The notes under the pieces: generated by a model | What the model saw: only the letters and a program-made list of their open reading frames with translations | Database searches by the model: none | What the model was told of the DNA's origin: nothing | Translations under genes and position numbers: made by a program | From: Vitrella brassicaformis CCMP3155 | Taxonomy: Eukaryota; Protista; Chromerida | Assembly (NCBI GenBank): GCA_001179505.1 | Contig: CDMY01001045.1 | Coordinates: 154,111 to 218,110, forward strand | Reading direction: 5' to 3' | Length of the DNA: 64,000 bases | Shown here: in pieces, positions 1 through 64,000 of the stretch | How the letters are laid out: each line of letters begins with the position of its first letter | How positions within the stretch are numbered: position 1 is the first letter of the stretch

Positions 1-795
1 GGCTGGACAAACGCACACAAGAAACAAGGGACAACTTCATTGCTTGCCTGCCCTGCGTACTGGCGTGTGTGCGTGGCGACCTGTGTAGGTAGACGAGCGC
101 CTCCAGCGTGTCTTTGGCTATGGCAGCCAACACCGGCTCCGGCAGCGGACCGTGCTTCCGAATCTGCAGCAGCAGCAGCAGCAGCAGGCAGACGACAACG
201 TGTTAGTCTGAGCTGACTGTGCGTGCCATGCGATAGCGTGTTTGTGCTGACGATGTCTCTGAGGGATCCGCCGCCGAGGAACTCCATGATAATGATCAAG
301 TGAGCATGGTAAGTGAAGGACTCAATGTACCTTTGTGGGACAGATGGCCAGCGAGGAAGACACACACAGACAGATAGACATAGAGGAGAAAACAAACAGC
401 GAAAACAGCCAGTCGTGTCTCTCGTCTGACACTTCTGGTTCCCTGTCTGACTTGATGATGTTTTGGTGGTTGCACTTGGAGAGCACCGAGATCTCGTTCC
501 TCACTTGCTCCAACGAGTCGGTGTCCTTCATGACGTTGTCGCTCATGTCCTCCAAGTCCACCACCTTCAACGCCACCGTCGGCAGGCTCGCCTCACCTGA
601 CCCCTCAGCCGACGCCACCTTGGCCTCGTACACGCACCCGAACGCACCCTCACCCACAATCCGCTGCACTATGTAGGTGTTCCTGAAGCCCTTGAGCTCG
701 TCTCCCGGCTGGTAGCTGTTGGCCCGTACACGAGCCACCTGCGGCACCTGCCGACCGCGGCTCAACGGACGGGAGCTCGACTGAGTCTCTGACAT
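1..795 (-). CDS. Ser/Thr protein kinase, STE20-like (5' part; continues off the left edge)
   Basis: Exon 795-452 has GEGAFGCVY (Gly loop), VALKVVDL (VAIK Lys) and NEISVLSKCNHQNII. It splices (GT at 451-450) to an exon at about 330-253 reading KYIESFTYHAHLIIIMEFLGGGSLRDI, then to about 153-86 reading IRKHGPLPEPVLAAIAKDTLEALVYLH. These are kinase subdomains I-VIa. The STE20 assignment is by resemblance only. Confidence 0.88.
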
Positions 796-932
796 TGATC
801 AGATGTTAACACGCTGCTGGCTGGGCTGCTGAAAGGGGAGGAGGGACAGGGAAGGGAGGGTCGCTGTCTTAAGAAGACACAACACGGAAATGCATTTCTT
901 ATGCGCGCGTCATCTTCTCCTCTCACCGGACG

Positions 933-3462
933 ATGTTCGGGGAATCTCCTCCGGGTCGCCTGGGGGCGAGACGGGGGCCCACCAAACCCGGAAAGCCGAA
1001 CCCTGGCGACTCCATCGCAACAACGTTCGCAACACAGAGGTACATGTCGTTCATGGTTCATGGATGGATGTGCACATCTGGATGCCTGATCTATCGCTGG
1101 TGCTGTGTGTGTCGTTCATCAGGTCACTGGCCACCATTCCAGATGCAACGGCTCGATAGAGGAAGCCTACGCAACCGTCTCGACGCGCAGCGGCTGTTCG
1201 GCATCTCGGAGGGCCTGGCGGCCATCCAGGGCTCGTCGGTGGCTAAGGGATGCCTGTCGGGGTATGCCTGCTTCCGCAGCCACGAGTTGGGCGCCCAGAG
1301 GATAGCCGCCAAGGTGGACAGGGGCGAAGTGACGGCCGAGGAAGATCGGGCCATGGGAGCCGTCATGGGATTAATCGTCGGCGACGCACTCGGAGCACCT
1401 CTAGGTGGGTCGGTGGCGGGGTGGGTGAGGGTCAGATACCGACCGACACGGACACGGTCTGACCAGAGATCTCACCCACGCTGCCTTTTTTGTGTGGTCA
1501 TGGTGTGCGCATTCCCCCAGAGTTTTGTGATGTGTGTCATGCCGGCGACGCGCGCACCGACTCCATCCCCGACGTGAGCGGCTTCAGCGACACTGCCGTG
1601 TGGGAGCACCCCAGATGCAACAAGTTTGAACTCAAACCAGGGTGAGAGACAAGGCGAGGCGAGGCAAGGGCGCGTTAATGTCATGTTGATGAATGGCTTG
1701 GTTGGTTGGTTGGCTGGTTGGTGCATGCAGGCAGTGGACAGACGACGGCTCCATGGCGCTGTGTCTGGCCGACAGCCTGCTGCTCCACGGCGACTGGAAC
1801 CCCCGGGACGTCCGCCACCGGTTCATCCTATGGTGGACATGCGGGTACAACAACGCTTTCGGATTCGACGCGCCCACCGACCACTCTGGCGTCCTCGCCC
1901 CCGCCCCCGCCACCAGCCAGGCGGCCGAGGGCAACACGGACAGCGACTCTTCCCCCTCGCTGCGCCACCAGCAGCTGCCGCGGAAGCGTCGCCACATCAA
2001 CAGAGAGGGGCGCGGCAGCGTGGGTCTGGGTGGCAACATATCGTTGTCGCTGCGGGAGTTCATGCGTGAGGGTGGGCGTGAGGGCTACACGAAGGAGGGG
2101 GACGAGCGGACGTCGGGCAACGGGTCGCTCATGCGCCTCGCTCCAGTGCCCGTCTGCTTCCACCGGGACCTCTCGAGGGCCATGGAGGTCGCACGCCTCT
2201 CCAGCCTCACCACACACCAGGTATGTGTTGTGCACTCAGACAGTCATCTATCTGCAACCATTCATCCATCCGTTCTGACTCATGCATGCACGAGTGTTCG
2301 TTCGTGTGTCGGTCAGGGCATCGAGGCGTCTGACGGCTGCCGTTTGCTGACTTACCTGATAGTCCGGGCCATCCACGAGCAGCCCACCGACGCACAGGTC
2401 TTCCTGCGCCCAGACCACATCACCACCCCCCTCACAGACCCCTCCACCGGCAATGAGACGCTCCCCGGCTTCGACGCTACGGCTGTGTGCTACAGCGTGC
2501 AGTGTTTGGCTCTTGCGCGTGCCGAGGAGCGACACGCCGACAATGGGGATCTACCACTGGAGGAGAGGAACTGGGAGTGGACCCATGCCAGATACCGGTA
2601 CGTACGTCACTTGCGAAAAAAGAGAGGAAGGAAGGAGGCGGGAGAGAGACGACTCATACACGCATCCAATGGATGGATGTGTGGGTGTCATTCTTTCTTT
2701 GTGTGTGTGGTGTGGTGCAGGTATGCGGCTCGGCGCGCTGCGGATCAGCCTGGGTATGTGGGCAGCTACGCCATGGACGCCCTCTCCATGGCCCTCCACT
2801 GCGTCTACACAACACGGTGAGGGAGGAAGCGATGAGAACGGAAGGACACACCATGCAAATGGCCTCCCACTGTCTCTCTGTCTCTCTGTCTGTCTGTCTG
2901 TCTGTCTGTCCTTTCGTCATCAGTAGTTTTGCGGGTGCGGTGCTGAAGGCGGCGAATCTGCGCGGCGACTCGGACACGGTAGCGGCCATCACAGGGCAGA
3001 TCGCAGGCGCCATCTATGGCATCACCAACGTTCCCAAAGACTGGATCGCGGCTGTAGAAAAGTAGGTAGGCCGACCCAAGGACGACAGACAGACAGACTG
3101 GCACATGATAGCTGCATGTCACCCACTGATGCGTCCGTCATCCATCCATGTATGTATTGATCCATCCATCCATCAGGTGGTCTGGTGGCACCGGCTTCCT
3201 GCTGGCTCGTGCCTATCATCTGCACCACCGACTGGCCGCCACCCCACCAGCCGACCCGCCCCTGGTGCTGCCCACCCCCTCCACACACGAGGCCCCACCG
3301 AACCGAGAGCACAACGCCGCTGTCCATCCCTCCGTCCACCACACGGCCCACCACCACGTGGGAGTGACGGCACCCATTCTGCCCTGCACGGCCGGGCCGG
3401 AGCCTCAGGGCGACAGACGAGGCGCACTGAGGAGTAGAGAGGATAGATTTGAGGGGCTGTGA
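933..3462 (+). CDS. ADP-ribosylglycohydrolase (ARH/DraG family), multi-exon
   Basis: Spliced exons carry the family motifs DRAMGAVMGLIVGDALGAPL, QWTDDGSMALCLADSLL, SGNGSLMRLAPV, SSLTTH, GSYAMDALSMALHCVY and AANLRGDSDTVAAITGQIAGAIYG (Mg-binding TDD and DSDT). The last exon reads WSGGTGFLLARAY and stops at 3462. Confidence 0.93.
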
Positions 3463-3898
3463 GCGCAGGCACAGTAGCAGGCTAGCTTGGGTTGGCAGGG
3501 GGCTGGATTGAGTGGGTGGGGGGTTGGTTGGCTGGGTGGGTGGAGGGGTGTGGTGTACAGCCGTGTGCAGATAGATCGATGGATAGCTGGACAACGGGAT
3601 GGATCGATGGTGGAAGGAAGGAGGGTGTAGATGCGCGGCAGAAGACGTTATTGGTTTGGGTGCCCTGAGAGTAAACGACTCGATTCTTCTATTCCGTCAT
3701 ACAACGCTCCGCACACGCACGAGACCCACAGTGGTGTTGCTTCTAACTTTCTTTGCCGCAGACAAACCACAGGCAAAGGACAACTTCGCTCCACACTTCA
3801 AGCGGTACTGGTCGCGCGATCTACGGCCCCCATGCGCGCCAGCGGGCCCCCTTTTTAGCACCGTCCGTCTCACCTTTCGTCTTTTCCTTGGGCACAGC

Positions 3899-6800
3899 AT
3901 GTGTGTGCTCTTCCTGTATCTCCTCGTAGTGTTATTCATTCATGTCACCCGAACTGCGACCTTCTCACGATCCCTCATCTCCGTTTCCCCCCAAGTGCTC
4001 GAGAATGCCAAGACACCCCTCATGTTTAGCCACCACGTCTTCGACGTCCTCCTCCCGCCAGCCGGGCTCACCCCTGCAGAGAAGCTGGCCGTCATCCGCC
4101 ATGCGCTGGCAGACAAGATGCGCGGCCCTGGAGCCCCGCATGCCACTAAGGGAGGCGCTGACGGCTTCGTCGAGCTCGGAGAGGGGCATGGCGGCCAACG
4201 AACGACCTCCTCGCTCTGGCGGCCCGTCACAGCCACTGCAGATGGCTTCGTTACGGTGCCCTTTGCTGTCAACCACACCGGTGCGTCTGGTCGGGGAGAG
4301 AGCAGCATGTTGGGCCTGAAGGAGGTCAACCGGCGGCTGGGGCTGGTCCTCTATGATGCCGACAGTCGCTCTGCAGCCACTTTCAGACAAGACAAAGAGG
4401 CCGCACAGAGGCGACGGCAGGAGACGAGCAGCCGTGATCACGTGATTGGCCCCGGTGAGGTGCCGTCTGTCGGTGGGGGGTGCTGAGGGAGGCGCCAACA
4501 GTGGGTGGGCATGGACGCGGTTCAGAGTGCTGGACAAGGGCACCTTCAATGTCCACTGTGCCGGCACCCCCACATTCTTCATTGTAAGCCTCATACCCAC
4601 ACGGGACATGGACACACACAGAGAGAGAGCAAAGACAACTGCATGACATGGCCCGCTGGATGTATCAATCTGTCTGTCGATCAGGACGGAACCTCCTATC
4701 GTGGTGAGTCTTCCTTCCCCCACGCTGCGGGGCCTGCCTCCATCTCCCAGTTGGATACGCCCTCGTCGTCTTTTGCTTCCCTGTCTGCCTTCCGGAGCCT
4801 CATATGGCCCATCGTGTTGGACCCCGGCATGCACACACTACTCGTCAGGCTGGCCCCACCACCCACCATGGCATCGGATGGCGGCCCACCGGCTCGCTTC
4901 CACTGCAGCTTCCTCCCGCCCGCCGCCCCGCTGCCCTTCTCCTCTATCCAGGTGGACTCGGGGGCAGCAGAAATGGCCAGCGGCGAGCGGATGGCGGCGG
5001 GGGGTGAGGAGGGGCTTCGTGTGCCGACGCCGGGTGACAGTGATCCCAACTGGAAGGCAGACCACTCATGGAGACCGGTAAGCCAGCCAGCCAGCCAGCC
5101 AGCCAAGGAGACGTGAGACATTCATTGGACGGGGGTACCAAATAAGGTGGTCTCTCGGTGTTGCTTGCGCGGCTCGTCTGTACGGTACGGTACGGTACGT
5201 GTGTTTTGTAGGGTGAAGTGCACCACATGCCTGACATAGTGGATGGCGTTCTGCCAACTCCCCTGGCGTCGATACCCATAGTCAATCCGAGTATGTATGT
5301 ATGTATGTACATTCATACAGTCTTGCACACCACACCACACCCAACACTTTTTCCTTGCTGACAGCTTTCTTCGTGTGCCGTCTGCCTTGCGCATAATGCA
5401 GCATCGTCTCCCGTCACAGACTTCAAAGTTGAGTTCCACACCCCCCGGGCCGTCTTGAGGCGGCACCACAGCGTGCCCGACACGGAGCACCCCGGCAAGA
5501 CCAAGGACGAGTCGTCACTGGAGGCTAAGCCCATCCATGATCAGACGCCCATTCTACAGGACCCCTCCCGCCCTCTGCTGTCGGCCACATGGCTGCCGGC
5601 CCTCAAAAGCGACAAAGACCGCTGGACCGCTCCCGTGCTGCCGGGCCAGTCCTTCCCTCTCTACATGCAGCTGACATGGAACGGGGTCAAGCCCCGACGG
5701 CTGGAGGCCGCTGACATGGCGGCGGGGGACGGGTCTGCCACGGACAAGGGCATATGCTCGGGGGCCCTGTATGGGGAGAAGGATGACCCAGAAGTGATTG
5801 AGATAGACGCCAGGATCACCGGCAACTTCCGGGACAGTGTGAGCCGGCCCGCAGCTGAGCACACGGTTGTCTTGCGGTGCAGGAGTTTCGCTCGTCGGGA
5901 TCCCTACATATTCACTTATCGCGACGTCGACGGGGCTGTCGAGTACGCCGCTGTCAGACCCCCGAAGAGGAGATGCAGGAAGGGGTTGCAACACCAGGCA
6001 GCTTTATCTGACACCCTGCTGTCTCCTACTGGCCCTCTCCTCAAGGGCCAGTTTGGCTTCGACTGGGAGGGCGCAGGACTCGCCAACGCCGTCACGGCCA
6101 TACACGCCTTCCAGCATCTAATGCCAGGCAGGCAAATATACATGTATGTATGTATGTATGCATGTACATGAACCCAACAGCACGGCCTGGTGTGGTGGGG
6201 TGTGGGGTGGTGTGGTGTCGCGAAGAATCAAGGACGGACGTGTATGGTATGGTATGGTTCCTTCAGGTGTGCCTGACCCCTTGCGTGAAGAGTATGTGCC
6301 CGACACGTCGCGGTTGGTCATCACGGGCCACTCGATGGGGGGACACGGCTGCCTCGTATTCTCGTAAGCGACAATCAATGGAGCCACTCCGAGCCAGGCG
6401 TATTAGCTGTCCGATGTATCTTCTATCTATCTATTGTTCGTGCCCTGGATGCGATGCAGGACCCACTTTGCTGACCACGTGGTGGGGTCAATGTGTGGAG
6501 CTGCATGGATCAAGGTGCACTACAACACCCACTCACAGACAGACAGAGAGGCGTGCAGACAGACAGACAGACAGACACAGAAAGACAGGACCCCTTGCCT
6601 GTGATTCATCAAATCATCGGTGTGGCAGATGAGCACTTACAGTGGGGGATATTCCCCTGCTGGCCAGCAGGATGGCCAGGCGGACAAGAGGACCCGCCTG
6701 ATGTCTTCGGGCGACAGCGAGTACGCCACGGACTTCGCCGCCGTCCACCTTGTGGGCATGCCTTTCATGGGCAGATGCGGAGAGAAAGACGACAATGGTG

Positions 6801-9093
6801 TGTGAGGAGCGGACAGCCGAGGAAGGAGACACACAGGACAGGCACACAGGGACGCATATGTATGTGTGTGTACGTGTGTGTGTACGTGTGTGTGTATGCG
6901 TGTGTGTGTATGTGTGTGCGTCAGTTCCCCCGGAGCATTTGCGTCGGTTCACTCATGTGCTGAGCAACAGCAACTTCGCCGAGCTGGAGCCGACGGCGGT
7001 GCTCTCGATGATGCTGGACAACTCGACGATGATGCAGTCGTTCCTCGAAATCAGCCGGCAGCCCTCCCTGCTGCAGTACTACACCGACCTCAAGGGCAAC
7101 CTCGACAGACAAATACCACTCATCTACAGCCTGGTCACCCACCCAATGAGCACAATCGATCGATGCATCCCCCCTTGTCTCTATCCGTCTGTCTGTGTGT
7201 CTACAGAAAGCAGGGGAGAGCCACTGGTTCGGTGACTGGTTCGATGACCGCAAGACGGACAAGGTGGTGACGCCATTCATAGCAAGGGCCAGGGAATCCC
7301 CGGCCGGAGGGGCCTGCCAGGCAGGTGGCGTGTGTGGAGTGGTGGCCACCCATGGGGCACTGGCAGGGGCGGCATCATACTCATGCAGCCACATACATGG
7401 GGCCATGACGCCCTGGTCGATGCCGTCTTCCACAAGGGGCAGGGCGGCACCATGAGCTACGCAGTCGGCCAGAAGTTCGCCGACTGGCAGCAGCGAGACA
7501 GCAGCGACACCGGGGCATCGTCGGATCACCGCATGTCGGACGACGGCAGGCCGCCCCCGCCATTCTTCCCGAAAGTGGATGTCTGCATCTGTGGCGACTG
7601 CACACGACACAGTAACAATGACAATGGTGATGGCTGGGCGAACGTGACAGTGGCGGGCGAGAGCGATGGCGACCAGGACGCCCAAGAGAATGCGGAGTGG
7701 CACATCTGCCTCCGGACACACAATGTGCGACGGCTGGGGCTCAAACAATACTTCCCAGCACTGGTCCGTCCGTCTATAGAGGAGGGAGACACAGCCGGCC
7801 ACACACACACACACACCGCTTTGCTTTGGTTTGGTCTCTTCCCTGCAGGTACTCAACGGCATTCTGACGCAGATGGGCGCACATCCGCTGACAAGACGAA
7901 TGGGACACTTGTGCTCTACAAGGATGAGCGGGGAGGCAAGCCGACCTTGCCAGCACAGACACAGCAGCGACAAGGCAAGTCTGGCGGGGATCTTCTGTCA
8001 TCATTCCGGGTGCACCTGCTCATTGACGGCCAGAGCGTTGCTCACGGTGTGCCCACTGACCAGTTGGGCCGCTTCACCCTTCCCTCACACCACCTCTGCT
8101 GCACACGGAAGCCGCAGGGCGGGTCGCAGTGCTTGTGGCGGCTGTGCGGGGGAATGGAGTAAAGGGACGCCGAGAGAAGCGACCGGGACAGCATGCTGCT
8201 CAAGCAGCTCATTGCTAGAGGACCGCTGGCTATCGTGTATGGCACCGGCAAGGAGACGCCTCGCAAAGAGGCATCGGAGATCGGCGCTGGCTCCTCGTCG
8301 CAACAACAAGATGGGTCGACTTTTCATCGGACGGCCCTCACAATGGCCAACTCTTTCTATGAGAGAGGGAGGTGAGCAAATACGGCCTGCCTGCCTGCCT
8401 GCGTCTCTGCATTCATTCGGTGGGGTGTCTGTCGATGGATGGGCAGGTTAGGCGTGTTGGTGCTTGACGATCAGACGGCCCTCTCCCGCCTCCCTGATCT
8501 GCACCAGCAAGGATACAACTTCATTCTGCTAGGCCACCCACGGGTCAACGCCCTCACGCAGCGAATCCACCCCGTCTCCACGATCGCAGCCGCCCAAGTT
8601 CTCTGACGATGGCTCCATCCAAATCGGTGACAAACAGTTCAGCTCACCCGGCATGGGCATATACGCGTCAGAAAGAGTCGACCTGGACAGAGTGCTTGCC
8701 ACCGGCCGCCCGTCAGCCTACATAGAAGGAGAGGGCCATTTCCACTCCTATCATCATCAGTCGGGCAGGAGACGGCGAGTGGGTGACATCACTAGCACAA
8801 GTGGTGAGTTGAGGGTGAATGAGGGTTGGTGCGGCAGGTATTGCCGGCCGCGTGGGAGTTTGTTCATTATGGGTGCCGGCACCGACAGTGAGGGCACCCA
8901 GCGGCTGACCGGGGCTCTGCCCTACCAGCATGTGCGAGTCATGCCCGACTGGGGCATAGCTGGGGGACAGTGGGGCAGTGGCAATGCCACACAGGCCTAC
9001 CGATACAGCAGCTACAGCCAGGGCGGCCTCACGTATTTTGGCTTCTGGGGACCCACATGGAACTACGACGAGACAGCCAGTGTGATGGACTGA
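3899..9093 (+). CDS. Large, probably secreted alpha/beta-hydrolase (peptidase S9/esterase-like)
   Basis: Hydrophobic N-terminus MCVLFLYLLVVLFIHV at ATG 3899. Nucleophile elbow VITGHSMGGHG near 6320, preceded by PYIFTYRDVDGAVEYAAVRPP and FGFDWEGAG. The C-terminal exon reads GTDSEGTQRLTGALP...MPDWGIAGG...GFWGPTW. The layout resembles uncharacterised fungal/protist hydrolases from memory. The junction near 4440-4490 is ambiguous. Confidence 0.72.
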
Positions 9094-9838
9094 CTGACTG
9101 ACTGATTGTGGGTGGCTGGACGGGTGGTTCATATTCACTCGTGGGTACATATGTGTATATATGTGTGTATACATGTGGTGTGTTGAGTGACTGACGAGTG
9201 AGAGGGACACGCTGCATGAGCGACATGACAGACAGTCGGTGATCTGATCGAGGGACTATTGATTCGATCGAATGATATCGACCATTGACAGTTAACTTAC
9301 TTCCCAGCAGGAAAGGCACACCACACCGGGTCTTCCATCCATCCATCCATCCATCCCTCCCTCCATCCATCCATACGTCTCTCTGTCTGCACACAACATA
9401 CAGCCCCACCCCTCCACTCCACTCCCCTCCCTCGCTCAGACACACACGCACACAACCAGGTGCCGTCGGTCCACCATTGTAGAGTCGGACAGCAGCCAGG
9501 CAATGACTGACTGGTCATCGGTGCCACCAGAAAGGGCGAACACAGGAACAACCAATGGTCCCTCTCTCTGTGTATTGACAGTGGCGTCGCGTGCACACCT
9601 CATCCCATCCCCCAGCCAGTAGAGAGAATGTAATGAGAGTGTGAAAAGACGCTGCTGTAGGCATGTGTGTGAGCCGCTCGGCGGGCAGAGAGGAGAAATG
9701 CGTTGGTTGTGCGTGGTTGGCAGGCAGACAGGCATGTGTGTGCGGAGAGGTAGAAGCCACATGTATGTGCCGTTGCACACATACAGCCACACACACACAC
9801 ACACACACACATTCTGTATGCTCATCCTGTCACACACA

Positions 9839-9870
<32 letters not shown>

Positions 9871-11100
9871 TGTGTAGGCGCACCGTTCACTCACCACGCG
9901 TGTCTGTCAACAAACTTCCAGCGAACTCCCTAGTGGAGAGAAAAACGAATTGCTTCGGGCTAGCTACTTACCGCCATATACCTACCGTGGCCGCCGTGCC
10001 AACCTGCCTCTCCAATGGCACATAACACGAACACCAGAAGCTTGTCTCAACCAATACTAATACATGATTGCACCATACATGGCCTGTCTACCTCTCTGTC
10101 CCTCTGTCTAGACCACCGATGGATGACTCACGGCAACAAGTGGGTGGACGTGAGCCACACACATGCGCACATGAGTTAGGTCAAGCCTACCTAGGACGGC
10201 AGGCTGGCAGGCAGTCAGTCAGGCAGGCAGCAGGCACCTCATGCGCTGTCTTGTCTTCGGTGAGCAGCGGCCGAGGCGAGACGCCTGCCTTGCCCCCCCA
10301 CCTTCCCACCTCTACAGTGATATACAGAGACGTGTACATAAACCTGCTGCAAATGTAATGTACCTACACGCATGCCATGCCATGCCATGCCCTGCACACA
10401 ATTAGGAAACAGGCAGATAGAGACATACATACACACACCCATGCATGATACGCACCACCTCGCGTACTAAACGGGGAGAGGGAGGAGGAGGAGGAGGAGG
10501 AGGGAAAAGGAAAAGGGCGTGGACACACATATCACACAAACACATGGTGTCACGTCACACACCCCATGCACAAGAGACACCGACCGATAGATACCTGTGC
10601 TCGTATTGGGTCGGTCAGGGAGACAGACAGGGGAGAACGGGGAAATGAACAAATGCACACAGACGAACGGGCAGGAAGGAAGATATGATGAAGACAGGCA
10701 GACAGCATACAACAGGACAGGCACGAACCACAAATGAGAGAGGCGAAAGGTATGTGTGAACGTCAGTCAGTCACCGAACAACAGCGAGTCGAGCCAGTGA
10801 CCTGCGACGAGAGTACGCACCGCACCTACCTGGGTGTGGTGTGCACTCACTTACACCACACCACAGCACACCACACCTGACGGACCCACGACACCATGCC
10901 ATGCACACGCACAAACAAGCAATGTATCACACACCTATCGTGCACACGAACGAAGAGAGACAGTGAGTAAGTTAGTAGGAACGACCTCTCCGCCACATAT
11001 CCATGACATACATACATACCTACATCACCATATATACCACACTGACTACCCTAGCTTGGCTACCCTCACTACACAAATGTATCAATCGCACCATTGATTG
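9093..11100. repeat. Microsatellite-rich intergenic region ((CA)n, (CT)n, (CATC)n, (GGA)n)
   Basis: Visible simple repeats, e.g. 9787-9870. I could not assemble a coherent spliced ORF. Confidence 0.7.
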
Positions 11101-11112
11101 CCCCTTCTCCCT

Positions 11113-14100
11113 TCACACGAATGTCAGGTCCAGCTGTGGCGGGGCGGGCATGTCAACAAACCACTCCTTGCTGTGGTCGCTGCCCGCCCCCGCCCCCGCC
11201 CACGATATCGTGCAGGGGAGGGATACCGGGCCCTCGGTGGTGAGCTTGGCGTGGTAGAATGACAGCATGCTGCTGCTGACTGGAGGCGCGAACACAGCCA
11301 GGGGCAGAAGGTTGATGTCACCCTCGCCGCTCACAGCCCCCCGGACACAAGAGGGCTCATCCACCACCTGTGCAGCGCATGGCATTGCGTCGACACGCAC
11401 ACAAATGCATCTGTCCATCCACCCATTCTTCGTGTGGGTGCTTCGTCTCTCTCCCCTTGTCCATGTGTGAGACCCACCTCACCTGTTGCTGCTGCTCCTG
11501 TTGCTGCTGTGGTTGTTGTCTTGTGTTGTACGTGTAGGGCACAGCGTGTGGCGGCACGCTGTACTGGCGATGCTGCACCACCAGCCGAGACCTGCTGCTG
11601 CTGCCATCCACCAAACCCTCCCCAGCACCGAAGCCCTCACTGCTGGGGGAGCTGGTCGTGGTGGTGCTGCTGGCGGCCTCTGTGTCGTCAGCGTCGGTGC
11701 CGCCACACACAGGGGAGAGGGAATGGGGCACGGAGAAGGGTGGCGGGGTGGACGACCGGCTCCGAGAGAGGGGTGGAGGCTGATGGACGGCCTGATGGTT
11801 GACAGACGGACGATAGGCAGACAGACAGCAGAGCAGAGAAAGAGAGACGCACATTAATGAAGTCGTGCATGCGATGCTCGCTGGGTGTGTTGTTTGGTAA
11901 ACCATCCGTGTGCGTACGTTACGTACGTTGGCTTTGTCGTGTGTGCCGTAGAGGAGCCCGTCGCCGTAGAAGAGGCGACAGAAGCACTTGAAGGGGGCCA
12001 CTGCCAACAACTTGCTCATCTGACAGACAGATGGAACACACACACACACACAGACAGACAGACGGAGCGCACGCACACATGGGTGGGCACACGTCGGTAG
12101 ACAGACGTTCGATTCATTCGCCGCACCTGAGCATAGCCGAACGCCTGATGGTCTAACACAAAGTTGTGCCTGCACACGGACACGTTCACACACAGAGAGA
12201 ATCAGGCATGCCGCTCCCTCCCCCCCTCCCTCTCCGTTCTCTCCAATCCTTGCTCACTCCTTGCGCAGTTTTTCCCTCAGCTGACACAGCAAGATGCCCT
12301 TGGGGTGCTCAGCCAGCATCTCCTCCAGCACGCTGGCCGCATGCAGCAGCTTGGGCGTCGGCACACACTCAGCCTGGCAGGATACACCGCCATTGCCACC
12401 ACCACAATCGTCAGCGCCAGCAGCGGCCATGAGAGGGAACGCCGCGCGTGTGGGTCCGTGAGCAGCCGCAGTTGGCTTCAGAATGCTGTTCGTCAGTCAA
12501 CACCACAGAACACACAGAAATGTTGCTTGCAGCCATCGATGCAGGCCTGTGGGAATGTATCCTCTGTTGTGTGTCACGCCGTGTGGGTCAGTCAGTTGAC
12601 TTACTTGTCTTCGTAAGTGAGGATGCCCTTCTTGATGGCCTGCTGCGTCAGTCTGCAGACGTGCCCCAGCGTCATCGGCCGCCCGTACAGCACACCCATG
12701 TCGCCCAGGCAGGGCATGTGCTGCCGCACCAGCCTCTGCAGCAAGACCCACGCCTCGCCCGCACCCACCCCGGACGGCGGCTCGCACTTGCCATTGCTAG
12801 TGCCTTTGCCACTGCCCTTGCCCCTGGTGCTGTTTGCTGCAAACAGCGCCATGATCTCATAGCCAGTGCCGTAACGGCCCCCCTGACAGACACAACCAAC
12901 ACACAGAGAAGGGGATAGAGGTGGATGGGATGGATGGGCGTCAGTCATATGTCTGTAGGTGTGTCGGTATGCATACGCCCACTAAGTTACTTTGTATTCG
13001 TAAAGGTGCAGGTCGGCGACGGGGTGGCGTGTGATGGCAGCGTACGGTGTGGTCATGAGTGCGGTGAAGAAGCCGATCAGCTGCTGCCACACCACGGCAG
13101 GGTACTCGTAATCGGCACGTGGGTCCACAAAACCCTCAAAACCTGCAGATAACGACAGACAGGCATACACAACGCCTTCGCTCCCTGTGTGTCATGTGTG
13201 CAGGCTTGTGTCGGTGCTTGCATCACCTTGTGGTGGTTCAAGGAGGTAGACGACAGCCTGTCCATTCTTGTCGCCGCGCCTGACGCTGTAGACGCCCCTG
13301 AAGAGGGAGTAGGCCTGACACAACCAACACACAGAGCCAGAGAGGTGGATGGATGGGCGTCAGTCATATGTCTGTATGTGCACCATGATGATCCTCCGCT
13401 CCAGGTAGGGCGGCACCTGCAGGCCCCGATGCTGGTACGCCTCCCTCACACGGCGACACACCTCGCTCTCGCCGGGCGGCGTCTCGTCCGCGTACATGCC
13501 GTTGACTGCTTCGAGAAGCAGCTGAAGCAAAGACAGACAGACAGACACCCGTACACACACACAGCTGCGTGGACACTGACCGGTGAGAAGTGGTGTTTGT
13601 TGGCTTACGCCCATGTCGAAGAGTGTGAGTTGTGCGCGCAGCAGCTCCCTCTCTATGGCCTGCCCTCGCCGCACAGGGAGCCCCGACACATGATCTGACA
13701 AAAGACCAAAACAGACGGCTGCAGGTCTGGCAGCTTTCTGTTCTGTTGTCTTACCCAGGCAAGAGGCAGCAGGCCTCTGACGCATTGCAAGGCCCCTACT
13801 CGTCATCTTCTCCTCTCCACCTCCCTGGCAGACAGCAGATACCCTAATGCGTTGCTTCCTTGTTGCCATCTCACATGGATTGTGTTTGGTGACACGTACG
13901 TGATTCAATCAACTGTCGATGCTCATCCCCCGCACTTTCAACATCTGTCGTGGCTCGCATCCATTCTGAGCTCGCAGACTCTGTTTACAACCGCTGTTGT
14001 TTACAAGCGGACGGCCGTGGATTTCGGTCTGGAGGCGTCGTGAGTGTGTTCCTTGGTTTCCTCTGTGCATGTGGAGCGTGCGTGGGTGATTCCTGTTGCG

Positions 14101-14815
14101 TGAAGTTCGTTTGATTGTGCGTGAAAGACACCGGACTAGGGGCCCACTTACTCTCTGTTTGTGCTTGTGTGTATGACCTGTGTGCTGTTTCTGTTGATGG
14201 CTGACTGGATGGCAGGACGAGTATTTCGGGAAAGGAGACGCCTGAAAAGTGGCGGGCGTCTGTCTCTTTGCACAAACGACAAGACAGGTGGACTGAAAAT
14301 AGTGTCAATATCCGTGTCTCTGTGCTCCCTGTCTTGCATTATGTCGTGGCCTCCCTGATGAGCACGTGCTGATGACCGGTGACCTGCGCCGTCTGTTTAT
14401 GGCTGGCGAGTGGCGGGAGGTACATAAGGGCAGGCATAGCCTTCACGCGCGGCCGTCCTGCGGCGGGTCTTACTGGCGGTGAGGCCCCGGGGCTGTTCGG
14501 GCCGAAGGACACAGAAGGGCGGGCGGCAGCGCTGCGTACGACATAAGGCGGCATGTGGTGGGGAGGCGGGCCAGCAGAGCAGCTACTACTGGGCCGGGGA
14601 CGTCCCCGGCAAGATGGATGGATGCCCACACCAGAAAGGGCCGGGACGACCAAATTTGCAGGACTCATAAAGGTCTGCGCTTTTGGTGCTGGGTCTGTCG
14701 AGACAATTGGTTGGTGTGCTAATGTGTGCGTGATTGATTGGCCGATGGATGGCATGAGCGTGTGTTGCTCGATATATACTTGCTGGACGAACGGACCGGT
14801 GGCAGTGTGCACCAA
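11113..14815 (-). CDS. OST-HTH (LOTUS) plus OST-HTH-associated (OHA) domain protein, putative RNA-binding
   Basis: Phase-consistent exons read LLLEAVNGMYADETPPGESEVCRRVRE, AYSLFRGVYSV...VYLLEPPQG, FEGFVDPRADYEYPAVVWQQL, GGRYGTGYEI and LTLGHVCRLTQQAIKKGILTY (OHA-like). They are followed by LEEMLAEHPKGILLCQLRK, HNFVLDHQAFGY and SKLLAVAPFKCFCRL (OST-HTH-like), then a Ser/Gln-rich tail. The 5' exon 14815-14382 is tentative; an alternative start lies at 13806. Confidence 0.75.
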
Positions 14816-15122
14816 CCATCATTGATTACGCAGTGACTTGGTCAATGACAATCCATCGATGGGTCATTGCATTGACTGCCCACGCACGCCAGCAGGATAG
14901 GGAGGGAGGCTCGTGGCACGCTGCATGTAGTTCTGTGGGTGAATACGTCTGTGTGTCACACAGTGTGTATCTGCGTCCACTCAGGAACATCCATTCGGAC
15001 ACGCACTCCCGTCATGCATTCATGCAGCCGTGTTACCTACAAAAAACAACTAAAAGGTTGTGCATTTCACTTACGTTGTATGGGGCGCGGTCACAAAGTC
15101 ACCTGCTCTCACAGACACATTT

Positions 15123-15153
<31 letters not shown>

Positions 15154-15202
15154 TAGCATAAGCGCAGAAATCAATGGAGACACATCAATGCTACTTACAT
15201 AC

Positions 15203-16246
15203 TTATCGTGCTCGGCAGCAGAGGTAGACGCCAAAGGCAATGGCCCCGGCCGACAGCATTACGCCACCACCGATCAGCAGCCACGTGTACTTGTGCCAGA
15301 AAGACGTCTCGGCGTTCTTGTCTGCCTGTTTCTTGGCCTGGGCGTTCAAGATGTGTTCCAGTGGGAGCTTCCGACAGCACTTGCAGCTCTTCGCCAGAGC
15401 ATCTCGCGTGTAGGCTGCAGGGCGGGTTTCCCCCGTGGCGTCGTCTCCGATCCTGTACCTTCCATAGCGGGTGAGCGTGCTGTCAATTTCGTCGAGAATC
15501 GGTTTTCTGCACTCCTGCAAATGGGCTTCGTTGAGACTGGATGGAGGCAGGCATGAAAGTGACAAGAAGACACACACGTACAACAAATCCTATCATGTAC
15601 CACAGGCACGGCTGGCTCACTGGCGAGGGATGCCAGCCTCCGAGTCCCTTCATGACGTCAGTGGTGATCGTGCATTCTTTGCCTCCCTTGCAGGCCTCAT
15701 TCGGATCGCAGTGATTTGCTGTCGCACCAGCACAAACACACACACACACACACACACAACACACACATCAGATGTTGGCAGGACTCAGGAGACACTCAAC
15801 AGCATTCGTAATGTGTCGGGTCGAAGGCTTCGGTGGCTTCGGCCTCAAGCAGGGCGGCGGGTTCGAGCTTGCTAGAGTGGCGAGGCAAACGATGACGGCC
15901 CGCTCCAACTGTGTTTACTCCATGTACACACACACATAGCCGGCAATATATACTGATAGCGCTGTCTCCCGCTACGTCGTTTCGTTCCTTACCGATGGCC
16001 TCGAGGGCCCCTGAGCGGGTCATCGGGTGCTGTTGTCGGCTGTCACGGGTGCTGCTGTCGGCAAAGGCCGTCTGCTGTGCTGCAGCATCCATGATAGCAG
16101 CAGCAGCAGCAGCAGCAGCAGAGCGTCAGACAGCAGACGGCAGACGGCATGCGGATGGAGCGCAGCGCCTGCGTACCCCGCCAGTTGCCGGTGTGCGCGG
16201 CGGCACAGAAGCTTATGAGTAGGACCGAGGCGATTACTGGCATCAT
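15203..16246 (-). CDS. Orphan Cys-rich type I membrane protein
   Basis: A five-exon, phase-consistent model: signal peptide MMPVIASVLLISFCAAA, Cys-rich ectodomain (HYECSNHCDPNEACKGGKECT...PCLCLNEAHLQEC...SCKCC), TM segment WLLIGGGVMLSAGAIAFGVYL and short tail CCRAR*. Confidence 0.7.
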
Positions 16247-17120
16247 ATTGAACTCGGTCGGCTGATTCACTCTGCCCCACCTGGCAGTTTACGGTGGCTT
16301 CGTCTACTTCGTGCTGTTGACGTGGGCGTGTGAACCTGGGCCGGATAAATGAGACACGGATAAACTCTTCGATTTTGAACTCTCCCTGGGGGCTGGTGGG
16401 GCCCCCCGCGTCTCCCCAGCGTGCGGTGCTAGAAACTCCTAGGCCTGCTCTTGTGATCGGTGGATGGGATGAGGGCCCCTGCCTTTGCTTGCAGCGAAAT
16501 GATATGTTCTGTTGGTGAGTTAATCTGTGCAGGGAAGCGGCGCCGAAGGATGGTTCTCCGGCTTTTTGCAGCTTTCTCCCTTTCCGTCGTGGTCCAATGT
16601 GAAGCGGCGGTGGACCAATGGACGGATGACGGCGCGAACAACTGCAAAGGGACAGGGTGGCTGCCGCTTTAGTGATGTCTCCCTCCGTTTGTACCGACCA
16701 CATCTTGTCATCTCGTCTGTTCTTTGAAAATGTGCGAAGATTGAAAACGTGCAGCGGGAGACAGCGAAGCATTTGAGAAAACGCCACACACGCCGCCACG
16801 GATATGTTCGTCTTATGCATTCATGGGATTGATGAAAGTCATCCATCAGCAGAGAGCACACTAAGCTGCTCATAGAAGGCGACCATTCAGGCACACACGA
16901 CTCGAGACTACACGCTCCGTCTTCCCTGTGAATAAACACTCACACAGGGCGTCCCAGCCAGATACTATCTGGCAAGCAGACCGTCACCTTGAGGGACAGG
17001 CAGGCAAGACAAGGCCAAGCTACTTCGTCCAGTACACCAGCCTGCCTGGCTCCTGCCGTACACACACAGACCAGCATCCCGCCAGCACCAGTCCAACAGA
17101 CAGATAGGCGCGCACGTCCC

Positions 17121-18374
17121 CTATCCGCCCGCCCCTAGGTCGTCAACAACTGCTGCGTGCTTGTCTCCTCGTCCTCTGATTAGCATTTCAGGCTCTCTGA
17201 GCTGGCTATCGTCCGATACTCTCAACAAGAGGCTCATACGGCAGGAAGGTCCGGCTCGCGATTGGAGTGGAACGTCCAGGGCAAACTTTTGCATTTTCCA
17301 AGCATCGGAAAATGGAGCGTATATCTCACCACTCATGTGAAGGGAAGGATCTACCTCCAACTGAACGCAGGAGCGCAGCAGGGATGGCATGATACCAACA
17401 CCTGTTCGCCAACGTACCTCTGTGATTGATGCATATGTGACGCCCCATCGCGGGAACTGCACTCCAGGGGCGAGGCAACGTGTTAGGTTACACACATTGC
17501 AGTTGTGGGCCACGAGCAGCACTGTGTCATCCGGGTGGGCAGCCAGGATGGCCCTCATCACCTACAGGCAAAGAATGTATACAACCGGAGACCACACAGA
17601 TATACGTTTGCTCGCTCTCTCGTGCATGCCCACCTTCTGGCACCTCATGTAGAAGGCTTCATCCTGAACATACATACGACGTTATGCGCAAATACGAATG
17701 ATTGCACATCATCACTACCTGTGGCTGTACTGCTGACCCACCTCACCGTTTCTGGGAATGCGGGCACGTCCGTCTTGGTTTTGTGCTGAGGATCGATAAG
17801 CGGCAGGGTCTTGATGAGCTGCGATGGGGCCAACATCTTGGGCATGGGGTCACCGCCACCCTCAGCAGCTGACCTGAAGACGTTTGATGCAATTGATGCA
17901 AACAGACGGGTCGGAACACAGGCCATGATTGACGTGTCGTTCCCACCGTTGTGTTCTCTACGTACCTTTGTGCGAGTCCCGGTTCGATGCAGACGCGCAC
18001 TGTGCCGCCCAGAGCTGTTGCCGCGCTGTGCGCAGTGCACACGCAACGGATGTAGGGAGAGCTGTAGATCACAGAGATACCTGCAGCAATATATGAGAAA
18101 AGCAAGAATGCCTGCTTCATGCCTGAATATACATACACACATGTCTTCCTTACCCTTGCCCCGCAGCGCCATTCCCATTTCGTAGGCCTACACCAAGCAC
18201 ACACACAGACAGGAAGAGCGACGTTGCCCTGAGAGCCATCCGCCTCTTGTTCATTTTACGCAGTACCTGTCGGTGGCCACGTGCAGTGAGCAAGATATCT
18301 TCGGGCACAGCAGACGTGGTCGGCTCGACGTGGTCGATGCGCTCGCCGTGACGGCAGAGGAAAAGGCGAGGCAT
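17121..18374 (-). CDS. Histidine phosphatase (phosphoglycerate mutase) superfamily protein
   Basis: MPRLFLCRHGERID (RHG catalytic motif), LTARGHRQA, VIYSSPYIRCVCTA, CIEPGLA and DDTVLLVAH lie on successive exons. An additional N-terminal segment up to about 18620 is possible. Confidence 0.88.
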
Positions 18375-18797
18375 GGTCCAACCCAATGCCAGGTCCACAA
18401 ACGAGCGCTAACGGCCACGATTCGGAAGCCATCCGGCCTGCCTCCGTTTCTTCCGTATGCGATGATGTCTTGCGCCAGCTGCTTGATCTCGCCGTCAGCC
18501 CGGGGCGTGGCCATCTTGATGGACTCGTGCAGCACATCCGTGAGGCCGGCCGCCGTCAGCACCAAATCTCAGGTCATGCAGGTGCGATAGCGAAAACGAC
18601 CCATCGACGGCCTCACCATCTTCTCCCTTTCGTTTCTTGGGCCGCCTGGTGCTCCTGCTCACAAAGGCGTAATCATACTGCGTGTGTGTGCTTGTCTGGC
18701 TGTCCGTGTGGGTGTCGGCGAAAATGCGAGCTTGTAGTGGATCGCGTTCATCCGGCAGACTCTGCCTGGCGTTGCGCTATACTTGAGCCCAGACAAA

Positions 18798-21700
18798 ATG
18801 ATGATAACGGCTGTCCTTCTGCTGGTTCTGCTCGGAAAGAGAGCCACCGTGGTGACTGCCCAATGTGAGTAGGGGCCAAAACATGTCGTGACGATTCTGT
18901 CCACGTGCACTAGTCTGTGCTCGTGTGCCGTCCTGTGTTTCATTTGTCAGCCCCCCCTGCGACGAATGAGGCGGGCTTCAGAGCGCTGTTCGGTACTTCT
19001 GACTTCGTCGCGCCGACATGTGCCTCAACGAAGACGGTCACAAATGCAGCTGATTCTGGGGTTGGCACACTACGAGAGGCACTTGGGATGCTTGAAGCGC
19101 AACAGCCCGACACAGAAGCGACCATCCGCTGCATTCGCATCGACTCCAGTGTGACCCAGATCGTCCTGCAAAGCAGTCTCATCTTCAAGGGGCGCAATGT
19201 CTACTTATTCGCTGAAGACATCAGCAATCCGGACTCTTTCCCTGTTGTGAAGGCCCCAGATAGAGCTGAGCTGCTCATTGCAGAGGGAGCCAATGACTTC
19301 ACCATTGCTGGCATTCGCATCACCAACAAAGGCGCAGATCGGAACTATGACGCGCCGCGTCAGGTGATTCTTCTCAAACCGAACCGACAGTCGAATATCA
19401 AGGCAAGTGTGGCCTTCTATCGAGTATCCATGGAGGAGTGCAGCAACCCGGATGAAGGATGGTTTTCAGCAGTGCGCATTGAGAAAAACTACGCATCTCA
19501 GACGGATAGCATTGATGTCTCGTTCTGGGAATCGGCTTTCCACGGAAACGAAGGGAGCGTACTTGAGTGTACTTCGTCAGGATCATATTCTCCCATCAGG
19601 AGGGTCACTCTGAAGAAAACCTTGGTTTATGGAAATCGGATATATGATGGCCCCGATACTACAATTTATTACGCTATGGTGAATCTCCTTCAATGCGGTG
19701 CAGCCATTAATGATACAACATTCGACAGCAACGAGGCTTCGGAAGCCGATTGCGGCACTGCGCCGATCTTGAGACTTGGAGGCCTCGAGCAGTCCGAAAG
19801 AGTGGTCGTCTACGAATCGACTTTCCAAAACAACCACATAAAAGCACAATGCGGGAGCGAAGAGCACGTGATCGTAGTTTCTTACAACGTCAAGAGCGTG
19901 ACAATCGAGAAGAGCATCTTTGTTGGCAATACTCGAGAATCTATTGGCCATGGCCGAGTGACATCTTATGACGGGAGTGCGCTCAAAATTACCAACATCC
20001 ACGGTCATACTAAGAGAGTAATACACGGTACTGCTCTTTGATGTTCGAATGTATGTTCTTTAGCTGATGTCGTCGTTACCGATTGCATCTTCCAAGATAA
20101 CAGGCCGGGAGCTATCTACATTTACCGGCAATACGGAAATCAATATCATGGACAACGCGGCGCGGTTATTATCAGGGGATCAACATTTATGGACAACGCG
20201 GCGCTGAGCAGCGATGATGTTGACGACGCGAATAGCCGCTGTGCGCTGTATATACATTGGTATCGTCATGTTGAGGTCGTGGACAACTGTTTCGTGGAAA
20301 ACGAGCTCACAACAATGATACACGCGATCGACCGGAATGAAGGCCGCCTCGATACTGAGACATTCACCCTCAGCGGCAATGGGCTCGTACCAAGGGCAGT
20401 GGGTGGCGAATCAGACGTCTTGTATAAGTTTGAGAACCCGAACCAGTACTACGAAGGCATAATCATCGGTACAAATGAACAGAAGTGCGCCAACGTATGT
20501 GGCAATGGACTAGTGATGCCCGGCATTGAGGAGTGTGATGATGTCGGAACACCTGACAGCCTTGCAACACCAGAAAACGGCGATGGCTGTAGTGCGTCGT
20601 GTACGATCGAAGAGGGGTGGGAGTGTAACAATCTGGAAACATTCGATGATGACGGAGAACGACCTTTACTGCACACGTGGGTGAAGGCATACAGAAAAGG
20701 AGAAAAATGAGACACGATGCTTGTGATATAAGTTGGATTGTTCTCTCGTTGGGCTCTCTTGCAGCTCGGCCAATGATCCCCACCCTCAGTACCGACACTT
20801 TTAGCACTCGAATCTTGCCTTTCACAGTGGGAATTATCCTTTCCGAGCCAGCCAAATCTGGCACTTTTGAGGCCGGTGATATTGCACTTTCTGGTGCTGC
20901 TGAGGCGTCTGTTACTTCTCTGCAAACTGTCTCCAATCAGCACTTCACAGCCAATCTGGAGCCAACTAGCGGCGGCAGTTTAAGTATTGAGCTGACAGCC
21001 GGCAAAGTGGAGCTGCACAATGTGCCTGGCCATTTCAACGAAGATTCCAACGTCTTGACCGTCACAATCGGTGGGTGCACATGTAGAGAGACGAGAGGTA
21101 GGGCATGAGTGTGGACGCGTTGTGGTTTTCTAGATTCAACCAGACCGACTCCCGTCTTAGCAGCACCAGCGGCCTCTCCTGATCTTATTGTGGAAAGTGA
21201 CCCTTTCATTGTGACAGTGATCTTCGACGAGGCTATCAAGACTTCTACACTTACACTCAGTGATTTTAGCGTCACGAACGCTTCCGTGGTCAGCGTGACT
21301 GAGACGGGGGCCTCCAGCGACACCTTTAGCATTGGTGTAGCACCGGATACAGAGGGAGGGGTACAAGTGCAGCTCCCAGAAGGCAAAATTGAGGACCTGG
21401 TCGGCAACCTAAACGCGGCCTCAAACGTCTTGGTAGTTACCTACGGTGGGCATAAAAGCAGACACGTACGTACATACTTTGTGTCTCGCTTCTTCATGTA
21501 TTACATGCGCTTCTAGAAATGCCGCCAACAACCATTCCGCCGCCAAAAGCTGAACCTCCCACCACTACGGAAGATGCAGCCCTCCCGCCAGGTCTTCTTT
21601 CTCGCATCCTGGCAAAGAAAAAGCCAAATGCCTACCTGCTTTGTACGTGCCATGCTCAGGTGGAGGCGATGGGCCGCCAGACGGCGAGAATGGTGTGCCG

Positions 21701-22852
21701 CCAGAAGGAGAGAATGGCGAGGCGATAGGTCAGATCCATCAATCGGCCCACCTGTTGGCAATGCACCCGGTGTCTTTTTGCAGGTCCGCCCGATCCGTCA
21801 GATGGAGAGACGCTGCCGCCTCTTCCGCCAAACATACCCTTTGATCAGGTGGAGATTTCGTCAGGGAGCTCAGATGGCGATCCAGCGGAAGGTTGCCAAA
21901 TGTCCTACTCAGCAGCAGGAGGTGATCACATGCATCCATGCATACGTCAAATGCTCTTTTGATTGTCGCATTATTTACTCATTTGTTGCCAGATGTGCGT
22001 TTGGCCTGTGCCGACTCAGAAAGCAGGAAGTTCATTTCTCTGGCCGAGAGCAGCGTGATCGTGCACGTCGAAGGCTCGAGACATGATGACACTTTGAGGG
22101 GCAACAGCCAAGACAACACTTTGGTTGGAGGCGATGGAGCGGACACACTCGATGGGCGCGGAGGCGTCGACCAGCTCGCTGGCGGCAGAGGTGCTGACAC
22201 CTTTGTCGTCTCGGATGTGCCGTGTGATGTGACAATTCTCGACTTCGACACCGGCAGCACTCACGATCGGGTGAACCTTGTCAGCTTCGCCTCACTCACG
22301 AAGATGAGCGATCTACAGGAGAGAATGACCAGCGGCAGCGTGATCCTCGACCTCGATCCGAGCCACAGAGTGCGGATCCTCCACCGGACACTTCAGGAGA
22401 TTTTCGACCCCAGATACTTCCTGTTGACTAGTGAGCTCGAGACAGAGGGCGTGGCGAAAGACGAGGAATGCGGCTGGTTCACCTACAGCCGACCTGAATG
22501 TGTCGATACAATCCTTTCCATCGTATTGGGCATCGTCGGTGTGGCCGGCCTGGGTATTGGGACATGGCAAGTCGTCCATAACTTTTTGAGGCGGGGCCAG
22601 AATCCGACACCAGAGGCGGGAGAGAAGCCGACAGAGAAGGAAGAGGGGATGGATCACCGGAAGCGATCCATATCTGACACTCGAGACAGCCGCAAAAGGA
22701 GGTACCTTGAGACCAAAACCGAGCGGCGAGTCTTGGGAAGCGACTTTGTCCAGGGCCTGCAGGAGGAAAAGCCATCAGGAGATGAGAGCGGGTCGCGTGG
22801 AAGGGTGGAGGACGCTGCTGCGTCTGACCTTTCTTTTCTGTCGTACTTATAA
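18798..22852 (+). CDS. Large adhesin-like surface protein: signal peptide, parallel beta-helix, Cys-rich CGNG repeat, two Ig-like domains, Pro-rich linker, RTX Ca-binding repeats, TM, cytoplasmic tail
   Basis: Signal peptide MMITAVLLLVLLGKRATVVTAQ, then TVTNAADSGVGTLREAL and FxxN-type beta-helix repeats (FHGN, FDSN, FQNN, FVGN). Next come CGNGLVMPGIEECDD...NGDGCSASCTIEEGWEC, two Ig-like exons (PFIVTVIFDEAI...LNAASN), the GGxGxD nonapeptides GGDGADTLDGRGGVDQLAGGRGADTF, and TM ILSIVLGIVGVAGLGIGTW. Stop at 22852. Confidence 0.85.
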
Positions 22853-23114
22853 GACAATTTTTTTTGCGTGTCGGTCATCAGACAGGTTTTTGCACTTCTC
22901 ATATGTGTCAAGTCTGATGCAAAAACCTGTCACTATTGCCTAATCTGAATCCCTCATGCTAATCGATCGATGGCTATGCTATCTGTGTCTCTAACATGAT
23001 ATTCTATATTTCATCGCCGCCCGCCGGCAGATCCGGGAGGGAGAGGAGCGGCACAAAGAGCTGCTCGATTAAAAAAAGCAACACTGGCTGCTTATTCACA
23101 CTTCTCTCTCCCTT

Positions 23115-23154
<40 letters not shown>

Positions 23155-23159
23155 TGTGT

Positions 23160-25079
23160 GGATGTCAGAGTTGGGTGTGTTGTGTTCGTTGGCTTGTCGG
23201 GCGGATGCCGTGGAGGCGCACGAGAAGAGCTTCATCGAGAATGCATCCGCGGCCCTCCACGATCCGCGCACCCAGAGGGACCGACAGATGGCCAGCCTCA
23301 ACAAACAACATCACGCACAAATCAAACCACTCCAGCAGCAACACAACNNNNNNNNNNNNNNNNNNNNNNNNNNNNNNNNNNNNNNNNNNNNNNNNNNNNN
23401 NNNNNNNNNNNNNNNNNNNNNNNNNNNNNNNNNNNNNNNNNNNNNNNNNNNNNNNNNNNNNNNNNNNNNNNNNNNNNNNNNNNNNNNNNNNNNNNNNNNN
23501 NNNNNNNNNNNNNNNNNNNNNNNNNNNNNNNNNNNNNNNNNNNNNNNNNNNNNNNNNNNNNNNNNNNNNNNNNNNNNNNNNNNNNNNNNNNNNNNNNNNN
23601 NNNNNNNNNNNNNNNNNNNNNNNNNNNNNNNNNNNNNNNNNNNNNNNTGCTGTGCTGCACGCCTTCATGCATACGTGCCTTGCATGTGTTTTGTCGACCT
23701 TTTCGACGTCCTGTTGCGTTCTTTTGCTTCGAGTGTGTGTGGGAGGCACTGCACGTGTGGTGTGCGCTGGGGATTGTTCGCATTGTTCGCCTTGCTGGGA
23801 ATGACCTTGTCGCGTTGCTGCTTTGCCTTCTGCATATTGCTCACGTGGACGTTTCACTCTGCAAACCATGAATACACCCATGACTGGCCTGTACGGCTCT
23901 GCTGCATACATAGTCTCTTTCCTCCCTCTTTCGCCGGGTGTACAATAAGTACATAGACACATGCGATCCGATCGATGCGCTGCCGAGACACAACTCGATC
24001 TCGCGTCAACTCTCTCGCTCTGCCTGTCGCCCGCCCACTACACACACACACACACACACACATACACACACATGAGTGTCTCTCCGCATGACCAGCCAGC
24101 CCCACTCGATGACATCTCGCCCATGACGGCAGCCGACACGGCCCGTCAGCTTGCCGAGCTGTCCTTGTTGCTGAAGGCGCTGCCGGCCCGATATCTGTCG
24201 GTGGCCGAGCTGCACGCCAGGGCCGAGTACGTCGACGCGGTGGACAAGTGCGGCCAGCTGGAGAGGGCAAAGGAAGCGGCCAGGAAGGACGTCGAAGACA
24301 TGAAGAAAGGTCAGCTGGGAGAGACATCCATAAATCCATCGGTCGATCGGCTGCTCTGCTGTTCTGTCTGCGTCTTCACTTCCCCATTCACCGATCGGTG
24401 TGTGTGTGTGTGAGTGTCAGCGTGTGCTGAGGCTGAGGAGAGGATCGCATCGATCAGACGGGAGACGCGACAAGTGCGTGTGTGTCTCTGTGTGTCTGCC
24501 CCACTCATTCATTCATTCATTCATTTATTCGGTGTCTCTCTCGCTGCCAGGTCTATGCCCACATTTCTCAACTGACCTGCGACCTCCACAAGACACAACA
24601 GGTCTGACTTCATGACCCACACATCCATCCATCCACAAATCCTCGCTGCTGTGTGCTGTCCATCTATGTGTGTGCAGGAGCAGCACGAGTGCGAGGCCAA
24701 GTGGCAATCGCTGCAAAAACGTCTGGCCGCCGCACAGCAAGTCACCAAACAAACAAAGATGCAGACACAGACACAGAGACAGGCGATAGATGCTCTCGGT
24801 GTGTGTGGCTCAGGAGCATGACGTCATGCTCAGACACGAGGACAAGACCGCCAAAATGACAAATGAAAACAAAGTGAGAAGAGGCTGCTTTGGCAGCATC
24901 TCACCTGTCTGTCTGTCTGTCTGTCTCAAGGTCTGTCTGTCTGTCTGTCATTGTGCTTGCTGCAGAGCGAAGACGAGACACACAGTAGGCCCCCGACAAT
25001 GCGCACAAACGAGCGGCGCAACAACTACAAGAAGCAGCGCCGGTCAGCCAGCCCGTCCTCATGGTGTCGGCCGATGTGA
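23160..25079 (+). CDS. Coiled-coil protein of unknown function, interrupted by the gap
   Basis: Phase-consistent exons from 24072 to 25079 read ARQLAELSLLLKAL...QLERAKEAARKDVEDMKK | AEAEERIASIRRETRQ | EQHECEAKWQSLQKRLAAAQQ | EHDVMLRHEDK. The pre-gap segment EAHEKSFIEN...QQQHN has similar composition, but its linkage to these exons is unproven. Confidence 0.5.
23348..23647. other. Assembly gap (300 N)
   Basis: Run of N in the sequence. Confidence 1.
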
Positions 25080-25513
25080 CTGACGCACACAAAGTGAGTG
25101 CCTAAATTGTCCTTGGTGCGTGCAGGTCGTTTTATGACGTCCCGCAAGTCATCAACAGACCGACGGACGACGGCCACGCGGTGAGACAGGCGAAGGGCGT
25201 AGATCGTGTGTGGTGACGCACGAGTTGGCGGCTGTGTGTCTTGTCTTGTGGAGTGGATCTGTCCGACATGATGCAGTCGGGCGGTGTGTGATGAGATGTC
25301 AACCGAATGAAGAGCTCACTTGTCAGCTGCAGGGCGGACAGACAGAGATGGATGGAAAAGCTAGCTTATTTGCTTATCTGTTTGTGTGGACAAAGAGACA
25401 AACACAGACTGACCCGTGTATATGGCGTAATCAAGAACGAGGGGAGGAAGGAAGCCTTACTTTCGATACGTGCAACCTATCCACACATATCGACTGTCCG
25501 TCCCCAATTCCAT

Positions 25514-27026
25514 TCACCCGTCCACCCGCCCACCCGCCCACTCGTCCAGTTCTTGCAATGGGTCATTTGCGATCACTGTGTCACATGTCTCATCAGCCCT
25601 CTTCCTTCTGCCACGCTTCCTGTCGCCTTCTGTCACCTCTCCCGCTCCCATGCTCAACGCCGGCGCCTCTGGTGAAGGCGCCGATGGAGAACTTACCATT
25701 GAGTCACTTGACCCACTCTGGTCGTTATCCGCACCTTGCTCGCCAACCCGGGGCCGTCTCCTCTTCGGTGCGCCTCCATTCGGATATCGGGGCTCGGGGG
25801 AGGCATTGAGGATGTTGTCCAAGGCATACGGGTCCGCAACACCAGCAACAGTGGTGCTGTGAGGGCCCGGGATCGAGGAGGCTGAGGTGACGATAGACAA
25901 TCAAATGGCAGTGTATCAGAGCATACCGGATGCTCTGGTTTTTTCGCACCTGGCTCCTCTCGTTGGCGTCTCGGAGGGCGAGCGGCGACTGGGCCAGGGA
26001 CTGGCAAAGAGTAAATTGCTTGATGCGATGGTGGAAAGTCAGCAGCTGACTGCGACAATGCAGGTAGGCCGTTCACGGCTGCTGCGATGGCAGGCTGAGG
26101 CTCACAGACGGGGGGCTTTTTGCTGGCGTCGGGCTCGAGAGAGAGCAGATCGGCTAGCGAGGGGTCAACAGCGCCTTCCCTTGCGGCCTGGGCTATCCCT
26201 GGACACGACACGTGAATATACGACACCTGCAATTCTTTGTATCTGCCCTGTTCTCATACCTGGCCTGAATGGGACAAATCGCGGCTGGGAGGGCTGGGAG
26301 GGGGCAGGCTGCCCCACAAATGGGACCGCCTCCATTGCCGTGGGTGCGGCGTCCTCGGGCGATGGCTGCTCGCTCTCATCGTGTGTCGGGTCCCTGGTGT
26401 CTGCCATTCGCTTCTGAAACAGCCCACACATCCAGTTCGTCATTCCAGCCGGTAGGTAGCCCGACTCATCTTCCCACCTCTGCTTCTTCTGCTTCTTCTG
26501 CTTCCTGTGTGCGTCCCTCCACTTCGTCCTCAATATCTTCCTGCGGCATTTCATCCTTGTGCTTGGCCTCTCCTTCCTGCCAATGGTAAGAAATCGAGCG
26601 GGACGTGGCTTAGCTGCGTCGCTGCTGCGTTGTGCTCCATGTGCTCACGAAGGCTGGCAGTGGTTGCACTTGCGCAGGTACTTCGAGTGCGGCAGGCTCT
26701 TCGGGTGGTGGCGTCACTGGAATGGGCGGCTGCGCAATGGGCTCCTCTAGCGCTTCGTCAGCATCATCATGATGGCCGAGTGTGCTCGAGGGGGGCACGC
26801 CTGAGGGATCCAGCGTCTGCATGGGCAGCTCGTCAACCGCGGTTTGTCGACTGTTTTGGGGCAGAGGGACAGGAGGGGCACTTCGCGGAGCCTCCTGCTC
26901 GCTGACTGTAGACGCTTTCTTCTTGACGGCTTTGCCACTTGCTCGCCTTCCGGCACGACCTCCTGCTCGAGCGGGCTTGGGGCTCTCCTTTCTGCTGACA
27001 GCCTTCGCTGGCGGCTTCTTGGGCAT
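25514..27026 (-). CDS. Low-complexity Pro/Glu/Lys-rich hypothetical protein
   Basis: Begins MPKKPPAKAVSRKESPK, followed by acidic and Pro-rich spliced exons and the basic clusters KRRRPR and KRGRRKR (NLS-like). No recognisable domain; the 3' end is uncertain. Confidence 0.5.
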
Positions 27027-27149
27027 TTCCTTCGGGCGTTTCTGAACCGAACGAGGGGGGCTTGGCGGTGGAGAGACACCAGACGGGAGAAGACTGATTT
27101 AAGTGATGGACAGACATGCAGACATGCAGAGGAACGTGCGTGGGCTCAT

Positions 27150-29140
27150 ACTGTGAGGGCAGGATGGCTTTGACGTCCATCGGCAGGCTCTCATAGGCCG
27201 CATGCACATGGGCGTCGAGCCGGCTTGCTTCGCTTGTGCGCGTCTCGATTTTCTTCTTCAGGTCGGCTAGCTGCAAGCAAGCAAGCAAGAAGCCATGTGT
27301 CTGTGAAGGGGCCTCAGTGGACTGCAGCTCATGAAGGTACCTACCTGCTCCTGCATCCGTTTGCCCGATTGCCTGAGCTCCTTCAGGTTGTGTGCGTGCT
27401 CCTGCTGCAGCCGCTCCCTCAACCCGAACTCCTACGCATTCAAGTGAGAGCAATGAGCAATTCGTCCAGCCAGCAGACAGACTTATCTATCCGTAGGTGC
27501 GTGAGTGCATACATACATAGTCGATCTCCCTTCTCAGTCTGGCCGCACTCTTGGCCGACTCTTCCCTCTTCTTGACCTCTTTGGCAGATAGTGATCGCCC
27601 GGCCGGCACGGTATCGCCTTCGGGCACGTGAATGCCCCGCTGACGGAGAAGACCGAGACACTCCCCTATTCGCGCCTGGAGGCTGGATATGTGCTCCTGG
27701 TGCCTGGAAAGACAGACAGACAGACAGACAGGCAGGCAGAGACATGCGTTGCAGCAGAGCAAAGAGGTGCAGCCTGTTTGGTTCCCTTCCTGCCTGCCTG
27801 CCTGCCTGCCTTTGCGAGCTCTCTGTGTCTCTGAGTATCGCCTGCTTCAGACGCAACGTTCTCTCCATCCAGTGCTGCACCTGTGGCCCAACAGCAGAGC
27901 AGCTGAGCGACGGTTTACTTATAAGTCCCTGTCTGGTGTCTTATTACCTACCTCGGTGGTCAGGGCTTCCAAAGCTTTGGTCAGCTTGATCTCGGCGCGG
28001 TCGTTCCTGTTCAGGACCTCCAGTTGGCGGCCCTTGCGCTTGTTCTCCGCCTGCATCTCCCGATTCACCTGCGAAAGAGCCGCAACCCTCTCGTCAAGCT
28101 GCAAGCCCATACACATGCAACTTGTACACATGGCATGTAGTGTCTCATACATATCGTCTGACTGGAATGGCTGTCGGCCGGCTGACTTACTTACCTCTTT
28201 GATTCTGCCCTTGAGCCTGACAGCTAAAGCTGGGTCTGAAGCCTTGTTGAGGAGACGCTGGAGATGGACCAGCTGGAACGAAACCGGGGAAAGAGCATTC
28301 ATTGTTTGCGTTTGCATGCGGTCTTTCCTGCCATCCGTACTGTACCTCTCTTTTGCTGTTTTCCAGCTGCTTTTGAGTGTTTTGGGTATCCTCATCTCTG
28401 ACCTGTACCCGGGAGCGAGGCTGCCGACCTGCAAATAGACACAGCAGTCAGTGACATGCATGACTGCGCTATAGCTGTGTGACAGATACACATTCTGCGC
28501 ACCTCCCTGGCTGCCCATCTTCGTGGTATACGCCGTTTCAAGCATCGTCATTGATGCATCCATGTCTCGGAGGAAGGAACGCACCAGCTGGTTCTCACTC
28601 TGGATGGCTTGCATGTCTTCGGGACGGTTCTGCAGTGACATCACACAAAAACATGCAGTGATGGCTTGCAGCATTCGGACAAGCTTTGAGCTTCTCTCTC
28701 ACCGGGTGTAACCTCAGGAATTTCCCGGCATCTCTCACGTGTCTTTTGGCCTTGAGGAGCTCCCTCGACTCGGCCAGCCCCAGCCCCAGGATCTTCGCTG
28801 GCCTTGATGGCGCCGACAGGGAGTGCGTGTGGTCCTGCTGCCTTTTGGATGAGAAATCAGATACAGTGGAGGGGTCATCTGGGGCATCACCCGCAGCAGC
28901 GGCTGTCGTCGTTACTGCCTGCATGATGTCGGTGTACTCCTCTGTATATTCGCTCAGTTCTGTCGTGTGTGGCTCATCCCAACCGTGACGCTTCAAGCTG
29001 TCGCTCTGTCTCAGGCTCATCCTTCGTGAGCTCGCAGAGCTCCTAGCTCGCTCTCCTATGGATGGACAAAGAGACTGTGAAGGACACCTTCGAGTTGAGG
29101 AATCCGAGATCTGGCACCCGGCATCCATTTTCATCGTCAT
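27150..29140 (-). CDS. Coiled-coil protein of unknown function
   Basis: Successive exons with heptad character: LDERVAALSQVNREMQAENKRKGRQLEVL, EHISSLQARIGECLGLL, LRERLQQEHAHNLKEL and LADLKKKIETRTSEASRL. Start and end are approximate. Confidence 0.6.
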
Positions 29141-29175
29141 ACTTCATCGAAGCCTCTGAGCTACCGCCAACCACC

Positions 29176-30061
29176 ATGGTGAACCACGGCTTGAATCACT
29201 TTACCATCGCCACCCCAGATCTGAAGTCCAACATCGAGTTCTACAGGTAGATAAGGAAAAGAATGAACCCCTTTGTCTGAGTTGATCTTCCTGCAATCGG
29301 ATGCTGTGCTGCAATTGCAATTGGGTGCTGCCTGCAGGGATGTCCTTGGTTTGGTGCATGGCCCTCCCCTGTCCAACACATCTCCTGTGAGTGAGAAGAC
29401 GGGAATCACTCACTGATTGTTTATCTGAGGCTTCCTTCCTTCCCTGTGAATCCTTGTGTGTGTGCCTGTTAGGGTGCGTACATGTATTTGCCGGGTACAG
29501 ACACACAGCCAGTGGTCCATATGATTGATTCCTCAAAGTGGAAGGACGACAACAACTTGGACTTCCGGCTCGACGCCAAGCCTTCGGAGCCGCTGGTGGC
29601 TGACGGCAGGGCCGGCCACAGGACGGGAGGCCTCGAGCATATCGCATTCGTGCTGGACGCCGAAGGTGCGCGCGCACACACACAGAGAGAGTCGGGCAGT
29701 CGGTAGGTGTTTCATGAAGGCGTGCGTGTGGGTGGCAGATTTCGCGCCCATGAAGCAACGGTTGGTTTCCATGTCGATAGAGCATGTGGAGGGCAATGAC
29801 AATGCACCACAGGTGCGCACGCACGTGAGGACATCCATCATGCGGAGAACACCTTCATGGTGCGGTTGGTTGGCTGTGCCATTCATTCAGGTGCGGCAGT
29901 TGTGGTTTTTTGGTGAGTCTGGGAGGGAGGGAGGGAGGAAGAGATGAGCTCTCTGCATCGTGTGTGTGTGTGTGTCTGTGTGTGTGTCTGTGTCTGTGTT
30001 GTCTTGTGCAGACCCCCAGGGGATAAAGCTGGAGCTGAATTTTGTCGCCCAGGACAAGTGA
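29176..30061 (+). CDS. Glyoxalase/bleomycin-resistance (VOC) family protein
   Basis: Six exons: MVNHGLNHFTIATPDLKSNIEFYR | DVLGL... | ...GGLEHIAFV | DFAPMKQRL... | VRQLWFF | DPQGIKLELNF. These carry the VOC metal-ligand pattern H...H...E and the terminal DPxGxxLEL motif. Confidence 0.92.
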
Positions 30062-30626
30062 CGAATAAATTAAAGTGGTTGTAGCGTTGCGTGAGTGATT
30101 TGATGTATGTCCGGCAGTAGGGTGGGTGGGTGTACATATGTCGGTGGAGAGACCTAGGCTGTCGTGGGCAGGGCAGACACTTCGTGTACGTGTGACTGGG
30201 TGCTTCTGGTGTATTGGTTGGAGTCACAAGTGGGGTGGGAGCAGACGATATGCGACGGTGGAAGTCCATCGAGGCACAATCAATGAGTGATTGAATGAAC
30301 AGTGAGGGAGAGTCCTGGCTGACGGCCCGACCGATGCCATCAATCAGTCGACAAAGGAAAGAGTCACGCCAACACAGCACTCACGAACACGCCTTGTCGC
30401 GTCGCGTACACACGCACATATCTGAGCTGCCTTCGTTGTCAGTCAGACACCGGCCATGCCATGCGTATGTACAGCGATGGATGGATTGGATCCTTGGCAG
30501 CGGTCAGGGAGCACCATGTACATGCGAACGTATGATGCCTCATGCACGGCAATGCACCATCGTCGGCCCACACCCACACACATGTCAGCCATGCTCTCGA
30601 TGCAGGCAGGGCGGGCGGGAGCATGC

Positions 30627-32007
30627 TCACACAGTCATGATTTCCTTGTCTTTGATCTTGTAAGTCTCGTCAATCTCCTTGACAAACTTGTCTGTCAGCT
30701 TCTGAGCCTCGCCCTGCACATCCATCATAGGTAGGAAATGACAGACCACACCAGCGAGTGCGGGCCGGTAGGTACCTGAAAGTCTTTGCTTTGGTCTTCG
30801 CTCAGCTCTGAGTCTTTCTCCATCTTCTTGATGGAATCCACCACATCCCGACGAATGTTCCTTACAATACAACCACACACAGCCACACGCACACACGTGC
30901 CCGCCGGTGCGAGGGATGTCTGAGTGTGTGTGTGGGCCGGGCCACCCACCTTATTGCCACCCGGCTGTCTTCGGCAATCTGCTTGGCTTGCTTGGCGATG
31001 CCCTTCCTGCGATGACATCGCAGACCAGACACACAGAGAGGCAGACAGACAGGACAATACACACAGAAATGCACAGAGCGCCACTGATTGGCTGTTTATT
31101 TGCCTCTACGACATTTGGCTGAGATAGCTGGCTGACCTCCTGTCTTCGGTCATCGCTGGAACGTTGAGCCGGATGCACCTACCCACACACCACACAGAGC
31201 AGGCCGGCCCATTCAATTCACGTGCTGGTATGTATGGTCGATGGATGCTCTTTGCTTGTGTGTTCCCTCCCACGCCCTGCCGTGTCTGTCTGTCTGTCTG
31301 TCTGTCTGTGTGTCTGTGAGTCAGTCTGACTTTCCATCGCTGTTTGGCGTGAGTCCCAGTTCCGACTGCAGGATGGCCTTCTCGATCACCGGGATGACGC
31401 TCTTGTCGTAAGGGTCGATCCTCAGTGTTGACGCGTCAGGCGCACCGTAACCTCAACCAACACACAACATAATACAACACACAAGCAAAGGTAGACAGAC
31501 GATAAATAAGGTGAATAAGGGTCGTGCGACGCCCAGCACTGACTCGCCAGCTGTTTGAGCGGCGTCGGTGTCCCGTAGTACTCAATGCTGATGCGGTCCA
31601 ACATCCCCGGACTGCACTCACAACCACCAGTATACCACCAATCATGCCATGCAGCGCAGGCAGCAACCAACGGCCACTTCTCCCATCCCTCCTCCCTCTC
31701 CCTCCCTCCCTCCCTCCCTCCCAACTCACTTGGCTCTGCCCGTCCTGAGAGTGGCGAGGTTGTTGCGCAATGCATCGAGGCTCTTCTGCATGCGCTCCTC
31801 GCCGTCGAGGAGGTACTCGTTGGCCATCGATGGGCCATCCTCCTGCATCCACACACCCGACGCCGACCGATGGCGTGACACATGGAGGGGCAGATGGGAC
31901 CGCCAGAGCCGAGAGGGGGGCAGGAAGGCAAAGCTGTGGCGGTAGCCCAGCAGGTGGTCTATCAGGCAGAGAGCCATGGATACGCGCAGGGACGCTGACG
32001 CCGCCAT
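30627..32007 (-). CDS. frr: Ribosome recycling factor, organellar (probably plastid-targeted)
   Basis: Spliced product reads [45 protein letters not shown]...[18 protein letters not shown]...LGLTPNSDG...[15 protein letters not shown]...NIRRD...SED...[12 protein letters not shown]. The N-terminal extension looks like signal plus transit peptide ([15 protein letters not shown]...[10 protein letters not shown]). Confidence 0.96.
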
Positions 32008-32183
32008 GAATATGAATGAAACCTCAAGATCCACACTCGATTTGCGCCAGCGACCACGCAACTCGTGTTTGCTGATCAGATGACCGCTGGAAACGTCGCT
32101 GCTTCTTCAGAGCTCGCCCATCCTCTGCGAGCTTGGCTTGCAGAGGGAGAGCCCTCTTGGAGCATTTCTTCAAAGTGTGTGTA

Positions 32184-35058
32184 ATGAGAAGGAAAGGCAG
32201 ACGATGGAGCCTTGTGCAGATCCTCTCACCGCTGTGCCTTGGCGTGGTGACCGCGGCGTGTGCGGCTTTGCTGAAGCGGTACGCACGACGTGGGGACGTA
32301 GATCAACCCATCCCCATCGCTGCTTGTGCGCCGTCAGGTTACGTGACGCCTCGCCCGTCCCGCCGACTGCTTTCTCGCCCCTGCCTTCGCTTCTGCAGAG
32401 GCATAGAACACTGACTGACCTGACGGACACGAAAGGGGGAGAGATCTGACGTGTTGGTCCTTTCTTCCTTCTCTCTGTATGTTTGCAGGCGTGCGGGTCC
32501 GCCCTCTCCCTTGTCCAGGCTGGGTGTGTTGGCGCCCGAGGGGTCCAAGTATCCGACGCCTCATGAGACCATATGGGGCGGACCCGATGGAAAGGGCCTC
32601 ATACCGGTCGGACGCACTTTGCAATCGATACACACACACACACACACATTATGGCGGGTATCGGAGTGTGTATGTTAATGGCGGTTTGGTTGGTGGTTTG
32701 GTTGTGTCAGAGTGACGACACGAATCCCTGGTATGTGTTCAAGCACTGCCCCTGGGCGGCGCTGGACATGCGGGCCAACCTGCTTCAGCCAATGGGTGCG
32801 TGCGGACACATGCTTGCTTGTACTGATCAGTGAATGGAAGCATCTTACACACGCACACACACGTGGTGGGAGGGGCTCTATGTCTGTCTGTGTGTCTGTC
32901 TGTCTGTCCATCTGTGTGCAGGGGTGATCGGCAGCGGGCCGGAGAACTATGACGGCATGGGCCTCGACGAGGAGATCTTCGAGGGCAACAGAGACAGGTG
33001 TGCGGGTGGGGTGGGCTGCATTGCCGACACATTCACGTGACAAGAGAGAGACCTTCTTGTCTGTCGTCCCTCCTGTGTGTCTTTGTCTCCTCCCTCCCAG
33101 GCAGCGCAATCCCGCGTGGCCTCGCCACCTCGACCATGGTGTACAGTGGAGGCACGCATACCAGTGAGTGAGCACACACACACATAGACCGACCAGGAGA
33201 CCAAGATGCCTAAGCACTTCACGTCGCCTGGCGGTGTGCTGTCCAGGCATGGCAACGGTTACGATCCCCACCCAGAGCCCGACGGCTGCCAGGACTACAC
33301 CATCGGTCGGTCCGTACGGAACGCCGATCACACAAGACGTAGACCATATGTGTGCCTGCGTATGTTGTGTGTATGCGGGTGTGCAGGCGAGACTGACGAG
33401 GACCTGGAGCGTCGGCAGTGGGGCTGCTTCAACAACGACAGGGGCAAGTACCTCGACCCCATCACAGGTGGGTACAGACGTCTAAAGGACGTGATGCCAT
33501 CTGGTCTGTCTGGTGTGTGCATGTCGGTATGTCGCTGCAGCGTACAAGGATTTCCGCGAGGACCCGACGACGATGACGCCGCACGTGCCCTTCCAGAAGT
33601 TCGATCAGCCGGTGGTGCAGGACTACCCCGAGTGGGGCAGATACGGCCCGTGCTTCCCATCACACCACGTACTCGCCGACTGGAGGTGAGTGAGGACAGG
33701 AGAGGAGAAGAGAGGGCCTTGGGTGAATGGGATGGGCGAAGGGGTGGAGAGGGGGTGCACAGACAGACAGACAGATTGATGGAGGTGAATGGGGACACAT
33801 CACTCATTTCTTCGCGCCTCCCTTTTGTTTCCGTTCAGGATGAATCTGGCTGCCCTTGACAAACTTGAGAACGGCCCTGTCATCGAAATGCCCCACTCAA
33901 GCAGTAAGGAAGGACCCGGGGGCCCTGCACTCACTCTGTCAGACGTCTGACATCAGTCACATCACACGTGTCCTGTCTGCCTGTCTGTCTGGGTGCAATC
34001 GATCGATCAGCGATACTGCGCCGTAAGAAGGAGCTGCTGGACGAGATCCGCGCCAATGCGTCGGCCTTGGCCAAGGAGGGGAAGGTGTATGACGTGTCAG
34101 CCATGATCCGGGCCAACTGCGCCATCGACCCGGAGGCCTTCAAGGCCAGCCAAAAGGCCACAGACACACGCGCCATCCTCCGCACCGTCGGGCAGGGCGG
34201 CAAGCGCAAAATCGGCGACATGACACGCGCCAGCCGTGGGGCTCCTACGAAGGGCCTGACGCGCAGCCAGCAGCTCAAGCTGGACCAGCAGCGGCTGGAA
34301 AGGAGCCGGGAGCGCGCCGCGTGGCTGAGCATTTATCTCGACTACGAGCGGATGCTGCGGGGCGGGTGTGAGGAGGACTATGATGGCGTCTACTGGGGGC
34401 CGTCGTGGGAGGGCGGCGGGGTGGGGTACAACTACACCGGGCCCATCAAGACCGTCATGCAGAACCCTTTTGACGTGCCTTACACCGGATGCAAGTCAGT
34501 CACTCATTCACTCACTGCAGAGGGAGGGAAGGAAGGAAGGGGAATTCGCCCGTCGGGGGATCCATGGGTCGGTGTGTCTGTGTGTCATGTATGTATGTAT
34601 GGTTGTAGTTTGCAGTGGTTTTCGACCAAGGAGGAGCTGGCCGAGCTGTACCACATCCATGTGCTGGAGGCGCGCAACGAGGGGCGGGTGGGCCTCGACG
34701 CCCAGCACATTGGCCTCCCGGACCAGGAGGAATACCCAACCAGACCCAAACTGTAAGTGACCCGCGTCTGTGCCTTACAGCTCCAGACACGTACAGTACA
34801 CACGACGACCGACCGGTGTGTGTGTGGGTTTCCCTCAGCAAGAAGTTTCGGCGTCTGACCAGTTTCTACGTGCCCTACTGGACGCGTGTGGCGTTCGGTG
34901 AGGAGTTTGGAGATGCTCTCGAGCAGCACGAGCAGCTCCCCGACGACCTCATGAGGGACATCATAATCGACCTGCCAACAAAACACAAACAGACACTCCT
35001 GCATGATAATAATAATGAGGTGGGCGGACGGACAGACAGACGGACGGACAGAGAGGCA

Positions 35059-35095
<37 letters not shown>

Positions 35096-35168
35096 CGATT
35101 GGTTGGTCATGCAGGTGGATGGCGACTACGGCTGGGTGCGCGAGTATGAGGACTTCTACGTCGACTAA
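32184..35168 (+). CDS. Hypothetical multi-exon protein with bipartite-like N-terminal targeting sequence
   Basis: About 14 phase-consistent exons from MRRKGRRWSLVQILSPLCLGVVTAACAALL to VDGDYGWVREYEDFYVD*. A hydrophobic leader is followed by Ser/Pro/Arg-rich LRDASPVPPTAFSPLPSLLQRRAG. No domain recognised. Confidence 0.72.
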
Positions 35169-35595
35169 CTGACATCCACTGGAGCTGGTCGACGAATGGA
35201 AGCAAGAGAGGCAAAGGGTGGTCAGGGATCTCGATGGCCTTCCTTCCTAGTACATCCGTACCGCTCGGCTGCATGCATTCATTGGTGCAGCTGGTAAGTC
35301 GTTGCTTGCGTGTCGATAGATTGGTGTACACTCCATACTTACGAAGGCCAGCCAGATCTGGACGATCATGCATGACTGACTCTTTGGAAAGACTTTAGTT
35401 AGAGATGTGGGCAATGCATCATTGCAACAAACAGTCATTCAGTTGACAAATGGATGGATCATGTGTCTGATGTCTGTCTGTCCTCCTACAAAAGAAGTCA
35501 AGTCCTACTAATGGATGGATCTATCGCCGTCCACGCTCATCCCTCACTGTCCGTCCACCAAACAAACCAACCAGCTGGCCACACATACATATCAC

Positions 35596-37637
35596 TCACA
35601 GGAAGCCTCGGCACGTGGCCGCTCCACAGGTACACCTGCAAAGGAATATGGAGAAGAAAAACCATGCACACACGACACGAGCACAGCAGGCCGCTCGCCC
35701 ACTCACAGTGAAAAGAGTAGCGAGTGCATGGCGTGTTGTGGTGTGAGGCATGCATTGCTCACCTTTCTCGCGTGCTGTGGTTGAGCTCGGTGTCGGTCCT
35801 GCACACACAAAACAAACACGACACACATACATACATACATACATTACCTGGCAGCTCGACGCTCCATCCATCCATGGATACATCCATCCATTCTTCGACG
35901 GCCGCCTACCCTACCCGTAGTCATATGACAGTTCTGTGCCGGCCGCTATCTCCTCAATCGCATAGATGTAGATGCGGGGTCGACCGCCGGGCACCTGCAC
36001 CTCCTGAATGAAACCAAGCAGCACAAACCAGACAGACAGACAGACAGACGTGTGTGTGTGTCCATTCATTTGCTTGGTGCTGTCTGTCAATCATCAATCA
36101 GCCCACCCGCGGCTCGCAGTTGGGTGCGCAGCTGTGGTTGATCAGGCGAGCCTCGTTGTAGTCCTTGCGAGTCGCGTCAATGATCCTGCCGTTGGACAGC
36201 CTGAACAGGTAGGTGCTTCCCAGGCCTTGGCTGCGATACAAAGCCTCCCTGCAGGCACACAAGACACAGACAAATGCAGACAGACAGACAGACAGAGACG
36301 ATATGAGAAGGAAGACACACACTCTCTCTCTCTCCTTGATAGGTGCGTACCTTTCGTCAGCTTGCTCGGCGTGAATGTACTCTCCTGCGTATTCGATTAT
36401 CTCTTCGCCCGCTCGGATGGTCCTGTTTGCGAACAACCCAACGCCCTCTCTGCGAACGACACACACACACACGCCGCACCATGGATCAATGAACGAATGC
36501 TTGCACTGCGAGGCGAGCGCCATACCTGTGGATGGTCGATTTCTCCTCTCTAAAAGGCTTGAGGCGTCCGCTCCTTCTGCGTTTGTCCCGAGCTTCGCTT
36601 TCCGCGCCCGAAGGCAGATGGACAGCGGCGCGGGAAGGTGGCGGATTCACAGACATGTCTGCAGAGGGCATGAGCACCACACAGACACGTTGATAATGGA
36701 TGGATGGATGGATGCGTCGGTGTGATGAAGCCTTTATCTACCTGCATCAGGGGCGATTGCTGGTTGGTCAGTTCTCGGCCGTTTGGGCGGCTTCGCCTCG
36801 GGGGCCGTGTGGTCATGGTCAGATGAAGAGGGGAGGGGAGGGGCAGGGGGAGGCTGGATGGGCTTGAAGGGGGACGTCCATGACGGCCTGATGGCCTTCC
36901 ACCTCTGCTCGCAGCTGTCCCGGCTTCTCCGGGGCAGTCGCTTGGTCACGTCACCCCAACAAAACGGATAGGTCTTCATGGCGAATAAAAGTACATAGTC
37001 CTGCATGGAAAGCACATACGACCGGGTGAGGTGAGCGACTGTGTGTCACCCATTCCCTCGTACACAATAACATAACATACCTCTTCTCGCGTCCATGGTC
37101 GTGCATCCCCACCGTCGTCCGCATCTTGGACCGTCTTGGGCATGCCCACCTCACGGACAAAGCCAAAGCCGCCTGTCGCCAGTGGAGGGCGTGGTTCGTC
37201 AGCGGCGCTGCTGCGCGAACTGAATGATGATGAATGACAGAGGACACCCACTCATCAGATTTGTGAGCTCCGCCTCGCCGCTCCCAGCCTCACCTCCAAG
37301 GGAAGTGCATGCCGTCGGTGCTGCGTTCGATCTCCGACGACCTGCTCTTGAGAGAGAGGGACTCTGCTCCCTGGGCTTCATCCTTCTTTGCAGCGCAGAG
37401 AGCAGAAACGTCAATCTCCACCGAAGGCAGCGGTGGCGGCACTCTCGGCGGCACTCTCGGCGGTACCAGACTCACGATGAAGTTCTTGCAAGGCCGTACA
37501 ACCTGCTTGGGCCGCATTGCCCGCACAGTGCCGAGTGGACGCGGGAAGTTGACGCATTGGGGCGCTTTTTGGGGCGGATGGAACTGGTGATGCGTCGGGC
37601 TGTCATCGTCAATAACGATAGCTTGGTCCATCTTCAA
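35596..37637 (-). CDS. Myb/SANT + SET + post-SET protein (SET1/Trx-like histone lysine methyltransferase)
   Basis: Myb repeat RPWTREE|DYVLLFAMKTYPFCWGDVTKRLPRRSRDSCEQRWK across intron 37001-37080. SET motifs GVGLFA...IIEYAGE, YLFRL...IIDAT, ARLINHSCAPNC and ELSYDY. Post-SET CTCGAATCRGFL*. Confidence 0.92.
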
Positions 37638-37779
37638 TTCTTCAATTGATCTTCAACTCTCCACGCAGATGTGACATGTCCTCTACGCGTTTTACGGGGG
37701 AAGGCTAGGCAGGCTTGGGGGCTGGTGGGGGCCACTCTGGGCCATAAGCAACTTGAACTGAAGGAGGACAAAAATCACA

Positions 37780-40700
37780 ATGGAGGCGAAGAAGGGACAT
37801 ATGAATGACTCCAGCCCCCTAGAATGGCGCTTTCAGAACCAAGGCCTTTCCACATTGTAGCGGGATGCGCTCGAAGACGCGATTCAGCTGGTAACGCACT
37901 CATGCATCATGATCCTGGTGGCACTGTTCACCAGTCACTCTCGTTTTTGGCTTGCAGGCTGACCTTCACACCGCGGAGGGCCACCAGGATGGGCTGTTCT
38001 TTAAAAAGGAACTGAAGAAAGGCTTCTCTTGGAGGACTGGGGGTCTGTCCAAAGCACCGTCAAGCCGCAGTGTAGCTTCCGTGTGGCTGGAGCCGTCATT
38101 GCGACCATGGCACGTGTTTGGATGGGGAAACATACTCACTTGGTCTCTGATCCTGTTGATTGGCTTGCTGACCTGCGCTTACTTGTAAGCAAGCCATCGC
38201 CATAGGGGTGCGAAGATTGATTGCAATCAATTGATTCAGTGGACCACGGCTGAATGTTCGCAGGTACGGAGAGCTCTTGTCGCCTGTCGTTCCTCCAGTA
38301 ACCACATCATCAAAATGATGAATGAGATCACATCCATGTATTGTATATGCACTCACTCACGTCAATCGTGTCAACTCAGTTTATGGACGAGAAGGGCAAT
38401 GAGATATATGAGACAGTGCAGGATTACATGCACACCCTTACCGGGATCAACGAGCTCACAGTGTCCATGTAAGCGACATGCCTGTGTCTCCGTTCCCTAT
38501 ATGAGCTTGATCACGAGTCCTCCGTAACTCCCTCATATCTCATTATCTTACTGTCATATCCCTGGGATGGATCCGTGTCTCCAGGTCTCATACGGCTCTC
38601 GATGTGTTCTTCGCATGCTGCTGGATCCTTATCTGCAGCTGCTCATTCTTGCTGGTCTTCTCCCACACTGTGAGGTGGAAATCGACCATCAAGTCCTGGA
38701 ACTTGAGGAAGCTACGGTGAACTTGCACATCATGAGTTAGCTGACTGGCAGAATGTTCTGTCGTTTTCGCTTGTGTCATACAGGCAGTATCACACGAGGA
38801 TGAAGCGGTCACGGCGTCAGCAGCAGTACCAGCATACGTGGACCATGGACAGCCCCGTCAGCCATAGAGACCACAGCGGGACACGCTCCGACTATGAGCG
38901 GAGGGCCACACTACCGACGGCCCACGAGCTCTCCTGTCTTCTACATGCAATCGCACGTGTTTTCAAGCGACTCGGTCAGCCCAACCCTCCTTCAGTGTGT
39001 GGATCGGGGAGACGAAGCAAAACACTCATTGCAAGGCCTCTGTGATTAATGACTGCAGGAAGAACGTTTTCATTCACGAGTCGCTTGTTCTGGACTGCCC
39101 ATGTGAGTACCGCGCAACCCTTCCTCCACCATCCATGAACATTTGGCTGACCTGCTTAGGTATCCCTGGAGACACTGACGATCGTGTTGCAGGTCAAAAA
39201 AAAGCAGTCAGTCAATTAATCGCAGGTCTTTTTTTTTGCAGCTATATCGCAGCCTCCTATTTGCCGTCAGTCAATTAATCATCGATCCATCGATTGCTTG
39301 CTTGTGTGTGAGCTAGTGACGCCTTTGATGTGTGTGCTTGCAGGGATACGACCTCATGAAGGCCACAGAGGTGCCAGCGGATAGGACCGAGTCTTTATCA
39401 GCTTGGCAGCCATTGCCACCGCCCACGCGATCATCCTGACGCTCTGTGTTGTCATTCGCACCAAGAGAAGGGGGGTTGCGATCGTCATCTCTCTTCTCTT
39501 GTCCCTCTTGTATCCCATCCACGCCCTCACGACTCTCCTTTCCAAGCAATCGCTGCTCCAGCAACATTCATACATCGTCTTCAAATCCGCGTAGGCAACC
39601 AACGAGAGGGAACATCAGGCGTCTATGTCTCCATATTGCTTGCACTCGAGGCAGCGCCTTTCCGCTCTTCCTTGGAAACGCCTGTCCTCTGGTGAACGCG
39701 CTCTTTGCTCTCAGGACGCTAGACACGCTCATGTACTCACATAATATATCCGAAACGACGAGTCAGGAAGGGATGCACATCTCAGCTGTTCATACATCGT
39801 TTGTACAGGATGCTCAAGGCGTATTTTGATTACCGGAAAGTCAGCACGAGCGAACTCGATGTCCCATCCGACGTGCAAATCAGTTGAATCTTTGCTGTCC
39901 TGCTTCTTTTGAATATGATGCTTTCAGGCCAAGGTGACTCGTCTCCCGTCGAAAGCATCACGCTACGCTGCCGGAGACTGGGAGGACAACGCATCGGCGC
40001 CCCAAGATTACCCCCACACCCAGCAGGTTCAGTTCTTCAGGCTGGCCCCTACGGCAAACCAGAAAGAGCCGAACGCTGACGATTTCGATGAGAACAAGAA
40101 AGGCGCGATAGACTCATCGAATGCCAACTTGGCGTCAGCATTTGTCGAGGCCGCATCCAGGGAAGCGCCGCCTGTCGAAAAAATTGGCGTGGCGGACTTG
40201 GACCTTGCGCAGTCTGACGACCAGAGCTTCGTCGGGAAAGACACCGAGATCCCCATTGTGTCCAGCATCTTCGGCCCCACTGTTTTCGGTCCGGTGGACA
40301 ATCCACGGATCAGCAGCATTCCTCCCGTGGGTGATGACAGCGTCCCGCCAACCCCGCACACATCGCAATCGAAAGAGCAGCCTGCCGATGAGTTGGATCA
40401 GGAAGAGGTCAAAGCTCCCCATCCAGAAACGAAAACGTCGCCGCGTCATGGTCTAGTGCGGCTGGCGAGCCAGCTTTCAGCTCTGATGAGTACGTTGCTA
40501 GAGAACAGTCAGCGTCCGACAACTCTTGGATGAGTGAAATTGTGGTGAGTGAATTCATGCAGGCACAGATGAGGAGATGGCCGAGTGGACAGCGGAACAG
40601 GAGTCTCCTCAGGACGAGGACGAGGACCTTGGCTCTGCCGCGATGCCCGGCCGTGTACCGACAGATACCAAAAGAGCGCCGTCCAGCTACACAACGTCAG

Positions 40701-40828
40701 GAGAGCCGTCCAAAGAAGTGCCAGGTGGGTTCTGCGATGGGAGAGAGGCTATTGTCAATTCGCCCTTTTCTGTTGGTCTCAGGAGAGGGTATAGAGGCGA
40801 CGCTTCCCAGCAAGTCTTTCCGGATTAA
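37780..40828 (+). CDS. Multi-pass membrane protein with acidic C-terminal tail, unknown function
   Basis: Phase-consistent exons with hydrophobic segments (ILTWSLILLIGLLTCAYLY; VFFACCWILICSCSFLLVF; VFISLAAIATAHAIILTLCVVI; VAIVISLLLSLLY) and acidic exons at 39934-40828. The 5' end is unresolved (in-frame TAG at 37858-37860), and some 3' junctions are not resolved. Confidence 0.55.
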
Positions 40829-40957
40829 ATCGCGTGCTCTTGTTGGTGACGTCGGCGATGCGTACGTCACCCATGCGCCCACACGGAGCGCACATCGAGC
40901 GAGTTGAGACATGAACGGATACACGGGTTTTTCTTGTGCAGGGCGCAGAACGCAGCA

Positions 40958-43090
40958 ATGGCCGTCTCGGTGCGATCTCGTGACTTCTCCTGCGCCTTGA
41001 TTATATCCACTGTCGTGTCGCTGCTATCACTGGTACACACGCAGGCAGGCGGCCAACTAGGCAGACAGGCCGGCACGCGCGCACACATGTGAATGTGTGC
41101 GGCACTAGGCGATCCTTCTTCTCGTCTGTATTCAACGTGCTCGAGCGAGCCGACTTTGTCCAGGCAAGCCGACATTCGTCCGCCCGTCACTTTGGCAATG
41201 TCCCTCTTTTGGTCTTGTCTCTGTGTCTCTGTCTGTGCGAGTGTCTGTCTGTCTGTCTGTCTGTGTCTTGGTCTTGTCTGCGCCAGACATGAAGGGGTGG
41301 AACGTATGCGGACTGAGGTACGTATATATTCCGGGAGATGTGTATTCTTTTCATGTCTGTCAGGACATTTCCGCCTCTCCAATCGACTCCGTGCAACTGC
41401 CGATCTATCATGGCGTCCGACCAACAATACGCGCCATATATGGTCGACGCCATCAAGTCGTTCACGACACTTGAGGTGCGGTGACAGTCAGACAGACAAC
41501 GTACATGCCACGGACAATGAGCAAAGAATGACTCATATCCGTGTGTGCCCTTTGAACCGATGCAGGCTATCGGTCTGTATCCCCCTTTTGAGAAATTGGA
41601 GCTCAACATGAACGTCACTTCCATTCCAAAACAGCTCGCCAAACAAAGTAGGATGACAGGCCTGCTCGAAACAGCCTCGCTCGTGCTGTCCGATGGATGT
41701 CTCTCTGCATGTCTCTCCCTTTGTGTCTCCGTGTGTCTGATATGCAAAGCGTTCCTTCTTGCCTTCCTTTGGCGAAGTAAGATTTGGCGCAGGAAACGGA
41801 TGCCGACACATGTGCGATGCGATTTGCCTGTTTGTGCGGCTGTGATGGCAGAGACTGCGATCAGCATCCTCCCTGCGGACGAGCTGCGGTACTTGGAACG
41901 ATTGCGCGTGGTATTCTTAGGGGGCAACTTGATCGAAGACGTCCCCGAGAGGTGAATGAATGAAGCATGTCCTTTCTCAGTGGCATTGGATCTCCTGTCT
42001 GCCTGTTTGTTGTGTACTTGATCAAAGTACTCGGCATCTTCGCCAGGTCGAATTTATCAATCTCCGTGGCAACTTGATAGCGGAGGTGCCATACAGCATC
42101 AGCGAGCTCTACTCGCAGGGATCTCTGACTACTCTAGCGCTAGGTATGAACAATGAGGTCGTAAACAGCAATACCAATGAATGCTTGCAAACCATTGTGT
42201 GAGCAGACGTGAACCCAATCTGCTCAAACGGTAATCATCCCTTCGGACGGACCGCCCTGTGTCTGTCTCACCATCTGCATCTGTCTGCTCACCTTTCTGT
42301 CCATTCAGGGTTCCTCGAGGACGAGACGGCCCCCCCGGCGTTTGTCCGCATGGTGAAGAATCTCGTCCCGTGCCAGTCACTACAAGACGGACCTGATGGT
42401 GGGTCACAGACCCCACCTGGAGAGCTTGGCGGAGGTAAGTAAGATCTCGATTCTCCGGGCCCATCGGCATGACGTCAGTGAGTGAATGTAAGTGTGTGTC
42501 TGTGTTTGCATTTGTATGGGTGTGTGTGTGTGTCAGGGACGAGCGGCGGGGAATGCGTCACAAAAGTCCGGCATTCATTTCATCGCATAGGAACACACTT
42601 TGTATTGCATATGTGGGTGACCAGTGCCGAGAATGGAAGGCGTTCTTTCACGCACTCGACCTGGACAAGAATGAGTGTCTGGCGTGGTCGGAGGTGGACG
42701 GAGTCTACCCTGCACTCACGGAGACAGAGTTCATCTACGCTCTCCAAGGATTAGAAGGAAAATGGGGAACCACAAGGCGAGCAGACTCATTGTGCCAGCC
42801 CAGCCATTTCATCGCCGACTGATCTTTTCGCAGGGACCCGAACACACCACTCTGTGGGACAGCTCGGATATTTTCCCTCTTCATGTCGACGTCATACACC
42901 GACTGCTCTGGCTGGTATCAGTGAAAGGGTGGAACTACGATGTGGCCAAAGAACAAACCAAGATGCATGTATATGTCTCCTGTTTCTCTTTCTCCCTCCC
43001 TCCTTCGTCTTTTTGTCTGCTTGCTGCACATGCAGTACCATCCATGGCAGCGGCGATATGGTGTCCGATCAGAGTGAAAATGATGTATAG
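40958..43090 (+). CDS. Leucine-rich-repeat protein with N-terminal signal/anchor and an EF-hand-like motif
   Basis: Leader MAVSVRSRDFSCALIISTVVSLLSL|AILLLVC. LRRs LRYLERLRVVFLGGNLIEDVP and LRQVEFINLRGNLIAEVP. EF-hand-like FFHALDLDKNECLAWSE. The model requires a GC donor at 41164. The 3' end is approximate. Confidence 0.72.
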
Positions 43091-43542
43091 CGGCATTAAG
43101 CCACTGTCTCTATGGTTTGTGTCGTATCATGTGCATCTGTAAGTGGCATGAATGCATATAATCGTGTGTGCCTAGTACACATGTGCAGGCATCCATACTC
43201 GTGCCCACCCGTACATGTCGGTGCGTGTGAGCGTTTGCTTCGAGGCTGTGTTTTTCAGATCTTGATGCACGTATGTCTTGGGAGACATAAGAGATACTGC
43301 TGCAGAGGCACTCACTTAAGTTGTAAGCGCTTGTGTGTCCATGTATGGGCTCGTGTTTCATTGCAGTGATCAGGTCTTGATCGCACACCCGCATCGGTTT
43401 CACGACTCATTACAACACGCACAGTCACACGAAACGTGCAAAGTGTCGATCGATAAACTCATATTGTATACGTTTTCTACTCGCTGCCCTCCCACTGACC
43501 TGCATGGATGAGCTCAATGCACCTCAGTCTCTCTGGGTGAGC

Positions 43543-46525
43543 TCACGTATACCAGTGCTGCTGCTGCACCAAGAAGGGAGGCGGACGTGGGAACGCAACA
43601 TACTGCGGAGACATGACGACCGGAGGACTGCGCATCGTACACGGCTGTGGCTGGAGGCGAGGTCCGGGGCCGGTCCAACCATAGTCCGATGCCGAGCGTC
43701 CGATCGCCACATTGACCTCGTTGCCGCCTCTGACGTCTCCCAGGGAGGAGCAGCTGGCATTGTTGCCAACCGTTGTGTTGCGGACCATATCCGTCGATGT
43801 GGCGGGAGGGGGAACGTCATCGCTCTGTGTCGTCATCGTCATGCTGTCGACCATATGCTTCGTCTTGTGCACCCTGTTTGGGTCGACAGCCGGGGAAGCC
43901 GCCGGGGTCGGCGGTGGTACGTTCAAATTGAGCCCTGTGTATGTGGACAGCCCTGGCAAACACACATCACATCAAAGACACCTCTGGTCCACAAACAGAT
44001 GTCGATCGACCAGTGAGTGTATCATTTGTGACGTACGCTGGGTTAAGTCGGAAACGAATCCAGAGTTTTTGCAAATGTCGGGGTAGCGACTGACGAGCCC
44101 AGCAGCCTCCGCCTCTAGCTTCTCCAACTCATGGACCAATGTGAGCTTCCTTATCTGCGTGAGACACACTCGGACACGAAGCTCAAGTAAGTGTTCTGTT
44201 CGGCTCGGCTTTATTCGGCTACGTAGTGCTCATTGGTCTGCAGTCTCTGTCTCTTTGTAATCTCGGCTGTGGTCTGCAATCATCATGGGGAGGGACCACA
44301 TGCATAAGCGATGCACATGGCATGGCGCCTGTGTGCTGGTCAATCCACCCACTCACTCACTCTTCGTTGGACTTCCTCCTGTGACGCAGCAACCAGCTCC
44401 TGTAATCAAAGACAATAAGCGCATTCTTAGAACTGAAGCTTCAGTTGAGGGGCTGTCTCTGACCTCCACGATCTGTCGCTGGGCCGCCTCTGGCAAACCG
44501 TCGCAAGTCACGTCGCCCGCATCGCCTGAGCCCTGTTTGCACATCACGTCACACAGCGATGACGGGATTGGATCAGACACGGCAGTGAGTCTGAGACGAG
44601 TTTACCATCAGCGCGGCAATTTGCTTCTTAAGATACTCAGAGCCCTCACCCTTCTGAACACATAGATCCATACACACATACAGATCCAAACATGAAGGAG
44701 TCAGCCTGTCTGCCTGCCTGGGCTGACCTGGAGCCAGACAACAATACCCTGTGTCTCTTCTGCCTGGATCTGCCGGAACAGCCTCTCGTAGGACTTCCGG
44801 AACCGCCGCCCGTCCTTGTTCTCCCCCCTGGCCACAGCTGTCAGCTGCTGGACGAGCTGCTGCTGCTGCTTCGCGAGCCGCACGCACTTGACCTCAGCCT
44901 GATTGAGCATGGAACCGTTTGACGTCTCTACTTCGGTCGAACAACAAGCCACTTCACCTGTCTCCGCCTGTAGGTCTCCCTCCCTGCGCATCCATTGATC
45001 TTCGGATAAAAGGTGCATTCTTGCATTTCTTCGTCCTCCCTGCGCAGCCTCAAGGCCTCTCCCAGCTCCACGCGCTGTCGCCGCCGCTCCAAATACTGAT
45101 CGATGCAGGCAAGGAGATGTGGTGGCCGCTAGGAAAAAGGCTTCACGGGTGATCTAGTCGTTGCTCGACTCACCTCCTTATCCCTCTCCTCGCGAGACCT
45201 ACTCGCTGACCGATGTGAGATGGGGGCACAGTGCCTTACGCCTTTTTGGGCATTGTCCTTCTCCATCTCGTGTCTCGCTTTCAGTTCCTGTCTGCAGGTC
45301 AAGAAGATCAATCCACAACAGCAGACAGGTCAAGAAGACTAATCCACAACAAAGCCAACTCAAAAGCAGCAAGTACATGCTGAACGCGTGTGACGTCGGC
45401 TCACCGTCTACGCTGTCGATTTGAGTAGTCGTCATACAGCCGTTTCAACGTCTCTGATGATGGCCGCGCTGCGTGTGGTCTCCCCTGCCTGTCATGCTTG
45501 GACGAGAGCACTGCAGTTTCGCCTGAGGGTGACACATCGCGAGCATGGATGTGATCAATGGCTGGGTGTCTCAACTCACACTCAGTCTTCCTTGCATCAG
45601 AGTCACGTTCCTTGTCATTGCAAGAAGGAGACCGGCTGCACATACGTACACAAACCGACGCTTTGCAGGTGCTTGAATGCCAGCTCTGCAGCAAGAAAGG
45701 AATACCTGCAAGTGCCGAAGGCGTTCATTCTTCGGACTGTCATCGACTGGCCTGGGTAAAGAGACACAATGCCATAATGCCCGACAGGACTCCTGGTAAG
45801 GTTATAAATGATGATGGGACCTCTGGCCTTCAAGTTCCTGGTATTTGCCTTCCGACTACACAAAAGCCGACATTCACGTGCATTTTGCTTACAATCGCAC
45901 AGCGTGAATGAGGTTTGCTTACCGCTGACGTTGATGGCTTTCCGCAGGTGCAGTCTGCTGGACAACTGGTTTCTCTGCATCTGTCAGACGCCCATGGTCG
46001 TTGAAGCAACATACCGCGTCTCCGTTGGAATCATCCCAGGCGGCAAACACAGGAAAATCGTTGCCTGGCAACCCTTGCCCCTCTTGAAGTTGGGCCTCTG
46101 ATTTCGCCGTAATGGCTGACAGTGAAGTGAAGACCTGCAATGCCAGAGGCACACCAGTGTCGAACAAAAGGGACCGTGCGGAAAAGAACGTGTCCTCTTT
46201 CTTGTGCTTCGTCTACCAGGTTATGCTCTTGATCCACAGCGGCACACTTCTCTGCAACAACAGGTCGTGCGTCTTGTCTTGCGGAAGGCCGCAGTGTTGT
46301 TCCTCTCAGCAATTCCCCGTGCCACTTGACAGCGTTCCCCGCCGGGCACCCCCCTGCAGTGCTGGGCTGGTGTTCTCCGTCTCCTTCGCTGCCCTGCGAC
46401 GACCTGCTCGAGATAGACAGGTCGAGGGACCCTGGGGGCGATGGACGAGGCGAAGGAGGCGGTCCACATGACGGCGAATCATCAAGACGTAGCTCTTTGG
46501 GGTCCAGTTTGGGATTGGATGCCAT
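43543..46525 (-). CDS. Coiled-coil/low-complexity hypothetical protein
   Basis: Begins MASNPKLDPKELRLDDSP, followed by spliced exons ETLKRLYDDYSNRQRRR | QELKARHEMEK, VRLAKQQQQLVQQL and IRKLTLVHELEKLEAEAAGL, and a Pro-rich last exon ending QQQHWYT*. Confidence 0.58.
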
Positions 46526-46721
46526 CTGTATCCTTGTGACCTGATGGCAGGCTCGACGTCTCTCTTCAAGCTCTGCCTGAGGCCTGTCCTCGTGAGCCGA
46601 CGGTGCAGGCGGCAGGCTAGGCGGCAGGGGGTCAATGCGTTGGGCGCCTCGACGGACGGCAGGGACGGACATGCGATGAATGTGCCTATGTATTTAGATG
46701 TGTACGGGATCTCACTACTAT

Positions 46722-47537
46722 ATGGCCATCTATGAGTCGAGGTGACGCCGCCGCAGGGATCCAAGAGATCCAAGCGATGGGAGGCTCGTGGTTCGGGATC
46801 ACGCGTTCGACCACTTGCTCGCGAGTGGGTTCTACCGACTCTCCCATGCGGCTGGGCGTTCGTGGATGTTGTTCATCCTCGTCCCTGTTGCTCTCGCCTT
46901 GGCAGGCCTGGCGACGTTCCTTCCCTTGATGAAGCATGAGTCGCGAATAGACGAACTGTACCTCCCCACGAAGTCGAGAGCCGTCCACGACGAGCTGGCA
47001 GTGGAGAAGATCTGGGGCGATCAGGGCATCAGGTACATGAGATATTAGACTGACTCGCTCAGGAGCTGCTGAGTCAATCGGAATGTCGTGTGTGTGGTTG
47101 GGCTCTGATGTGACTGCAGGTTCAGCCAGGTCATTCTCGTGTGGCAAGGTTCGTTCGACGCCAACGTGCTCACGGCTGAGCGATTCGCCAGGGCTCACAC
47201 GGTTGTCCAAGGCATCCTGACAGACAGGGTGGAGCACGAGGGCAAGACCGTCACCTTCGCCGACGTATGCGCCGGCAGCATCATGCCCGACGGTAGCTGC
47301 TTCCTTCTGTCTGTCTTCACGTGGTGGGACAACAAGACTCTCCCAAGCACCGACGAGCAGCTCATTCAAGAGCTGAATGCGCCGACTCGTGTGGACCGGT
47401 GGGGGAGACCGCTGCGGGATGAGGTGCCGCTGCTGCTGGCCAAAGCACATCACGATGCCGAGGGCCGAGTGGACAGCGCGGCTGCCTATCACTTCATCTT
47501 TGGCACCAAACGGACAGATGAAGGCACATCATGGTGA
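46722..47537 (+). pseudogene. Patched/NPC1-like (RND sterol-sensing family) N-terminal fragment
   Basis: FYRLSHAAGRSWMLFILVPVALALAG (first TM), IDELYLPTKSRAVHDE, then VTFADVCA...SCFLLSVF...W, typical of the first luminal loop of Patched-domain proteins. I found no downstream sterol-sensing-domain exons. There is an in-frame TGA at 46743-46745 after the upstream ATG. Confidence 0.6.
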
Positions 47538-48529
47538 GCGGACCAAAGTCGGTCGATTCGCCAACGCAAATGTCTGTTGCTCGTATGTCTGTTGTTCGTC
47601 TGTGTCCCGCCTGGGCTAGCTCCATCCGATACGTCCGTCTCTCACTTTCTCTCTCTTCGTCTGATTGATGCCTGAAGGAGGCAGCTAGGGAAGCATGCAA
47701 GCAATGCAATCTTCTAATCACGTGGCGGGCGATTCCTTCCTGAGGCACTCACTCTATGCTTGACGAATGGATCGATGAGCTGTTTGTTGCCGGGATGATC
47801 TGCCTGCCTGCCTGCCTGTGTTGCCTGTGTCGTGATCGACGTGCAGGCCGCAAGGAGGCACGGCAGGATGATATATATGGCTTTTTCCTTTCTGTCGTGT
47901 AAGGCTAAGGCGGTTACAGTCCGCGTGATGATATAGGTGGATGGATGGATGGTGTTCATTTGCTGCTAGTATGTATCTATGGTGTCCAAAGTACAGAATG
48001 ACAAAAGGTAGTAATATACCGCTGGCTGCTACATTTCCATGCATTCAAACGTCTTGCTGGCTGCTTTGCTTTGCGGGCCGGCCCATATGTATTTCCCTGT
48101 CCATCGGTCCCTTCGTACGTGCGTTGGTTGGTACAGTGAGTGGATGGACGTGGCGGATTTAATTTAATGTGTGTGCACGTGTGACACATGTAGGGTGGGT
48201 GCATGGCTTGCAGGGCCGGGGGTGCGCGCGTGCGTGCGTGTGTGTGCGTGTGTGTGCGTGAGTTGATGGATGAATCGATCAGCCTTGCGTGTGCTGTGCA
48301 CTGCAGGACAGCTGACGTGCGAGAGGTGAGTGAGGTATGGCGTGCAGCTGAGAGAGAGACTGACTGCATGGATGGCATCTGTGCTGTCTGTTTGTCTGGC
48401 GTAATATATTTTAGCTATGGCTGACCGGCGGAGTGCGTGGCTGCAGCAAGCAGCCAGCGCGTACCTGACGGCTAGCTGATGTGTTCTGAGCGATGGTTGT
48501 GTTGCTCAGAGGGATGTGTGTGTGTGTGT

Positions 48530-48610
48530 GGATGCTGACTGACACATGTCGGTGCTCTGCGCGTGTGGGTGTGGATGCTGACTGACACATGTCGGTGCTC
48601 TGCGCGTGTG
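48530..48610. repeat. Direct tandem duplication, 43-bp unit, about 2 copies
   Basis: ggatgctgactgacacatgtcggtgctctgcgcgtgtg occurs at 48530 and again at 48573. Confidence 0.9.
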
Positions 48611-49629
48611 TGTGTGGGCGGCCGAGCGACGGCCGACCAGAACTCACTGATTGAATGTTCAACCAGCTGTCCGTGGGATCGACTGCACATGCATACACCA
48701 GCACACCGACCGATGGATGCATTGGCGGGTCGGTCAGTGAGTGACATTAAATTTTTGATCTCTCGTTTTGTTTGTGAGGGCGCGCGTGGGCATGCGTGGC
48801 GCACACGCACCCTGACACACACACACACACACACACACAGACACAGAGACACACAGACACACAGAAAGACCCCAGGCGGAGCTCCAAGAGAAGACCCCAC
48901 GACCAATCAGGTCTGTCTGATGCACACGTCGATTTGTACCACATACAAAGCACTCGTGTTGGTGTGGGGGTGCGGCTGCAGCTGTCCGATTTGCAGAAGC
49001 ACTTCGACGATATCGACGCTGAGAAGAACACCAGAGTGCGCGTGTGTCGAAGTGTGTGGGTGTGTGTGCAGCTCCCTGAGTTGGTCAAGAGTTGTGAGGC
49101 ATACGACACATCGACACACACACGAGGGACGGGCAATGTGTGTGTGGGTGGGTGTGTAGACGAGACCAATTGCGTTTGATGTGTATGTGTGTGTGTGCGC
49201 GGTGTTGCGGTCCATGGTCGGACCAGCAGTCATTTTCGTGTCATTTGTACGACGAAACCACCCTGTGTTGTGTGTCCTCAGCTGATAGATATCATCCTCA
49301 CAGCCACACAGACCAAACGTACCTCGATATAGACAGCCAGCCAGCAAGACATGCGCTCATCCCAGAGAGAGAGACGGACCGACGCGCATCCATTTGCAGC
49401 ACCCAGAGTCCGCGCACGCACGCACCCAGTCACAAATCACCTTTAAAAAACATCACACATCCAGCCCATCATCAAACTCAGAGAGAGAGAGAGAGGGGCT
49501 CGAGAGCCTCCTGTGTGTGGGCGTGGGCGACGATTGTGTTGTTTTGTGTGAGGGAAAGGAAAGTGGTCGCAGTCACCTGACTACTCTACCCGTCCGTCAC
49601 CCACCCCCGGGCTGGCCGCTACTTGCGCT

Positions 49630-50687
49630 CTAAATAAAACATGACTTCTTCTTGCGTGTGCATCTGCCCTGCTTGTCGTCCAAAAAGTTCTTCTTGTTCG
49701 GGTGGCAGGGCTCACAGTAGCCGTCATAGCTACACTCGCACTCCTGGGTGAAGCCTTGTCCCCAAGGGCCAGTGGCTTCATGGTATTTGTTGCAAATCCT
49801 GCCGATCATCTCGGGAATGGCCACCCACGCGCCAGTCGCAGGGTCCTTGCGCCCGCACGGCTTCATGTTGAAGGCTTTAGTGGACCTGTTGCAGAAATCC
49901 GTCGTCGCGCCTGCATCCACACACACCACCCACACACCACACACACACACACACACATGGCGTTGGATGACCTCCAGGAAGCATAATTGCATACCGTGGT
50001 GCTGCTGCTGCTCTTGATGTCCGTATTCGCCGGTGAGGTGCATCTCCCCGCTGGATGGCGGCGAGTGCGGCCTCCCGCACGGCGAGTGCGGCCTCCTGCA
50101 TGGTGAGGGAGCTCGTTATCATGCCCTTCAGATCTACCACCCTGCTCGATGAGTGACAGCGCCGTAACTGAACGCACAATGCAATGCAGGCGGCAAACCA
50201 TGCAGGGCATTTGTGGGTGCTGTAGGTGGCACATGTACGTGCGGGCCTCATCCATCTGCCTCTCACGCACGTAAGTACCTTCGCTGGCCTGGATCTCCTG
50301 AGCGCGGCCGAGAAACGACGCACCTGCACACAGAGGAAGCCAGAGAAACATGCCATCCATGGATCATTCCCGTTCGTGATAGATCTCGCCGCTCCATGGA
50401 CCATGCACGTCAACGCCGCAGTCCTTCCCCTCCTCGCAGTCGGGGCCATACTATAGTAGCTCCCCTCGCCCACCCACATCTCTGTGGGCACACATCAGTC
50501 ATGCGGCCATCCATATGCACAAAAGAGGACCAAACTCACGCAGTATGGGCAGATCTGTCATGGTGGATGGTCGGTTCGGCGCCTGTTTGTCCCCCCTTTG
50601 CTCACGTCGGTCAGAGTTGCGCTGGGCTGTCACAGCGGCCAGGCCGACCACCAGGATGACGAGGCTGAAACAACGCGTCATCATCAT
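49630..50687 (-). CDS. Putative small secreted Cys-rich protein
   Basis: First exon encodes signal peptide MMMTRCFSLVILVVGLAAVTA. The terminal exon has 8 Cys (DFCNR...KPCG...ICNK...ECECSYDGYCEPCHP...RCTRKKKSCFI*, counted by eye). Middle exon structure is unresolved. Confidence 0.5.
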
Positions 50688-51318
50688 CGCGCCAGCAAAT
50701 CGCAGACGATGTGCTCACTCGGCGACTAAGAGGTCTAAGAGATCTCCTTATCGGGAGAGATTAAAGGGAGGCGTGCCCATGCCAGGGACGTGGACAAACA
50801 TTCACGTCATACGCCGGACCTGCGTATGACGAGAATGTAATCACCCAATATACAGATACAATCGTCACTTCGGGCTGTGTACATGTAGATGAGTTCGATA
50901 GGACTGTTAGCTATAGGTGAGACACACCATTGCTTGTTGCTTGTTTTGTGTGAGTGAGTGAGTGAGTGATGTCGATGGGTGGGTGGGTGGCCGGGTGATT
51001 GAATGGATGGATGGCTGCAAGTGATGATCATGAATCAGTGAGTATCAGCCATCAGTGCGATTGAGACTTGGTCATGCATGTCATCTGTTCATTCATTCGT
51101 TCTTCGTGTGGTGTGAGTGCCTTGGATTGTTGGAGCTCATGATTCATGGAGAGGCTGTGGCAAGGCTCAGGAGAGTAGCATCAGTGCAGGCTGCACGCAT
51201 GTGTCGCTTGGTTGACTGTGGCGGTCGGGCGGTTGATTGGTCAGAGAGCCACATTGCAGTGACGTTTCGTTTCGTTGACTCATTCATTCATTCATTCATT
51301 CACTTTCTGGCCATTCTT

Positions 51319-51360
51319 GAGTCTGTTTCTCGTGAGAAAGAGTCTGTTTCTCGTGAGAAC
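51319..51360. repeat. Tandem 21-bp repeat, 2 copies, intergenic
   Basis: gagtctgtttctcgtgagaa(a/c) occurs twice; each copy contains the near-palindrome ttctc-gt-gagaa. Confidence 0.85.
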
Positions 51361-52368
51361 GTGTAATTTCGCCGGAACTCGGGCGGCGGTAAAACAGAGG
51401 CCGACGCATGCGTTTTGATCGGATCGCACCAATCACATTTGACGTCCCCAGATCGATTGCTGCGTGTCTGGGATAGAGCAGCATGTGCTGTGGTGTGCGT
51501 CTGGCAGTGCGACGAAAAGGGCGCGCAGATTTGGCCAGCCCGGCGTCCTGGCCGTTCAGATTCACTTCGCCTGTCGTCCTGCCATATCTGTCTGCGCAAC
51601 ACGCGTGGGAGCCACGTGTCGATGCAGTCAGTCATGGTTTGTGTGAGTGAATGGATGGAAGGGTCGCTGCAGCCTGCGACCTTCGCTCATGTGGAGATGC
51701 ACGTCCGGACGTCCCAGTCCGCAATTAAAGCTTTTTGACTTTGGATCATTCATGCCTCCTGTGTCTGTGTGAGCGTGAGTTTGTGTTTGGGTGCACTGCA
51801 CGTGTGTCTTAATTATCTCCTCCTTCCGACTCAAGTGGCTTAGCTTGCCGCCGGCCCATGCATGTTGGTGTCCACTGGCTGCGGGCAGAATGTGTGTGCA
51901 TCCCTCGATACGGAAGTCGCTCTATATGCCCAAAGCTTTGACTTTAGAAAGATCATGAATGACATATATATGTCGATCACTCACCGTTGGTTGGCACACA
52001 GAAACCTCATGCATGTCAGATCCGTCCGGTCCACGCAGTGAGCACACATTGTTTGTGTCTCAGAAACGCACAACAAACAAGTCTCAGAAACCAACCGACC
52101 TCTCCATCCATCCACTCATTGCGTGCAGGCATATGTATTGCCTGCCCGCCTGCAGCCTGCCCGCCTGCCTGCCTGCCTGCGCTCATTCCTGCTGCATATG
52201 GCGTACCTGACGTCACCACACCGACAAACGCCACTCACTCAAACACACTCACATCACACTTGCCACAGCGCGACCAAACGGACAAACGTACGTACGCAGA
52301 CAGACAGACAGACAGGCAGCCAGGCCCTGAACGAGCTAGCTCCCTTCCCTCCCTTGTGTACGTGTCAG

Positions 52369-55179
52369 TCACTCAGCGCCGGCCTTTTTCTTGGGTTTCC
52401 ACGTATAGCCAGTGGTCCGCTTGTATCCAAAGTGCTGGACGAGTGCGTCGCTGTCGGGCGGGCCGCGCGAGCCGAAGGGGTACGTGTGGATGGTCACAGG
52501 CATGGCGTCGCCCCCTGCAAGCCCGTCGATGGTGTGCAGCATGGGGGTGAAGATCCGCCAGGCCTCGCGCAGCTCGTCCGTCCGCACGAAATTCCGCTTG
52601 TCGCCTGCTTGGACAGAGACAGACAGACAGACAGACAGAGGGAGCCAGTGTGTCTGTCTGTCTGTCTGTGTGGGTGTAGAGTGAGTACCGTTGACGCAGT
52701 CGAGAATGAGCCGTTCGTAGGCGTCGGGCAGTCTGTCAATGTCGAATCGGTCGTGCAGGCTGAGGTCGAGCTCTGTCTGCTCGACCTCGTTGCTGAGCCC
52801 CGGCTGCTTGCCGTAGATCTTCATGTACACCGCCTCGTTCGGCTGCACCTGCAATCAATATGCAGTCAGTCGACAGAGGGAGGGAGGGAGGGAGGGAGGG
52901 AGGGGGAGGATGCACACATGCTCGCACCGCACGGAGACGTCTGGCCGGCCTCCCTACCTTGATGACGAACTCGTTCCTCGCCAACTCGCCGAACAAACTG
53001 ACGAGCAACACAACGCAGCGCGCAAATACGGCGCAGACAGGAAGGTGTTGTGTTGTGTGCGTCTCTCCCTCTCTCTCTCTGTGTGTGTGTGTGTCTCTCT
53101 CTCTCCCCTGTGTGTGTGGTGCACGTATGCCCACGACAGACAGACATACCCGCCAGGGACGTCCTTGAGTTGAATCCGCACCTCAGCCATCCGCTCCTCC
53201 AGCGCCTTGCCGGCCTGCAACCACATACATAGACACACAGATGCGTGCAGGCAAGTTCGTCTGTATTATGTCATGAGGGTGAGGGAGGGAGGGTGTGTCT
53301 GTCTGTGCTGCAATGAGTGTGCGGTGCGCGCCTTGCCTTCATGATGAAGGGGACGCCGGCCCATCTCTCGTTGTTGATGAACATGACCAGCGTCGCGAAC
53401 GTGGGGCACTGCGAGTCAGCCGGCACACCGGGGTCCTGCAAATCAAATTGGCACACACACACAAACCGACAGGATACACGCGCATGATAGATACATGTGT
53501 GTATGTGTGTGTGCACTAGGTGGCTGACGTCTTTATATCCGGGCGTCTTGCCGTCCTCCGACCGGGTGTACTGACCCAGCACCACATGCTCCGTCTCTGG
53601 TCACACGCGTCACCCACACACACATCCATCCATCCATCCACCCACCCATCACTTTGTTTGTCAGCGTACTACGTGATGCATATGGCCATTGTCCTGGGGC
53701 TTACTGATGGGTGCGATTTGTTTGAGGACCTTGACCTTCTCGTCGCGGATGTCCTCATCGAGCAGCGACGCCGGCCGCTCCATCGCCACCAATGTCAGCA
53801 TCTTTTAAACAGAGACACACACACACACAGATACATAGACCACCCAGCCGTGTGAGCGCATCTATATGGCTTCACCTGCAGCAGGTGGTTCTGCATGACG
53901 TCGCGGATGATTCCGACTTTGTCGAAGTAGCCCCCACGGCCCTCCGTGCCGATGTCCTTCACACACACACCACAGCACCATACCCCACCCAACATGTGTG
54001 TCGCTCACTCGGTGTGGGTCATGCCGATGGCCAACTGACCTCCTTGAATGTGATTCTGACGTTGGCGACGTAGTGGTTGCTCCAGATGGGGGTGAAGGCG
54101 ACATTGCCGAACCGCAGCGCCATCAGGTTCAGCACCATCTCCTTGCCCAAGTAGTGGTCGATTCGATATGTCTGCAACACACCACACCACACCCCGACCG
54201 ACACACATACATAAACAGACACACACGTACACTCATTGATTCGCAATGTACAGAGACGACGACACTTGTGTGTACTTGTGTGGGTCCCACCTCCTTCTCC
54301 TCGAGCACGGCCATGAGTTCGCTGGCGAGCTTGTCGGACGACGGCAGGTCGTGGCCGAAGGGCTTCTCGACAATGACGCGATTCCATCCTGCCATATGCA
54401 TATCACATCCATCCATCCATCAAGCCGTTCATTTAGTTCACACGTATGGCCCAAACGAACGACCACATGTCTGTCGGTGGCCCACCATGTGCAACAAGCG
54501 CACGCACCTTTTTGGCTCCATGCCAGCGGCTTGAAGGCCCTCACTGCGTCTGCGAACTGGGTGGGAGGCAGTGCCAGGTAGTACTGCACACACATACACA
54601 CACTGTGTGTGTGCCGAGAGAGGGGTGGCGTGGGTAGGTGGGCTGTGTATGCACCCATCGATCATCCATCCACAGGTTTGTGTATACGTGTGTACCATCC
54701 GGTTGGCCCGTGCGAATTTGGCTTCGTGTTTGTCCTGCAGCAGCTTGTCCAGCCGGGCCGCGTCGTCGGGACTCCCGTACTGACCACAGCTGAAGTGGCA
54801 CCCACCGATCCGATCCATCGACAAACAGAGAAGAACACACACATAACATGGATGGATGCGTGCATCTGGCGTAGTCTCTCTCTCTCTCTCTCTGTATGTG
54901 TGTGTGTGTGTGTGTCCTGCGAGCCTTACAAGTAGGTACATCTCTCTCTGAATTTGTCGGGGAAGAGGCAGATGTGCGACATGCCCCGCAGGCGAACCGA
55001 CAGAGTGCCTTTGTCGCAGAAGAACGCACCGACCTTCCTGACATACGCACACACACACAAATGGGTGGGCGAATGAATGGATTGCACTAGGGGAGAGGGA
55101 GGGAGGGTCCTCACGAAAGTCCGGGTGAGAGTCTCTCCCAGAAGTCGTCGAATGAGAGCTCAGTGCGCGCGTAGCCCTT

Positions 55180-55210
<31 letters not shown>

Positions 55211-57335
55211 GGACGAATGGGAGCGGTAACACAAATTTCATGGAGCGTGGCGTGCGCACCACGATTGTGAAGTTGCGGGGCAGCCGGCCTTCGCAGAAGA
55301 GGCTGAATAGCGCCGGGCTGACACGCACACCACACAGACAGACAGACGGCCCAGGGCGGTCTCTTTGTCTGTCTGTCTGTCTGTTTGTGCATCCTGATTG
55401 GCTCTCTGTCTCACTCACAACGTCTTCTTCTTGGCCAGATCGCCCGACGCGCCTGGATGTTTGGCAAGAAGCGAGCGGCATACACACGCAGACGTATGGG
55501 CGGCATTTGCCCGTGTTTGTGTGTATCGTATCCATCCACCAAGGCATTCATTCAAACCTACCGAGCACGACGAATGTGGTGTGCTCCTCAGACTCGGCCC
55601 GCTTGGCGTCGTCCTGGCTCACCGCAGACAACGGCGGGTAGCAGATGGCCGACACACCACCTGCACACACACACACATTGTGGATGGATGGGTGGGTGGG
55701 TGAAGGTGTGTGAGTGTGTGAGGTGATCTGACCTGCTTCGATGGTGTACAGGGCCGGGAGGTCCTGCGGCAGACCTGATGATTGTGTTGCGTGTTTGCAG
55801 AGCAGATGGATGGATGGATGGACGGACGGACGGATGTGTCTGCGCCATGCGCCCACCTACCGCCGTGCAGCACTTCGCGCCATTTGGCCATCTTGTTCTC
55901 GCCAGACAGAAAATACACCTGACCACACACACACACACACACACGAGCATGCGGACCCGCTCTCCATCATCTCAGCCACCCAACCACCTTGTGTGTCGCC
56001 CGCGCAATCAGATCCAGCGAGATCGTGATGCGATCCTGCGTGTGCCACACAGAGAGAGAGAGAGACATACATTCAGACACATACCGTCCGCACCTTTCCG
56101 GCGAATCTGTCGGTCTGTGTGTGGTGGACGAGCTGCGCCGGGTCCGTGGCGCGGGCGTAGTCAGCCGGGCTGAGTGTGGGGAACCATGACGCGATGTGGC
56201 CGTCCTCGCCCATCCCTGCCACCACACCATTCGCCACATTCATTCTGTGCATCCACCCACCCTGTGTGTGTGCGTGGGGCTGGCTACTCCCCACCGAGGG
56301 TGACTATGTCGGGTGTGCCGTGTTGCGAGATGAGCGCACTCAGGTCCTGCACACCACACCCATCCACCGATCCTTCCGTCAATCACGTGTCCATTGGTGA
56401 CGGCAGGCGTGGCTTGCCTGGTGGTATTTGGCGATGCATTGGTCGAGGGGCAGCGAGGTGTCGGGCACCACCATCGCGTCAAGGGATGTGCACCCGTCTG
56501 CACCACACACATCCATCACACACACACAGACAGTGGGCTCGCACACTCACACACGAGCACATCCAAAGCCCGCTGTCGCTCACTTTTGCAGAGGCTCTCC
56601 TGCAGCATGCGCTGGTTGGAGTCGGGGTGGTCTCGAGGCACATACCTACACAATCACCATCACACACACACACACACACACATGCGTCTTCCCCTCCTCC
56701 CTCTCTGCCCGTCCGTGAGCGTGTGCATCCTTGTCTGTCTGTGTGTTGATGCAGTGAGTGCAGTGCGCGCCTTTCATCGACGAGGAAGAACACCAGTCTG
56801 GACCACTCCAGCTCCTCCAGACGACCGAACTCTGTCAGGATCTTCTTGGGCGTCGAACCACCTGCACACCACACCACACAACACAGCACAGCACAGCACA
56901 AGCACACAAACACACAGCACCACACCTGTCACGATGAATGAGCGAATGAATGGTGCACCACTGTGTATGCGTGTGTGTGTGTGTCTGTGTGTGTGTTTGC
57001 CTGATAGTCCGATGAGAATTTTGCTGTAAGGGTCGGTGTCGATCCGCCCCTGGATGCAGACGACGAGGAAGCGCACGCACTCGGCGATGAAGCTGTCCTC
57101 ACTGTGGCAGTCGTAGTGGCGCGGGCCCTCATGCAACTCCTGAAACCACACACAGACAAACCAGACAGACAGACAGGCAGACAGACAGAGATCAATCATG
57201 TGCTTGTGTGGGTGAGTGAGTGAGTCAATATATTGTGCGTGTCTGTCGTGACCGCGGCTGGCTGACCTCTTTGCTTCTGGCCCTGGACACTTGTGAGGCG
57301 AACCTGCTGACGGGCGTCGGCGGCGTCGGCAACAT
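52369..57335 (-). CDS. G6PD: Bifunctional 6-phosphogluconolactonase / glucose-6-phosphate dehydrogenase (GluPho-type fusion)
   Basis: N-terminal 6PGL motifs IGLSG|[25 protein letters not shown] and DRITISL. C-terminal G6PD motifs [55 protein letters not shown]...[27 protein letters not shown] and [16 protein letters not shown]. Proposed start MLPTPPTP at 57335. Confidence 0.96.
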
Positions 57336-57462
57336 GATGGATGGCAGATGAATTATGTGTCACAGCAACCACACATGCAGCTCCTTCACGAGATAAGCTC
57401 GCAGAGTGGAGCGGAAGCTCTCCCCCTTTCCGCTCTCTTTCGTGTGTGAGCTGCTCCACGCC
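57336..57462. promoter_or_regulatory. Putative bidirectional promoter shared by 6PGL-G6PD and 6PGD
   Basis: Only 127 bp separate the two divergent ATGs. The spacer contains the inverted repeats 57409-57416/57428-57435 and 57377-57391/57440-57454. Confidence 0.7.
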
Positions 57463-57870
57463 ATGTCGAGTGAGATCGGTTTGATCGGCCTGGCCGTCAT
57501 GGGCCAGAACCTCGCTCTCAACATCGCCTCAAAGGTAAGCAGCCTGGCTGATGACATCACTCACGTCAGCGCGGGGCAAGCAAACGACACAGACACAGAC
57601 AGACAGGGAGGGAGAATGAATGCAACGGACCGACCAGGGCAGGGCTTGTGGGTTCTATTCTGTGCCCCTGTGTGTGTGTGTGTGTGTGTGTTGTTTGTTT
57701 GTTTGTTTGCATGCCACTGGTGTCTGTCTGCAGGGTTTCAGGATATCGGTGTGGAATCGTTCGGAGAGCAAAGTGGACGACACCACCGAGCGGGCCAAGA
57801 AGGAGGGCAACCTGCCCCTCGACGGACACAAAGACCTCAGCGCATTCGTGGGACAAACAGCCGCATGCAC

Positions 57871-57902
<32 letters not shown>

Positions 57903-58765
57903 GCGAGACCGATGGATGGATGAATGGACGTGTGGCTGTGTGTGTGTCGACATTTTCGCAGGTCCAGTCGATCAAGAAGCCCCGCAAGATCATCATGCTC
58001 ATCCAGGTACACACACACACACACATGAGTGTGCGTGGCGTACGCTGGCTGCATCGCTGTCTGCATGTGTGGATGGATGGATGGATGGATGGGTGGAATG
58101 CAGGCGGGTCCCCCGGTGGACAAGGCGATGGAGCCCCTGCTGCCCCTGCTGGTGAGCAAAGCAATCGTGTTTGATGATCGATGTGCTGTGGCCCGTGACG
58201 TGTTTGTTTACCCAACGCACCCACCCACAGGAGGCCGGCGATCTGCTGATTGACGGCGGCAACGAGTGGTACGAGAACACCGATCGGCGGACCGCACTCT
58301 GCGAGAGCAAAGGAATCAGGTAGGCAGGCGCACCGATTCACAGGGCCACCCGACCAGACAGACACCAACCCACCTGCGCACACATGGCGTCAATGTGTGT
58401 TTGTGTGTGTGTGTGTGTGTGTTTAGGTACATGGGTATGGGTGTGAGTGGCGGCGAGGAGGGCGCCCGCCACGGCCCCTCGCTCATGCCGGGCGGCACCA
58501 AGGAAGGATGGGATATCGTCAAACCCATCCTCATGAAAATCGCAGCACAGGTCACTGCATACACACACACACACACACACACACAGAGAGAGGGAGAGGG
58601 AGGGAGAGTGTGTTGGTGGTGTGTGTATGCGTTCAGGTGGATGACGGTCCGTGCGTGAGTTACATCGGACCTGGCGGGAGCGGCAACTACGTCAAGATGG
58701 TGCACAACGGCATCGAGTACGGCGACATGCAACTCATCGCTGAGGCACGCAGGAGCCACCACACA

Positions 58766-58800
<35 letters not shown>

Positions 58801-60694
58801 CACTCTGTAGAGTGTGTGGCTGGATGTGTGGATGCGCAGGCGTATGCCGTCCTGAAGCAGATGGGCGGCTTGACCAACCCAGAGCTGCAAAACCTCTTCA
58901 AGTACTACCTACCTGTCCCGCATAGCACACATGAGCCACGCTTCTGCACACGTGTGTGTGTGTGTGTGTGTGGCTGTGGCTGTGTGTGTCAAGGGAGTGG
59001 AACAAGGGCGAGCTCAAGAGCTTCCTCATCGAGATCACATCCGACATATTCGGGCAGAAGGACGACAAAACAGACGGTGGGTCGGTACACCCCCACACAC
59101 ACGTGTTCGATGGATGCGACACGCGAGCTTCTGCGTGACATCTATGCATGGCACGCTCGATGGATTCGATATATGCAGGCTATCTGGTTGACAAGATCCT
59201 GGATGTGGCGGGCTCCAAGGGCACCGGCAAATGGACCATTCAGGTGGGTGGGGTGACATGAGCTGAGCACCTTGACACCTACACAGCCACGACTGAATAA
59301 ATGGATGGATGGATGGATGCGCACGTGGTCTCTCGGTCGGTATGGTGAGCTGTGTTGTGTTGTGTTGTGTTGTGTCTGGTGGGTTTTGCAGGAGGCTGCT
59401 GAGCATGGCGTGCCGTGCCCCACCATGCAGGCAGCCCTCGACATGCGGTAAGCAGAGAGGGAGGGAGGGGCCGACACACACGCCACACACATCCAAACGG
59501 CTCTCTCTCTCTCTCTCTGTGTGTGTGTCAACAACAGCTACATGAGCACCTTCAAGGCGTTCCGTCAGCGCGCCTCTGGCAAGTTCAAAGGGCCGGCCAC
59601 CAAACCACAAGTCACGCAGAGCACACTCATCGGTAGGTACCACACACACAGACTGATTGACTGATCGCAGACAGACAGACAGACAGAGAGCCACAGACCT
59701 ACGTGTGCACACGACGTACAACATTGTATCATGCATGGGACTGACTGTGTGCACTCACTGCAGACGACGTGCGCAATGCGTTGTACTGCGCCAAGATCTG
59801 TTCGTACGCGCAGGGCCTGATGCTGCTGCAGACCGTCAGCAACGAAAAGGGCTGGGGGCTCAACCTCGGCGAAATCAGCAGAACCTGGAAAGGTCGAATG
59901 CATGGACGGCTGGCTGCATGGCATGGATACCTCCCTCGCTGCCCGACCGACCAGCTGTGTGTATGTATGTATGTATGTGTGTGTCGCATGGCGTCGTTCG
60001 TTCAGGCGGCTGCATCATCCGTGCGGTGTTTTTGGACCGCATCAAGAAGGCCTTCGACCGCAACCCACACATGGACAGCCTCCTCATGGACGACCAGTGA
60101 GCTCCTCGAGCAGCCGGGGAGGGAGGGCGGGAGGGAGGGACAGAGGGAGCCATGCCATGTGTGTGTGGTGCATGTGGTCGCGCAGGTTTGCGGATGAGAT
60201 TCAGCAGCGTGAGGTCAGCTGGCGGCGAATCGTCAACGCGGCGCAGGCGGCCGGCATCCCCAGTATGTGGCATTGCCACCAGAAACCTCTCACCCACACA
60301 GAGGCAGAGGCACCCATCTATCTATGAGTGCACGCGATGCGACGCGACACACATCTGTTGAAATCTGTGTTCGTGTGTATTGTGTGCAGTTCCTGCGCTG
60401 TCGGCGAGCCTCTGCTATTTCGACGCTTACCGATCTGCAACGGTCCGCCCCCACACCACGACAGACACACCACAACGAAGTGTTTTCTGTACCCCCTCTC
60501 TGATGGTCTGTCTGATGTGTTGTTTTGTGTTGTTTTGTGTCTGTCGTATGTGTCCATTCCCTCCCTCGTGCGTGCAGCTGCCTGTGAACCTGGTGCAGGG
60601 GCAGCGTGACTACTTCGGCGCCCACACCTACAAGCGCACCGACGACGAGGGCGGGCCCTACCACACACAGTGGACGCACTTCGCACAGACCTGA
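57463..60694 (+). CDS. PGD: 6-phosphogluconate dehydrogenase, decarboxylating (NADP+)
   Basis: [87 protein letters not shown] (catalytic Lys/Glu), KGTGKWT, GGCIIRA and [19 protein letters not shown]. Stop at 60694. Confidence 0.98.
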
Positions 60695-61810
60695 TCAATG
60701 GCAATGATCAACGAGGCAGCCGAACAACCACTAAATCGTGATAGACTGAAGGAGGGAGGGGGGGAGGGAGGGGGCGGAGGTTTTGCTGCCTTTTTTGGCT
60801 GTGGTTGGTTTGTTGATGGACTGACTGGAGGATTGGCTGCCTGCGTGCCTGAGAAGTGGCATTTTTGGTCAGTCAGTCATGCATGGGCGGAAAGATCGAT
60901 GCATGCTATGCATGTTTTCTAGCTGGCTGCTGACTGGTTGGCGGTGCTTACTCGGTCGGTGGCATGAAGAAGAACGTTTTGTTTGGCATAGTTCGTGGAA
61001 TGTACATTCGTCCATCGATGCCTCTCTGCCAACGTACACTCATTCGCACGCCAGCAGCAGCCAGCCCCCGCCCCCGTCCGTCAAGCCTGTATGTCACATA
61101 TATGCTTCTTGGTGACTGTCGTCACCGCGCACCGGCCCAACATCATTTAACGTTCGTAGAATCCGCTCATCCGTCCTCCCCCAGGAGCTACTACACTAGA
61201 GCTCTCATGCACAGTCGCTTATGAAACAGGAGAGAGGCCATCGACTGAGAAGGAAGGAGCTGGCTGAGACCAACATTGGCAGGACCTGTACCAGGTCTGT
61301 GAATGCTGACATTGTCACCGCGACCGCTCGCTATGTCTCGGAAAAGAGGGAAGAGGAATAAACGAGATCCATGTGAAAAGAGCCGAAGTACCTGTCGGCA
61401 AATCTCCATGTCTCACAAGCCTCGACTGACCTTCGCTGAGTGTGTGTATAGCGACAGCACAGAGAAGATGAGGGTCATTTGGAGGACATAACGCCGCTTC
61501 CTCATGACAGTCGTCGATGTCAGAGCGACTTGGCGAGAGACCCTGCACGCACACACGAACGTAGACGCTGTTAATATCATCGCCGTCCAGTTGATCGGGA
61601 TGCTGACGGTACAACATCTTTCGCGCATGGTATTGGTATTTGCCGAGACGACATGCAGGTGTGTGAATCCATGCCAGGCACTCCCTCCCGGCGGCAATTG
61701 GCACTTGGTGAGTAAGTAAGCAAACCAACCAACCATCCGTCCCTCATCCAGTTTGTGCCTATAGGCACAAGCCGCACAGCCAGGTCTTACGCAACAAGCC
61801 CACTGTCTGC

Positions 61811-63260
61811 CTATTGATGGATGTCTCTAAGCGTTCTCTGCTTTTCCTTGTGCCTGAGCTGCGTCCTGGTACGGGGCAGCTTCATGTGAACCTTTAGGAC
61901 GGCGCTTGCGGCAAAGTCGTCCGGTAGTGGGGGCAGCTTCTGCGTCCCCTTGCGCATCTCCTCCTCGCGAATCGATAAGACGCTCATAGACGACCAGAAA
62001 TCCTTGTTGTATCTCATATGCGCCACGCACTCACGCATCTGCATCGACACCATCCATACCCACGGACAACGTGTACATGTTTTTCCAGGAATGTCACCTG
62101 CGGAATAATCTCGCTCATCGCATTGTACAGCGGGGCTATGATGACATCGATGAAGCCACACTGAGACCGCGCGATGTTTGTTGTCCCTCTATGTGGAAGA
62201 ATCAGAGAGCCAATAGGGAGATCATCGGGAATCCCGTCTGACTCTCATCATCTTCCCCTCTGCTCTCACCGGTTCATCAGCGGCGAGATTGGCAGACCGA
62301 GAGCCTTTTCCCTGTCACCTACATCAGCAAGACACTCCCCATCTAGTCAACCCACAATCTCATGAACAGCGGGCGGTTTTGAACCTTACCTTGTGCAAAG
62401 AACTCTTGTATCACTACCCGATTCACATCCGATTCACATCCGATTCACATCCGATTCACATCAAACCCGCTGGTCTCCTTCTCTCTGGCTTACCTTTGTC
62501 TGTCCACTGCAAGTACGGCGGCAGCGGCCGGCAGGGATTGGAGACATCAGCAGCGTGCACCACCATGCTCATGATCAGCAAGCGGTCCTCGCGGCTGAGC
62601 TCTTGCTTGAGCCACTCTGCCATACGGCGTTTCAACGGTAAGAATGAGGACAAAAAGCTGCTGATGTGTAGATGCCCATTCTTAGTGGAATGATGTGCTG
62701 GGCCCCTTCGGGTCTAAGCCCTCCTTCTCCTAAGCCCTCCTTGTCTCTAGGCCCACCTTCGTCCTTAGTCTTCAGCAGTCCGAGTTTCACAAAATGCTGC
62801 GACATGTCCGTAGCCAGCACCATATGGATGATTGCCTCGCGCACTAAAGCATCCAGCAAAGAAGAATACATATGTGTAGCACACAGGGCGTATGATGCAT
62901 ATAGGCCGCAGTCCGCAGCTATGGAGTATGTGGCCACTGGCGTGTGCTTGAAAATGTTGTACTTAGACTGTTGCATGAGCTGGAAGACTGCGGCGATATG
63001 GTGGCTCTCTAACACGGCCTTGTCTGTCGCGCAAAGGAGACATGATTCATGTGCATACCACACGCATTTTTGAGCGTACCATTGTAGAGGATCGCGAGCG
63101 GGTCATTGGTCTTGATAAGGAAATTGTTGCTTACTCCAGGATGATCTGAATACCCATCGTTAACACACAGACAGCGCGCATGCACAGGAGCATCGTATGT
63201 CATGCCATTGCTACCGTAGTCGTGTATGGCCGCTGAGAAGATCACGGTGAAGAGCTCAAC
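61811..63260 (-). CDS. Class I 3',5'-cyclic nucleotide phosphodiesterase catalytic domain (5' part not found)
   Basis: Exons read IFSAAIHDY|DHPGVSNNFL, VLESHH, VLATDMSQHF, HAADVSNP, EFFAQ|GDREK...PISPLMNR and GFID. No upstream YHNxxH exon was located in 63261-64000. The 3' end may extend further. Confidence 0.9.
62418..62461. repeat. Intronic minisatellite (ccgattcacat)x4
   Basis: Four perfect 11-bp units inside a PDE intron. Confidence 0.92.
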
Positions 63261-63599
63261 CTAAGGTATACGACAGGAAACGAACACGCCAAGGTCACAA
63301 TGCAGAGGACGAGAGGCGGCTTGGCAAAATGTATTGAATACATTCGTAAAGAACTTTGAAGGGCTTTCAGCTGCTCGGTAGCCTCGTGAAGCCCTCTATC
63401 TAGAGGGCTTTGACGACGAGTGATTTGAGTGATTTGAGTGTATGCCTTGATGCAGCTATCAATTCTCGTCAGTCAGTATCTCATCAGTCAGACACACGTG
63501 GCAGTACTACTATGCTGTACAGCTATTTGGCGCTGGCCAGCATCCTTTGAGCCGCTGTCAACTCCTGCAACACACGCACCCACATGCCATTCATTTCAT

Positions 63600-64000
63600 T
63601 CACACCATACCTACCAAACCGTATGTGTGGTCGCCCTGACCCGCCCCATCTACCTCTTCGAGTGCTTCCTTTGTGCCGCCAAGCAGCTCGAACCAAATCT
63701 GCCGGATTTTTTTTTGGATTTTGTCTGGCGCCTCGGCGAGATCTTGCATGGCGGTGTGTTCGGGATGCGAAAAAAAGGCATTGGGCTGGTCTGTGTTATC
63801 GTCCAAGGCAAGGCTCCCTTCCACTCTGGCGACCATCGTGCCACCATCCGCCACGCCCTCACCAAGAGCAAGCAGCAGCGAGACGTCGCCCACAAAACCA
63901 AGAGGGAGGCCGCCCTGCCGCACATCGACCGCCGGCGCCATCGCGTCCTCTCCCGCAGCGCCGAATACAAGACGTCCGGCTGGCTGACCATCCTCCCATC
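63600..64000 (-). CDS. Unassigned open reading frame running off the right edge
   Basis: The minus frame is open from the window edge through ...KIRQIWFELLGGTKEALEE to a GT donor. It does not resemble a PDE, and the strand is not certain because a Ser/Pro-rich plus-strand ORF overlaps it. Confidence 0.3.
   Translation of the reverse strand, partial: WEDGQPAGRLVFGAAGEDAMAPAVDVRQGGLPLGFVGDVSLLLALGEGVADGGTMVARVEGSLALDDNTDQPNAFFSHPEHTAMQDLAEAPDKIQKKIRQIWFELLGGTKEALEEVDGAGQGDHTYGLVGMV

Follow-up and report, generated by a model that had tools for sequence, protein, structure and literature searches.

Functionally coherent gene neighbours are rare in eukaryotes. Conserved head-to-head pairs that serve one function include those of histones H2A-H2B, GAL1-GAL10 and niiA-niaD, in each of which only a short spacer separates two divergent genes of a single process and the arrangement has been kept across species. 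Linkage among the genes of the oxidative pentose phosphate pathway, which encode glucose-6-phosphate dehydrogenase (G6PD, step 1), 6-phosphogluconolactonase (6PGL, step 2) and 6-phosphogluconate dehydrogenase (6PGD, step 3), takes other forms elsewhere. Three independent G6PD/6PGL fusions are known, as well as, in the plastid-bearing protist Phaeodactylum tricornutum, co-directional G6PD and 6PGD genes that are fused or lie in tandem at a 39-nt spacing, possibly as one ORF (PMC3148214). In bacteria the genes for these enzymes adjoin one another in the polycistronic, co-directional and intronless zwf-pgl and gnd-zwf-pgl operons. In the apicomplexan GluPho proteins an N-terminal 6PGL domain precedes a C-terminal G6PD domain in one ORF, and in Plasmodium falciparum GluPho and 6PGD are both located on chromosome 14, nine locus tags apart (PF3D7_1453800 and PF3D7_1454700; PMC13340282), a separation that is taken here from the locus tags.

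The locus described here lies in a 64,000-nucleotide stretch of the genome of Vitrella brassicaformis CCMP3155 (hereafter the window). The first-pass annotation of this DNA had proposed that a 6PGL-G6PD fusion gene (minus strand, ATG at 57335) and a 6PGD gene (plus strand, ATG at 57463) diverge across 127 bp and together encode all three activities of the oxidative branch. The arrangement is confirmed by the sequence, the gene models and RNA, and the family assignments of both genes agree with the second part of the proposal. The features are the following, in window positions:

52369..57335, minus strand: 6PGL-G6PD fusion gene (GluPho type), 27 exons, 789 aa, stop codon included
Exons 1-9 of GluPho, minus strand: 57335-57267, 57139-57001, 56861-56771, 56645-56584, 56497-56418, 56346-56295, 56215-56094, 56035-55988, 55918-55861
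Exons 10-18 of GluPho, minus strand: 55774-55733, 55660-55562, 55452-55419, 55317-55260, 55176-55115, 55037-54930, 54789-54696, 54583-54508, 54388-54291
Exons 19-27 of GluPho, minus strand: 54171-54040, 53956-53876, 53801-53705, 53596-53529, 53435-53337, 53214-53150, 52997-52958, 52848-52689, 52604-52372
55746..57100, minus strand: 6-phosphogluconolactonase domain, exons 2-10, residues about 37-249 of protein P0160
52420..55568, minus strand: G6PD domains, exons 11-27, residues about 285-772
57336..57462, no strand: spacer between the start codons, 127 bp, with the 5'UTRs of the two genes and their putative shared promoter region
57381..57410, no strand: gap covered by RNA contigs of neither gene, 30 bp
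57395..57403, minus strand: 9-mer TGCGAGCTT, single copy inside the 30-bp gap
57463..60694, plus strand: 6-phosphogluconate dehydrogenase gene, 17 exons, 475 aa, stop codon included
Exons 1-9 of 6PGD, plus strand: 57463-57534, 57734-57847, 57962-58006, 58104-58151, 58231-58319, 58427-58550, 58637-58744, 58840-58901, 58994-59076
Exons 10-17 of 6PGD, plus strand: 59179-59243, 59392-59447, 59538-59632, 59764-59892, 60006-60096, 60186-60262, 60390-60442, 60578-60694

The GluPho exon model was obtained by homologue-guided spliced alignment combined with RNA joints and contig record coordinates. Its coding sequence of 2367 nt starts at the ATG at 57335-57333, nine codons downstream of an in-frame TGA, and is followed by the stop codon at 52371-52369. 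Its translation matches P0160, which is a complete ORF of an MMETSP transcript, at 100% identity across the full 789 aa. The spliced RNA contig X8 record 17 (2830 nt) runs from exon 2 to exon 15, its record coordinates agreeing with the first 15 exons of the model, and X1 record 1 (2544 nt) from exon 7 to exon 15; these contigs and P0160 place both domains in a single reading frame on a single mRNA. P0160 matches Pfam Glucosamine_iso (PF01182) at residues 37-249 (E=4e-42), G6PD_N (PF00479) at 285-479 and G6PD_C (PF02781) at 481-772, the last two of which also match the exons. With the NCBIfam models it scores 550 bits for zwf (TIGR00871; cut-off 400.6) and 125.3 bits for pgl (TIGR01198), just above the cut-off of 124.45, while the scores of the nagB models fall far under their cut-offs. 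The 6PGL domain, whose conserved motifs are present in alignment A1, matches PDB 3e15, the 6PGL domain of Plasmodium vivax (E=5e-23), and the G6PD part matches PDB G6PD chains (E about 1e-151). Judging from its sequence, the protein is bifunctional, a predicted 6-phosphogluconolactonase followed by a predicted glucose-6-phosphate dehydrogenase.

The best full-length matches of this protein are apicomplexan fusions (47-54% identity, among them those of Toxoplasma, Neospora, Besnoitia, Cardiosporidium and gregarines), with which it groups in the tree, among myzozoan fusions and without finer placement; by homology, then, the Vitrella gene is an ortholog of the apicomplexan GluPho fusions. It differs from them in having 26 introns, in adjoining 6PGD head to head, and in being accompanied in the genome by a de-fused G6PD duplicate that bears a signal peptide. 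This second G6PD (559 aa, scaffold C326) arose recently from the fusion gene by partial segmental duplication and lies outside the GluPho/6PGD unit, so that the pair is not the sole source of G6PD. In the Vitrella genome, no other copies of the searched 6PGL and 6PGD exons were found, exon pieces being used as protein queries in the case of 6PGL; a six-frame profile search of the whole genome with PF01182 gave no match, not even at the locus itself, single exons being too short.

The 6PGD model was derived from a codon-usage Viterbi path search with RNA anchors and manual correction at two junctions; the path with fewest introns was rejected, since it retained microsatellite introns as coding sequence. 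RNA contig X1 record 3 (1528 nt) agrees with the model, and a public Vitrella protein, P0307, matches it with 100% identity along 463 aa. The start of P0307 lies 12 codons downstream of the ATG at 57463, and the latter is favoured as the start because the homologues in two gregarine-like apicomplexans (L025 and L027, see below) begin at the upstream ATG. P0307 scores 640.6 bits with the NCBIfam gnd equivalog model (TIGR00873; cut-off 426.7), and PF03446 (NAD_binding_2) and PF00393 (6PGD C-terminal) match the exons, all of which identifies the predicted product as a decarboxylating, NADP-dependent 6-phosphogluconate dehydrogenase. This protein begins right at its Rossmann motif, leaving no targeting peptide, and no hydrophobic N-terminus was found in GluPho; both enzymes are therefore predicted to be cytosolic.

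The introns of both genes, 42 in total, are GT-AG or GC-AG and microsatellite-rich, the latter being the feature that the first-pass annotation had named when it argued against a recently transferred zwf-gnd operon. That the pair might be what is left of a gnd-zwf-pgl operon acquired from bacteria could be suggested by the 6PGL domain, which is 37-48% identical to bacterial Pgl from zwf-pgl operons, and by 6PGD, which is 43-48% identical to bacterial Gnd from metagenomic gnd-zwf-pgl operons. However, not one of 80 bacterial loci has a divergent arrangement, all of them being co-directional with zwf preceding pgl; the G6PD part is about 30% identical to those zwf products and about 50% to animal and fungal G6PD; and the fusion is orthologous to apicomplexan GluPho and interrupted, like its partner, by spliceosomal introns. 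A bacterial origin of the arrangement is thus extremely improbable, and a recent transfer of the pair is contradicted by introns, orientation, G6PD type and GluPho orthology. In contrast to the bacterial operons, the Vitrella genes are divergent, monocistronic and intron-rich, with a G6PD of eukaryotic type. In a metagenome scan with the 6PGL alignment all the loci returned were bacterial and co-directional, of the zwf-pgl or gnd-zwf-pgl type, and no additional eukaryotic pair came up. The Vitrella arrangement also differs from that of Phaeodactylum, where steps 1 and 3 are likewise physically linked, in that its genes are divergent and separately transcribed and in that the partner fused to G6PD is 6PGL instead of 6PGD.

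Spliced contigs for both genes are present in three RNA-like runs from two studies. Within the spacer, GluPho contigs extend to 57380 (X2 record 6) and those of 6PGD start at 57411 (X1 record 3), so that 30 bp at most separate the outermost RNA contig ends of the two head-to-head genes, where bidirectional pairs are delimited at <1 kb. The interval 57381-57410 is the likeliest site of the divergent transcription starts, its borders being contig ends and not proven true starts. No contig bridging the spacer was found in the RNA runs, the contigs of the two genes being separate and on opposite strands, for which reason an operon or polycistronic cluster was rejected. The first-pass annotation had seen here a co-transcribed regulon with one bidirectional promoter: that both genes are transcribed, with known 5' ends 30 bp apart, is in keeping with the promoter, but the transcripts are separate and divergent, and the co-transcribed regulon is putative. 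Contig k-mer depths for the two genes in the three runs (18.3/21.8; about 6.5-8.7/16.8-22.6; 83.1/97.4), with one figure per contig and too few samples for a correlation, give a rough hint of roughly similar expression levels. Misassembly of the adjacency was rejected as well, since the spacer is crossed by X5 record 12 (57235-57576), an unspliced DNA contig that stems from a different study.

The only copy of TGCGAGCTT within the gap belongs to a large genomic set, with 3799 copies genome-wide versus 339 for the reversed control (about an 11-fold excess), often in close pairs; an 8-mer scan of the window gave six matches versus 2.9 expected. The 9-mer is a generic, genome-wide promoter-like element and is not pathway-specific. 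The motif TGCGAGCT was also observed on other pieces of the Vitrella brassicaformis genome.

These properties of the spacer bear on the possibility that GluPho and 6PGD are ordinary neighbours with no pathway-specific coupling, retained side by side in a few lineages because a breakpoint would damage two essential genes and the arrangement is hard to break. The Vitrella genome is compact, with a median intergenic distance of 92 bp and an over-representation of head-to-head pairs (PMC4501334), so that the spacing and orientation of the pair are in themselves ordinary; almost any gene packed so closely would have a spacer in common with a neighbour. As regards the orientation, the first-pass annotation had rightly attached this caveat to its proposal. 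Head-to-head pairs have been considered in the genome paper to stabilise transcription more than to co-regulate genes (PMC4501334), a published doubt to which the generic nature of the spacer motif can be added. This explanation nevertheless concedes selective retention, and it does not account for the repeated fusion or linkage of oxidative-branch genes in other eukaryotes (PMC3148214).

The pair is also found outside Vitrella. A head-to-head arrangement of 6PGL, with or without its G6PD part, and 6PGD recurs in two gregarine-like apicomplexans, L025 (run SRR26360272; an intronless contig of 6036 bp) and L027 (contig JAQSLO010000248.1 in GCA_029603195.2):

L025, 386-1804, minus strand: 6PGD
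L025, 1985-4876, plus strand: 6PGL-G6PD, with a 180-bp spacer between the genes
L027, 1116-2, minus strand: 6PGL, open at the contig end
L027, 1203-3141, plus strand: 6PGD, with an 86-bp spacer between the genes

The L027 contig stops before the G6PD part. Since the flanking genes differ among the three organisms, only the pair itself is conserved. The trees of both partners unite L025 with L027 and place them with myzozoan sequences: in the 6PGD tree they form a clade with Vitrella and Alphamonas (support 93/87), and in that of GluPho the eugregarines are their sister group (support 90/95). Being sisters, they count as one additional lineage. At seven other myzozoan loci no such pair was present within 10 kb, namely those of Cardiosporidium, Besnoitia, Gregarina niphandrodes, Plasmodium vinckei, Symbiodinium natans, Eimeria stiedai and a contaminant of a Hylaeus bee assembly, to which L025 and L027 are most closely related. 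The conservation in relatives that the first-pass annotation had asked about is therefore real in one lineage and lacking at these seven loci. Chromera has been reported to be without the oxidative arm (PMC4501334), which makes a synteny check in this organism moot, and no Chromera homologue appeared among the homology-search matches. No paper describing the Vitrella GluPho/6PGD pair was found in the literature.

For the 22,817 genes of Vitrella (PMC4501334), we calculate a chance of about 2e-5 that one particular gene adjoins another divergently on its upstream side. The recurrence in L025 and L027 is the strongest argument for the pair being functional, or at least selectively retained: that, among some 23,000 genes, the same two for consecutive pathway steps should adjoin each other in no fewer than two deeply diverged lineages, with different flanks, is not what would be expected of ordinary neighbours. 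That explanation is consistent with the loss of the arrangement from most sampled relatives and with the comparison of the Vitrella, L025 and L027 spacers, in which no common motif was found above chance; on balance we regard it as unlikely, although worth keeping in mind. Alternatively, the pair could have been assembled separately in Vitrella and in the gregarine-like clade. Its distribution is indeed patchy, as neither the contaminant of the Hylaeus assembly, to which L025 and L027 are sister, nor Gregarina niphandrodes has it, and it is likewise missing in coccidia, a haemosporidian and a dinoflagellate; the spacers show no detectable similarity. But convergence would need two independent events of about 1e-5 each, loss is far easier than gain, and the Plasmodium genes are still only nine locus tags apart (PMC13340282), so that separate assembly appears quite improbable.

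An old, retained bidirectional unit is the most likely reading of the pair. GluPho/6PGD is a genuine, expressed, divergent pair, and we consider it probable that it has been kept together since before the split between chromerids and the gregarine-like lineage, through promoter coupling or through the cost of breaking it. The two predicted cytosolic enzymes would convert glucose-6-phosphate into ribulose-5-phosphate in three steps, with formation of two NADPH. RNA polymerase II would start in both directions from a single nucleosome-free spacer, on the generic Vitrella promoter element TGCGAGCTT; the fusion would set a 1:1 ratio of steps 1 and 2, and the common spacer would couple step 3 to them. 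Either this link or the penalty for disrupting so short a common promoter would have preserved the pair from a time before the divergence of chromerids and gregarine-like apicomplexans, the arrangement then being lost in most other lineages. The unit would thus resemble the histone, GAL and niiA-niaD pairs, from which it differs in a spacer of only 86-180 bp between start codons, in the generic motif of the Vitrella spacer, and in a co-regulation that is putative. A more specific version can be put forward tentatively, in which the pair is an ancient unit predating the chromerid/apicomplexan split, its spacer balancing the three NADPH-related steps, and the nine-gene spacing in Plasmodium is a decayed remnant of it.

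Of what was claimed at the outset for this locus, the observation is confirmed and the interpretation partly supported. Textbook biochemistry is unchanged by these results, and both genes were already annotated in the public genome. A pair that comprises a whole metabolic branch and recurs in deep lineages allows the question to be put cleanly, in a natural setting, whether co-regulation is what preserves bidirectional promoters or only the difficulty of breaking them. For GluPho, which is an antimalarial drug target, the results also have a bearing on its history: the fusion is found in a chromerid and in dinoflagellates and is therefore earlier than was inferred in 2011, the Vitrella paralog indicates that it is reversible by partial duplication, and its linkage to 6PGD may be ancestral. 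If the more specific version is true, the Vitrella pair would be one of the rare eukaryotic equivalents of the bacterial gnd-zwf-pgl operon, composed of a fused gene and a bidirectional promoter, and would have persisted over hundreds of millions of years both in this organism and in one gregarine-like lineage.

The ATG of the minus-strand 6PGL-G6PD fusion gene (GluPho) at 57335 has an in-frame TGA nine codons upstream, and the ATG of the plus-strand 6PGD gene at 57463 begins a 16-residue stretch that is the 6PGD Rossmann motif. The start codons are 127 bp apart, and the head-to-head pair proposed in the first-pass annotation is borne out. A comparison of four public runs with positions 54800-60700 rendered three RNA-like runs, with canonical splice joints, and one DNA-like run, whose contigs are unspliced and include one (57235-57576) that crosses the spacer. 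Exons for 6PGL and G6PD lie together on spliced contigs of public runs X8 (record 17, 2830 nt) and X1 (record 1, 2544 nt), and the whole 6PGD coding sequence is carried by one 1528-nt contig (X1 record 3).

The fusion gene was modelled by a homologue-guided spliced aligner written for the purpose, with RNA-seen introns fixed, which rendered 27 exons and 789 aa; the summed lengths of exons 1-15, including a 58-nt exon, match the RNA contig record coordinates. The 6PGD model (17 exons, 475 aa) was built from RNA anchors and a codon-usage path search, with two junctions corrected by hand. Identity is 100% both between the fusion model and P0160, a complete MMETSP transcript ORF (789 aa), and between the 6PGD model and the public Vitrella protein P0307 (463 aa). 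P0307 starts at the second methionine, 12 codons downstream of the ATG of the model (57463-57498), and it lacks 12 residues, among them the initial glycine of the GLIGLAVMG Rossmann motif. The upstream ATG is supported, since it is present in the RNA contig and is also the start position in orthologues. Of the 42 introns that the pair contains, five (ca. 12%) are of the GC-AG type, with GC in place of the initial GT, a share far in excess of the ca. 1% that is typical of eukaryotes; both models holding them agree exactly with independent database proteins.

Table. GC-AG introns in the gene models of the pair
57000-56862, minus strand, fusion gene
56770-56646, minus strand, fusion gene
56417-56347, minus strand, fusion gene
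53336-53215, minus strand, fusion gene
58745-58839, plus strand, 6PGD gene

P0160 contains the domains Glucosamine_iso (37-249), G6PD_N (285-479) and G6PD_C (481-772) and exceeds the NCBIfam equivalog cut-offs for pgl by a narrow margin and for zwf by a wide one. Among solved structures its best relatives are G6PDs of eukaryotes, with the 6PGL domain of P. vivax as the counterpart of the N-terminus; P0307 passes NCBIfam gnd. Neither the fusion protein nor 6PGD has a hydrophobic or extended presequence at its N-terminus, and both are thus most likely cytosolic, as predicted from sequence. This agrees with a published localisation survey in which the pentose phosphate cycle of chromerids is taken to be cytosolic (PMC6668581).

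The first-pass interpretation is partly right. The claim that this single pair encodes the complete oxidative branch holds in that all three activities are present, but G6PD is not unique. A second G6PD (P0171, 559 aa) is encoded on another Vitrella contig, C326 (68531-71981; loci L016-L018), and matches residues 257-788 of the fusion protein at ca. 89% identity, while the searched exons of 6PGD and 6PGL matched nowhere else in the Vitrella genome. The P0171 gene arose recently from the fusion gene by partial segmental duplication, because its DNA aligns with positions 52000-55599 over 3.6 kb at 78.5% identity, through the introns and into the 3' flank, 6PGL exons are missing upstream of it, and it has a new first exon. 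This exon codes for a typical signal peptide, MLSLKSLVVLATVCGA, and P0171 is a de-fused G6PD predicted to enter the secretory or plastid route. GluPho has here undergone a natural de-fusion, which the 2011 paper on the fusion held to be a rare event (PMC3148214).

A recent transfer of a bacterial operon, already doubted in the first-pass annotation, is excluded as the origin of the pair. A metagenome scan with a 6PGL alignment rendered 80 bacterial loci (L029-L108), all 80 being co-directional zwf-pgl or gnd-zwf-pgl, and the G6PD part of the Vitrella protein is only ca. 30% identical to the adjacent zwf products. Between the Vitrella 6PGL domain and the bacterial Pgl of those loci identity is 37-48%, and the motifs FL[VI]DERYV and DGH[IL]AS[WI]FP are common to the myzozoan 6PGL domain and the Pgl of zwf-pgl operons. 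The 6PGL moiety may have an old bacterial origin, which is a separate question from operon transfer.

The geometry of the pair is not special within Vitrella, where a very short shared spacer is normal; the median intergenic distance is 92 bp and head-to-head pairs are in excess (PMC4501334), as the caution originally attached to the orientation anticipated. According to the genome paper, the main effect of such pairs is to stabilise transcription (PMC4501334). The outer neighbours are unrelated to the pair: a phosphodiesterase-like gene past 6PGD and unrelated ORFs past GluPho. An ORF piece tail to tail with the 3' end of 6PGD (62459-62713, minus strand) contains HAADVSNP, a motif characteristic of cyclic-nucleotide phosphodiesterases. 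The 30 bp outside the coverage of both transcripts (57381-57410) contain one copy of TGCGAGCTT (57395-57403, minus strand). Its 8-mer is found six times in the window versus 2.9 expected, and the 9-mer 3799 times genome-wide versus 339 for a reversed control (ca. 11-fold over), often as close pairs. Rather than being specific to the pathway, the element is generic, and it probably belongs to the core promoter.

Fusions of the same order were found in coccidia, gregarines, Cardiosporidium, haemosporidians and dinoflagellates. The apicomplexan domain order is seen in P0223, from the genome of the dinoflagellate Symbiodinium natans (L023), and in the MMETSP sequences P0276, P0281 and P0291, which group with it. 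The presence of the fusion in a dinoflagellate genome together with the grouped transcriptome sequences indicates that it predates the apicomplexan-dinoflagellate split, earlier than a Karenia EST had suggested in 2011 (PMC3148214).

As to synteny in relatives, the pair was found at two loci, L025 and L027, but 6PGD was absent within 10 kb of the fusion gene at all seven other loci examined (gene calls and tblastn). L025, a contig of 6036 bp without introns (run SRR26360272), carries 6PGD (472 aa, 59% identical to that of Vitrella) head to head with 6PGL-G6PD (963 aa, 47% identical), with start codons 180 bp apart. L027 is a 20.7-kb contig (JAQSLO010000248.1; 43% GC, with introns) of a fly assembly (Condylostylus longicornis, GCA_029603195.2), evidently from a contaminating protist, in which a 6PGL gene and a 6PGD gene (476 aa) lie head to head, separated by 86 bp; since the 6PGL reading frame is still open where the contig ends, the G6PD part has probably been cut off. 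Both loci form one clade in the 6PGD tree (94/95), and its sister group contains Vitrella, Alphamonas and a single additional transcriptome sequence (93/87). The fusion tree joins the two loci first to a contaminant of a bee assembly (100/99), then to eugregarines (90/95). Around the pair, the neighbouring genes are different in each of the three organisms. Two insect assemblies hold apicomplexan-type GluPho and 6PGD filed as insect proteins, at L027 and at L028 (JANILQ010001853.1, Hylaeus volcanicus GCA_026283585.1), both scaffolds being probably from gregarine-like parasites. Chromosome 14 of P. falciparum carries GluPho and 6PGD at a distance of nine locus tags (PMC13340282), a spacing that fits decayed linkage but is not proof of it. 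Chromera is reportedly without the oxidative arm (PMC4501334), and Perkinsus is without 6PGL and G6PD (PMC3148214), so neither offers a pair for the synteny comparison proposed in the first-pass annotation.

Conservation of the arrangement in two other apicomplexan-lineage protists is the new and most telling fact. The calculated chance of divergent adjacency for two given genes is ca. 2e-5 per genome; that it occurs again in another deep lineage thus argues for shared ancestry followed by many losses, or else for convergence. Some constraint is implied in either case, and GluPho/6PGD is rated as a conserved, putatively bidirectional gene pair serving a common function.
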